Assembly (NCBI GenBank): GCA_045598895.1
Contig: JAZRUZ010000036.1
Span: 1-53,890, forward strand
Source of the DNA: Candidatus Onthoplasma sp.
GTDB lineage: Bacteria; Bacillota; Clostridia; Christensenellales; UBA1242
Direction of reading: 5' to 3'
Length of the DNA: 53,890 nucleotides
Positions 1 to 53,890 of the stretch are shown here, piece after piece. The notes beneath the pieces were generated by a model. That model was not told where the DNA came from. It saw nothing but the letters and a program-made list of their open reading frames with translations, and did not search any database. The position numbers and the translations under genes are program-made. Positions within the stretch are counted from its first letter, which is position 1. The number at the start of each line of letters is the position of its first letter.

Positions 1-13
1 ATTATAAATATGT

Positions 14-46
14 AAAAAATGAATTATTCTATGTAATTCATTTTTA
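14..46 (-). terminator. Rho-independent terminator downstream of the radical SAM gene (usable in both directions)
   Basis: 8-bp hairpin ATGAATTA (19-26) / TAATTCAT (34-41), flanked by an A-run and a T-run. Confidence 0.45.
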
Positions 47-80
47 TTTTTGTACACAAAGAATATTTAATAAATTTATT

Positions 81-956
81 TTATTTTTTTATATTAAATT
101 CTGGAGTGAAAATACAATCAGCGCTTGATAAATCTTGTGTATACGCATTTATTAATCCTAAATTTAACGCATGATTTACAACTCGCTTGTATTCAACTTT
201 TGTAATTTTTCTTTTTAATTCACTAAATTCATCAGGCACATATTTAGGCTCAAATTGACTCATGATACTAACTATCATGTCTTTTCCTAGTTTGTGAGCG
301 ATAAAATCTAAACAGCGCAAACTATCATTAGTATTGTTCGGCAAAACTAGATGCCTTACTATCACGCCCTTTTTCATAAGCCCATTTTGTATTACGTCAT
401 TTGGTTCATTTTTTCGCATTTCTAATATAGACTTTGTTGCGTTTTCGACATAGTCTTTTGCTTTGCTATATTTAACTGCCAAATTATCGTCCATATACTT
501 TAAATCAACTAAATAAATATCCACTAAACCTTTTAACTTTTTTATAGTATCTACACTTTCATAACCACTTGAATTCCACACAACAGGAATACTAGGCTTG
601 TAAATTTTAAGCGCTGAAATTATTTGATTACTAAAATGTGTAGGTGTAACTAAATTTATGTTTAAAGCGCCTTCATGCTCTAAATCTTTAAAAATTCTAA
701 CAAGTCCATCAATGCTTACTTTCTCACCAATATTCGAGTGACTAATAGGATAATTTTGACAAAATACACATTTTAAATTACAACCTGAAAAAAATATCGC
801 ACCACTACCATAGTTTGAATCTACGCCACTAATAACAGGCTCTTCATAATGGTGAATCATAACCTTGTTAATAACAAGATCGTTGCCTTCTCCACAAACT
901 CCAATAGCTTTCTCTCTATCTATATTACATTTCCTTGGACAAACATTACAATACAT
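81..956 (-). CDS. Radical SAM enzyme, PflX-like (pyruvate formate-lyase activase homolog family)
   Basis: 291-aa ORF. N-terminal Cys cluster CNVCPRKC and the canonical CX3CX2C core (GCNLKCVFCQN). Confidence 0.8.
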   Translation of the reverse strand: MYCNVCPRKCNIDREKAIGVCGEGNDLVINKVMIHHYEEPVISGVDSNYGSGAIFFSGCNLKCVFCQNYPISHSNIGEKVSIDGLVRIFKDLEHEGALNINLVTPTHFSNQIISALKIYKPSIPVVWNSSGYESVDTIKKLKGLVDIYLVDLKYMDDNLAVKYSKAKDYVENATKSILEMRKNEPNDVIQNGLMKKGVIVRHLVLPNNTNDSLRCLDFIAHKLGKDMIVSIMSQFEPKYVPDEFSELKRKITKVEYKRVVNHALNLGLINAYTQDLSSADCIFTPEFNIKK

Positions 957-1050
957 GACTTCATTATAGCACTTTATCTACAATTTGTGTACTAATTTAA
1001 TTATTAGTTCTAAATAGTATCAAATTCGAATAAATTAAATTGAGGTAGTT

Positions 1051-1737
1051 ATGAAAATTAAAAAATTATTATTAGTTGGACTAGCATGCTGTTCACTTAT
1101 ACCACTTACAGCATGTAATTTGAATAAAAGCAGTGATTTATCACAATATCTTATAGAAGAGCGCCAAAATTTATTTACTGCAAACGACAACTTATACACA
1201 GCAACACTTTCCACAGGCTTAAGAGAAGACAATTACGCTTTAGACGGCGTTGTTAACGAAAAAGTAGATTTTGCAATACTATCCTTCTATAAAAACAACA
1301 ATGATCCTATGGCAAACGATACATATTCTTACACTGTAACAGTGGGTGAAAATATTTACACTGGTCAACTCCAAAAAAGTACAAGCGACAACTCATATAT
1401 TGCGGACCTTGGTGAAAAATTGGACTTAACACAAAATATTTCAACCGAAATTAAATTTACAGGATATAACTTTAACCAAGAAATGTGCAATACTTCGAAT
1501 AGTTTTAACGTCGATAACGCTACTGCTATAAAAATTGCCAATAAGGAGTTAAAATCAAAAATCCAATCTGTTAACAAGAGTGCAAACATTGAATCAGTTT
1601 TAAAAATTCTAAAAGATTATTCATCCAGCGAAGTTAAAAATTATTATTGGTACGTGGGCGCAGTATCAACTGAAGGCGACTCTTTTGGAATTTTAATTGA
1701 TGCAAGCACAGGTGAAGTTATAGCAAAAAAGATTTAG
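1051..1737 (+). CDS. Lipoprotein with C-terminal PepSY-like domain
   Basis: Signal peptide ending in the lipobox LTAC. The C-terminal end (...YYWYVGAVSTEGDSFGILIDASTGEVI) resembles the PepSY fold signature. Confidence 0.6.
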   Translation: MKIKKLLLVGLACCSLIPLTACNLNKSSDLSQYLIEERQNLFTANDNLYTATLSTGLREDNYALDGVVNEKVDFAILSFYKNNNDPMANDTYSYTVTVGENIYTGQLQKSTSDNSYIADLGEKLDLTQNISTEIKFTGYNFNQEMCNTSNSFNVDNATAIKIANKELKSKIQSVNKSANIESVLKILKDYSSSEVKNYYWYVGAVSTEGDSFGILIDASTGEVIAKKI

Positions 1738-1756
1738 GTTAACCTAAATCTTTTTT
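1730..1756 (+). terminator. Rho-independent terminator of the lipoprotein gene
   Basis: Perfect inverted repeat AGATTTAGGTT/AACCTAAATCT spanning the TAG stop, followed by TTTTTT. Confidence 0.6.
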
Positions 1757-1802
1757 ATTATTAATTAATAAAATTTAATTACGTAAGAAATTTATTTTTA
1801 GC

Positions 1803-2198
1803 TTAATTTTCTTCAATTAAATAAGTATATTTATCTAAAAAATTAAATGAATCTAAAACTGCATCATCAATATCTTCATCTAAAAATGCGTAAACTTTGT
1901 CTATTAAGTTGACATGGTCATATTTAAATAATCTAAACCTGTCTTCAGCAAGAACAATCGGCATATCTAATTTACGCATAACTGCTTCGCCTAATATTGA
2001 AGAAAAAAAGTTAAAGTAAGCGTTCCTATAATTATAATCACAATTAATGCCAACCGTTCTACACAATTTTTCACATACCAATTCCTTAATTCCTTCGTCT
2101 AAACCTATACTCTTTCTATTCTTAAAATCAATATGCAAAAACTTCTTAACTTTACTTAAAACTTCATCTTCATTAAAATTACAATTTGATACCATCAT
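1803..2198 (-). CDS. Hypothetical acidic protein (131 aa)
   Basis: ORF only; I recognise no family. There is no SD, and the ATG lies 6 nt after a -10 box, so the mRNA may be leaderless. Confidence 0.45.
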   Translation of the reverse strand: MMVSNCNFNEDEVLSKVKKFLHIDFKNRKSIGLDEGIKELVCEKLCRTVGINCDYNYRNAYFNFFSSILGEAVMRKLDMPIVLAEDRFRLFKYDHVNLIDKVYAFLDEDIDDAVLDSFNFLDKYTYLIEEN

Positions 2199-2204
2199 GC
2201 CTAT

Positions 2205-2233
2205 ATTTTAAAACATTTTTGTACAAAAGTCAA
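2205..2233 (-). promoter_or_regulatory. Sigma-70-type promoter TTGACT-17 nt-TAAAAT for the 131-aa gene
   Basis: Minus-strand -35 TTGACT (2228-2233) and -10 TAAAAT (2205-2210) with a 17-nt spacer. The ATG at 2198 sits where the transcription start is expected. Confidence 0.45.
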
Positions 2234-2250
2234 TAATTTTTGTACAAAAA
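2216..2250. promoter_or_regulatory. Two copies of the palindrome TTTTGTACAAAA (candidate operator pair)
   Basis: Perfect 12-bp palindromes at 2217-2228 (inside the promoter spacer) and 2238-2249 (just upstream of the -35). Centre-to-centre distance is 21 bp. Confidence 0.5.
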
Positions 2251-2592
2251 CTACATATTTGATACTTCAAGCAAACTTTTTCTCTCTTTATAGTATCTAA
2301 GTTTCATTTCTTTATACTTTTCACTTAAATCAATTATGTATTTTTGTTTTGCTTCAAGAGATAATGTGTTATAGTATTTTCTGTCCACTAATTCTTGAAT
2401 AGGATTTACAATAATTTCATCTCTATCTAGCATATTACAAACTTTTGCGTATAATTCTTGATCCCTTTGATTCAAACAAAGTTTAGAATAATTTACTTGT
2501 TCGAAAATTGATTTGTCCTTGTTAAAATTTCTCATACGAGATTTAGCATCTCTTGCTAAAAAATATAATTTACCTTTAATTTTCTTTCTCAT
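2251..2592 (-). CDS. Hypothetical basic protein (113 aa)
   Basis: ORF with a strong SD (GAGGTGG) 4 nt upstream of the ATG and a Lys/Arg-rich N-terminus. I recognise no family. Confidence 0.5.
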   Translation of the reverse strand: MRKKIKGKLYFLARDAKSRMRNFNKDKSIFEQVNYSKLCLNQRDQELYAKVCNMLDRDEIIVNPIQELVDRKYYNTLSLEAKQKYIIDLSEKYKEMKLRYYKERKSLLEVSNM

Positions 2593-2781
2593 AATACCAC
2601 CTCATGCGTATTTTTAGAATAGCAAAAATAAGGCATAAATCAAACAAAATAACTAGATTTTTATGTCGAATTTGCTCTATTTTTAAAAGAAAACTTTATT
2701 TTCAACTTACTTAGTGCAAATGAATAAAATTCAAATAACTAAAATACATAAATTATTAAATTAGAATAATTAACTTACAAC

Positions 2782-2810
2782 AAAAAAGTGAAGCCCTACT
2801 CTTCACTTTT
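2782..2810 (-). terminator. Rho-independent terminator after the zinc-ribbon membrane protein gene
   Basis: Hairpin AGTGAAG (2787-2793) / CTTCACT (2801-2807) with a U-tail on the minus strand. Confidence 0.55.
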
Positions 2811-3249
2811 AAAAAATTTTACCACATTTTTCACAAAATTTTGCGCTGGATTTATTTTTAGTTTTACAATCAGGACAAATTTTAATACCTGTTCCTTCAT
2901 TTAATTTTTTGCCACAATGCTCGCAAAAGTTCGCCTTTTTAGAGATGACACGGCCACAAAATTCACACAATCTATCATATTTTGTTCCTTTTGTACTATT
3001 TACATCTCTAACAGATTTGTTTCTTCCAGACATACCTAGCGCAACTCCAAACATTACTGCGCCCAAAATAACTAAGAACAATCCTAATATGATTGCAAGT
3101 ACAATTACTAAATATTTTGACCAATGAGGAATCAAATTATAGACAAATATTCCACCATAGACAGCAGCAACACCTAGAGCAATAACCAAGATAGAAAATA
3201 AAATTAAACTTAATTTTCCGTATCGTTTTTCTCTATATCTAAAACACAT
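2809..3249 (-). CDS. Membrane protein with two C-terminal zinc-ribbon motifs
   Basis: Two predicted TM helices, then CEFCG...CEHCG and CPDCK...CEKCG. Lies 9 nt downstream of the SPFH gene, so probably co-transcribed. Confidence 0.6.
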   Translation of the reverse strand: MCFRYREKRYGKLSLILFSILVIALGVAAVYGGIFVYNLIPHWSKYLVIVLAIILGLFLVILGAVMFGVALGMSGRNKSVRDVNSTKGTKYDRLCEFCGRVISKKANFCEHCGKKLNEGTGIKICPDCKTKNKSSAKFCEKCGKIF

Positions 3250-3258
3250 TTCTAACCC

Positions 3259-4380
3259 CTATTTTACTTTTGTACCACAATCAGGACAAAATTTAGCACC
3301 ACTTTCTAAGTTGGCACCACATTTTGAGCATATATCGGTTTTTACTTTAAGTTTTTCGCCACAATTTGCACAAAATTTACTTCCCTTTGAAATTGGCTCA
3401 CCACATTTAGGACATGTAAACGCAAGAGCAGTACCACACTCTGGACAGAACTTTGCCTTTCCAGAAACAGACGCACCACATTTATGACATTCAATAGTAA
3501 CAGTCTTTTTACTATCTTTGGCCTCACTCATAGCACGATTAAACATACCACTAAGATTAGCACCAGCACCTAAACCAACTCCAAGTCCTGCTAAATTATT
3601 TCCATTTGGATTTTTAGCAGCATCACCCATGGCAGTTGCTGCCTTGTATTGTGTGTACGTGCCAATTTTATCGCCAATTACACCCATCTTTGTTCTTTCG
3701 TCTAACATTTTTTCAACTTCTTCAGGAAGCGAAATATTTTCAATTACAAAATTAGACACTTTCATTCCAAGAGGTTTAAATTCTTCCTCAGCGGCCTTTT
3801 CAACAAGTTTACCTAAATCTCTGTATTTAGAAATTAAATCTAAGGCAGAAATTTTACTTTCACCAATAACATCTGATAAAATTTGAATTAATGATGATTT
3901 ATATTGAGTTACAATATCGCCAACTCTATAAATTTCGTTAGTGCCGAAACATTCACGCATAAAAGCAGTTGGATCAACGACTTTCAAACTAAAAGTTCCA
4001 AAACCACGCAAACGCACATTGCCAAAATCCACATCTCTCATCATTATAGGATTTTGAGTACCCCATTTAAGACCTAAAAATCTTTTTGTATTAATAAAGT
4101 ACACTTCTGCTTTAATACGAGAGTTAAAACCTGTAGGCAAACTTAAAAGTTTAGTTAAGAAAGGAATATTTTCAGTCGCAAGTTTGTAACTACCTGGTCC
4201 AAACACGTCAGCAATTTCACCTTTATGAATAAACATAGCAACTTGGCTCTCTCTTACGACCAAAGTTGAACTATTCATAATCTCATCTCTGTCCGTTAAA
4301 GGATAGCGATAAACAATAACATCATTATTGCTGTCAGTCCACTCAATAACCGACAAAAGTTGTTTTTTAATAAATCCCAT
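3259..4380 (-). CDS. SPFH/band-7 domain protein with three C-terminal zinc ribbons (YdjI-like)
   Basis: 373 aa. The N-terminal ~280 aa resemble the SPFH family that carries a C-terminal Zn ribbon. Three CxxC-N9/10-CxxC units sit at the C-terminus. Confidence 0.7.
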   Translation of the reverse strand: MGFIKKQLLSVIEWTDSNNDVIVYRYPLTDRDEIMNSSTLVVRESQVAMFIHKGEIADVFGPGSYKLATENIPFLTKLLSLPTGFNSRIKAEVYFINTKRFLGLKWGTQNPIMMRDVDFGNVRLRGFGTFSLKVVDPTAFMRECFGTNEIYRVGDIVTQYKSSLIQILSDVIGESKISALDLISKYRDLGKLVEKAAEEEFKPLGMKVSNFVIENISLPEEVEKMLDERTKMGVIGDKIGTYTQYKAATAMGDAAKNPNGNNLAGLGVGLGAGANLSGMFNRAMSEAKDSKKTVTIECHKCGASVSGKAKFCPECGTALAFTCPKCGEPISKGSKFCANCGEKLKVKTDICSKCGANLESGAKFCPDCGTKVK

Positions 4381-4440
4381 AATTACCTCTTAATTTTATT
4401 ATTTCAAAATAGACAAAAATTGTCAAGTGAAAAAAACAAA

Positions 4441-5160
4441 CTAATTTTTTTTATTAACAAATTTTTTACTTAAGAATTCGTCAATTTTGTCTTTATATTT
4501 AATACTGAAATAAAAAGCAAACAAAATAAACAGACCAATTATAGACCAAACAACAATTCCAAATCCTTTAAAAGGAATAACTTTACCACTACCAAAGAAC
4601 ACTGCACAAGCAATGCCAATTGACCTAGAAATTAAATTTGTCACAAAGAAATATTTAAATGACATATCTCCAATTCCAGCCACCATACACAAAACGTCAT
4701 CTGGAAAAAGAGGAAACAACATCATGAGAAAATAAACATATTTCCCACTACTTACAAGGTCACACATTTTGTTAGCATTGTCTTCTCCTGTAAAGAAAAC
4801 AAGTATTTTTCTTCCACATTTTCTACCTAAAAAAAACATTATGCAACTGCCTATCATAATGGATAAGAAACTAATAAAAAATGATTTAATAGGCCCAAAA
4901 AGAATAGAACCTGCTACCGTTACAATAATGGACGGCACCTGAAGAATTGTAGTTTGTAAAATTTGAATAATGGCAAAAACAAGTGGACCAAAAAAACCAA
5001 ATTTTTTAACAATATTTTGGATTTTATCTACTGAATTTATTTGTTCCCACAGTGGACTTCTTCTAATCTTTATAAAAAGAAAAACAAAAATTGTAGCAAG
5101 AAAAAAAGCAAAGATAATTTTAAAAATTTTTTGATTAATCTTTGCCTTTATTTTACTCAT
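4441..5160 (-). CDS. TVP38/TMEM64 (DedA superfamily) membrane protein
   Basis: Multi-pass membrane ORF with the family-like segment VTVAGSILFGP...FFLGRKCGRK. Confidence 0.65.
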   Translation of the reverse strand: MSKIKAKINQKIFKIIFAFFLATIFVFLFIKIRRSPLWEQINSVDKIQNIVKKFGFFGPLVFAIIQILQTTILQVPSIIVTVAGSILFGPIKSFFISFLSIMIGSCIMFFLGRKCGRKILVFFTGEDNANKMCDLVSSGKYVYFLMMLFPLFPDDVLCMVAGIGDMSFKYFFVTNLISRSIGIACAVFFGSGKVIPFKGFGIVVWSIIGLFILFAFYFSIKYKDKIDEFLSKKFVNKKN

Positions 5161-5190
5161 ATATATTCTATTATTTATTTTTTAATTTTA

Positions 5191-6594
5191 CTACACTTTT
5201 AATAATTTTAAAAGGTTAGTTCCACCTGTTTTATTGATTTCTCCACAAACGACAACTACATAGTCGCCTTTTTTTGCAAGATTTAATTTTAAAACAAATT
5301 GTTTAACAACATCAAACATTTCGTCAGTAGAAACATATTTCTTTCCTAAAACTGACATAACCCCATAAAGTATAGATGTTTCTAGTTTTACTTTTTCGTT
5401 GTTACAAATAGCTAATAAATCTACGTCTGGCCTATATTTACTTATTAAACTTGCAGTAAGGCCTGTATTGGTAAATACAACTATCACTTTAGCGTTACTA
5501 ATTGATGCTGTTTCAACTGCAGATTTTGCAATAATTTCAGTAGTTGAATTGCATTTTCTATTAGCCAAATCCGAAAAATCTATTTCTAAATTCTTTTCAG
5601 TTGCAAGGCACGCTTCGGCCATAGTTTTAACTGCTTCCACAGGATAATTTCCACTAGCAGTTTCGCCAGACAACATAACAGCACTTGTTCCGTCATATAT
5701 AGCATTTGCTATATCGCTTATTTCAGCCCTAGTTGGACGAGGAGAATCAATCATACTTTCTAGCATTTCAGTAGCAGTTATTACTGCCTTACCATTTTCT
5801 CTACTTTTTCTAATAATAGTCTTTTGAATCTGAGGAACTTTACTTATATTTACTTCTACTCCTAAGTCACCACGTGCAACCATTATTCCATCACTCGCTT
5901 CAATAATTTCATCTAGATTTTTAACGCCCAATTTTGACTCAATCTTTGAAATAATTTTCATTGTACCATTGTGTGTCTTAATAAATTCTCTAAGCTCGTT
6001 AACATCTTCAATGGAGTTTACGAAACTTGCTGCAACAAACTCAATTTTATTCTTTATAGCCCACAACAAATCAGTCTTATCTAATTCGTTTAAATATGGT
6101 GTATTAAATTTTAAATTAGGAATACTCATACTTTTTTGATTTGCAATTACTCCAGAATTTAATGCCTTTGTAAACACATTACCATCTTCTATTTTAGTAA
6201 CCCTGAAATTTAAAAGTCCATTACAAGTAAGTATCTTTTGTCCAACTTCTAATTCACTTAGAACTTTTGGCATGTTTACACTAACCATATGTTCACTACC
6301 TATAAGATCTTTAGTCGTAAAGATGAATTCTTGACCTTTAACTATCTTTGCACTACCATTTTTAAAAGTCTTAACTCTTAATTCCGGTCCTCTTGTATCT
6401 AAAAGTATTGGAAGATTTACTTTTAGTTCGTTCCTAACTTTTTTTACATTTTCGAGAACTGACGCATAAAAAGTGTTAGTTGAATGAGATAAATTTATCC
6501 TAACTATATTCATGCCAGCATTGACCATCTTTTTTAGCATAGAAACACTATTAGTCTTTGGTCCAATTGTGGCAATAATCTTTGTCTTTTTCAT
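5191..6594 (-). CDS. pyk: Pyruvate kinase
   Basis: MKKTKIIATIGP N-terminus and the MVARGDLGVE motif. I chose the ATG at 6594 (SD GAGGGG upstream) over the TTG-extended ORF ending at 6642. Confidence 0.9.
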   Translation of the reverse strand: MKKTKIIATIGPKTNSVSMLKKMVNAGMNIVRINLSHSTNTFYASVLENVKKVRNELKVNLPILLDTRGPELRVKTFKNGSAKIVKGQEFIFTTKDLIGSEHMVSVNMPKVLSELEVGQKILTCNGLLNFRVTKIEDGNVFTKALNSGVIANQKSMSIPNLKFNTPYLNELDKTDLLWAIKNKIEFVAASFVNSIEDVNELREFIKTHNGTMKIISKIESKLGVKNLDEIIEASDGIMVARGDLGVEVNISKVPQIQKTIIRKSRENGKAVITATEMLESMIDSPRPTRAEISDIANAIYDGTSAVMLSGETASGNYPVEAVKTMAEACLATEKNLEIDFSDLANRKCNSTTEIIAKSAVETASISNAKVIVVFTNTGLTASLISKYRPDVDLLAICNNEKVKLETSILYGVMSVLGKKYVSTDEMFDVVKQFVLKLNLAKKGDYVVVVCGEINKTGGTNLLKLLKV

Positions 6595-6675
6595 AAACCC
6601 CTCTAATATTATTATACCATAATAACAAAATATGACAAACAATTTAAAAGGTTAAAAAGAAAATCTAAATTTATA

Positions 6676-6703
6676 TTGTAAAATAAAAATTTTATGCTAT
6701 TAT
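6676..6703 (+). promoter_or_regulatory. Candidate ssrA promoter (TTGTAA-16 nt-TATTAT)
   Basis: -35 at 6676-6681 and -10 at 6698-6703, ending 8 nt before the GGGG 5' end of the tmRNA. Confidence 0.4.
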
Positions 6704-6711
6704 ATATACAT

Positions 6712-7062
6712 GGGGATGATTTAGTTTCGACTAATAAGTTCTAACTTTATACGCATGTCGTGTGGTGGCACGTTAAATACACATTTCGTGTCTACGAAAA
6801 AAAATAAACGACAAAACAAATTTACTTGCTACTGCTGCTTAGTCAGCGAGCCGTTAGTCTGTTGGTACCGATACAATAGAGCCTAACGTCGTTTATCGGT
6901 GAACGTGCTTGTTTATTGCCGAGTAAACAAGTACGCACTTTTCGGCTAGTCTAAAATCAGTGTCAACGAAGTGATTTAGACGAATTTAGACATTGACTAA
7001 ACATGTAGTGTATGATTTTATCGCCTATTAGGACATGGGGGCAGTTCCCATCATCTCCACCA
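6712..7062 (+). ncRNA. ssrA: tmRNA (transfer-messenger RNA)
   Basis: The 5' GGGGAUG pairs with the 3' CAUCUCC-ACCA, giving an acceptor stem with the G3:U alanine identity pair. A T-arm-like GGGGGCAGUUCCCAU is present. The internal tag frame ends ...GAC AAA ACA AAT TTA CTT GCT ACT GCT GCT TAG (stop at 6840-6842). smpB is nearby. Confidence 0.85.
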
Positions 7063-7092
7063 ACAAAAAAAGACTCACAATGAGTCTTTTTT
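7063..7092. terminator. Bidirectional terminator between ssrA and the TM2 gene
   Basis: Hairpin AGACTCA (7071-7077) / TGAGTCT (7081-7087) flanked by an A-run and a T-run. Confidence 0.6.
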
Positions 7093-7093
7093 G

Positions 7094-7330
7094 TTATTTT
7101 ACTTGCCAATCACTAACAGATTGTCCGTCTCCATCTTTTCCTGCGCCACAAACAATAATTACAAAATCAACAAATGCCCATATAGCAGATATTGGCGAAG
7201 TAATTAGTAATATTGTGAGTACCAATTGAGTAATAGCAGCGCCTTTTTTACCTAAATAGAAATTATGAATTCCTAAAGGTCCTAAAAAGAAAGCCAAAAG
7301 TGTAGCAATCAATCTTGATTTATTTGACAT
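7094..7330 (-). CDS. TM2 domain membrane protein
   Basis: LGPLGIHNFYLGKKG signature. The ATG at 7330 is preceded by AGGAGGA; the tracked ORF extends to a TTG at 7381. Confidence 0.7.
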   Translation of the reverse strand: MSNKSRLIATLLAFFLGPLGIHNFYLGKKGAAITQLVLTILLITSPISAIWAFVDFVIIVCGAGKDGDGQSVSDWQVK

Positions 7331-7357
7331 ATTTCCTCCTTTTGTTACAAATATTTT

Positions 7358-7405
7358 AACCGTAAATTTTACGGTTGTCAAGTATTTTACCGTAATTTTT
7401 ACGAT
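7358..7405. promoter_or_regulatory. Two inverted repeats ACCGTAA-N3-TTACGGT in the divergent TM2/XRE intergenic region (candidate operators)
   Basis: A perfect 19-bp palindrome at 7358-7376 and an imperfect copy (ACCGTAA ttt TTACGAT) at 7389-7405, 30 bp apart. Confidence 0.4.
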
Positions 7406-7414
7406 AATATATTT

Positions 7415-7618
7415 ATGAGATTTAATGAAATTTTAAAGAGTTTAAGATTAGAAAAAAAATTATCACAAAAGGAATTAGCAAAAATTCTTAATGTATCCGA
7501 AGACTGCATATATTTTTGGGAAAAAGCACGAAGCGAACCATCAATAGACGATTTAATAAACATATCTAATTATTTTGAAATAACCATTGATTATTTAGTA
7601 GGAAAAACTGAATTATAA
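7415..7618 (+). CDS. XRE-family helix-turn-helix transcriptional regulator (67 aa)
   Basis: LRLEKKLSQKELAKILNVSEDCIYFWEKARSEPSID matches the Cro/C1-type HTH pattern. No SD upstream of the ATG. Confidence 0.8.
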   Translation: MRFNEILKSLRLEKKLSQKELAKILNVSEDCIYFWEKARSEPSIDDLINISNYFEITIDYLVGKTEL

Positions 7619-7620
7619 AA

Positions 7621-7645
7621 AACTCACTTTATAAGTGAGTTTTTT
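7621..7645 (+). terminator. Rho-independent terminator of the XRE gene
   Basis: AACTCACTT / AAGTGAGTT hairpin followed by TTTT. Confidence 0.6.
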
Positions 7646-7723
7646 GAATTCTTTATTTTTTAATTTAATTATCAACTTTAAAATATTTTATTCATATAAA
7701 GCGATATATAAATTTAATTTAAA

Positions 7724-8554
7724 TTAATCTTTATTAAAAAATAGAATACCTAGAGTGTTTGGTCCACAGTGGCTAGATATTGTTGAACTTGCTTCGCAGT
7801 CATAAACTTCTTCAAAACCGTAGTTTTTAAGTGTTTCGCAAATTTGAGAACTGATTACCATTTGACCGGTATGCGTACAGAACGCAATAGATTTATCTGG
7901 ATTTGATGAAGAAAGAACATCGTCAACATATTTCTTAAGACATCCGTTTATTCCACCCATGTACTTTTTAGTTACACCCATTTTACCGTCAACTACTGAA
8001 ATTTTTGGTTTTATCATTAATAACTTTGCACCAAGGAGAGCAAGACTGCTACACCTTCCACCTTTATGCAAATAAGTCAAAGTATCAATCAAGAAGCTTG
8101 TTTGGACTTTTGAAACATGGTTACTTATGTCTTCTATAATTTCTTCAGGCGTCTTGTTTTCTTCTCTAAGTTTGCACGCACGAAGAACAAGTAAAGCAAT
8201 TCCAGAAGAAAGGTTTTTTGAATCGATTACTGTGGCATTAATTCCATTTGTTGCGTTAATAGCATTAGCAGTGCTAGAAGTCATGTCGCCAGACAATGAA
8301 AAGTGAATAACATAATCATTCTCTTTTAGTAAATTTTCAAAATATTCCCTATATGAAAATTCATTTCTAGCAGAAGTCTTTGGAAGATTACCTGTCTCTT
8401 TTACATAGTCAAAAATTTGACTGGAACTAATCTCATTATCTTGGTATTCTTTATCGCCCAAAGTTAAACAATATGGTAAAATATAAACACCATATTTATC
8501 ATAAAACTCTTTTGGCATGTCACATGCGCTATCTGTAGATATTGCAATTTTCAT
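7724..8554 (-). CDS. DegV family fatty-acid-binding protein
   Basis: MKIAISTDSACDMP N-terminus, LPKTSA and SLSGDMTSS motifs typical of DegV. Confidence 0.85.
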   Translation of the reverse strand: MKIAISTDSACDMPKEFYDKYGVYILPYCLTLGDKEYQDNEISSSQIFDYVKETGNLPKTSARNEFSYREYFENLLKENDYVIHFSLSGDMTSSTANAINATNGINATVIDSKNLSSGIALLVLRACKLREENKTPEEIIEDISNHVSKVQTSFLIDTLTYLHKGGRCSSLALLGAKLLMIKPKISVVDGKMGVTKKYMGGINGCLKKYVDDVLSSSNPDKSIAFCTHTGQMVISSQICETLKNYGFEEVYDCEASSTISSHCGPNTLGILFFNKD

Positions 8555-8558
8555 AAAA

Positions 8559-9026
8559 CTATATCCTCTCTATTCTTTTTTTAATTTCTTTTTGTTTCAA
8601 ACTTTCTCTTTTATCGTACAATTTTTTGCCTTTTGCTAAGGCTATTTCAACTTTTAAATTACCTTCAACAAAGTATGCTTTTGTAGGTACAATTGTAAGT
8701 TTGTCGTGCTCGATCTTCTTAATCATTTTCCCTATTTCGATTTTATGAAGAAGAAGTTTCCTATCTCGCCTTGTGGTATCACCCTGCCTTCCTGCATCAA
8801 AGGAATTGTTATATTCTTTAATAAAACTATTTCGTAGGTAAACTTCCTCATTTTTAATGTAACCAAAGCAGTCTACAATTGACAAATGTCCATTTCTAAC
8901 TGACTTGATTTCATCTCCTGTAAGAACAATGCCTGCTTCGAAAAACTCAAGCAAATCATATTCAAATCTTGCTCGTTTGTTCTCTGCAACTATTTTATTC
9001 TTTTCCATAATTAAATTATAACTCAA
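8559..9026 (-). CDS. smpB: SsrA-binding protein SmpB
   Basis: 155 aa with the conserved N-terminal block KRARFEYDLLEFFEAGIVLTGDEIKS. Lies directly downstream of rnr. Confidence 0.9.
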   Translation of the reverse strand: MSYNLIMEKNKIVAENKRARFEYDLLEFFEAGIVLTGDEIKSVRNGHLSIVDCFGYIKNEEVYLRNSFIKEYNNSFDAGRQGDTTRRDRKLLLHKIEIGKMIKKIEHDKLTIVPTKAYFVEGNLKVEIALAKGKKLYDKRESLKQKEIKKRIERI

Positions 9027-9054
9027 AAATAAATAATTGTAAACTAATATGTCA

Positions 9055-11280
9055 TTATCTACGTTTCTTTGTGTGTTTTATTTTCTTAGTTCGGCTTCTC
9101 GCTTTGTTCTTTACCTTCTCTGCGAAGTTTTTGATAGTCTTTTTAGGTTTACTTTTTTCAACTTTATTTTTAAAAAGTTTAGAACTATAACCTTTCTCTA
9201 CGCCAAATAAATCAAAGTCAATTTGACGTAATTCTGTGTTTACATTTGCGACAACAACTTCCACTTTGTCACCAATTGTGTAGTGATGATTAGCGCCAAA
9301 AATAGTCAAACTTAAGTCATCAAAAACATATTCATCTTGAGGCAAGTCTTCGATTTTTAACATTCCTTCAACGCCGTTTTCTAATTCAACAAATATTCCA
9401 AATTCTTGAATCCCTGAAATAGTCCCAGTAAAATGTTCGCCTAAAAATTTTGTCATATAAACAGCCTGTTTGTAGTCGTCCATAGTTCGTTCTGCTTCGT
9501 CGGCTGTTTTTTCAGTCAGACTACTTTGTTCGCTAATTTTATCTACGAGTGGCAAATATTTAGACTTGATTTCCTCAATAGGAACACCATTAATATCACT
9601 CTTTATAATACGATGGATTGTTAAATCTGGATAACGCCTAATTGGACTCGTAAAATGACAATAGTTTTCACTAGCAATACCAAAATGACCTAAACAATGT
9701 GAGTCATACCTTGCCTTCATCAAACTCCTAAGAATGAGTTTCGTTAAAGTTTGCTCTTTAGGAGTGTTGGTTATTTTTTCTATTACATTTTGGTAACTTT
9801 TAGGACTTTCATAATCTTTATCTAAACTATTATTAATGCCCATGTGTGCTAAAACTTCATGAAGTCTAGTAGCCTTTTCTTCATCTGGTTTTTCATGCAC
9901 ACGATATACGAAAGGTAAGTGCTTATCTAAATAAGTTTTAGCGACAACTTCATTAGTTACAACCATCAAACTTTCAATGATTTCATGTGATTCATCTTGA
10001 AGTCGTTTTTCAATGCTAACGATTCCACCTTCACTATTTTCAAGTATGAAAGGCTCAGGCAAATTCATTCTAATTTCACCGCGATCGTATTTAATCTTTT
10101 TAAGTTTATTAGATATCTCTTGGAAACAAATTATGTCATCAACTACATCTTTAAACTTTTCAATTAAAATAGGATCTCTGTCAAGTATACCTTGCACCTC
10201 AGTGTAGGTCATACGGTGTTTTGATTTTATTATTCCTTCTTTAATTTCGCTAGACAAAACATTACAATCTTTATCCATCAATATTTCGCAAGACAAAGTC
10301 AATCTTAACTCATTTTCTTGCAATGAACAAATTCCGTTAGAGAGTTCTTTAGGAAGCATTGGAATAACCATATTAGGAAAATATACGCTTGTGCCACGTC
10401 TATAGGCTTCTTTATCAATACTAGAATTCTCGACAACATATTCTGAAACATCTGCGATATGCACATAAAGTTTATACCCATCATTAACCCTTTCTACTGC
10501 AATTGCATCATCGAAATCTCTTGCATCTTCGCCGTCAATTGTAATAATGTTTTGCTCAGTATAATCATTTCTATTTTTATATTTTTTTATATCAACTTTT
10601 TGACTAATATTTTTTGCTTCATTGATTACTTTTTCGTCAAATTTATCTACTAGATTAAATGACCTAATAATAGATAATTGCTCGGCAACCGGCGTGTTTA
10701 CTTTACCTAAAACTTCAATGATTTTTCCGTGGACAATATCATTTTCAATAGAATCAACATTTAATTTTACATACACCTTATCGTTATTTTGCGCGTCAAA
10801 TTCGTCGCCTTTTGATATCCTAATTTGAGGAAATCTAGGATCATCTGGGAACACTACATTTTTAGATTTACCAATTATGAACGTTCCAACAATATTGGTT
10901 GTATTTCGTTTTAAAATTTTAACAACTCTTCCCTCAATGTCTTCGCCTCGTTTCTTTGTTATCTCTACCAGACAATTATCTCCGTCAAAACTAGACCTAA
11001 GTTCATTTGCAGGTATGAAAAAGTCAGGAAGACCATCAACCATAGCAAAGCCATAACCTTTCTTGTTTAAACTAACAATAGCAGGGTAAAAACCTTTATC
11101 TCGAGATATTGAAACTTTACCTTTATCATCAACGTATAGTTCGCCCAAATCTACAAGATTTTTTAATTCTTTTAATACATCATCTTTTGTTTTATCTAAA
11201 AGCAAACTTAATTTATCTGCAAGAGTGTCTAAGGTATAATAATAAAGTTGACACTTTCTAATTAAATCAAAAATATCCAT
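9055..11280 (-). CDS. rnr: Ribonuclease R
   Basis: 741 aa. RNB catalytic region (DGEDARDFDDAI), C-terminal S1 domain and a Lys-rich tail. Sits in the secG-rnr-smpB context. Confidence 0.9.
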   Translation of the reverse strand: MDIFDLIRKCQLYYYTLDTLADKLSLLLDKTKDDVLKELKNLVDLGELYVDDKGKVSISRDKGFYPAIVSLNKKGYGFAMVDGLPDFFIPANELRSSFDGDNCLVEITKKRGEDIEGRVVKILKRNTTNIVGTFIIGKSKNVVFPDDPRFPQIRISKGDEFDAQNNDKVYVKLNVDSIENDIVHGKIIEVLGKVNTPVAEQLSIIRSFNLVDKFDEKVINEAKNISQKVDIKKYKNRNDYTEQNIITIDGEDARDFDDAIAVERVNDGYKLYVHIADVSEYVVENSSIDKEAYRRGTSVYFPNMVIPMLPKELSNGICSLQENELRLTLSCEILMDKDCNVLSSEIKEGIIKSKHRMTYTEVQGILDRDPILIEKFKDVVDDIICFQEISNKLKKIKYDRGEIRMNLPEPFILENSEGGIVSIEKRLQDESHEIIESLMVVTNEVVAKTYLDKHLPFVYRVHEKPDEEKATRLHEVLAHMGINNSLDKDYESPKSYQNVIEKITNTPKEQTLTKLILRSLMKARYDSHCLGHFGIASENYCHFTSPIRRYPDLTIHRIIKSDINGVPIEEIKSKYLPLVDKISEQSSLTEKTADEAERTMDDYKQAVYMTKFLGEHFTGTISGIQEFGIFVELENGVEGMLKIEDLPQDEYVFDDLSLTIFGANHHYTIGDKVEVVVANVNTELRQIDFDLFGVEKGYSSKLFKNKVEKSKPKKTIKNFAEKVKNKARSRTKKIKHTKKRR

Positions 11281-11354
11281 AGTTGAATTTTAACATACAA
11301 AAAATATTCAGTCAAATAAAATAAGTTTATTATGATTAATAAAACATATTCATT

Positions 11355-11395
11355 AAAAAAAGTGAACCTTAAAGATATATCTTTATAAGGTCCAC
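11355..11395 (-). terminator. Rho-independent terminator after secG
   Basis: 10-bp stem GTGGACCTTA / TAAGGTTCAC on the minus strand (one G:U, which would be A:C on the plus strand), followed by UUUUUUU. Confidence 0.55.
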
Positions 11396-11415
11396 ATAAT
11401 ACTATAGAATTTAAT

Positions 11416-11721
11416 CTAAATAAATGAATTCCACACTTTAATCAAAATAAAGTAAACAATAGTGAAAACAGCGATTAATGCTAAACAAATATAAATAAGT
11501 TTAGTAATTCTTCCTTCACGAGAGCCACCCTTATTTTGAGAATAATAACTATCTTTATTTCCTGTTATTACATTTGAACCACCATTTCCGTCTGTAATTT
11601 GCATAAAAACTAAAACAACCATTATCAAACATAATATAGCAAGTAGCACTAAACAAATTTTTTCTAACACTGGAAAAGATTTTTCAATCCAAGTAGGAAG
11701 TGTTGCTAAAATAAAATCCAT
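11416..11721 (-). CDS. secG: Probable preprotein translocase subunit SecG
   Basis: Two TM helices separated by a Gly-rich loop (MQITDGNGGSNVITGN). Lies upstream of rnr-smpB as in Bacillus. The ATG at 11721 has a GGAGGA SD. Confidence 0.55.
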   Translation of the reverse strand: MDFILATLPTWIEKSFPVLEKICLVLLAILCLIMVVLVFMQITDGNGGSNVITGNKDSYYSQNKGGSREGRITKLIYICLALIAVFTIVYFILIKVWNSFI

Positions 11722-11780
11722 AAATCCTCCAAAACGCATTAATTATATCACAAAAACATACTGAAAACAAGTGTTTTTGC

Positions 11781-12002
11781 TTAAAATCTAACATAAGTTA
11801 AATAAATAATAACCAATAAGATTGCAACTATAGGTATCAATAAAGCAGGTCTTGCAAACACGACTTTTTCAGAATCTGCTTTCTTCCAAAATTTAACGAA
11901 AAGCAATAAAACAATTACCAACAAGGCAATTATAATTCCTGCAAATACATATGTATTTAACTCTTGTATTAAAGCCACAAACTGATTATATAAATTTCTC
12001 AT
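11781..12002 (-). CDS. Small hypothetical membrane protein (two TM helices)
   Basis: ORF downstream of gpmI. The ATG at 12002 with an AAGGA SD is preferred over the TTG at 12050. Confidence 0.35.
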   Translation of the reverse strand: MRNLYNQFVALIQELNTYVFAGIIIALLVIVLLLFVKFWKKADSEKVVFARPALLIPIVAILLVIIYLTYVRF

Positions 12003-12046
12003 ATTTTTTTCCTTAGTAATTATTTTATCAAATTTCTTTGAGTATG

Positions 12047-13513
12047 TCAATAGCGAACAATCAAACTTTCACCTTTAAAATATTTGTTAGGTTTTAATCC
12101 CATCAAATCGATAAAAGTTGGCGCTATATCTTTTAGTTCTCCACTTTTCTTTAATTTAATGTTTTTATCTACAACTAAACACATAACTTTATTTAACGTA
12201 TGACTAGTATTTATTTCGCCCGTTTTAGTCGTCATTTCTTCGCTATTTCCATGGTCGGCTGTGATTAAAATTTGATAGTTTTTAACTTCTTTTAAAATTC
12301 GCTTCAAACACAAATCTATAAACTCTATCGCCTTTTTAGTTGCCTCAAAATTGCCTGTGTGTCCAATCATATCCGCATTAGAAAAATTGACAATAATTGC
12401 ATCTACATTATTTTTACTAGCCTTAATTATTTCGTCTGTAATTTCTTTTGCTCGCATCTTAGGGTATGATGCATAGTCCTTAACTTCCTTTGTTGGTATA
12501 TGCATTCTTTTTTCGTTCTTAAAAGGCTTTTCAATTCCACCATTTAAAAAGTATGTTACATGAGCATATTTGGTTGTTTCACTAATCTTTTCTTGTGTTA
12601 AATTTAATTTTGATAAATATTCGCTTAAAGTATTTTTGACAATTTTTTGTCTATATATAAATTTTGATTTACTACCACCAACTTTTGCCATAGTATATAT
12701 GTTTTTAAAATCTTTTTCAGCCCTGTTTACGATTTGACGCAATCTATCTTCTCTAAAATTAAAGAAAAATATAACGTCATCTTTATTTATACCTTTGTAC
12801 ATTTCATTATTGACGTGTATTGGCTCAATATATTGGTCTGTGATGCTGTTTTTATGTTGTTTTGTTAAATACTCCTCAATATCTTCTTCTTTTATGCAGT
12901 TTTCGTCGTTAAACATAGCGTTGTAGGCTTTATTTGTTCGTGTTAAAACATTTTCCCTATCCATAGCAAAGAAACGCCCAGAAACGCTTAAAATGTGGCA
13001 ATTTCCAATATTTTTAATTTTATTTTTTAGAAGCCTCAAATATTTTATACTATCAGTAACTCCACAATCTCGGCCGTCTGCTATAAAATGAATAAAAATA
13101 TTTTTTGAGTCATTTTTAAATACATCAATTAAATAAAACAAATGATTAATATTACTATGAATGTTTTTATCACTCATAAGACCAATAAAGTGCAAATTCT
13201 TTTGTTTATTATATTTTTTCTTTAAATTTAATATTTCTACCTTTTTTTCTAAAATCTTGTCTTTAATGTCTTCTGTTATTTGTTTTGAAGTAGACAAAAT
13301 TATTCGTCCGGCTCCTATTGTAGTGTGACCAACTTCACTGCCACCCATTTCGCCTTTAAATAGTCCAACTGCTTCGCCATCAGTTTTAATTAGCGCATAA
13401 CCATTTTCTCTTAAACTATTAAGCGTTGGTGTTTTTGCTCTAGTTACTGCATTGAATTCATAATCTTTACTCTCTCCAAACCCGTCTAAAATAATAAGTA
13501 AACCTTTATTCAT
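12047..13513 (-). CDS. gpmI: 2,3-bisphosphoglycerate-independent phosphoglycerate mutase
   Basis: LIILDGFG metal site and GGSEVGHTTIGAGR catalytic Ser motif. Ends with TGA. Confidence 0.9.
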   Translation of the reverse strand: MNKGLLIILDGFGESKDYEFNAVTRAKTPTLNSLRENGYALIKTDGEAVGLFKGEMGGSEVGHTTIGAGRIILSTSKQITEDIKDKILEKKVEILNLKKKYNKQKNLHFIGLMSDKNIHSNINHLFYLIDVFKNDSKNIFIHFIADGRDCGVTDSIKYLRLLKNKIKNIGNCHILSVSGRFFAMDRENVLTRTNKAYNAMFNDENCIKEEDIEEYLTKQHKNSITDQYIEPIHVNNEMYKGINKDDVIFFFNFREDRLRQIVNRAEKDFKNIYTMAKVGGSKSKFIYRQKIVKNTLSEYLSKLNLTQEKISETTKYAHVTYFLNGGIEKPFKNEKRMHIPTKEVKDYASYPKMRAKEITDEIIKASKNNVDAIIVNFSNADMIGHTGNFEATKKAIEFIDLCLKRILKEVKNYQILITADHGNSEEMTTKTGEINTSHTLNKVMCLVVDKNIKLKKSGELKDIAPTFIDLMGLKPNKYFKGESLIVRY

Positions 13514-14150
13514 TATCGACTCCTTCTATGATTTTTATAAAATCGTCAATATTTAAACATGCTCTACCTAAAATAAGCCCGTCAGTAAAGGAAAGAAATT
13601 TTTTATAGTTATTTACATTAACATTTCCACCAAAAATAATCTTTGCTTTTAACTTATTTCTATTAATAAAATCTTTAATCAAATCAACAGAATTTAATAA
13701 CCTGTTTTCATTAAAATCTTTGTCACTACCTATTAAATAATTGGGCTCATAAGCAATGACCACTTCTTCATTAGTTGGAATAATTTTATTGCTTAATTCC
13801 TTAATCAAAAAATCTTCATCAGCCTCGCTATCGGTAACACAAACAATAGGTTTAATACCGTGTTTTGAGCAAAATTCAAACTTGTTTTTAACATCTTGAT
13901 AAGACTCGCCGTTTTTAACATAATCATAATGACCAAGGATAGCATATTTAATATTTTTATCAATTTCTTTTAAATCTAAATCAACGTTTTGATAGGCTAA
14001 ATTAAAATCATAAAAATTAGAGGCATAGACAAAAGGCGGACACAAAATAATTTTTGTGTCCTTTGTTTTCAAGTTATTTAATTTTAGTTTATAGTTTTCA
14101 AAAAACTCATTGTTTCCAAAGTTTTTGAAATTCGCTACAACTATTTTCAA
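13506..14150 (-). CDS. tpiA: Triosephosphate isomerase, short divergent form (214 aa)
   Basis: Sits between pgk and gpmI. Retains ANFK (for NWK), GH (ILGHYDY) and AYEPNYLIGS (catalytic Glu loop). The phosphate-gripper loops are altered. Confidence 0.7.
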   Translation of the reverse strand: MKIVVANFKNFGNNEFFENYKLKLNNLKTKDTKIILCPPFVYASNFYDFNLAYQNVDLDLKEIDKNIKYAILGHYDYVKNGESYQDVKNKFEFCSKHGIKPIVCVTDSEADEDFLIKELSNKIIPTNEEVVIAYEPNYLIGSDKDFNENRLLNSVDLIKDFINRNKLKAKIIFGGNVNVNNYKKFLSFTDGLILGRACLNIDDFIKIIEGVDNE

Positions 14151-14159
14151 CCTAACTCC

Positions 14160-15335
14160 TTAATCTAAGATTGCCTCAATACAAGGCAATTTTTTGCCTT
14201 GCAACAACATTAAAGTTGCTCCACCACCTGTTGATGTTTTAACAAATTTACTTAATTTAAACGACTGAATAGCAGCAATACTATCGCCACCACCAATCAA
14301 ACATTTTGCCTTTGATTTTGATATATATTTAGCGATTTTCATAGTACCAATTTTAAATTTATCATATTCATAAACACCCAAAGGTCCGTTCCAAACAATA
14401 GTATTCGCTTTTTTAATCTCTTTCTTAAATAACTTAATAGTTTTAGGACCAATGTCCATTCCTTGATAATCTTCAGGTATAAATCCACTATTAAATTTCT
14501 TTGCTTTTGCGTTTTCTGAAAAGTCTTTTGCACCAATGTTGTCTATAGGAAGAACTATTTTAACGCCTTTATCTTTCGCCTTATCTAAAAGAGTTTTTGC
14601 TAATTCTAATTGAGAATTATCCACCATTGACATACCAACATTTCCGCCAATTGCTTTAACAAAAGTGTAAGCCATTCCACCACCAATAAGAATAGTGTCG
14701 CATTTATCTAACAAGTTCTCTACAACAGGAAGTTTATCACTTACTTTTGCTCCACCAAGGATCGCAACAAAAGGTTTATCTTTTGAATTTACTATTTCAT
14801 CAAATTGCTTAAGTTCCTCTTCCACCAACAATCCACAAACTGCTGGAATTTTCTTAGCAACGCCGAAAGTTGAAGCATGTTTTCTGTGAGCCGTAGCAAA
14901 CGCGTCAAACACAAAAAGATCAGACAAACTAACAAGTCTATCCACTAATTTTTCTCCATTCTTTTCCTCATCAGCATAAAAGCGAATATTCTCAAGCATC
15001 AAAATATCGCCATTTTTCATTTTATCGACCATTTCAGTTGTCGAGTCGCTATACACATCTTCAGCAAAAGAAATAGGTTTATCAAGCAACTTGCTTAGTC
15101 TAGATAATACTGGCCTTAAGGATAATTTTGAATCAGCCTTACCATTAGGGCGACCTAAATGAGAGCAAATAATAACTTTCGCATCATGTTCAATTAAATA
15201 TTTTATAGTTGGAATTGTAGCAACTATTCTAGTGTCGTCTACAATTTTTAATTCTGTATTTATAGGGACATTATAGTCAACACGAACTAAAACTCGTTTG
15301 CCAGTTACGTCCACGTCTTTTATTGTTTTCTTCAT
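14160..15335 (-). CDS. pgk: Phosphoglycerate kinase
   Basis: 391 aa with the VRVDYNVP, ILGGAKVSDK and STGGGA motifs. Confidence 0.95.
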   Translation of the reverse strand: MKKTIKDVDVTGKRVLVRVDYNVPINTELKIVDDTRIVATIPTIKYLIEHDAKVIICSHLGRPNGKADSKLSLRPVLSRLSKLLDKPISFAEDVYSDSTTEMVDKMKNGDILMLENIRFYADEEKNGEKLVDRLVSLSDLFVFDAFATAHRKHASTFGVAKKIPAVCGLLVEEELKQFDEIVNSKDKPFVAILGGAKVSDKLPVVENLLDKCDTILIGGGMAYTFVKAIGGNVGMSMVDNSQLELAKTLLDKAKDKGVKIVLPIDNIGAKDFSENAKAKKFNSGFIPEDYQGMDIGPKTIKLFKKEIKKANTIVWNGPLGVYEYDKFKIGTMKIAKYISKSKAKCLIGGGDSIAAIQSFKLSKFVKTSTGGGATLMLLQGKKLPCIEAILD

Positions 15336-15383
15336 ACTATCTCCTACTCAGTAAATATCATTTACCTAGTATTAGTCATAATA

Positions 15384-15412
15384 ATTATAACAAAAGAAAA
15401 ATTAAATGCAAA
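15384..15412 (-). promoter_or_regulatory. Promoter of the pgk-tpiA-gpmI operon (TTTGCA-17 nt-TATAAT)
   Basis: Minus-strand -35 at 15407-15412 and -10 at 15384-15389. Confidence 0.45.
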
Positions 15413-15507
15413 ATGAATTTGTTGATTTTTTACTATTTTTAAAAATATTTTTTTTATAAGAATTTTCTAACTTAATAAATATAATTCTATCTTTTTTAAC
15501 CAATGAA

Positions 15508-15825
15508 CTAAATCAAATCGACAGCAAGATTGAACATTTTTTCGATGTTACTATTTTTAGTGTAATAGTAAATATTTTTACCATCTCTCTCACAATCCAC
15601 AATATTCAAATTCTTCAATAGTTTCAATTGATGGCTAATCGTCGATTGGTTAATATTTAGAATATTAGTAATTGTTGTAACACAAAGTGGTTTTATCAAA
15701 AGTAAAATAATAATCTTTAGCCTAGTATCATCACTAAAAGCCGAAAAGAATTCAGTCAAACTATTCATTTCATTTTTCCCAGGCATATACTTTTTTATGG
15801 ACAATTCATCAATAAAATTACTCAT
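15508..15825 (-). CDS. ArsR/SmtB-family transcriptional regulator
   Basis: FSAFSDDTRLKIIILL...STISHQLKLLKNLNIV...DGKNIYY matches the winged-HTH signature. It has only one Cys where the metal-sensing CVC usually sits. Confidence 0.8.
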   Translation of the reverse strand: MSNFIDELSIKKYMPGKNEMNSLTEFFSAFSDDTRLKIIILLLIKPLCVTTITNILNINQSTISHQLKLLKNLNIVDCERDGKNIYYYTKNSNIEKMFNLAVDLI

Positions 15826-15927
15826 GTTTAAAGAATAAAAAATATTAATAAATAAATCAATTTGTCACAATGTAAGATTTCATCGAATAAATAATAAAAA
15901 GAAATTTAAAAGGCGAGGATTGAAGAA

Positions 15928-16113
15928 ATGAACAACAACGCTCTATTTATCGTGATAGCGATAATAATTGCAATAATAGCACAAGCAACCAACACTAATC
16001 TAGTTAGCAACACGACTTTCTTACTTCTTTTATTATTGGCACTCGGCGCATACGGTCAAAACAATAATCAAAATAACTGCTACGTCTACGGCCAACAAAG
16101 AAGTTTCATTTAA
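15928..16113 (+). CDS. Small hypothetical membrane protein (61 aa)
   Basis: ORF with a GAGGA SD, divergent from the ArsR gene. Two hydrophobic segments and an N/Q-rich tail. Confidence 0.35.
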   Translation: MNNNALFIVIAIIIAIIAQATNTNLVSNTTFLLLLLLALGAYGQNNNQNNCYVYGQQRSFI

Positions 16114-16139
16114 AAAAGCACTTCTATAGTGCTTTTTTA
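16112..16139. terminator. Bidirectional terminator between the 61-aa ORF and trpS
   Basis: AGCACT / AGTGCT hairpin flanked by AAAAA and TTTTTT. Confidence 0.55.
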
Positions 16140-16155
16140 CGTCTAAATACATCAA

Positions 16156-17205
16156 CTAATTATTGAAATAATTTATTCCCATATTGGTTTTCATCTTTGA
16201 TAAATTTTCTTTTGTAACACGGCGTGCTTTTTCGGTTCCTGTTTTTAAAATTTCAAAGATTTTTTCAGGATCTTTTTCTAACTCTTTTCTTGTTTCTCTA
16301 ATCGGCGCAATAAGGTCTTGTAAAATTGAATTTAAGAATTTTTTGATTTTCATATCACCAAGTCCACCACGTCTATAGTGCTCTTTTAATTCGTCTAAAT
16401 TTTTATACTCAGGCAGGTACTTTTCAAAATCTTCAGGTTTAGAGAATACATCTAAATAAGTGAACACTGTATTGCCTTCAACCTTACCAGGATCTTCGAC
16501 GTGTAAATGGTCTGGATCGGTATACATTGAAAAAACTTTTTGTTTAATTTCGTCAGGCTCATCACTTAAGTAAATGCAGTTTCCAAGGCTCTTACTCATT
16601 TTAGCGCCACCATCAGTACCAACAAGTCTATAGCAACTTTCACTTTCAGGAAGCACTGCTTCAGGCTCTAAAAATGTTTCGCCATAAAGGTTATTAAAAG
16701 ATCTAACGATTTCACGTGCTTGTTCGAGCATAGGCAACTGATCATCACCAACAGGAACAATAGTAGCATTAAAGCCAACAATATCTGCTGTTTGACTAAC
16801 AGGATAAGTCAAAAATCCCATAGGAATAGTGCCATTGAAATTTTTAGTTTTCAACTCTTCTTTAACTGTTGGATTTCTCTCTAATCTAGAAAGTGTAACC
16901 AAATTCATAAAATAAAAAGTAAATTCAGTGAGTTCACTAACTTCGCTTTGAATAACGAACGTGATTTTCTCTGGATCAAGTCCTACTGCAAGATAATCTA
17001 ACATAACTTGCAAAACATTATCTCTAACTTTTTGCACATTACCGAAATTGTCAGTAAGAGCCTGCGAGTCTGCCACCATTATATAAAACTCATCAAAATC
17101 ACTTTTATTTTGTAACTCTAATCTTCTTTTTAAACTACCAACATAATGACCAAGGTGTAAATGACCTGTAGGTCTATCTGCTGTCAAAATAATCTTGTTT
17201 TTCAT
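16156..17205 (-). CDS. trpS: Tryptophan--tRNA ligase
   Basis: 349 aa with HLGHYVG (HIGH) and KMSKS motifs; size is typical of class Ic TrpRS. Confidence 0.85.
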   Translation of the reverse strand: MKNKIILTADRPTGHLHLGHYVGSLKRRLELQNKSDFDEFYIMVADSQALTDNFGNVQKVRDNVLQVMLDYLAVGLDPEKITFVIQSEVSELTEFTFYFMNLVTLSRLERNPTVKEELKTKNFNGTIPMGFLTYPVSQTADIVGFNATIVPVGDDQLPMLEQAREIVRSFNNLYGETFLEPEAVLPESESCYRLVGTDGGAKMSKSLGNCIYLSDEPDEIKQKVFSMYTDPDHLHVEDPGKVEGNTVFTYLDVFSKPEDFEKYLPEYKNLDELKEHYRRGGLGDMKIKKFLNSILQDLIAPIRETRKELEKDPEKIFEILKTGTEKARRVTKENLSKMKTNMGINYFNN

Positions 17206-17221
17206 AATTTCCCTTTGACTA

Positions 17222-17250
17222 ATTATAACATAGTTAAAATAATTTTACAA
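17222..17250 (-). promoter_or_regulatory. trpS promoter (TTGTAA-17 nt-TATAAT with TGn extension)
   Basis: -10 at 17222-17227 and -35 at 17245-17250. This leaves only about a 10-nt leader. Confidence 0.45.
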
Positions 17251-17355
17251 TAAAATAAAACAACCTATTATTAAGAAACATAGCATTAAATAAATATTTG
17301 TATTAAAATATAATAACAATATCATTTACTAAAACTCACAGCACAAAACAAAACA

Positions 17356-17394
17356 CAAAAAAATCTCGCAGTGCGAGATTTTTATTTGTCTAAT
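17356..17394 (-). terminator. Terminator module, copy A (after the transporter gene)
   Basis: ATCTCGC agt GCGAGAT hairpin with a U-tail. Nearly identical to copy B at 18742-18781. Confidence 0.65.
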
Positions 17395-17426
17395 TTGGCT
17401 TTTACTTTGTCACTTTCTAAATTTAA

Positions 17427-18668
17427 CTATTCATTTTTTGTGCTATACTTATTTTCATAAACAAGTAGCAACAACATCAACACAGAATATGATAATACAA
17501 ATAAAATATAAGCAATTTGATATACTAAATAATTTTTTAACCATGCAACAATTATCAAACTTCCAAATGATATTATTCTAGACAAACAAAACAAAGATTC
17601 CACCATTGTTTGATGCTCTGCTATATTTTCATACATCCCCGCTTCTTTTAAGTTTTTATTTCTATTAACATCAAGGACTAAAGAAAACATTGTTTCTGTA
17701 ATTGACACTGAAAAATCAAATATAATTAAAGTCCAAATATTTGGCATCGCTATAAATAATACGGAACCAAATATTGGCAAAACTGTACCGACAAGCATTA
17801 ACCAAGTACGCTTGCCTTCTTTCGTAAATTTATTAACAAAAATAAGAAATACTATAGTAATAACCGAAAACACACCAGCCAGTGCACCGATACTAAAATT
17901 AGTACCAAATTGTTGAATTATAGAAATATTTAATAAATTCGCAACGATACTAGTAAATCCAAAAGCAAAACATATTAAATATAAAAACTTGATTTTACTA
18001 TTGAATTCGTTTTTTATTTTTAATTTTTTTAAATATCCTTTAAGATCCAACTTACTATTATCTGGCCGTTTGGAGTTAATAAAGAAAGAAACTACCAATT
18101 GTACAACGCTTAATATAAGAACAAAACATGCAACTATAGAATATGTAGATACGTCTATTAATGCACCAAATATAACCGGACAGAAAATACCTATTAACTT
18201 CCCCAAAATTGTTGAAATAACATAAAATTTTTTAATTGAATTTCTGCTTACCATTTCTTGTTTTAGCACATTATAACTGGCATAATACATAGCCATAGCC
18301 AAGCCGTTCAATAAACCAATTAAAATAATATAATCTGCTATATATTCCCCAAAAAAAATTGCAAATAATATAATTACTAATTCTACTATAAAACTTAATC
18401 TATAAGGCCAAACCCTATTACTTTTGTCGACCCATATACTAATGAAATAATATGCAATTAACATAACAATATAAGTGAACATTTGAAAAAGGCCAACTTT
18501 GGCAACATAAGAATATAAATCAGATGTTAAACTATAAATATAAGCGATTAAAAAGGTAGACAAAAAAATATTTATAGCGCTATAAAATAAATGACATATA
18601 GCTAGAGCCATTGTTGAGGTTTTATCTTTTTTACTCGTTGAAATATCGTAATTATAACCCATATTCAC
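17427..18668 (-). CDS. Multi-pass membrane transporter-like protein (about 12 TM, family not assigned; possibly MFS-type)
   Basis: 413-aa hydrophobic ORF. The tracked start is GTG at 18668, with an alternative ATG at 18662. It has its own TTTGCA-18 nt-TATAAT promoter upstream. Confidence 0.5.
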   Translation of the reverse strand: MNMGYNYDISTSKKDKTSTMALAICHLFYSAINIFLSTFLIAYIYSLTSDLYSYVAKVGLFQMFTYIVMLIAYYFISIWVDKSNRVWPYRLSFIVELVIILFAIFFGEYIADYIILIGLLNGLAMAMYYASYNVLKQEMVSRNSIKKFYVISTILGKLIGIFCPVIFGALIDVSTYSIVACFVLILSVVQLVVSFFINSKRPDNSKLDLKGYLKKLKIKNEFNSKIKFLYLICFAFGFTSIVANLLNISIIQQFGTNFSIGALAGVFSVITIVFLIFVNKFTKEGKRTWLMLVGTVLPIFGSVLFIAMPNIWTLIIFDFSVSITETMFSLVLDVNRNKNLKEAGMYENIAEHQTMVESLFCLSRIISFGSLIIVAWLKNYLVYQIAYILFVLSYSVLMLLLLVYENKYSTKNE

Positions 18669-18741
18669 ACCCTAAATTTAATTATATTTAAAATTTTTAC
18701 AAAATGCAAACTTTTTTCTCTAAATTCACAAAAATCTGTAA

Positions 18742-18781
18742 CAAAAAAATCTCGCAGTGCGAGATTTTTTATTAATCTAAT
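18742..18781 (-). terminator. Terminator module, copy B (tuf terminator)
   Basis: Same hairpin as copy A, starting 3 nt after the tuf stop. Confidence 0.7.
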
Positions 18782-18784
18782 AGA

Positions 18785-19990
18785 TTATTTAATGATTTCA
18801 GCAACTACGCCTGAACCAACTGTTCTACCACCTTCACGGATAGCGAATCTCATACCCTTTTCAATAGCGATTGGGTGGATAAGTTCGATTTCCATAGTGA
18901 TGTTATCGCCTGGCATAACCATTTCAACTCCGTCTGGAAGTTTGATTGAACCAGTAATATCAGTAGTTCTAACATAGAATTGAGGACGATATCCATTGAA
19001 GGATGGAGTATGACGTCCACCTTCTTCTTTCTTCAAAACGTATACTTCAGCCTTGAATTGAGTATGTGGAGTAATTGAACCTGGTTTAGCAAGTACTTGT
19101 CCACGCTCGATTTCAGTTCTGTCGATACCACGAAGAAGCAATCCAGCGTTATCTCCTGAACGAGCTTCGTCAAGTGATTTACGGAACATTTCGATACCTG
19201 TAATAACTACTTTACGAGTTTCTTTAATACCTACCAACTCAACTTCTTCGTTAAGTTTAACAGTACCACGTTCTACTCTACCTGTAGCAACAGTACCACG
19301 ACCAGTAATTGAGAATACATCTTCAACTGGCATTAAGAAAGGTTTATCGTTATCACGAACTGGATCTGGGATGTAAGAATCAACAGCATCCATTAATTCT
19401 TTGATACAAGCGCAAGCTGGATCATCAGTGTTACCAGCAGTAGCAGCTTCCAAAGCCTTTAATGCAGAACCCTTAATAACTGGAGTAGTATCTCCTGGGA
19501 ATCCATATGAAGACAACAAGTCTCTGATTTCCATTTCTACTAAGTCTAAGATTTCTGGGTCATCAACTTGGTCTACCTTATTCATGAATACAATAATGTA
19601 TGGAACACCTACTTGACGAGCAAGCAAAATGTGTTCTTTAGTTTGAGGCATTGGACCATCTGTTGAAGCAACAACAAGGATAGCACCATCCATTTGTGCA
19701 GCACCAGTAATCATGTTTTTAACGTAGTCAGCGTGTCCTGGGCAGTCTACGTGAGCATAGTGACGTTTATCAGTCTCATACTCAATGTGTGATGTATTGA
19801 TTGTGATTCCACGTGCTCTCTCTTCTGGAGTGTTATCAATATCTGCGTAACCTTTATCGTCAGCTTGGTGACCAGTTTTACTCAAATATACATTGATAGC
19901 AGCAGTTAAAGTAGTCTTACCGTGGTCTACGTGACCAATTGTACCAATATTACAATGTGGTTTAGATCTATCAAATTTAGCTTTAGCCAT
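18785..19990 (-). CDS. tuf: Elongation factor Tu
   Basis: [17 protein letters not shown] and NKVD motifs; 401 aa. Confidence 0.97.
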
Positions 19991-20024
19991 AATATAAAAT
20001 TCTCCTTTTTAATTAAACAATTAT

Positions 20025-20054
20025 ATTTTACATTTTATTATGGACCAATGTCAA
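20025..20054 (-). promoter_or_regulatory. Internal tuf promoter (TTGACA-18 nt-TAAAAT)
   Basis: -35 at 20049-20054 and -10 at 20025-20030, in the fusA-tuf spacer. Confidence 0.5.
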
Positions 20055-20103
20055 GCAATTTTACATACTTTTTTGATCCATAATAATTTGTTAAATATTT
20101 AGA

Positions 20104-22185
20104 TTATTCTTCGCTAGCCTTTCTTTCGCCAATGATTTTATCACTAACGTTTTTAGGGCATTCAGCATACTTTTCAAATACCATTGTGAAGTCTGCTCTA
20201 CCTTGGGTAGTACCACGAAGGTCAGTTGTGTAACCGAACATTTCAGACAATGGAACTTCGGCATGAATTGTAACGTTACCGTTAACAGTATCAGTACCTG
20301 TCAAAACTCCTCTACGAGAAGTAAGTCCACCCATAACACCACCAAGATATTCTTCTGGAGTGTTAACTTCAACTTTCATAATAGGTTCAAGTAAAACTGG
20401 GTCTGCCTTTCTCATAGCTTCTTTAAATGCCATAGATCCTGCGATCTTAAATGCCATTTCGCTTGAGTCGACATCGTGGTAAGAACCGTCGTAAACGTTA
20501 ACTTTGAAGTCAATTGTTTCGTATCCAGCAAGTACACCAGATTTCTTAGCTTCTTGAATACCAGCATCAATTGGAGCGATGAATTCTTTAGGAATAGCAC
20601 CACCGACAACGGTATTTTCGAAGACATAACCTTTATCTCTTTCAAGAGGTTCCATCTTAATCTTACAGTGACCATATTGTCCACGACCACCAGATTGTTT
20701 AATATACTTTCCTTCAGCTTCAACAGCACGACGGATAGTCTCTTTGTAAGCAACTTGTGGGCGACCAACATTTACTTCAACATTAAATTCACGTTTCATA
20801 CGGTCAACCAAAATATCAAGGTGAAGTTCTCCCATACCAGCGATAATTGTTTGACCAGTTTGGTCATTAGTGTATGCCTTAAATGTAGGATCTTCTTCCA
20901 TCAATTTTTGAAGAGCAATACCAAGTTTTTCTTGTGCTTGCTTGTCTTTTGGTTCAATAGCCTCTTCAATAACTGGTTTCATGAATTCCATATCTTCAAG
21001 TTTAATAGGGTGATTTTCATCACAAAGAGTGTCACCTGTACCTGTTGCTTTAAGACCAACAACAGCACATATGTCCCCTGCTAATACTTCATCAATATCA
21101 GTTCTTGAGTTTGCGTGCATGTGAAGCAAACGACCAATTCTTTCTTTCTTATCTTTACTTGAATTAAGAACATAAGAACCAGCAGCAAGTTTACCACTAT
21201 ACACACGAATAAATGTAATACGACCAACATATGGGTCAGTAGCAATCTTAAATGCAAGTGCTGCGAAAGGTTCGTCATCACTGTTGTTACGAGTAACTTG
21301 ACTTCCGTCAGCAAGTGTACCAGTAATTGCTGGTACGTCAATTGGGCTAGGCATATATTCAACGATTGCATCAAGCAATTCTTGAATACCTTTGTTTCTA
21401 GCAGCAGTTCCACAAAGAACAGGGAACATTTGAAGACTACAAGTAGCCTTTCTAATGCCAGCCTTGATTTCTTTTTCAGTGAGTTCTTCACCAGAGAAGA
21501 ATTTTTCTAACAATGCTTCGTCAGTTTCAGCAACTGATTCAATCATTTTTTGTCTGTATTCTTGAGCCTCAGCGAGCATATCAGCTGGGATTTCTTCCTC
21601 TCTAACATCTTTTCCAAGATCATCATAGAATACGTATGCTTTCATCTTAATAAGATCAACAATTCCTTTAAAAGTTTCAGCTTGACCAATAGGAAGTTGA
21701 AGTGGAACAACATTTGCTCCTAATACATCTTTCATTGATTTAACTGCTTTCAAGAAATTTGCATCATTGATATCCATCTTGTTTACGAAACAAAGTCTTG
21801 GAACATTGAATTTACTAGCTTGACGCCAAACATTTTCTGATTGTGGTTGAACGCCAGCTCTTGCACTGAATAATGCAACAGCACCGTCCAATACTTTCAA
21901 TGAACGTTCAACTTCTACTGTAAAGTCAACGTGTCCTGGAGTATCAATAATATTAATAGTACAATCTTGCCATTTACAAGTAGTACAAGCAGAAGTGATA
22001 GTGATACCACGTTCTTGTTCTTGTGCCATCCAGTCCATAGTAGCTTGTCCATCATGAACTTCACCTAACTTATGGTTGATACCTGTATAGAACAAAATTC
22101 TTTCTGTTGTAGTTGTTTTACCAGTATCGATGTGAGCCATGATACCGATATTTCTAATTTTTTCCAATGGAACAGTTCTAGCCAT
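20104..22185 (-). CDS. fusA: Elongation factor G
   Basis: 693 aa with AHIDTGKTT and DTPGHVDF; follows rpsG. Confidence 0.97.
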
Positions 22186-22200
22186 TTTTCCCCCTTATAA

Positions 22201-22671
22201 TTACCAACGATAGTGAGCGAAAGCCTTGTTAGCTTCTGCTTGTCTATGCATATCGTCACGTTTTCTAATTGCACCACCTGCTAAATTACAAGCGTCTACA
22301 ATTTCAGCTGCAAGTCTTGCTTCCATACCACGTTCATTACGCTTTCTAGCGCATTCAACTAACCAACGGATTGCAAGAGTTTGTTGTCTTTCAGCACTAA
22401 CATCCATAGGAACTTGATAGTTAGCACCACCAACACGTCTAGCTTTAGTTTCAAGTTTTGGTTTGATGTTCTCGATAGCTTTGTTTAAAGTTTCAAGAGC
22501 TTCTTCACCAGTCTTTTCACTAGCATTTTTCATAGCAGTATAAACGATAGATTGAGCAATACCTTTCTTTCCGTCTAACATAACTTGATTGATAACTTTA
22601 CTAACCAAGATTGAGTTGTAAACTGAATCAGGTAATACTTCACGTTTAACAGCCGCATTTCTTCTTGACAT
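22201..22671 (-). CDS. rpsG: 30S ribosomal protein S7
   Basis: 156 aa, [15 protein letters not shown]... ending ...AFAHYRW. Confidence 0.97.
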
Positions 22672-22815
22672 AAATATTTCTCCTTTATTAAATTTTTAAT
22701 CTAAATTCACTTTTCGCACTGAATAATTTTTTAAAATATTAATTATGTATAAACGATTATTTAAAAACAATCCTTTTTTTTATAAAATTTTAAATTAAGT
22801 TGTCCTTAAATAACC

Positions 22816-22941
22816 GAAGGCGAAAAGTCTAAATAACATCCTATTCAAAAGAGTAGGAAGAAGGGAAAAGCATTTGTCCCTTCTTATTAAGCGAGCAAAC
22901 AGCCTAAAAGTGCTAAATTTTTTCGCTTGACAACTAATTAG
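22816..22941. repeat. Structured intergenic element, copy 1 (126 nt)
   Basis: About 96% identical to 23019-23144. Contains an 8-bp stem TCCTATTC/GAGTAGGA with an AAAA loop and a 9-bp stem AAGAAGGGA/TCCCTTCTT. GCGAAAA pairs terminally with TTTTCGC. Confidence 0.8.
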
Positions 22942-23018
22942 TATAGACTATTGCTTCTATTATATCCTTATCAAAGGGTTTATATTAAAGGGGAAAATCT
23001 GTTTCCCATTTAATAATA

Positions 23019-23144
23019 GAAGGCGAAAAGTCTAATAACATCCTATTCAAAAGAGTAGGAAGAAGGGAAAAAGCATTTGTCCCTTCTTATTAAGCGAGCA
23101 AACAGCCTAAAAGTGCTAAATTTGTTCGCTTGCGAACTAATTAG
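23019..23144. repeat. Structured intergenic element, copy 2 (126 nt)
   Basis: Direct repeat of copy 1, 203 nt away, ending 8 nt from the rpsL stop. Has the same stems, plus GCGAGCAAA/TTTGTTCGC and a GTTCG-CTTG-CGAAC hairpin. Confidence 0.8.
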
Positions 23145-23152
23145 CTAAAAGG

Positions 23153-23524
23153 CTACTTTGCTCGCTTAGCGCCATATTTACTTCTACCTTGTTTACGATT
23201 TTGAACAGCAGCTGTATCCAATGCGCCACGAACAACGTGATATCTTACACCTGGAAGGTCTGGAACACGTCCGCCACGAACTAATACGACGTTGTGTTCT
23301 TGAAGATTGTGTCCTTCACCTGGAATGTAGCAAGTTGTTTCTTTGCCATTAGATAAACGAACACGACAAATCTTACGTAAAGCTGAGTTAGGTTTCTTTG
23401 GAGTAGTAGTAGTAACTGTCAAACAAACACCACGTTTTTGTGGGCAGTTCTCAAGCAAAATTGATTGAGATTTTGTAACTTGTTGTTTTCTACCTTTTCT
23501 AACCAATTGATTAACTGTAGGCAT
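23153..23524 (-). CDS. rpsL: 30S ribosomal protein S12
   Basis: [12 protein letters not shown]... 123 aa. Confidence 0.97.
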
Positions 23525-23706
23525 TATATCCTCCTTAAAAATTTTCTATATATTATTAAACACTCAAAACAATTTCAAGTCATTCAATAAAAATTTTTGA
23601 TTTTACCTAAATCAAGAAAAGTTTAGTTTTAATAAACTAACAAAAGCAACCACTTTTGGCTTACGCCAAGTAATGACAAAGCAGCACGTTTGTACAATAC
23701 TGTTTA

Positions 23707-23735
23707 ATTATACCTAATTTCAACTCTAATGTCAA
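23707..23735 (-). promoter_or_regulatory. Consensus str-operon promoter (TTGACA-17 nt-TATAAT)
   Basis: -35 at 23730-23735 and -10 at 23707-23712. Leaves a leader of about 175 nt before rpsL. Confidence 0.6.
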
Positions 23736-23780
23736 TATTTTGAGTAAAAAATAATGAATTATTTTCACTATTTTAAAACA

Positions 23781-23810
23781 AAAAAACGACTCGTGATTGA
23801 GTCATTTTTT
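23781..23810 (-). terminator. Terminator after rplQ
   Basis: GACTC / GAGTC hairpin (23788-23803) flanked by A7 and T7. The stem is short. Confidence 0.45.
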
Positions 23811-23815
23811 TATAA

Positions 23816-24322
23816 TTAAATCAATTCGATAATACACATTTCAGCATTGTCACCTTTACGAAGGCCAAGTTTAATTATACGAGTATAACCACCCTTTTGA
23901 CCAACTTCTTTTGCTCTTGCATCATATTTTGGTGCATAAACGTTGAAGATTTTTTCGATTAAAGGATTTTTAATATTGTCTATACGAGCAAGGAAATCTG
24001 CCTTCTTTTCACCTGGTTTACGTTCTTCTTTAACAGAATAAACTTTAGCCATGATCTTTCTTCTAGCAGCAAGTTTCTTTGGACCATCGTTCATAACTTC
24101 TTTAGTTGTCTTGTTACCTTTTGCGTCAACAACGTTCTTTTGAACAGATACAACATCTTCATAAGAGTTGATAGCAAGAGTTAAGATTTTTTCAGCGTAT
24201 GATTTCAATGATTTTGCTCTAGCAACAGTAGTCTCAATTTTACCTTTCCAAAGAAGATCAGTTGCTTGATTTCTCATAATAGCCAATCTTGCTTCAGTAG
24301 GACGACCTAATTTTGAATTCAT
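23816..24322 (-). CDS. rplQ: 50S ribosomal protein L17 (long form, 168 aa)
   Basis: KLGRPTEARLAIMRN N-terminus and GGYTRIIKLGLRKGDNAEMCIIELI C-terminus, with an internal insertion of about 45 aa relative to 120-aa L17s. Confidence 0.93.
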   Translation of the reverse strand: MNSKLGRPTEARLAIMRNQATDLLWKGKIETTVARAKSLKSYAEKILTLAINSYEDVVSVQKNVVDAKGNKTTKEVMNDGPKKLAARRKIMAKVYSVKEERKPGEKKADFLARIDNIKNPLIEKIFNVYAPKYDARAKEVGQKGGYTRIIKLGLRKGDNAEMCIIELI

Positions 24323-24379
24323 ATGTCATTCTCCTTTTTAGATTTTTCTTTATGCAATTTAGAGTTTCTAAATTAAATT

Positions 24380-25339
24380 TTAATAATTGTCATTATTGCT
24401 ATCTAAGTTAATACCATAAGATTCAAGTTTAGCGATAACTTCTTCCATAGATTTAGCACCCATGTTACGAACTTTCATCATTTCAGCACGACTCTTCTTA
24501 GCGAGGTCGCCAACTGTATCGATTCCAGCACGTTTCAAGCAGTTATAACTACGAACACTTAATTCCATTTCTTCGATAGGTTTTTCGAACAATTTAGTTT
24601 GTTCATCTTCTTTTCTAGCCACTAAAATATTCATTCCGTCCATACCTTCAACAAGTTCAACGAACATATTTGAGTAGTCGTTTAATAATTTAGCAGAAAG
24701 AGCAACAACTTCTTTAGCACTAACTGTACCACGAGTTTGAACATCGAGCACAAGTTTATCATAGTCAAGACTACGACCAACACGGCTAGATTGAACTTCA
24801 AAAGTTACACGTTTTACAGGAGTAAATAAAGAGTCGATTGCAATGTAATCTACTTCGTCTGAGAAACCTTTGTTAAGGTTAGCAGCAACGAATCCACGAC
24901 CACGACCAACGTACATTGTGATATCAAGGTCAGCGTCATCATCAAGAGTACAAATATATTGTTCTGGATTGATGATAGTGATTCCATCTTCACAAATGAT
25001 GTCTTTAGCGTATAATTCGCCAGCACCTTTCTTTCTCAAAGTCATAGTACCTTTGAAATCTTCATCTTTACTTTCAGTTTTAACAGCGACTTCTTTAAGA
25101 TTCAAAACGATATCCGGAACGTCTTCTGTAACACCTTTTATAGTTGAAAACTCATGTAAAACGTCTTTGATTTTTACGCCAACGATAGCAGCGCCTGGAA
25201 GAGATGAAAGTAAAGTTCTTCTAAGCATATTACCGATAGTGATACCAAAGCCTTTTTCCATTGGTTCAACAGTGATTACAGCATGAGCGCCGTTGTCAAG
25301 TTCTTCTAAAAGTATTTTTGGTTTTTCGATTTCCATCAT
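24380..25339 (-). CDS. rpoA: DNA-directed RNA polymerase subunit alpha
   Basis: 319 aa. GNMLRRTLLSSLPG in the NTD and LSVRSYNCLKRAGI in the CTD. Confidence 0.97.
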   Translation of the reverse strand: MMEIEKPKILLEELDNGAHAVITVEPMEKGFGITIGNMLRRTLLSSLPGAAIVGVKIKDVLHEFSTIKGVTEDVPDIVLNLKEVAVKTESKDEDFKGTMTLRKKGAGELYAKDIICEDGITIINPEQYICTLDDDADLDITMYVGRGRGFVAANLNKGFSDEVDYIAIDSLFTPVKRVTFEVQSSRVGRSLDYDKLVLDVQTRGTVSAKEVVALSAKLLNDYSNMFVELVEGMDGMNILVARKEDEQTKLFEKPIEEMELSVRSYNCLKRAGIDTVGDLAKKSRAEMMKVRNMGAKSMEEVIAKLESYGINLDSNNDNY

Positions 25340-25354
25340 AATTAAATTCTCCTA

Positions 25355-25972
25355 TTATCTTGAATAGTATTCAACAATCAAGTGTTCTTGTATATTTAAG
25401 TCAATGTCATCTCTTTCAGGTCTAGCTAAAACTTTTCCTGACAAAGTGTTTGAATCAAATTCTAACCACTTTGGAGTATTAACTTTTTGACCTTTGAGAC
25501 TACTAAACATTTCAATAGCTTGTTTAGATTCTTTAACAGCGATTACATCACCAACTTTAACTTGGTAAGAAGGAATATTTACCTTTTTACCGTTAACGGT
25601 GATGTGACCGTGGTTAACGATTTGTCTAGATTCTGCTCTAGACACACCTAAACCAAAACGATATACAACATTATCAAGTCTTTGCTCTAACATACGAAGT
25701 AATTCTAAACCTGTAGATTCTTTGCTAGCAGCAGCCTTTTCATAATAGATTCTAAATTGTTTTTCAAGCATGCAATATGCTCTTCTAACTTTTTGTTTTT
25801 CACGTAATTGCAATCCGTATTCTGAAACTTTCTTTCTAGCGTCAGCATGTTGTCCTGGAACAACCGGACGTTTCTCGAAAGCACAGTGAGTTAAACATCT
25901 TTCACCTTTAAGGAAAAGTTTGCAACCTTCTCTACGGCATTGTTTACACTTTGCACTAGTATTTTTTGCCAT
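25355..25972 (-). CDS. rpsD: 30S ribosomal protein S4 (Cys-rich N-terminus)
   Basis: 205 aa. CKQCRREGCKLFLKGERC zinc-finger-like N-terminus and an S4 domain. Confidence 0.96.
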   Translation of the reverse strand: MAKNTSAKCKQCRREGCKLFLKGERCLTHCAFEKRPVVPGQHADARKKVSEYGLQLREKQKVRRAYCMLEKQFRIYYEKAAASKESTGLELLRMLEQRLDNVVYRFGLGVSRAESRQIVNHGHITVNGKKVNIPSYQVKVGDVIAVKESKQAIEMFSSLKGQKVNTPKWLEFDSNTLSGKVLARPERDDIDLNIQEHLIVEYYSR

Positions 25973-25980
25973 ATTTCCTC

Positions 25981-26367
25981 CTATAATCTTCTCTTCTTAG
26001 GTGGTCTGCAACCATTGTGAGCGATAGGTGATACATCACGGATCATAGTTACTTGAAGTCCTGCTGTACCAACAGCTCTAATAGCAGATTCACGAGCAAC
26101 ACCAGCGCCCTTAACGAAAACAGCAACTTTAGTTACACCAAATTTGCTAGCATTAGCAAGACAAGCCTCAACAGCGTCTTGAGCAGCAAATGGGGTAGTC
26201 TTTTTAGCGCCACGGTTTCCCCTAGCACCAGCACTGCATTGAGCCAAAGCATTACCTTGACCATCTGTAAGAGTTACTAATGTGTTGTTAGCGTTAGCAA
26301 AAATGTGAACTTGACCTTCGCCATTGCTAACTAAAATTTTCTTTTTCTTTGTATCTTTAACAGCCAT
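25981..26367 (-). CDS. rpsK: 30S ribosomal protein S11
   Basis: 128 aa ending ...PIAHNGCRPPKKRRL. Confidence 0.97.
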   Translation of the reverse strand: MAVKDTKKKKILVSNGEGQVHIFANANNTLVTLTDGQGNALAQCSAGARGNRGAKKTTPFAAQDAVEACLANASKFGVTKVAVFVKGAGVARESAIRAVGTAGLQVTMIRDVSPIAHNGCRPPKKRRL

Positions 26368-26377
26368 AGTTTACTCC

Positions 26378-26746
26378 TTATTTCTTCTTGTTCGCCATAG
26401 TCTTTCTAGGACCTTTTACTGTACGAGCATTAGTCTTACTTGATTGACCACGAACTGGCAAATTAGCCAAATGTCTAAGACCTCTATAGCATCTAATTTC
26501 TTTTAAACGTTTGATGCTCATAGCGACGTCTTTTCTTTTTTCTCCTTCTACAACGAAATTAGCTTCTATGTATTTACGAATAGAAGCGATATCATTTTCA
26601 GAGAGATCTTTTACTCTAGTGTCTGGATTAATTCCTGTCTCTTTAAGAATTTTCTTTGCACTAGTATTTCCAATACCATAAATGTATGTAAGAGCAACTT
26701 CTACTCTTTTTTCATTAGGTAAATCCACGCCTGATATACGTGCCAT
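26378..26746 (-). CDS. rpsM: 30S ribosomal protein S13
   Basis: [15 protein letters not shown]... 122 aa. Confidence 0.97.
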
Positions 26747-26825
26747 TTTTTATTTCCTCCAATAAATTGTATTTTATTTACTCACAATATCAAATTGCCG
26801 CGAGATATTGTGCTAATTTTCAAAC

Positions 26826-26942
26826 TTAACCTTGACGTTGTTTATGTTTAGGTGATTTTGAACAGATAACCATAACTCTACCGTTACGTTTAATCACTTT
26901 ACATTTTTCGCACATTGGTTTAACTGATGGTCTAACTTTCAT
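26826..26942 (-). CDS. rpmJ: 50S ribosomal protein L36 (not in the ORF track)
   Basis: Manual translation gives [38 protein letters not shown], with a GGAGAA SD. Lies between infA and rpsM. Confidence 0.93.
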
Positions 26943-26973
26943 GTTATTTTCTCCTTTTGAAATTTAAAAATTG

Positions 26974-27195
26974 TTAATTTTTATCACGCCAAATGATTCT
27001 ACCTTTAGTCAAATCATATGGACTCATTTCAACTTTCACTTTATCGCCTACTAATATACGAATAAAATTAGTGCGCAACTTACCTGAAATGTACGCTGTG
27101 ATAATGTGATTGTTCATAATTTGTACCTTAAAGTTCATATTGCCTAAAACTTCAACAACTTCACCTTCGGCTTCGATTACGTCTTCCTTTGACAT
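26974..27195 (-). CDS. infA: Translation initiation factor IF-1
   Basis: 73 aa, ...[14 protein letters not shown]. Confidence 0.96.
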
Positions 27196-27196
27196 A

Positions 27197-27469
27197 TTAC
27201 TCCTTATTATACTTTTCTATCAATTTATGAAATTCAGTATTTGTGACGATCGGTGAAGAAATCTTACTTAAAATTTCATCATCATGAGCCACAACTTGCA
27301 AATGTTTTGGATTTTTGAATTTTGGTTTATCTTTAGGTCTAAATTTACCATCTATTATAGCAATTTTTTCGTTTTTGTCAATATTTATCACTACAAAAAG
27401 TCTATCTTTGTCATGTCCAGATAGTGACCTTACTATATCCCCAATTTTAATATCAATATCCATTTTCAC
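27197..27469 (-). CDS. KOW-domain small RNA-binding protein
   Basis: 90 aa. [20 protein letters not shown] is KOW-like. As far as I recall, a gene in the map-infA position is seen in clostridial-type spc operons. Confidence 0.55.
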
Positions 27470-28216
27470 CTACAATGTTAATATTTCAACACCGTCGTCA
27501 GTAATAACAACAGTATTTTCATAATGTGCACTAGGCAAACCATCAGCAGTTGACACTGTCCAATCGTTGTCCTCTAAATACACATCTCTTTTGCCTAAAG
27601 TAGACATTGGTTCGATAGCCAAAGTCATACCACTTTGAAGCACAATTCCTGAATTGTACTTACCATAATTTGGCACAGGAGGATCTTCATGTAAATGAGT
27701 TCCTACTCCGTGACCGACAAGTTCTCTAACCACGCCATATCCGTTAGATTCAAGATAATTTTGAATTCGGTTACTGATATTGCCTAATTTAGAACCAGCC
27801 TTAATATCTTTAATCCCTTCGAAAAAGGATTGTTTTGTGTCCTCTATAAGTTTACTAACTTCTAGTGACACGTTTCCCACTGGGAATGTTCTTGCAGCGT
27901 CGCTATAGAATCCGTCCCATATAACACCACAATCTATACTAATAATATCGCCATCTTGTAAAGGAACATTATCACAAAAGCCATGCACAACTTGATTGTT
28001 GACGCTGGCGCAAATTGTGAAAGGAAATCCTTCATAATTCAAGAAAGCAGGTTTTCCACCTTGACTAATTATGTAATCGTAGGCCAACTTGTCGAGGTGT
28101 AAACTAGTTTGACCTGGATAGATAGATTGCTCAAGCAAAGCAAGAGTATCTTTCAATATCTTGCCTGCTTTTCTCATCTTTTCTAAATCTGTTTCATTTT
28201 TAATAGTTATATTCAT
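27470..28216 (-). CDS. map: Methionine aminopeptidase type I
   Basis: 248 aa with metal ligand blocks (DIISIDCG, GHGVG, LAIEP). Confidence 0.95.
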   Translation of the reverse strand: MNITIKNETDLEKMRKAGKILKDTLALLEQSIYPGQTSLHLDKLAYDYIISQGGKPAFLNYEGFPFTICASVNNQVVHGFCDNVPLQDGDIISIDCGVIWDGFYSDAARTFPVGNVSLEVSKLIEDTKQSFFEGIKDIKAGSKLGNISNRIQNYLESNGYGVVRELVGHGVGTHLHEDPPVPNYGKYNSGIVLQSGMTLAIEPMSTLGKRDVYLEDNDWTVSTADGLPSAHYENTVVITDDGVEILTL

Positions 28217-28826
28217 TTAATACCTTCAAAACTGCGTCTAAAGTTTTATCAATATCATTTGCGTCAACTGAAATTACTTTAACACCTTGTTGTTTGTATT
28301 TCGTAATAAGCGGTAATGTAACTTGTTCATAAATACTAAATCTTTTGTTAATAGATTCCTCTGTATCATCTTCTCTAACTTTTAATTTTCCACCACAAAT
28401 TGGACAAACATAGTCATCAGTCTCAAATTTACTAGAAATATATCCACAATTTTCACAAGTAAGTCTATTGAGTAGCCTACTTGTAGCAAATTGCTTATCT
28501 AGTTCAAGATTAATAACTAAATCAACTTTGAGAAGTTCGTCTAATTTTTCAGCCTGTTCTAGAGTTCTTGGAAATCCATCAAAAACAACAATTTTCTTGT
28601 TTGCTTCTGAAATTTTCTTCTCAACTATTGGTAAGATAACTTCAGTGTCAACAAACAAACCATTATTTATTCTTGCTTTAATTTCTTCGCCAACTATAGA
28701 ACCGGTCTTAGTCTCATTCCTCAAAAGTTGTCCCATTGAAATAAGTGTGAAATCAATGTGCTTAAGAAGTCCTGATACAAGAGTTCCTTTTCCGGAACCC
28801 TGTATTCCTATTAGAACAATATTCAT
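28200..28826 (-). CDS. adk: Adenylate kinase (zinc-lid form)
   Basis: P-loop GIQGSGKGT and lid CENCG...CPICG. Confidence 0.92.
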   Translation of the reverse strand: MNIVLIGIQGSGKGTLVSGLLKHIDFTLISMGQLLRNETKTGSIVGEEIKARINNGLFVDTEVILPIVEKKISEANKKIVVFDGFPRTLEQAEKLDELLKVDLVINLELDKQFATSRLLNRLTCENCGYISSKFETDDYVCPICGGKLKVREDDTEESINKRFSIYEQVTLPLITKYKQQGVKVISVDANDIDKTLDAVLKVLNEYNY

Positions 28827-28834
28827 TTACGCCC

Positions 28835-30157
28835 CTATTTTAAAAATCCACGATAGTTTTTCATCATCATTTGAGCATCAAGTTGTTTATCAAGTTCAAG
28901 GGCAACAGATACTACGATAAGCATACCGGTAGCACTGAATGCGTTAGCCAAACTTGAAGAACTTCCAACAGCTGTAAATAATAATGTAGGAATTAATGCC
29001 ATAAATGCTAAGAAGATAGCACCGAAAAGCACAATCCTATTGTTGATAGTTTTTAAATATTCTGCAGTAGGTCTACCTGGTCTAATACCTGTGATAAATC
29101 CACCATTTTGTTGAATTTGTCTACTGATTTCGTCAGTGTCAAATTGAACCATTGTCCAGAAGTATGCAAAGGCTAAAATTAAGAGTGCCATTACAATTGA
29201 GTAAGCCCAAGATCCAGCACCGAGATAAGTGTTCCACCAACCAATAAAACCTGTAGTAACATTTGGCCAAAAAATGCTGAAAAGCATTTGTGGGAAAGTT
29301 AAAACAGAACTTGCTAAAATAATAGGCATAACTCCGTTTGCATTAACTCTAATAGGAATGTAAGTAGCTTGACCACCATACATTTTTCTACCTTTAATTT
29401 GTTTTGCATATTGAACGTTAACTCGTCTTTCAGCACCATCTACAAATACAACTAAAGCGAACACAGCAACCAAAACAACTGCATATAATACTAATTGCCA
29501 AATTGCTCTTTGTGTAGCACTTCCACCAGCGAATAAGCCTTGGAAGTTAGTCATAATTGAAGTACCTGCTGTAGACAAGATACCTACGAAGATAAGTAAT
29601 GACATACCATTGCCAATACCTAATTCGCTAATTTTTTCACCAAGCCAAACGGTAAACATTGCACCTGTTACAAGCATAATAACAATAAATGAACAGCATA
29701 AGAAATTATTGCCTCCAAATACTGCTAAGTGCGTTGCATCTGCTGTATCGAAACCAACGGCAATACCGATAGCCTGAGCAGCAGCAATTATAAGAGCCGC
29801 AATTTTAGTGTATAAAGAAATCTTTTTACGACCATCTGCGCCACCCTCTTTTGCAAGTCTTTGCCAACTTGGAATTACCATACAAAGTAATTGTATAATA
29901 ATTGAAGATGTGATATAAGGTGAAACACCAAGTGCTAAGAATGCACCACGAGATAACGCTCCACCTGAAATTGAACTCAACAAACCTAAAAACTTGTTTC
30001 CGGTTTCCATGTTTGTTGCACTTTCAAATACGCTTTTATTAATTCCTGGAATTGGTAACCAACATCCAAGACGATAAATAAAGAGCAAAAGCAATGTAAG
30101 TAAAATTTTATTTCTTACATCTTTCATTTTAAATGCGTCAGCTAATGTTTTAAACAT
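28835..30157 (-). CDS. secY: Preprotein translocase subunit SecY
   Basis: 440 aa with 10 TM helices, between rplO and adk. Confidence 0.96.
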   Translation of the reverse strand: MFKTLADAFKMKDVRNKILLTLLLLFIYRLGCWLPIPGINKSVFESATNMETGNKFLGLLSSISGGALSRGAFLALGVSPYITSSIIIQLLCMVIPSWQRLAKEGGADGRKKISLYTKIAALIIAAAQAIGIAVGFDTADATHLAVFGGNNFLCCSFIVIMLVTGAMFTVWLGEKISELGIGNGMSLLIFVGILSTAGTSIMTNFQGLFAGGSATQRAIWQLVLYAVVLVAVFALVVFVDGAERRVNVQYAKQIKGRKMYGGQATYIPIRVNANGVMPIILASSVLTFPQMLFSIFWPNVTTGFIGWWNTYLGAGSWAYSIVMALLILAFAYFWTMVQFDTDEISRQIQQNGGFITGIRPGRPTAEYLKTINNRIVLFGAIFLAFMALIPTLLFTAVGSSSSLANAFSATGMLIVVSVALELDKQLDAQMMMKNYRGFLK

Positions 30158-30603
30158 TATACCTCCTCTATTGTTCCACCTTGTGCTGTAATCTTTTCTT
30201 TAGCTTGTGCTGTAAATTTATTAGCCTTAACTTTTAAAGCAACTGTAAGTTCACCATCACCTAAAATCTTAATGCCGTCTTTTTCTACTTTAGATAAAAT
30301 TCCAGCATCTAATAATTTAACTGTGTCAACTTCAGTGTTTGCTTCGAAAATATTAAGAGCAGATACATTCACAGTTGAATAAACCTTTTTGAATTTAGCA
30401 TTGCTAAATCCTTTAACTGGTAATCTTCTGTACAAAGGATTTTGTCCACCTTCAAATCCAGGGCGTACACCACCACCAGAACGAGCGTTTTGACCTTTAT
30501 GTCCTTTACCAGCAGTTTTACCAACACCACTACCGATACCACGACCAAGTCTTTTCTTACTTGTTCTAGCACCGTCAGCGTTTTTCAAATCGTGTATATA
30601 CAT
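30157..30603 (-). CDS. rplO: 50S ribosomal protein L15
   Basis: 148 aa with a Gly/Lys-rich N-terminus ([19 protein letters not shown]). Confidence 0.96.
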
Positions 30604-30613
30604 AATTTCTCCT

Positions 30614-30811
30614 TTACGCTTCTTCTTCCACTTTTAATAAGTGTTTAACTTTGAAGATGCTTCCTCTAATACAATCGTTATCAGGAAGGACTCTTGTTTG
30701 ACCAAGTTTAGTGAAACCCAAGGCTTCAACAATTTTGGCTTGTTTCTTATCAAAACCGATAGCACTTTTAATCAAAGTAACTTTAATAGTTTTTTCTTGT
30801 TTCTTTGCCAT
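30614..30811 (-). CDS. rpmD: 50S ribosomal protein L30
   Basis: 65 aa, [11 protein letters not shown]... Confidence 0.93.
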
Positions 30812-30819
30812 AAGTCCTC

Positions 30820-31341
30820 CTAAATTTCTTCTACTGATTTGCCACGAAGAAGGGCAACTTGTTCTTTAGTTCTTAAAGATTTAAGACCATTGAGAGTTGC
30901 TCTAACAACGTTAATTTTGTCAGTAGAACCATAAATTTTTGCTGTAATATCAGTAATACCAGCGAGTTCTAATACAGTACGAGCAGCACCACCTGCGATA
31001 AGACCACTACCTAATTTAGAAGGTAACATCTTAACACTAGTTTTACCGAAAGTACCGATAACTTCGTGTGGTATAGTTCCATTTACAATAGGAACATTAA
31101 TTAAAGCCTTTTTAGCTGACTTTGAAGCTTTTTCTATAGCAGCTGGAACTTCCAAAGCTTTTGCAATTCCCATTCCAACTTGACCTTTTTTGTTACCTGC
31201 AACTACAAGAGCAGAGAAACGCATGTTACGTCCACCTTTAACAACTTTAGTAACACGACGGCAATCTAACATTTTCTTGTCAAATTCATCTCTAACTTCT
31301 TCTCTAGGCTTTCTAAATTCACGTTTTTGTTGTTGTGCCAT
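30820..31341 (-). CDS. rpsE: 30S ribosomal protein S5
   Basis: 173 aa, RVTKVVKGGRNMRFSALVV. Confidence 0.97.
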   Translation of the reverse strand: MAQQQKREFRKPREEVRDEFDKKMLDCRRVTKVVKGGRNMRFSALVVAGNKKGQVGMGIAKALEVPAAIEKASKSAKKALINVPIVNGTIPHEVIGTFGKTSVKMLPSKLGSGLIAGGAARTVLELAGITDITAKIYGSTDKINVVRATLNGLKSLRTKEQVALLRGKSVEEI

Positions 31342-31349
31342 AAGTCCTC

Positions 31350-31718
31350 CTAAAATTCCAAGCCAGCGTCTCTTGCGCCGTCAGCGAGTTCTTTAACTCT
31401 TCCTGTATAAAGGTATCCACCTCTGTCGAAAACAACAGTTGTGATTTTTTTCTTTTTAGCAAGTTTTGCGATTTGTTCACCGACAAAACGAGCTTGTTCT
31501 TTGTTAGTCATATCTTTTACTTTCTCTTTAATTTCTTTTTGAGTAGTATTAGCGCTAACAAGTGTAACTCCATTAGTATCATCTATAATTTGAGCATAGA
31601 TGTGGCTAAGTGTTTTGTAAACACAAAGTCTTGGGCGTTCTTTTGTACCAGCCAAGTCATGACGAAGTCTAACATGACGTTTGATACGTTCTTGATTTTT
31701 ATTAACTTTCTTAATCAT
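31350..31718 (-). CDS. rplR: 50S ribosomal protein L18
   Basis: 122 aa ending ...[26 protein letters not shown]. Confidence 0.97.
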
Positions 31719-31729
31719 AACTTAACCTC

Positions 31730-32275
31730 CTACTTCTTTTTACCTGCTGCCTTACCTGCTTTCAAAATAACAACTTCATCTGTATAGTGAATTCCGTATC
31801 CATGATATGGTTCAACAGGACGAATTGCTCTAATTTTAGCAGCTTCAGCACCAACTAATTGTTTATCAGCACCTTTTACGATAATAGTGTTTTGATCTGG
31901 AATTTCAATAGTAATTCCTTCAGCTTCAACAAATTCAACAGGGTGACTAAGTCCCAAACTCATAACAAGTTTGTTACCTTGTTTACTAAGTTTATAACCA
32001 ACACCTTTAACTGTTAAAGATTTACTAAAGCCCTCAGTAACTCCTTTAATCATATTGCTGATAAGTTGTCTATAAAGACCTTGTTTAGCATTGCTATCTG
32101 TTGTTTCATCAAGACGAACTACGTAAACTTCGTTATCTTTAACTTCAACTTTAACGTTAGAAGAAAAATCTTGATTTAAAGTAAATTTTGCACCTTTAAC
32201 AGTTACAACATTTCCATTAACTTCAACAGTAACACCTGCTGGTATAGTGATAGGTAATTTACCAACTCTTGACAT
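31730..32275 (-). CDS. rplF: 50S ribosomal protein L6
   Basis: MSRVGKLPITIPAGV... 181 aa. Confidence 0.97.
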   Translation of the reverse strand: MSRVGKLPITIPAGVTVEVNGNVVTVKGAKFTLNQDFSSNVKVEVKDNEVYVVRLDETTDSNAKQGLYRQLISNMIKGVTEGFSKSLTVKGVGYKLSKQGNKLVMSLGLSHPVEFVEAEGITIEIPDQNTIIVKGADKQLVGAEAAKIRAIRPVEPYHGYGIHYTDEVVILKAGKAAGKKK

Positions 32276-32284
32276 AACTACCTC

Positions 32285-32683
32285 CTACCATACATAGGCG
32301 AGAACTTCTCCGCCTACATTTAATTTTCTAGCATCTTTGTCTGTAACGACACCTTTGCTAGTAGAGATAATAGCGATACCTAGTCCATTAAGAACGCGAG
32401 GTAATTCGTCAGCATTAACGTAAATTCTTAAACCTGGTTTGCTAATTCTCTTAAGACCTTGAATAACTTTTTCGCCATTAGGTCCATATTTAAGTGCAAT
32501 TTCCATCATCTTAACGCCATCAACTTCTTTCTCGCTGTAACCAACAACGAAACCTTCGTTTACAAGGATATCAGCCATAGATTTTTTAGTTTTTGACATT
32601 GGGACAAGGACAGAGTCTGCTTTGTTTATGTTCGCATTGCGAATACGTGTAAGCATATCTGCGATTGGATCTAAAATTAACAT
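32285..32683 (-). CDS. rpsH: 30S ribosomal protein S8
   Basis: [14 protein letters not shown]-terminus; 132 aa. Confidence 0.97.
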
Positions 32684-32695
32684 AATCTTCTCCTT

Positions 32696-32881
32696 TTACC
32701 AACTAGCTTTCTTAACACCTGGCAATTCGCCTTTGTGTGCTAAATTTCTAAAACAAATTCTGCAAATTCCATATTTCTTTAAAACGGCATGTGGACGACC
32801 GCAGAGTGAACATCTAGTATATTCACGTGTAGAAAACTTTTGAGTTTTTTGTTGTTTATTTACCATTGCTTTTCTTGCCAT
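32696..32881 (-). CDS. rpsN: 30S ribosomal protein S14 type Z (zinc-binding, 61 aa)
   Basis: [20 protein letters not shown] with a C-terminal ...KKASW. Confidence 0.96.
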
Positions 32882-32890
32882 AATTCACTC

Positions 32891-33451
32891 CTATTTATTT
32901 CCTTTTCTGAAAGGTAAACCCATCAAACGAAGTAATTCTCTTGCTTCATCATCAGATTTAGCAGTAGTTACGAACATAATATCGAAACCACGAACTCCAT
33001 CGATTTTATCGTATACAATTTCAGGGAAAATGATTTGTTCTTTAATACCGAAACTGTAGTTTCCTCTACCATCGAAAGATGTTGTGCTTAATCCTTGGAA
33101 GTCTCTCACACGAGGAAGAGCAACAGAAACCAATCTATCAAAGAATTCGTACATTTTTTCACCACGAAGAGTTACTTTTGCACCAATTTTTTGACCTTCA
33201 CGAAGTTTGAAGTTAGCAACTGATTTCTTTGCTACAGTAACAACTGCTTTTTGTCCAGCAATTAAGCTCAACTCATCGACTGCAGTATTGAAAGTTTTAG
33301 CATTGTCTTTTTCTTTTCCAAGACGAAGACTTAAAACAATCTTTTCAAATTTTGGAACTTCCATTACATTTTTGTAACCGAATTTCTCTTGCATAGCCTT
33401 TTTAACGACTTCGTTATAGTATGCATGACGTCTATTAATATTTTTTTCCAT
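32891..33451 (-). CDS. rplE: 50S ribosomal protein L5
   Basis: 186 aa in the spc-operon position, with a ...[18 protein letters not shown] block. Confidence 0.97.
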
Positions 33452-33464
33452 TTGTCATACTCCT

Positions 33465-33806
33465 TTACGCTTTTTTAGCTGCTTTAACAGCCTTTTTAGC
33501 CTCAAGAGTAGCACCACATTTCTTACATACACGAACGATTTTTTCGTCAATAAGTTTGTGACTAACTCTAGTAGCTTTTTTACACTCAGGACAAATAACT
33601 TGCACGTTAGATGCGTCAATAGCACCTTCGTGTTTAATTATTCCACCTTTGTCATCTTTATTTTTTGGTTTATTGTGATGTGCTTGAATGTTTACTCCGG
33701 CAACGATTACTTTTCCGTCTTTAACTTCAAGAACTTCACCTGTTTTTTTAGCGTCTTTACCTGTAATAACAAGTACATTATCGCCTTTCTTAACATTTAA
33801 TTTCAT
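33465..33806 (-). CDS. rplX: 50S ribosomal protein L24 (with a C4 zinc-ribbon-like C-terminus)
   Basis: KKGDNVLVITGKDAKKTGEV KOW motif and CPECK...CKKCG in the C-terminal part. Confidence 0.95.
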   Translation of the reverse strand: MKLNVKKGDNVLVITGKDAKKTGEVLEVKDGKVIVAGVNIQAHHNKPKNKDDKGGIIKHEGAIDASNVQVICPECKKATRVSHKLIDEKIVRVCKKCGATLEAKKAVKAAKKA

Positions 33807-33816
33807 CTATTGCCTC

Positions 33817-34185
33817 CTATAAAACTTCTGGTGCTAGTGAGATAATTTGAGTAAATCCACCTGCACGAAGTTCTCTTGCAATTGGTCCAAACACACGTGT
33901 TCCACGTGGAGCCTTGTTGCTATCAATTAAAACTGCAGCATTATCATCGAATCTAACAGCAGTGCCGTCTTCTCTTGTAAATGTCTTTTTAGTTCTAACA
34001 ATAACAGCTTTAACAACTTCACCTTTCTTAACTTTTCCGTCTGGATCAGCCTTGATAACAGAAGCAACAATGACATCGCCAACGCCAGCTGATTTAACAA
34101 CTGAACCTCCCATACAACGAATGCATCTAATTTGTTTAGCACCACTGTTGTCGGCTACATTTAATACTGATAATGGTTGTATCAT
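33817..34185 (-). CDS. rplN: 50S ribosomal protein L14
   Basis: [17 protein letters not shown]... 122 aa. Confidence 0.97.
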
Positions 34186-34194
34186 ATTTGCCTC

Positions 34195-34455
34195 CTACTT
34201 AGCACGTTCAACGATAGTAAGAAGTCTAAAATACTTATCCTTTGAAAGTGGACGAGTTTCAATAATGGTAACAGTATCACCAATATGTGCTTCATTCTTT
34301 TCGTCATGTGCTTTATATTTTTTTGTAACTTTTACATATTTTTTGTAAATTGGGTCTTGTACTTTGCTGGTAACTTCGACAGTTATAGTTTTGTCGCATT
34401 TATCAGAAACAACAACACCTGTGATTGTTCTATGATTAACTTTGATTTCTTCCAT
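34195..34455 (-). CDS. rpsQ: 30S ribosomal protein S17
   Basis: 86 aa, ...[17 protein letters not shown]... Confidence 0.96.
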
Positions 34456-34457
34456 AA

Positions 34458-34658
34458 TTACTCCTTAGCTCCAGCAATTTGTTTCATTCTAATGGCAGTT
34501 TTAACTCTTGCAATATTTTTCTTTGTAGTTCTAATACTGCTAGTGTCAGGAAGTTGACCAACTTTGTTTTTGAAATTTAAATTGAAAAGTTCAGTTCTCA
34601 ATTTGCTTTCTTCATTGATCAATTCTTCTAATGATTTATCTTTATAATTATTCTTCAT
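34458..34658 (-). CDS. rpmC: 50S ribosomal protein L29
   Basis: ATG at 34658 with a GGCGGTG SD; the tracked GTG start is at 34667. Overlaps the rplP end by 11 nt. Confidence 0.92.
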
Positions 34659-35079
34659 TATTTTCACCGCCTTTTTCCTTGCGAACTACTTTAGTTTTAC
34701 AAGGAAGTTTGTGAGATGCAAGTCTAAGTGCTTCCAAACAAGTTGCCTCATCTGGACCACTAACTTCCATAATAATTCTATCACGTTTAACGACTGCAAC
34801 GTGTCCTACTTGAGCACCTTTACCACTACCCATACGAGTATCAGCAGGTTTCTTTGTAATAGGTTTGTCAGGGAAAACTTTTATCCATACTTGACCACCA
34901 CGTTTCATGTATCTATTGATAGCTACACGGGCAGCTTCGAGTTGGTTAGAAGTCATCCAACAAGGTTCAGTTGCTTGAAGACCGAAATCTCCATAAGTAA
35001 CTTTGTTACCACGAGTCGCACGACCTGTCATACGACCACGGAATTGTTTTCTTCTTTTTTCTCTCTTAGGCATCAACAT
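34648..35079 (-). CDS. rplP: 50S ribosomal protein L16
   Basis: [17 protein letters not shown]... 143 aa. Confidence 0.97.
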
Positions 35080-35080
35080 A

Positions 35081-35755
35081 TTAGTTTTCTCCTTTCTTGT
35101 GATTTACTGCGCTTTGAGAAACCTTACCTAAAATTTCACCTTTATAAATCCAAACTTTAACGCCAAGTACACCAAAAGTAGTGTGAGCTTCTACGCAAGC
35201 GTAGTCGATATTGGCTCTAATAGTTTGAAGTGGAAGTGAACCTTCATGATAGTGTTCACTACGCGCAATTTCAGCACCGTCAAGACGACCTGATACCATA
35301 GTTTTAACACCAGTTGCTCCAGCACGCATTACTCTTTGCATAGCAGCCTTCATAACACGACGGAATTGAGCACGCTTCTCGAGTTGAGCAGCGATACTTT
35401 CTGCAACTAATTTAGCATCTAAGTCAGGATTCTTAACTTCGACAACATTTACATTAACTTTTTTAACTTCAGTAAGTTTTTCTACACTCTTTTTAAGAGC
35501 TTCGATACCAGCACCTTTTTGTCCAATAAGAACACCGGGTTTACCAGTATAGATAGAAACTACTAAACTATCATTTGTTCTTTCAATCATAACGTTTGAA
35601 AGAGCGCATGTTTTATATTCTTTAAGGATATAATTACGAATTACATTATCTTCCTTAATGTTTTTAGCAATATTTTTCTTGTCTGCGTACCAAAAAGAAT
35701 TCCATGTCTTATTGATACCAAGTCTCATTCCATTTGGATTAACTTTTTGTCCCAT
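35081..35755 (-). CDS. rpsC: 30S ribosomal protein S3
   Basis: [14 protein letters not shown]... 224 aa. Confidence 0.97.
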
Positions 35756-35757
35756 AA

Positions 35758-36150
35758 TTACTCCTTATTTCCTAGAACAACTTTAATGTGAGATGTTCTA
35801 TTAGTGATTCTGTCAGCACCATGACCACGACCACGGAAGTATACTTTACGTACACTTGTTGGGCCTTGACCAAGGATGACTTCTGCTAAATACAAGTCAT
35901 GAACGTTTAGTCCTTTATTGTTTTCAGCATTAGCACCAGCAGATTTAACAACTTTAAGTAAAATTGCTGCTGCTTCGTGAGGCATATTGCTTAAAATTGC
36001 AACTGCATCATCATAACTCTTTCCTCTTACTTGATCGATAACGATTTTTGCCTTTGTAGGAGATAAACGCACAAAACGTACACTAGCATAAGGACGAGTT
36101 TCTTTATTTTGCTCTATTTTTTCAGCTTTTTCTCTAATTCTCTTAGCCAT
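35758..36150 (-). CDS. rplV: 50S ribosomal protein L22 (N-terminal extension of about 18 aa)
   Basis: 130 aa, ...VRFVRLSPTKAKIVIDQVRGK... Confidence 0.95.
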   Translation of the reverse strand: MAKRIREKAEKIEQNKETRPYASVRFVRLSPTKAKIVIDQVRGKSYDDAVAILSNMPHEAAAILLKVVKSAGANAENNKGLNVHDLYLAEVILGQGPTSVRKVYFRGRGHGADRITNRTSHIKVVLGNKE

Positions 36151-36159
36151 AATTCACTC

Positions 36160-36453
36160 CTATTTAGCACTACCAGCACCTGGTGCAGTAGCTTCTTTTA
36201 TTCTGTGGCCTTTAAATGTACGAGTTGGAGCGAATTCTCCTAACTTGTGACCAACCATATCGACAGTACAATATACAGGTATATGTTTTCTACCATTGTG
36301 AACAGCAATTGTATGTCCAACGAATTCAGGATAGATTGTGCTTGATCTTGACCAAGTCTTGATAGCTTTTTTCTCGCCTTTTTCGTTCATAGTCTTAATT
36401 CTAGACATCAATTTCTCTTCTACGAATGGAACTTTCTTTAAACTTCTACTCAT
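36160..36453 (-). CDS. rpsS: 30S ribosomal protein S19
   Basis: [12 protein letters not shown]...[10 protein letters not shown]. Confidence 0.97.
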
Positions 36454-36464
36454 AATAACTCCTA

Positions 36465-37298
36465 CTAAGCATTAGCTCTCTTGACAATAAGTTTGTCAGA
36501 AGCCTTGTTATGCTTTCTTGTCTTGTATCCGTTAGCAGGTTTACCCCATGGAGTCATTGGACCAGCATGTCCAACTGGTGATTTACCTTCACCACCACCG
36601 TGTGGGTGATCAACTGGGTTCATGGCACTACCACGAACGGTAGGTCTAATACCCATGTGACGTTTACGTCCAGCCTTACCTAAAGATACAATTTCATTTT
36701 CTTCGTTGCCAATTTCACCGATAGTTGCACGGCAAATAGCAAACACTTTTCTCATTTCACCACTTGGCAAACGGATAGTAGCATAAGCGCCTTCCTTAGC
36801 CATAAGTTGTGCTGAAACACCAGCAGTTCTAACTAATTGTCCACCTTTTCCTGCTTGTAATTCAATGTTGTGAATCATTGAACCAAGTGGAATTTCAGAC
36901 AATGGAAGTGTGTTACCTGGTTTAATTTCTGCTCCGACGCCTGACATAACAATGTCGCCAACATTTAAACCTTTTGGAGCGATAATGAATCTCTTTTCTC
37001 CATCAGCATATGTTAACAATGCAATGTATGCAGTTCTGTTTGGATCATATTGAATGCTATCAACTCTAGCAGCAATACCATCTTTATCACGTTTAAAGTC
37101 GATAACTCTATATTTACGTCTGTTAGCACCACCGATATTTCTAACAGTGATTTTACCTTGAGCATTACGTCCACCTGTTTTCTTAACAGTAGTAAGTAAT
37201 GATTTAGGAGCAACAGCGTTCTTTGTTAATTCGTCATAAGTTTTGTATGTAACGAATCTACTACCTGCTGAAGTAGGTTTTTTAGTTCTAATAGCCAT
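36465..37298 (-). CDS. rplB: 50S ribosomal protein L2
   Basis: 277 aa, ...[16 protein letters not shown]... Confidence 0.97.
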
Positions 37299-37310
37299 TT
37301 TCTACTCCTT

Positions 37311-37613
37311 TTAGTTCAAGCTATCGAAGAAAGCGATAGTTTTACTGTCAGCAGTAAGTTTTACAACTGCCTTCTTGTAGTCGCTTGTCTTTCCAACAAC
37401 TTGACCGTTTCTTGTATTTCTTGTTCTAGTTTTACCTTTGCAGTTAACTGTGTTAACGCTGTCTACTTTAACTTCAAACAATTCTTCAACTGCTTTCTTG
37501 ATTTCAACTTTGTTAGCAGATTTAGCAACTTTAAAAGTGTAAACCTTATTAGGAATGCCTGCGTATGATTTTTCAGTCATAATAGGCTCTAAGATAATTT
37601 CTTGCGCTTTCAT
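37311..37613 (-). CDS. rplW: 50S ribosomal protein L23
   Basis: 100 aa between rplD and rplB, with an ATGA overlap with rplD. Confidence 0.95.
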   Translation of the reverse strand: MKAQEIILEPIMTEKSYAGIPNKVYTFKVAKSANKVEIKKAVEELFEVKVDSVNTVNCKGKTRTRNTRNGQVVGKTSDYKKAVVKLTADSKTIAFFDSLN

Positions 37614-38236
37614 TATACGTATGCCTCCTCTAATTTCTTAATTGCATCTTTAGTAAATACTAAATATTTGTTTTCAACGACTTGTTTAACATTGAGTAAA
37701 CTAGCATCAACTGAGTTAACTGATTTAATGTTAGCAGTTGCTTTGATTACGTTGTCATTTTTACCATTAGTAACAATGATAGTTTTCTTATCAAGTCCGA
37801 AAACTTTTAAGAATTCGCTAGCAGCTTTAGTTTTGCTGTCAGCAAAATTGATTTCGTCAAGAACAACAACTTCACCTTGTCTAATCTTTTCACTCATTGC
37901 TGAAGCGAAAGCGATGTCTCTAGATTTCTTGTTAATTTTTTGACTGAAATCTCTTGGTTTTGGTGCGAAGACTACGCCACCACCAACGAATTGAGGAGCA
38001 CTCTTTTCGTCGTGACGAGCATTACCTGTACCTTTTTGACGATATAATTTCTTTTTAGTGAGATTAACTTCACTACGAGTAAGTGTTGATTTAGTTCCTT
38101 GTCTAGCATTGTTATTCAATGCAACAACAACTTGGTGAATAAGAGCTTCTTTATATTCAGCACCGAACACTAAGTCGTTAAGTTCAACCGAACCAACTTC
38201 CTCTTTCTTCATATTATAAACTTTTAGTTTAGCCAT
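37613..38236 (-). CDS. rplD: 50S ribosomal protein L4
   Basis: 207 aa, ...LYRQKGTGNARH... Confidence 0.96.
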   Translation of the reverse strand: MAKLKVYNMKKEEVGSVELNDLVFGAEYKEALIHQVVVALNNNARQGTKSTLTRSEVNLTKKKLYRQKGTGNARHDEKSAPQFVGGGVVFAPKPRDFSQKINKKSRDIAFASAMSEKIRQGEVVVLDEINFADSKTKAASEFLKVFGLDKKTIIVTNGKNDNVIKATANIKSVNSVDASLLNVKQVVENKYLVFTKDAIKKLEEAYV

Positions 38237-38247
38237 AGTTTACTCCT

Positions 38248-38880
38248 TTAAGCCTTAACAGCAGACTTGATAGTAACTATGCTAGATTTAGCACCAGGGA
38301 TTGCACCTTTAACTAAAATCAAATTTCTATCAGCATCTACTTTAACAACTCTAAGATTTTGGATAGTTACAGCGTCACAGCCATAATGTCCTGGCATCTT
38401 TTTGCCTTTGAATACTCTACTAGGTGTTGAGTTTGCACCCATAGAACCAACTTCTCTATGAACAGGTCCTACACCGTGAGTCATTTTAAGTCTTTGTTGA
38501 TTCCAACGTTTGATAACACCTGTAAATCCGTGACCTTTGCTTGTTCCAGATACGTCAACCATATCTCCCTCAGCAAACATGTCAGCCTTTACTACTGAAC
38601 CAACGCTAAATTTAGTTGTATCATCGTATTTGAATTCTTTTAAAATTCTCTTTGCTTCAACATTAGCCTTCTTGAAAGCGCCAGCAACGCATTTATTAAC
38701 GTTCTTTGCTTTGATATCGCCGAAAGCTAATTGCACTGAGTTGTAACCATCAACTTCAGTTGTCTTAATTTGTGTGACATAACAAGGTCCTGCTTCAATA
38801 ACTGTCACAGGTTCAACTTTTCCATCTTCTGTGAAGATTTGTGTCATACCAATTTTCTTACCTATAATCGCTTTTTCCAC
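38248..38880 (-). CDS. rplC: 50S ribosomal protein L3
   Basis: [10 protein letters not shown]...[16 protein letters not shown]. Confidence 0.97.
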
Positions 38881-38891
38881 AGTATACCTCC

Positions 38892-39200
38892 TTATACTTT
38901 CACCTTAATGTCTACGCCGGCTGGAACATTCATCTTTAAGATTGTGTCTACAGCCTTAGCATTAGGTGCATATACATCAATTAATCTAAAATGTGTACGT
39001 GATTCAAATTGTTCTCTTGAATCTTTGTTTACGTGTACACTACGTAAAATTGTAACTACTTCCTTGTTTGTTGGAAGTGGAATAGGTCCAGAAACTTTAC
39101 ATCCAGACTTTGTAGCAGTATCAATGATACGAGCTACTACGTTTTCGATTAAACCTGTATCATAAGAAGCAAGTTTAATTCTTAACTTTGTTGTTGCCAT
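38892..39200 (-). CDS. rpsJ: 30S ribosomal protein S10
   Basis: [10 protein letters not shown]...102 aa, with an AAAGGAG SD. Confidence 0.97.
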
Positions 39201-39485
39201 AATTTTTTCTCCTTTTATAATTTTGTCAACCCTTTAACCAAGACCATAATTCGACATTTTATAACATCGTGCATTATAAATATTGAAAGTCTAAAAACAA
39301 GATCTAATAACATTTAATTACACGCGTATTACACCATGCCGTGTGTTAAGTACTGATTCTCAAAAATAAATCGAGCACATGGCTCACTATTTTTGCTTGG
39401 CATCCATACGGATTATGGTCAGCACAAATTCCCACTTGTTGTTGCGAACAAGTGCAACCTCATGCGTCTCTCCACATAGATCAGC
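39201..39485 (-). promoter_or_regulatory. Long structured 5' leader of the S10 operon (about 285 nt)
   Basis: Lies between the predicted promoter and the rpsJ ATG. Has an 8-bp hairpin CACTTGTT/AACAAGTG (39433-39454) and a local hairpin CCATA/TATGG (39404-39418). A 9-bp long-range complement joins 39242-39250 and 39412-39420. CCAAG (39238-39242) and CTTGG (39396-39400) are competing partners. Confidence 0.5.
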
Positions 39486-39491
39486 AAATCA

Positions 39492-39520
39492 ATAATACCA
39501 AACAACAATAACTTTGTCAA
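39492..39520 (-). promoter_or_regulatory. S10-operon promoter (TTGACA-17 nt-TATTAT)
   Basis: -35 at 39515-39520 and -10 at 39492-39497 on the minus strand. Confidence 0.55.
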
Positions 39521-39598
39521 TACTTTTTTTAAACTTTTTATAAAATATGACAATAATTTCGTGAGGTAAAACAAAAATAAAAAATAATCAAAAAGGTA

Positions 39599-39627
39599 TT
39601 TACAAAATAAAAACAATGTGATAAAAT
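39599..39627 (+). promoter_or_regulatory. Promoter of the 151-aa gene (TTTACA-17 nt-TGaTAAAAT)
   Basis: -35 at 39599-39604 and an extended -10 at 39619-39627, divergent from the S10 promoter. Confidence 0.45.
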
Positions 39628-39649
39628 ATAAAAAACTTAAGGAGAAGAC

Positions 39650-47668: not shown

Positions 47669-48901
47669 TCAACTTAAATTGTCAATTTTTAATAAGCCCT
47701 TAGCGACTTCGTTAATATCACCTGCTCCTACGAAAGCGATTTTTGAGTTTGTTGCTAAATTAGGAAGTATCGTATCTACACTATCGGCATATTTAATGTT
47801 ACACCCTTTTTCTTTAAGCATTAAATATAGTTCGTATGCGCTTATTCCATCATTTTTTGTTTCTCTCGCAGGATACTCTTTGAAAATTATAACGTTATCT
47901 ATGCCAGATAAAACTTCAATAAACTCTTTCAATAAATATTTAGTTCTAGAGAAAGTGTGTGGCTGGAACACTATTTGACCTTTACCAAAACCACTCAAAA
48001 ACGACTTTATTTCTGTTGGATGATGGGCATAATCAATAAATACTTCGCTTCCATTAAATTCTCCTATTTTTTCTTGCCTACGAGGTATGCCTCTAAATGT
48101 CTTTATTGCTTTTAGTATATTTTCTTCTTTTACTCCTAGATCTAGACAAACTCGAAATGCGATTGCAATATTTTCTTGATTATAGTTGCCTTTTAGGTGT
48201 GTAGTAAACTTTCTATCTGGCTTTATAAAGTTGATTTTCTTGTATTTCTTTAAATATTTCGTAGATTCGTTATCGCCAACGAACCTTAATCCTGCTCGTT
48301 TTAAGAACAGCCAAAAGTCGTTCCTTAATTCGAACATACTAGTATAGCAGTCCATATGGTCTTTTTCGACATTGGTTACCACTGCAATATCAGGATAAAG
48401 CGACAAGAAACTTTTGTTATATTCACACGCTTCAACAACCAAAATATCGTCAGTAATATCAAATCTAGGAAATTCGACATCTGCCCCGATATGACACGAT
48501 ACTTTAATTCCATTTTCTCTTAAAATATGATAGATCAAACTACTTGTCGTGCTTTTGCCATGTGTGCCAGCAACTGCAACTAATGTTTTAAATTTACTAC
48601 AAAGCCATGATAGGATCTCTGCTCTGTCTATGATCTTAATATTCTTATCTTTAAAATATTTTATGTATTCATTGTCGTCTTTTATCGCAGCAGTCTTTAC
48701 CACGACATCTACATCACAAAAATCCTTCCTAAATTCACTAGTAATCTTCGCTCCTTTTTCTTCTAATTTTTTGGTATAAGAATTAGGACGAATATCATAA
48801 CCATAAACTTTTACACCAAGTTCACAAAACATATGTGCAATTTGATGCATACTAACTCCACCAATACCCAAGAACAAAATTGAATTAATTTCTAACTTCA
48901 T
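47669..48901 (-). CDS. murC: UDP-N-acetylmuramate--L-alanine ligase (Mur ligase family, MurC-like)
   Basis: N-terminal GIGGVSMHQIA Rossmann motif and AVAGTHGKSTTSS P-loop. 410 aa. Ends with TGA. Confidence 0.8.
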   Translation of the reverse strand: MKLEINSILFLGIGGVSMHQIAHMFCELGVKVYGYDIRPNSYTKKLEEKGAKITSEFRKDFCDVDVVVKTAAIKDDNEYIKYFKDKNIKIIDRAEILSWLCSKFKTLVAVAGTHGKSTTSSLIYHILRENGIKVSCHIGADVEFPRFDITDDILVVEACEYNKSFLSLYPDIAVVTNVEKDHMDCYTSMFELRNDFWLFLKRAGLRFVGDNESTKYLKKYKKINFIKPDRKFTTHLKGNYNQENIAIAFRVCLDLGVKEENILKAIKTFRGIPRRQEKIGEFNGSEVFIDYAHHPTEIKSFLSGFGKGQIVFQPHTFSRTKYLLKEFIEVLSGIDNVIIFKEYPARETKNDGISAYELYLMLKEKGCNIKYADSVDTILPNLATNSKIAFVGAGDINEVAKGLLKIDNLS

Positions 48902-49012
48902 TTTTCCTCCATTGTAATTTATATGATTTTCTTCTTCTCTTCGTCATAAAATTTAGTTTTCATATTGACAAATTAAAGATATGATTTATACTCTTAATAA
49001 AAGGAAAAATAT

Positions 49013-50032
49013 ATGGACGACGAAGTGTTAATGGAATTAAATAATTCTTTTAAAGAAATCGATAAAAAAGTAGACTATATCAATAAAAATCGTTACATTT
49101 GTGACGAACTTATACGTGAAAAAAATAGTCACATTGATATTGACTTTGTTAAACAAAGTGAATTGATAGAAAATAATCCTATCAAAGAATTAAAAGGAAT
49201 TCATATAAACAATGCAGGTTATAAAGTATTAACACTTGAACCATATTTCCCTTATGAATTGTTAAAAATTTATAAAAATGATAATGAATTTGAAACTGGT
49301 ATAGATTACTATGCTGATGAACTCGATGAATTCAAAGATCAACTAGTTAATTTTAAATCAAAATGTTCATTACTAATTAGATGCTATGATGAAAATCAAA
49401 AACTAAATAATGAATTTATTTATAAAACACCCAGTCATTTAAAAGCGTTGAATTTCGCTTTACAAAGAGCTAGGCATGACAGGAGAAAAAGTTTATCACC
49501 TAACAGACATCCACATGAACTTACAGATGAATTTATTTGTTTTTTAAATGGACTTATAACAGTTAAAAGTTATGAAGAATTTGGACCATTTATGGGATTA
49601 GGCGAATATCGTTACACTGCAGAAACAGGTGAACACATGAATGTTGAAATAGAAGGCGCAAAGTTTAAAACAACTGATTCTAGTAGAGTAAAACGAGAAA
49701 TGAATGACCTTATTGATGAATTTAATCATTCAAAATTGCATCCTATTCTTAAAGCCTTAATTTTCAAAGTTAAATTTGTAAAAATACATCCTTTCTATGA
49801 CGGCAATGGAAGAACTTCAAGAATTTTATTAAATTATATGCTTGTACGAGAGGGATACCCAACAATTACTATAAAAAATAATCAAAAAGAAAAATATTTT
49901 GAAATGTTAGAAAACGCTATCGTTTACGAAGACTTTTCTGGATTAATCAACTTCGTTAAAGATGCTCTAAATACAAGATGTGATAAATACATAGAACTAA
50001 TAAATGAAAATATGCAACAAAATAATATATAG
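49013..50032 (+). CDS. Fic family protein (AMPylase-type)
   Basis: Canonical Fic motif HPFYDGNGRTSR at aa 259-270. Confidence 0.85.
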   Translation: MDDEVLMELNNSFKEIDKKVDYINKNRYICDELIREKNSHIDIDFVKQSELIENNPIKELKGIHINNAGYKVLTLEPYFPYELLKIYKNDNEFETGIDYYADELDEFKDQLVNFKSKCSLLIRCYDENQKLNNEFIYKTPSHLKALNFALQRARHDRRKSLSPNRHPHELTDEFICFLNGLITVKSYEEFGPFMGLGEYRYTAETGEHMNVEIEGAKFKTTDSSRVKREMNDLIDEFNHSKLHPILKALIFKVKFVKIHPFYDGNGRTSRILLNYMLVREGYPTITIKNNQKEKYFEMLENAIVYEDFSGLINFVKDALNTRCDKYIELINENMQQNNI

Positions 50033-50137
50033 ATAAAAATAAGCAAAGGTACTAAAAACATTTGCTTATTTTTTTTTAATTTTGTAAAATGATAATAACT
50101 ACTAAGTAGTTAATCTAAAAAGGGGAAGGTGACTAAC

Positions 50138-50407
50138 TTGAATATTACAGACGTTAGAATTAGACTAGTTAGCAAAGATGATAGCAAGTTGAAAGCCGTA
50201 GCTTCTTTTACAATTGACGAAGTGTTTGCAGTACACGACGTTAAAGTTGTTGAAGGAAACAATGGTTTATTCATACAAATGCCATCTAAGCAAAAGCCAA
50301 CAGGTGAACACAGAGATATTGCTCACCCATTGAACACTGAAACTAGAGATCAAATCAGCTCTGCTGTTCTTGCTGCTTACGAAAAAGAAAAAGCTAATCA
50401 AGAATAG
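50138..50407 (+). CDS. spoVG: SpoVG family protein
   Basis: NITDVRIRLV...KLKAVASFTIDEVFAVHDVKVVEG...FIQMPS...DIAHPLN. A TTG start at 50138 with a GGGGAAGG SD fits the family N-terminus better than the tracked GTG at 50129. Confidence 0.88.
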   Translation: MNITDVRIRLVSKDDSKLKAVASFTIDEVFAVHDVKVVEGNNGLFIQMPSKQKPTGEHRDIAHPLNTETRDQISSAVLAAYEKEKANQE

Positions 50408-50411
50408 TAAA

Positions 50412-50435
50412 AATCCACGATTACGTGGATTTTTT
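50412..50435 (+). terminator. spoVG terminator
   Basis: AATCCACG / CGTGGATT hairpin followed by TTTT. Confidence 0.6.
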
Positions 50436-50470
50436 GTTGCTGGTTAGTGTATAAAAATTTGCTACATTAA

Positions 50471-50515
50471 CAAAAAACACACTATATTGACCTTTAAGGT
50501 TATAGTGTGTTTTTT
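50471..50515 (-). terminator. Terminator after the GLUG-repeat gene
   Basis: 10-bp stem ACACACTATA / TATAGTGTGT flanked by A- and T-runs. Confidence 0.6.
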
Positions 50516-50517
50516 AT

Positions 50518-53500
50518 TTATAATGATTGTAAGAAACTTAATCTTATTCCATTATTAGAATACCAAATACCATCTTCACCATTTACAGAGAATGTAAGAG
50601 TTTTAGTTGAAGTGTTGTCAGACTTTAATAATTGACTTTGTCCCCAATACAACTCAAAGCTTCCGGTAAATGTTGAACTTGAGTTAAATTCAGTAGTGGT
50701 CTTTACAAATGAAGAATCTGCATTGTCATCATAAGTATAACTAACATCTGTCCAGAAGAACCAATTACCTATTCCAAAAGAATACTTGATATCGCTAGGC
50801 AAATCTTTAGAATTAACTACTACACTTTGCATTTTTCCGTGAAATGCATTAGGAATATATAAGTTAAATCCTCTATCAAGGTCGCTATCAACTGAACTAG
50901 CATCATATGTTAAATCAAAGTTTGATTTATCTTTTGAGTCATAAAAATCAGTCCATGCCTCACGATATTTAGTTCCTAATCCTGCAATTGTAGAATCAAT
51001 TGTTGAATTTCTCAAAACAGCGCCGTTAGGGAAGACAAGAACAATAAGTGAGCTTCTAGTTGAATTATCTAAACCTACAATATTTGAAACTGCTTCAATG
51101 TTTTCAATCGAACCTAACCTAAAGTCTACAACAAATCCTGCAACATAGTTACGGCCCGAAATTGTAACTTTTTCGATACTAGCACCATTTATTTTCCCAA
51201 TCAGAACTTCGTTAATTGATGCAAGAGAACTATTCATTTCAACTGCTAAACCTGCAACAATATTCCCTTTTAAGTTAGATGAAATTACAACTTTATCTAC
51301 AGTAGCACTATTAACAACAGCGACACCAGCAACTTTATAATTCTTATCGATTAATTTTGAATTATCATCGCCTAAATAACCGATATTTGTAATATATACA
51401 TAAACATTTTGAATATCTTTATCGTCGGTAGCAGATTTTTCTGTACCATTACCATTGTTAACCACACATATTCCACCAATGTACACCATTCCTGACAAAG
51501 CGTTATCTCCATCTTGAGCAACAATCTTATCTCCTGTAATTGTAACATTTTTAATTAATCCATTGTTTTGTGCTGTTACTCCAGCGATACTAATTGAACC
51601 ATTCAATTTTTTAGCTTCAACATTAACTGTTGCATTTACATTATTTATTGTACCATTATTTAAAGCAACCAAACCTGCCACTTTAGAATATGGAATGTTT
51701 TTATTGTAATTTACATTTACTTCTGCTTGGATATTTGTAATTGTACCAGCATTTTCAGCTACAACACCTGCAACAAAATAACTACCATAAATAGTACCTG
51801 AAACACTAGAATTTGCTAAAACTGAAGACTCATTTAACAATCCTACAAGACCACCTATGTAACCAATATTATTTTCACTTGTACAATTCAATGACGAAAC
51901 ACTACAATTATTTATAGTAGTGTTTTCAGCAATAGCGACAAGTCCACCAAAATAATCTGATGTTAAATTTATATCGCAATCAAAACTAATATTTATATTA
52001 TTAATTTGACAACCTATTTGTTGGTCAGTTGAGTTAGTACTTCCAGCAAAACCACCTATATATTTTGCATTTGCAGATATACCTGTTATTACTATGTTCA
52101 TATTTTGTATAAAGCAATTATCTATAGTTTTAAATAAACCTACATAATCACCGTTTGCATTTTTTAAATTAATTGTAATAGTGTGATTATTTCCCTCTAA
52201 TGTACAACCCTTTAATACGGAAGGAATCCAATCTTTTGCTTCAATGTTTATATCAGCAATAATTTCAAAATTTTTATTTTCTTGAGTACCTGCCAAATAG
52301 TCAAACGTATTAAAGTCGTAAATTTTTATAAATTCACTATTGTTTTCAAGTAAATAATCAGTAGGATTATTAAGGTTATAATTTAACATTTTGAGTTTAG
52401 GTAATTCAGTATCACTAAATTCCCAAATATTAGTCATATCCCAATAAGTTTTTGTTCCATTTTTTAAAGAATAATAGACAAAATTATTAAGATTTGAATT
52501 TGCATAGTCTATCGCATCTTCAATAGAAGCAAACGCTTGAATCATGAATAAATTTTCATCAAAGAATGCTGGGATAGTGTTATCGTCACTACCTCTAAAC
52601 AATTCGCCGTCAAAAGTTTTTACAATACTTTCGTCGGTTAAGTCACTAGAAATAACCAAGTTTCCAATCAAGTAACGTTTATTGTTAGCATTTATTCTAT
52701 CAAATTCACTATCTTCTCTAATTTCGCCAATGAATGCACCAAATTTATTGTCATCACAAGTGGTATTCGCTAAACTTTCTCTAATACTACCATTTTCCTG
52801 TGATATGCTAAATAAACCAGCAAAACCACCAATGGTATTGTTAGAAATATCGCTTTCGTTAAGGAAAACTATTTCAGTGTTTTCAACCGAACTTGTTTCA
52901 ACAAGCGCTTTGTTAACATGACCGAAAAGTCCACCAATCGTTTCACTCATATCTCGATTTACTGAAATTTTGCTATCTGTTACATAAACATTTGAGGCAT
53001 TTCCATTAATTAAACCTGACACACCACCAATAGTAGCTCCGGCCTTTTGGTTCGTTATTGTTAAATTAGAAACTTTAATATTTTTGATAGTTCCGTCAAT
53101 TTTTCCAGCCAATGCGCCTACATAATCAGAATTACCCGACAAAACAAAATTATCAAGAATTAAATCATGTACATTTCCACCAGAAGTAATGGTTGAGAAA
53201 AGTCCTAGATTTGTTTGAACAAGATTACCATTTAAGTTGCTAATTGTATGTCCATTTCCATTAAAGTTTCCAGAGAAACTACTTAAAACACCGAAATCAC
53301 TCGTTAAAACAATATCACTAAGAAGATTATAATAGCCGTCAGCCTTGTATCCGTTAGCAACCTTTTTTAATTGTCTTTCATTTTTAATAATGTAAGGGTG
53401 TTCGATAGAGCCGTCACCGATATGAAGTTTTACATTGAGAGTTTTAAAGTTTTTGTTAGATGTAGAAATAACAAGGTCAACATCTCCACCAAGACTAGCC

Positions 53501-53766
53501 ACTACATAGCAGTTTCCTTCTTCGTCAAAACTTAAATATTCACTTGCTTCACCTTTTACTGAATAATCAATAGTTGTTGCATTAAGTTTATAAGGCTTGG
53601 TGATTACTAAGCCCAATTCTTCTACTGAAAAAGTATCAGTAGTGTTAACAAAAATCTCACGAACGTTAAGAGCGATAACTTCATCATTTCTTAAGAAATA
53701 ATAAGTTGTAAGCCCTAAACATAACACAACTATAATCGAAATTAAAAAGACTAAAAATTTCTTCAT
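50518..53766 (-). CDS. Large surface protein with an N-terminal Ig-like region and many GLUG-type repeats (1082 aa)
   Basis: N-terminal signal anchor. Repeated units of the form IGG(L/F)(V/A)G...N.G.I.N (for example IGGLVGLLNESSV, VAGLVALNNGTINNV, IAGVTAQNNGLIKNV). Confidence 0.65.
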   Translation of the reverse strand: MKKFLVFLISIIVVLCLGLTTYYFLRNDEVIALNVREIFVNTTDTFSVEELGLVITKPYKLNATTIDYSVKGEASEYLSFDEEGNCYVVASLGGDVDLVISTSNKNFKTLNVKLHIGDGSIEHPYIIKNERQLKKVANGYKADGYYNLLSDIVLTSDFGVLSSFSGNFNGNGHTISNLNGNLVQTNLGLFSTITSGGNVHDLILDNFVLSGNSDYVGALAGKIDGTIKNIKVSNLTITNQKAGATIGGVSGLINGNASNVYVTDSKISVNRDMSETIGGLFGHVNKALVETSSVENTEIVFLNESDISNNTIGGFAGLFSISQENGSIRESLANTTCDDNKFGAFIGEIREDSEFDRINANNKRYLIGNLVISSDLTDESIVKTFDGELFRGSDDNTIPAFFDENLFMIQAFASIEDAIDYANSNLNNFVYYSLKNGTKTYWDMTNIWEFSDTELPKLKMLNYNLNNPTDYLLENNSEFIKIYDFNTFDYLAGTQENKNFEIIADINIEAKDWIPSVLKGCTLEGNNHTITINLKNANGDYVGLFKTIDNCFIQNMNIVITGISANAKYIGGFAGSTNSTDQQIGCQINNINISFDCDINLTSDYFGGLVAIAENTTINNCSVSSLNCTSENNIGYIGGLVGLLNESSVLANSSVSGTIYGSYFVAGVVAENAGTITNIQAEVNVNYNKNIPYSKVAGLVALNNGTINNVNATVNVEAKKLNGSISIAGVTAQNNGLIKNVTITGDKIVAQDGDNALSGMVYIGGICVVNNGNGTEKSATDDKDIQNVYVYITNIGYLGDDNSKLIDKNYKVAGVAVVNSATVDKVVISSNLKGNIVAGLAVEMNSSLASINEVLIGKINGASIEKVTISGRNYVAGFVVDFRLGSIENIEAVSNIVGLDNSTRSSLIVLVFPNGAVLRNSTIDSTIAGLGTKYREAWTDFYDSKDKSNFDLTYDASSVDSDLDRGFNLYIPNAFHGKMQSVVVNSKDLPSDIKYSFGIGNWFFWTDVSYTYDDNADSSFVKTTTEFNSSSTFTGSFELYWGQSQLLKSDNTSTKTLTFSVNGEDGIWYSNNGIRLSFLQSL

Positions 53767-53793
53767 AAACTATTTTCCCTTTAGTTTTTCATT

Positions 53794-53821
53794 ATTATAT
53801 CTCAAATTTTCACTTTGTCAA
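53794..53821 (-). promoter_or_regulatory. Promoter of the GLUG-repeat gene (TTGACA-16 nt-TATAAT)
   Basis: -35 at 53816-53821 and -10 at 53794-53799. Confidence 0.5.
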
Positions 53822-53890
53822 TACCCAATTTTATATTAACAAACCACTAATAACTATTATCTATTCTTATTTTTTAAAACAAGATAGACA

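Follow-up and report, generated by a model that had tools for sequence, protein, structure and literature searches.

Autoregulation of the str operon by ribosomal protein S7 is a textbook case of feedback control which, to our knowledge, is known only from Escherichia coli and its close relatives. The gammaproteobacterial S7 operator (Saito and Nomura, 1994; alignment in Fu et al., 2013, PMC3616713) lies in the rpsL-rpsG spacer, which in E. coli is 96 nt long, and forms a three-stem junction with AGUAA/UGAAN elements on helix H-III and CCA/UUGGR elements at the junction (PMC3616713). E. coli S7 represses only the rpsL-coupled translation of rpsG, and it retro-regulates rpsL (PMC10931766, PMC3616713). 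According to reviews, the rpsL-rpsG spacer is often extended in other phyla, and a conserved structure has yet to be defined in it (PMC3616713, PMC10931766). Comparative genomics has also yielded 20 candidate r-leaders (Eckert and Weinberg, 2020, PMC7247131), none of which is assigned to S7, S12 or the rpsL-rpsG spacer.

The locus considered here lies in a 53.9-kb stretch of 'Candidatus Onthoplasma' DNA (the window), which amounts to about 6% of the ~0.8-0.9 Mb genome typical of the clade (genome sizes from PMC12306168). The rpsL gene (ribosomal protein S12, 23153-23524) and the rpsG gene (ribosomal protein S7, 22201-22671) are both on the minus strand. The window's S12 is 92-97% identical to that of relatives and the closest S7 is 88% identical; exact-protein look-ups of the two returned no record elsewhere. 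A sigma-70-like promoter (TTGACA-17-TATAAT, a 12/12 match in what was purely a consensus scan) is found upstream of rpsL at 23707-23735 on the minus strand, and the transcript carrying the element described below likely starts there. Between the two genes lies a spacer of 481 nt (22672-23152). Its rpsG-proximal remainder on the same strand (22672-22805) is non-repeated and AT-rich, contains the rpsG Shine-Dalgarno AAAGGAG (22680-22686), and is conserved in relatives only over the last ~30 nt. We considered this remainder as a further decayed copy of the repeats, and the similarity was not significant.

An earlier note on this DNA had described two direct repeats in the spacer, at 22816-22941 and 23019-23144, and our analysis reproduced the observation exactly. 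The repeats are 96% identical over ~126-136 nt and differ by two 1-nt indels and three substitutions, and their similarity continues, more weakly, out to 22806 and 23009. Repeat cores of 28 and 31 nt occur exactly twice each in the 53.9 kb, against an expectation of zero. An assembly artefact is unlikely, as there are 5 differences between the copies and the DNA that separates them is distinct. All three stems that had been claimed, TCCTATTC/GAGTAGGA, AAGAAGGGA/TCCCTTCTT and GCGAGCAAA/TTTGTTCGC, were found in the repeats, and the three substitutions all fall within GTTCG-CTTG-CGAAC (23124-23137), a hairpin that is complete only in the rpsL-proximal repeat (copy 2). No known riboswitch or leader had been recognised in the spacer, and Rfam 15 agrees: at the gathering threshold the window matches only a tmRNA (6712-7062), and nothing was found in the loci of 15 relatives, nor in three relatives at E<=0.5. 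The best match to the spacer at E<=10 is the Staphylococcus aureus sRNA tsr26 (RF02579), which copy 2 resembles on the minus strand in having an outer stem around two hairpins; with 28.6 bits against a gathering value of 141, and with the relatives' motifs unmatched, we attribute this likeness to chance. Rfam 15 gave no match to E. coli's own rpsL-rpsG spacer either, so no curated S7-operator model exists for comparison.

Analysis of related genomes established that the repeats represent a tandem duplication of a folded stretch of str-operon mRNA that had not been described before. This stretch lies on the minus (operon-sense) strand and is a member of an RNA family restricted to the 'Candidatus Onthoplasma' clade, a group of gut Christensenellales with reduced genomes. 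The family comprises four helices, namely an outer helix, a second helix, an apical hairpin and, on the 3' side, a conserved hairpin, after which comes a pyrimidine tail. The ancestral unit begins inside rpsL, whose last codons and stop pair with a strand ~60 nt downstream (H1/H2) and enclose the apical hairpin P2; its 3' part is the conserved hairpin P3 and then the pyrimidine-rich tail with a small hairpin, P4. Two covariance models from which the window was excluded, R1 from six relatives and R2 from nine, were searched without filters against the entire window. With either model copy 2 comes first and the rpsG-proximal repeat (copy 1) second, the next match scoring 15-18 bits. Among the relatives' loci, the motif was found in L008, L012, L015, L019 (twice), L021, L024, L026, L027 and L029 with 62-126 bits, only between rpsL and rpsG, directly after rpsL and in the operon's orientation. 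Outside the clade, R1 gave no convincing match (E<0.1) among the 83 sources searched; the R2 search of relatives covered the clade and four outgroup loci. The motif-bearing species, among them DWVI01, CALBOE01 and CANQWK01, are scattered across the clade tree, the window's deep branch included, as fits an ancestral element with repeated loss.

Covariation in relatives, which the earlier note had proposed as a check, is present: in an alignment of 11 sequences, both sides have changed in 23 of the 27 pairs, and none of 500 shuffles equalled the observed values. Cells are paired in 96.6% of cases, compared to 44-50% with the partner slid by 1-3 columns, a percentage that is inflated, since the alignments used for counting pairs had been fitted to the model; the picture is the same when the window is omitted. 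When the sequences of nine relatives were folded singly, all nine paired their own species-specific rpsL 3' end with a downstream strand. The 5' domain of the model was derived from such single-sequence folds and a hand-written structure, and MAFFT with RNAalifold on the nine relatives recovered P3 only. All-against-all BLASTN of the spacers could not align the window element to those of the relatives and matched only ~30 nt before rpsG, which means that the correspondence between window and relatives rests on structure and weak sequence similarity.

Copy 2 (23042-23169, minus strand) is a complete member of the family, with 27 of the 27 model pairs formed, scores of 37.6 bits (R1, E 4e-6) and 41.8 bits (R2, E 6e-7), and a minimum free energy of -52.1 kcal/mol. 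The 5' strand of its H1/H2, CUAAGCGAGCAAAGUAGCC (23151-23169), is made up of the rpsL C-terminal codons, the stop and 2 further nt; thus the last ~5 codons of rpsL and its TAG stop (23153-23155) themselves supply the 5' strand of the outer helix. The 3' strand, GGCUGUUUGCUCGCUUA (23091-23107), has two alternative partners, this rpsL end and the internal AAGCGAACAAA. Each copy contains TAAGCGAGCAAA, a perfect 12-nt inverted match to the last rpsL codons at 23157-23168 (0/500 shuffles), a key pairing that the earlier note had missed. The apical hairpin P2, GUUCG-CAAG-CGAAC (23124-23137), corresponds to a conserved UUUUGC..GCAAAA / AAUUGC..GCAAUU hairpin in the relatives. P3, AAGAAGGGA...UCCCUUCUU (23060-23088), is the most conserved helix of the family; UAAGA in the window stands in place of the relatives' UAUGA, and the opposite strand has changed in compensation. 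P4, CCUACUC-UUUU-GAAUAGG (23041-23060), has one C-A mismatch on the sense strand and aligns with the relatives' CCUUUUAAUAGG tail, outside the covariation-supported core. All these features are on the minus strand. A scan found no intrinsic terminator or attenuator at P3 or P4, and in the relatives the U-rich tract begins at least 5 nt after the P3 stem.

Copy 1 (22806-22941, minus strand) is a duplicate in which P3 (22858-22885) and P4 (22839-22858) are intact, while P2 (22921-22934) has been lost because of the three substitutions. It scores 30.3 bits with R1 and 28.6 bits with R2, the latter over 22840-22930 and with the 5' domain collapsed. For its outer helix there is no significant rpsL-like partner upstream; its upstream flank was also compared with the rpsL 3' end as a possible remnant of it, and 477 of 2000 shuffles did as well. 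The 9-nt complement to copy 1 at 22709-22717, which had been read as mutually exclusive pairing, a possible switch, is within chance expectation (164/1000 shuffles). The DNA between the copies had been called unrelated, and here the picture changed: 22956-23017 (minus strand) is a third, decayed partial copy, with a P3-like hairpin (22983-23015) and a P4-like tail, whose resemblance to the 3' half of the element (score 34 versus 17.7+/-3.3, z=5) was reached in none of 1000 shuffles. The only terminator-like site that the scan found, at 23007->22991, lies within this decayed middle hairpin. Copy 1 and the 22956-23017 fragment are later local duplications that are now decaying. They probably contribute little function, and they probably account for the abnormal length of the spacer. 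The duplication itself is ordinary.

One of the closest known counterparts of the element is the S7 operator, which shares its genomic position and strand. Both are structured RNAs that begin at or inside the end of rpsL, and in both the predicted fold (for E. coli, the MFE structure) has the rpsL stop codon in a helix. There is, however, no homology of sequence or architecture. The Onthoplasma motif is a rod plus hairpin of ~125-135 nt; as much as ~350 nt, or an entire gene, separates it from the rpsG start, and it lacks the operator's hallmarks: AGUAA and UUGGR were each found in 0/11 family sequences, and UGAAN occurs sporadically at non-equivalent positions. The 20 r-leader candidates and the r-leader families of Rfam are likewise narrowly distributed and supported by covariation, and likewise take their presumed ligand from context, but they reside in 5' UTRs, whereas the present motif lies between two genes and reaches into the 3' end of a coding sequence. 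With it, there is now a covariation-supported RNA family at the rpsL-rpsG position in a gut lineage with reduced genomes.

The folded segment probably helps to control the S12-S7 operon. As the best explanation overall, in which we place somewhat more than even confidence, we see a duplicated, clade-specific str-operon structure that is cis-regulatory and anchored on the rpsL stop codon. The intact copy 2 would act in cis, clamped on that codon. Its pairing with the stop-codon region points to a way in which rpsL translation might be monitored: ribosomes finishing rpsL would have to melt H1/H2, and the fold would in this way report on rpsL translation. The most likely use would be by a ribosomal protein that controls downstream expression and/or the fate of the rpsL mRNA, with S7 as the obvious candidate; S7 autoregulation or translational coupling, or else mRNA processing, appear the most likely of the roles considered. 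The coupled repression and rpsL retro-regulation of E. coli are the kind of mechanism that a stop-codon clamp would serve. The earlier note had proposed a lineage-specific S7-responsive leader, and part of this proposal stands, since a structured, clade-specific, homologous motif is present in at least nine related species. The part that has weakened is the simple model in which an S7 leader blocks the ribosome-binding site of rpsG. It is the 3' end of rpsL to which the motif is tied; its distance to the start of rpsG, about 70-350 nt, is not conserved, and L012 has an entire ThyX-like ORF between motif and rpsG, all of which argues against direct occlusion.

A more specific version, which we put forward tentatively, is that the motif represents a new operator class for a ribosomal protein, most likely S7, in the form of a "stop-codon clamp". 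Each terminating ribosome would open the helix formed with the last rpsL codons, free ribosomal protein would close or stabilise it, and both the fate of the rpsL mRNA and the expression of the downstream rpsG-fusA-tuf genes would be set in this way. On this view, the duplicated copies of the window and of L019 would be functional multi-operator variants and not debris. If this version is true, the motif would be the first S7-type autoregulatory RNA outside the Gammaproteobacteria, and would operate in genomes of less than 1 Mb. The alignment and the model make the question of S7 regulation testable.

Processing or stabilisation of the mRNA, with no ribosomal-protein sensor, is a rather doubtful alternative to the cis-regulatory explanation. 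The H1-H2-P2 rod would serve as an RNase III/RNase Y-type site or as a 3' protective structure, and would make the fate of the rpsL message independent of that of rpsG-fusA-tuf or of the inserted gene. This would suit an element anchored to the rpsL 3' end and not to rpsG, as the variable distance and the L012 gene indicate, and the rod is 20-25 bp long with internal loops. In other Christensenellales, too, the rpsL stop codon lies within a hairpin, one whose sequence differs. A pure stabiliser would, however, have no need of the invariant UAUGA/UCAU base of P3 or of the conserved pyrimidine tail. Processing is also compatible with the main explanation, as retro-regulation by E. coli S7 works via mRNA destabilisation.

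It could also be argued that the spacer is no more than a site prone to slippage, duplication and insertion, filled with neutral hairpin-rich DNA, and we consider a functionless local repeat expansion of this kind improbable. Spacer length does range from 32 to 992 nt among species with S7 identity >=77%, tandem duplication of the motif arose independently in the window and in L019, and the window holds the decayed third fragment. About half of the species of the clade lack the motif altogether, with spacers of 32-110 nt, which indicates that it is dispensable. The rpsL-rpsG junction is thus unusually plastic in this clade, through motif loss, tandem duplication and gene insertion, and this is notable in genomes with a coding density of about 91-93%. 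Neutral expansion does not explain why four helices are kept by compensatory changes while the spacers are otherwise unalignable, nor why each species has retained a strand that can pair with the 3' codons of its own rpsL. It is likely to be true of copy 1 and the fragment only.

The cis-regulatory explanation places the function on the operon-sense strand, and an antisense small-RNA pair, or another plus-strand element opposite the str operon, had been raised as an alternative. Each copy alone does fold better on the plus strand (z -4.2/-5.4 versus -1.95/-2.9 on the sense strand), the G-T pairs in P4 and in the internal alternative helix become A-C on the sense strand, and there is a weak promoter-like site at +22760-22788. 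Comparative evidence points to the operon-sense strand nonetheless. The family model scores the element region at 41.8 bits on the minus strand and 7.7 bits on the plus strand, antisense matches in the relatives reach 20-32 bits against 62-126 bits for sense, and sense-only G-U cells in the relatives exceed A-C cells 5 to 1. The outer helix takes in rpsL coding sequence, the element's orientation is always that of the operon, and a scan yielded no plus-strand terminator. We therefore regard the antisense reading as very unlikely.

The suggestion of a small dispersed repeat family, a MITE- or REP-like mobile or intergenic repeat that landed twice in the spacer, is just as hard to credit. Two near-identical, hairpin-rich copies with a palindromic CTAATTAG at one edge of the repeat could look like such an element, but no further copy was found in the 53.9-kb window, about 6% of a genome of this size class, or in ~420 kb of the relatives' loci, where the homologues are at the rpsL-rpsG locus only. 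Scans with the exact 22-base P4/P3 core pattern gave 0 matches in GTDB genomes, JGI metagenomes and IMG/VR, the flanks of the repeats are unrelated and show no target-site duplication, and the complementarity to the host rpsL end co-varies among species. The relatives' P3-tail consensus had two matches in metagenomes, neither beside rpsL or rpsG, which we ascribe to chance. Least credible of all is a short leader or re-initiation ORF, in which an AUG at the P3 base, present at the same place in all relatives 2-6 nt past the strand pairing with the rpsL stop codon, would start a peptide of 15-22 codons, often ending in the P4 loop, and act by coding or by loading ribosomes after rpsL: in a tract so rich in pyrimidines an open frame of 15 or more codons is to be expected, no Shine-Dalgarno precedes the AUG, and we reject this reading because the frame of the tail differs between subtypes, the peptides are unconserved, and the AUG is lost in both window copies (UAAGA) while the base pair is kept by a compensating change.

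Two further pairings were examined by eye, one between the P3 loop and the H2 3' strand (a pseudoknot or alternative fold), the other between the pyrimidine tail and the rpsG Shine-Dalgarno; both were inconsistent across members. An internal loop with the sequence UAAUCG, absent in the window, is found in 4/10 relatives at the equivalent position 23-24. It resembles GUAAUCG of the 16S rRNA, a sequence we confirmed in 16S and which we take to lie at the base of helix 43, among presumed S7 contacts; a hexamer match of this kind is a lead only.

In the window, the str operon lies on the minus strand as rpsL (23153-23524), rpsG (22201-22671), fusA (20104-22185) and tuf (18785-19990), with rpsD-rpoA-rplQ directly upstream, and the rpsL-rpsG spacer measures 481 nt (22672-23152). 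The two direct repeats reported in this spacer by an earlier note, 22816-22941 (copy 1, rpsG-proximal) and 23019-23144 (copy 2, rpsL-proximal), are real: two 1-nt indels and three substitutions separate them, they contain every stem named there, and their likeness continues, more weakly, to 22806 and 23009. Core sequences of 28 and 31 nt are present at two sites only in the window, against an expectation of 0. By contrast, the DNA between the copies, described as unrelated, proved to hold a third copy, partial and degenerate, of the element's 3' half (22956-23017; score against the element 34, shuffles 17.7+/-3.3, reached by 0/1000), and a 9-nt complement at 22709-22717, proposed as a pairing partner, is at chance level (164/1000 shuffles). 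Absent from that note was the relation of TAAGCGAGCAAA, present in each copy, to the last rpsL codons at 23157-23168, which it matches perfectly in inverted orientation (0/500 shuffles).

No other record of the window's S12 and S7 proteins was found; the closest S7 is 88% identical, and in a scan of GTDB species representatives the window grouped with MAGs labelled 'Candidatus Onthoplasma', uncultured Clostridia or Christensenellales. Genomes of the family UBA1242 lineage span 0.75-0.92 Mb, with a coding density of about 0.90-0.93 (PMC12306168), so the window represents about 6% of a genome. The order rplQ-(variable)-rpsL-rpsG-fusA-tuf is common to the window and its relatives. Among 22 related species (S7 identity of at least 77%), rpsL-rpsG spacer lengths run from 32 to 992 nt, and only the approximately 30 nt preceding rpsG can be aligned to the window by BLASTN.

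Inspection of these spacers revealed a motif directly 3' of rpsL in L001/L008, L012, L019 (twice), L021, L024, L026, L027 and L029 (relatives' loci). Single-sequence MFE folds gave one architecture, on the mRNA-sense strand, in 9/9 instances. The 5' strand of a long rod is formed by the end of the species' own rpsL, its last codons and the stop (in second copies, by the preceding tail), and its 3' strand, completing the outer and second helices H1 and H2, lies about 60-75 nt downstream. The rod is capped by an apical hairpin, P2, and there follow a conserved hairpin, P3 (UAUGAGGGA...UCCCUCAU), and a pyrimidine tail (GACUCCUUUUCCUUUU) that bears a small hairpin, P4. The rpsL ends vary by species (AGAGCCAAAUAA, CCUAAGUAG, AAGCCGAAAUAA, CGACCAAAAUAA; GCGAGCAAAGUAG in the window), and each is accompanied by corresponding changes in the partner strand. 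In L019 (CALWTK010000008.1, L019:2092-2335; 101 and 126 bits) the motif has been tandemly duplicated independently of the window, and the outer helix of the second copy is built with the first copy's tail, with compensatory changes AAGCGG/CCGCUU.

A covariance model (R1) was built from six relatives (alignment A3), the structure being hand-written from single-sequence folds and the window left out, and was searched against the entire window with filters off. The best match was copy 2 (23042-23169, minus; 37.6 bits, E 4e-6), followed by copy 1 (22840-22930, minus; 30.3 bits); the next reached 15 bits. An antisense sRNA is disfavoured, since the plus strand of the repeat region scored 7.7 bits against 37.6 on the minus strand, and cells with G-U pairs valid on the sense strand only exceed A-C cells 5:1. 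Across 83 sources, R1 recovered the non-seed members L015, L021, L024 and L029 at the rpsL-rpsG junction only, with weak matches at this junction in L010, L002 and L009 and no convincing match (E<0.1) outside the clade. A MITE-like repeat is likewise disfavoured, as the relatives' members sit only at this junction and BLASTN at low stringency found no further repeat copy in the window. With a second model (R2; nine relatives, alignment A6, window again left out), copy 2 scored 41.8 bits (E 6e-7) with all helices aligned, copy 1 28.6 bits with its 5' domain collapsed, and non-seed L029 62.5 bits.

In the nine-relative alignment, both-sided changes occur in 19/27 pairs, and 95.9% of cells are paired versus 44-51% with slid partners; the observed score was attained by 0/500 shuffles. 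Addition of L029 and copy 2 raised this to 23/27 co-varying pairs and 96.6% of cells, with a covariation score of 0.72 versus 0.10-0.18 in slid controls; these alignments were fitted to the model, while the single-sequence folds and a MAFFT-only result for P3 are independent of fitting. Copy 2 forms 27/27 model pairs. The sense strand, the conservation of the structure and its fixed anchoring at the rpsL 3' end are established. The window's element is one instance, duplicated, of an intercistronic mRNA structure that is clamped on the rpsL stop codon, restricted to the clade, supported by covariation and so far undescribed. Motif-bearing species fall on many branches of a rough S7+EF-G tree, the window's deep one included, which fits an old, vertically inherited and repeatedly lost element.

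Read in the mRNA sense (all minus strand), copy 2 is the intact unit: its H1/H2 5' strand (23151-23169) lies inside and just past rpsL, followed by P2 (23124-23137), the H1/H2 3' strand (23091-23107), P3 (23060-23088) and P4 (23041-23060), with an MFE of -52.1 kcal/mol. Next come the decayed P3-P4 fragment (22956-23017) and copy 1 (22806-22941), from which about 134 nt of AT-rich sequence lead to the rpsG Shine-Dalgarno. From this anatomy, at least two local duplications have enlarged an ancestral unit of about 130-200 nt into the 481-nt spacer. Copy 1 retains P3 and P4, has no significant rpsL-like partner upstream, and pairs its H1/H2 3' strand with an internal AAGCGAAAAAA instead. As noted earlier, the three substitutions all fall inside the 14-nt P2 hairpin (22921-22934 versus 23124-23137), and exactly these destroy P2 in copy 1. 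They lie on both arms and are therefore not explained by a single template-switch event; the alternatives are selective dismantling of the hairpin in copy 1 and its maintenance in copy 2. Neutral junk is a disfavoured reading for all parts but copy 1 and the fragment. In the interval 22947-23007 (minus), the decayed middle copy also provides a terminator-like hairpin (23007->22991), and 3' of it lie promoter-like hexamers TTAATA-18-TATAAT (22988->22959); both are consensus matches only, in AT-rich DNA, and if real could break the operon's transcript in two.

A ribosome terminating on rpsL would have to melt H1/H2, which would tie the fold to the translation of rpsL. The S7 protein of E. coli binds the RNA between rpsL and rpsG; it represses rpsG translation only where this is coupled, and exerts retro-regulation on rpsL via mRNA destabilisation (PMC10931766, PMC3616713). 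Since, in addition, the rpsL stop codon is also paired in the MFE fold of the E. coli RNA, we favour a cis-regulatory element of the E. coli S7-operator functional type, whose ligand would most likely be S7. The main rival holds that the rod is a processing or stability element, and protein binding may occur alongside such a role. A simple operator that occludes the rpsG ribosome-binding site has three points against it: the spacing between motif and rpsG start is unconserved, a ThyX-like ORF separates the two in L012, and about half of the clade lacks the motif. A terminator and a leader peptide are both disfavoured.

That the earlier note did not recognise the element as any known riboswitch or leader agrees with Rfam 15, of which no family reached threshold in the window's spacer or 15 relatives' loci, nor matched three relatives at E<=0.5. 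Rfam 15 also gave no match (E<=0.1) at rpsL-rpsG of E. coli K-12 (L090; NC_000913.3 3473000-3475000); the library therefore has no model for the classical S7 operator, and membership was judged by published hallmarks, which were absent (AGUAA in 0/11 and UUGGR in 0/11 family members). None of 20 r-leader candidates concerns S7 or S12 (PMC7247131), and a literature text search found no S7 or S12 leader described outside Gammaproteobacteria, bar an old cyanobacterial note. The motif would act in the manner of an r-protein operon operator; it belongs to no described family. The duplication itself is ordinary; the motif makes S7-type regulation outside Gammaproteobacteria testable.

In other Christensenellales lineages the rpsL-rpsG spacers, 160-220 nt long, are different ones of their own that are likewise conserved and rich in structure (L031/L033/L039/L046; L063/L077/L082/L086; L062/L064/L067/L072/L074/L078). 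They look like additional S12-S7 intercistronic RNAs that are as yet undescribed; Rfam had no match in the four loci tested (L033, L039, L063, L067). In the L063 group the rpsL stop codon is likewise enclosed by a co-varying hairpin, and a segment UGGUGAAUAG resembles 16S GGUGAAUA. Four relatives carry an ORF of about 230-247 aa between rpsL and rpsG (L012:1639-2500, downstream of the RNA motif; L018; L020:1714-2457; L022), weakly ThyX/Thy1-like (PF02511, 22.5 bits, just below the 24.8 cut-off); gene insertion within the str operon is unusual.

The third-best window match of the motif models (6361-6448, plus; 15-18 bits, E 0.05-0.25) is probably due to chance. It lies just upstream of a tmRNA gene (RF00023, 113 bits; 6712-7062, plus), a match with which ARAGORN disagrees, reporting neither a tRNA nor a tmRNA for the window. 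The rplQ-rpsL gap of 291 nt (23525-23815, minus) contains a promoter-like site with perfect TTGACA-17-TATAAT (23735->23707), from which the 5' UTR of rpsL would be about 175 nt long; in relatives, this interval holds an ORF of 77-82 aa without Pfam match, or other genes.
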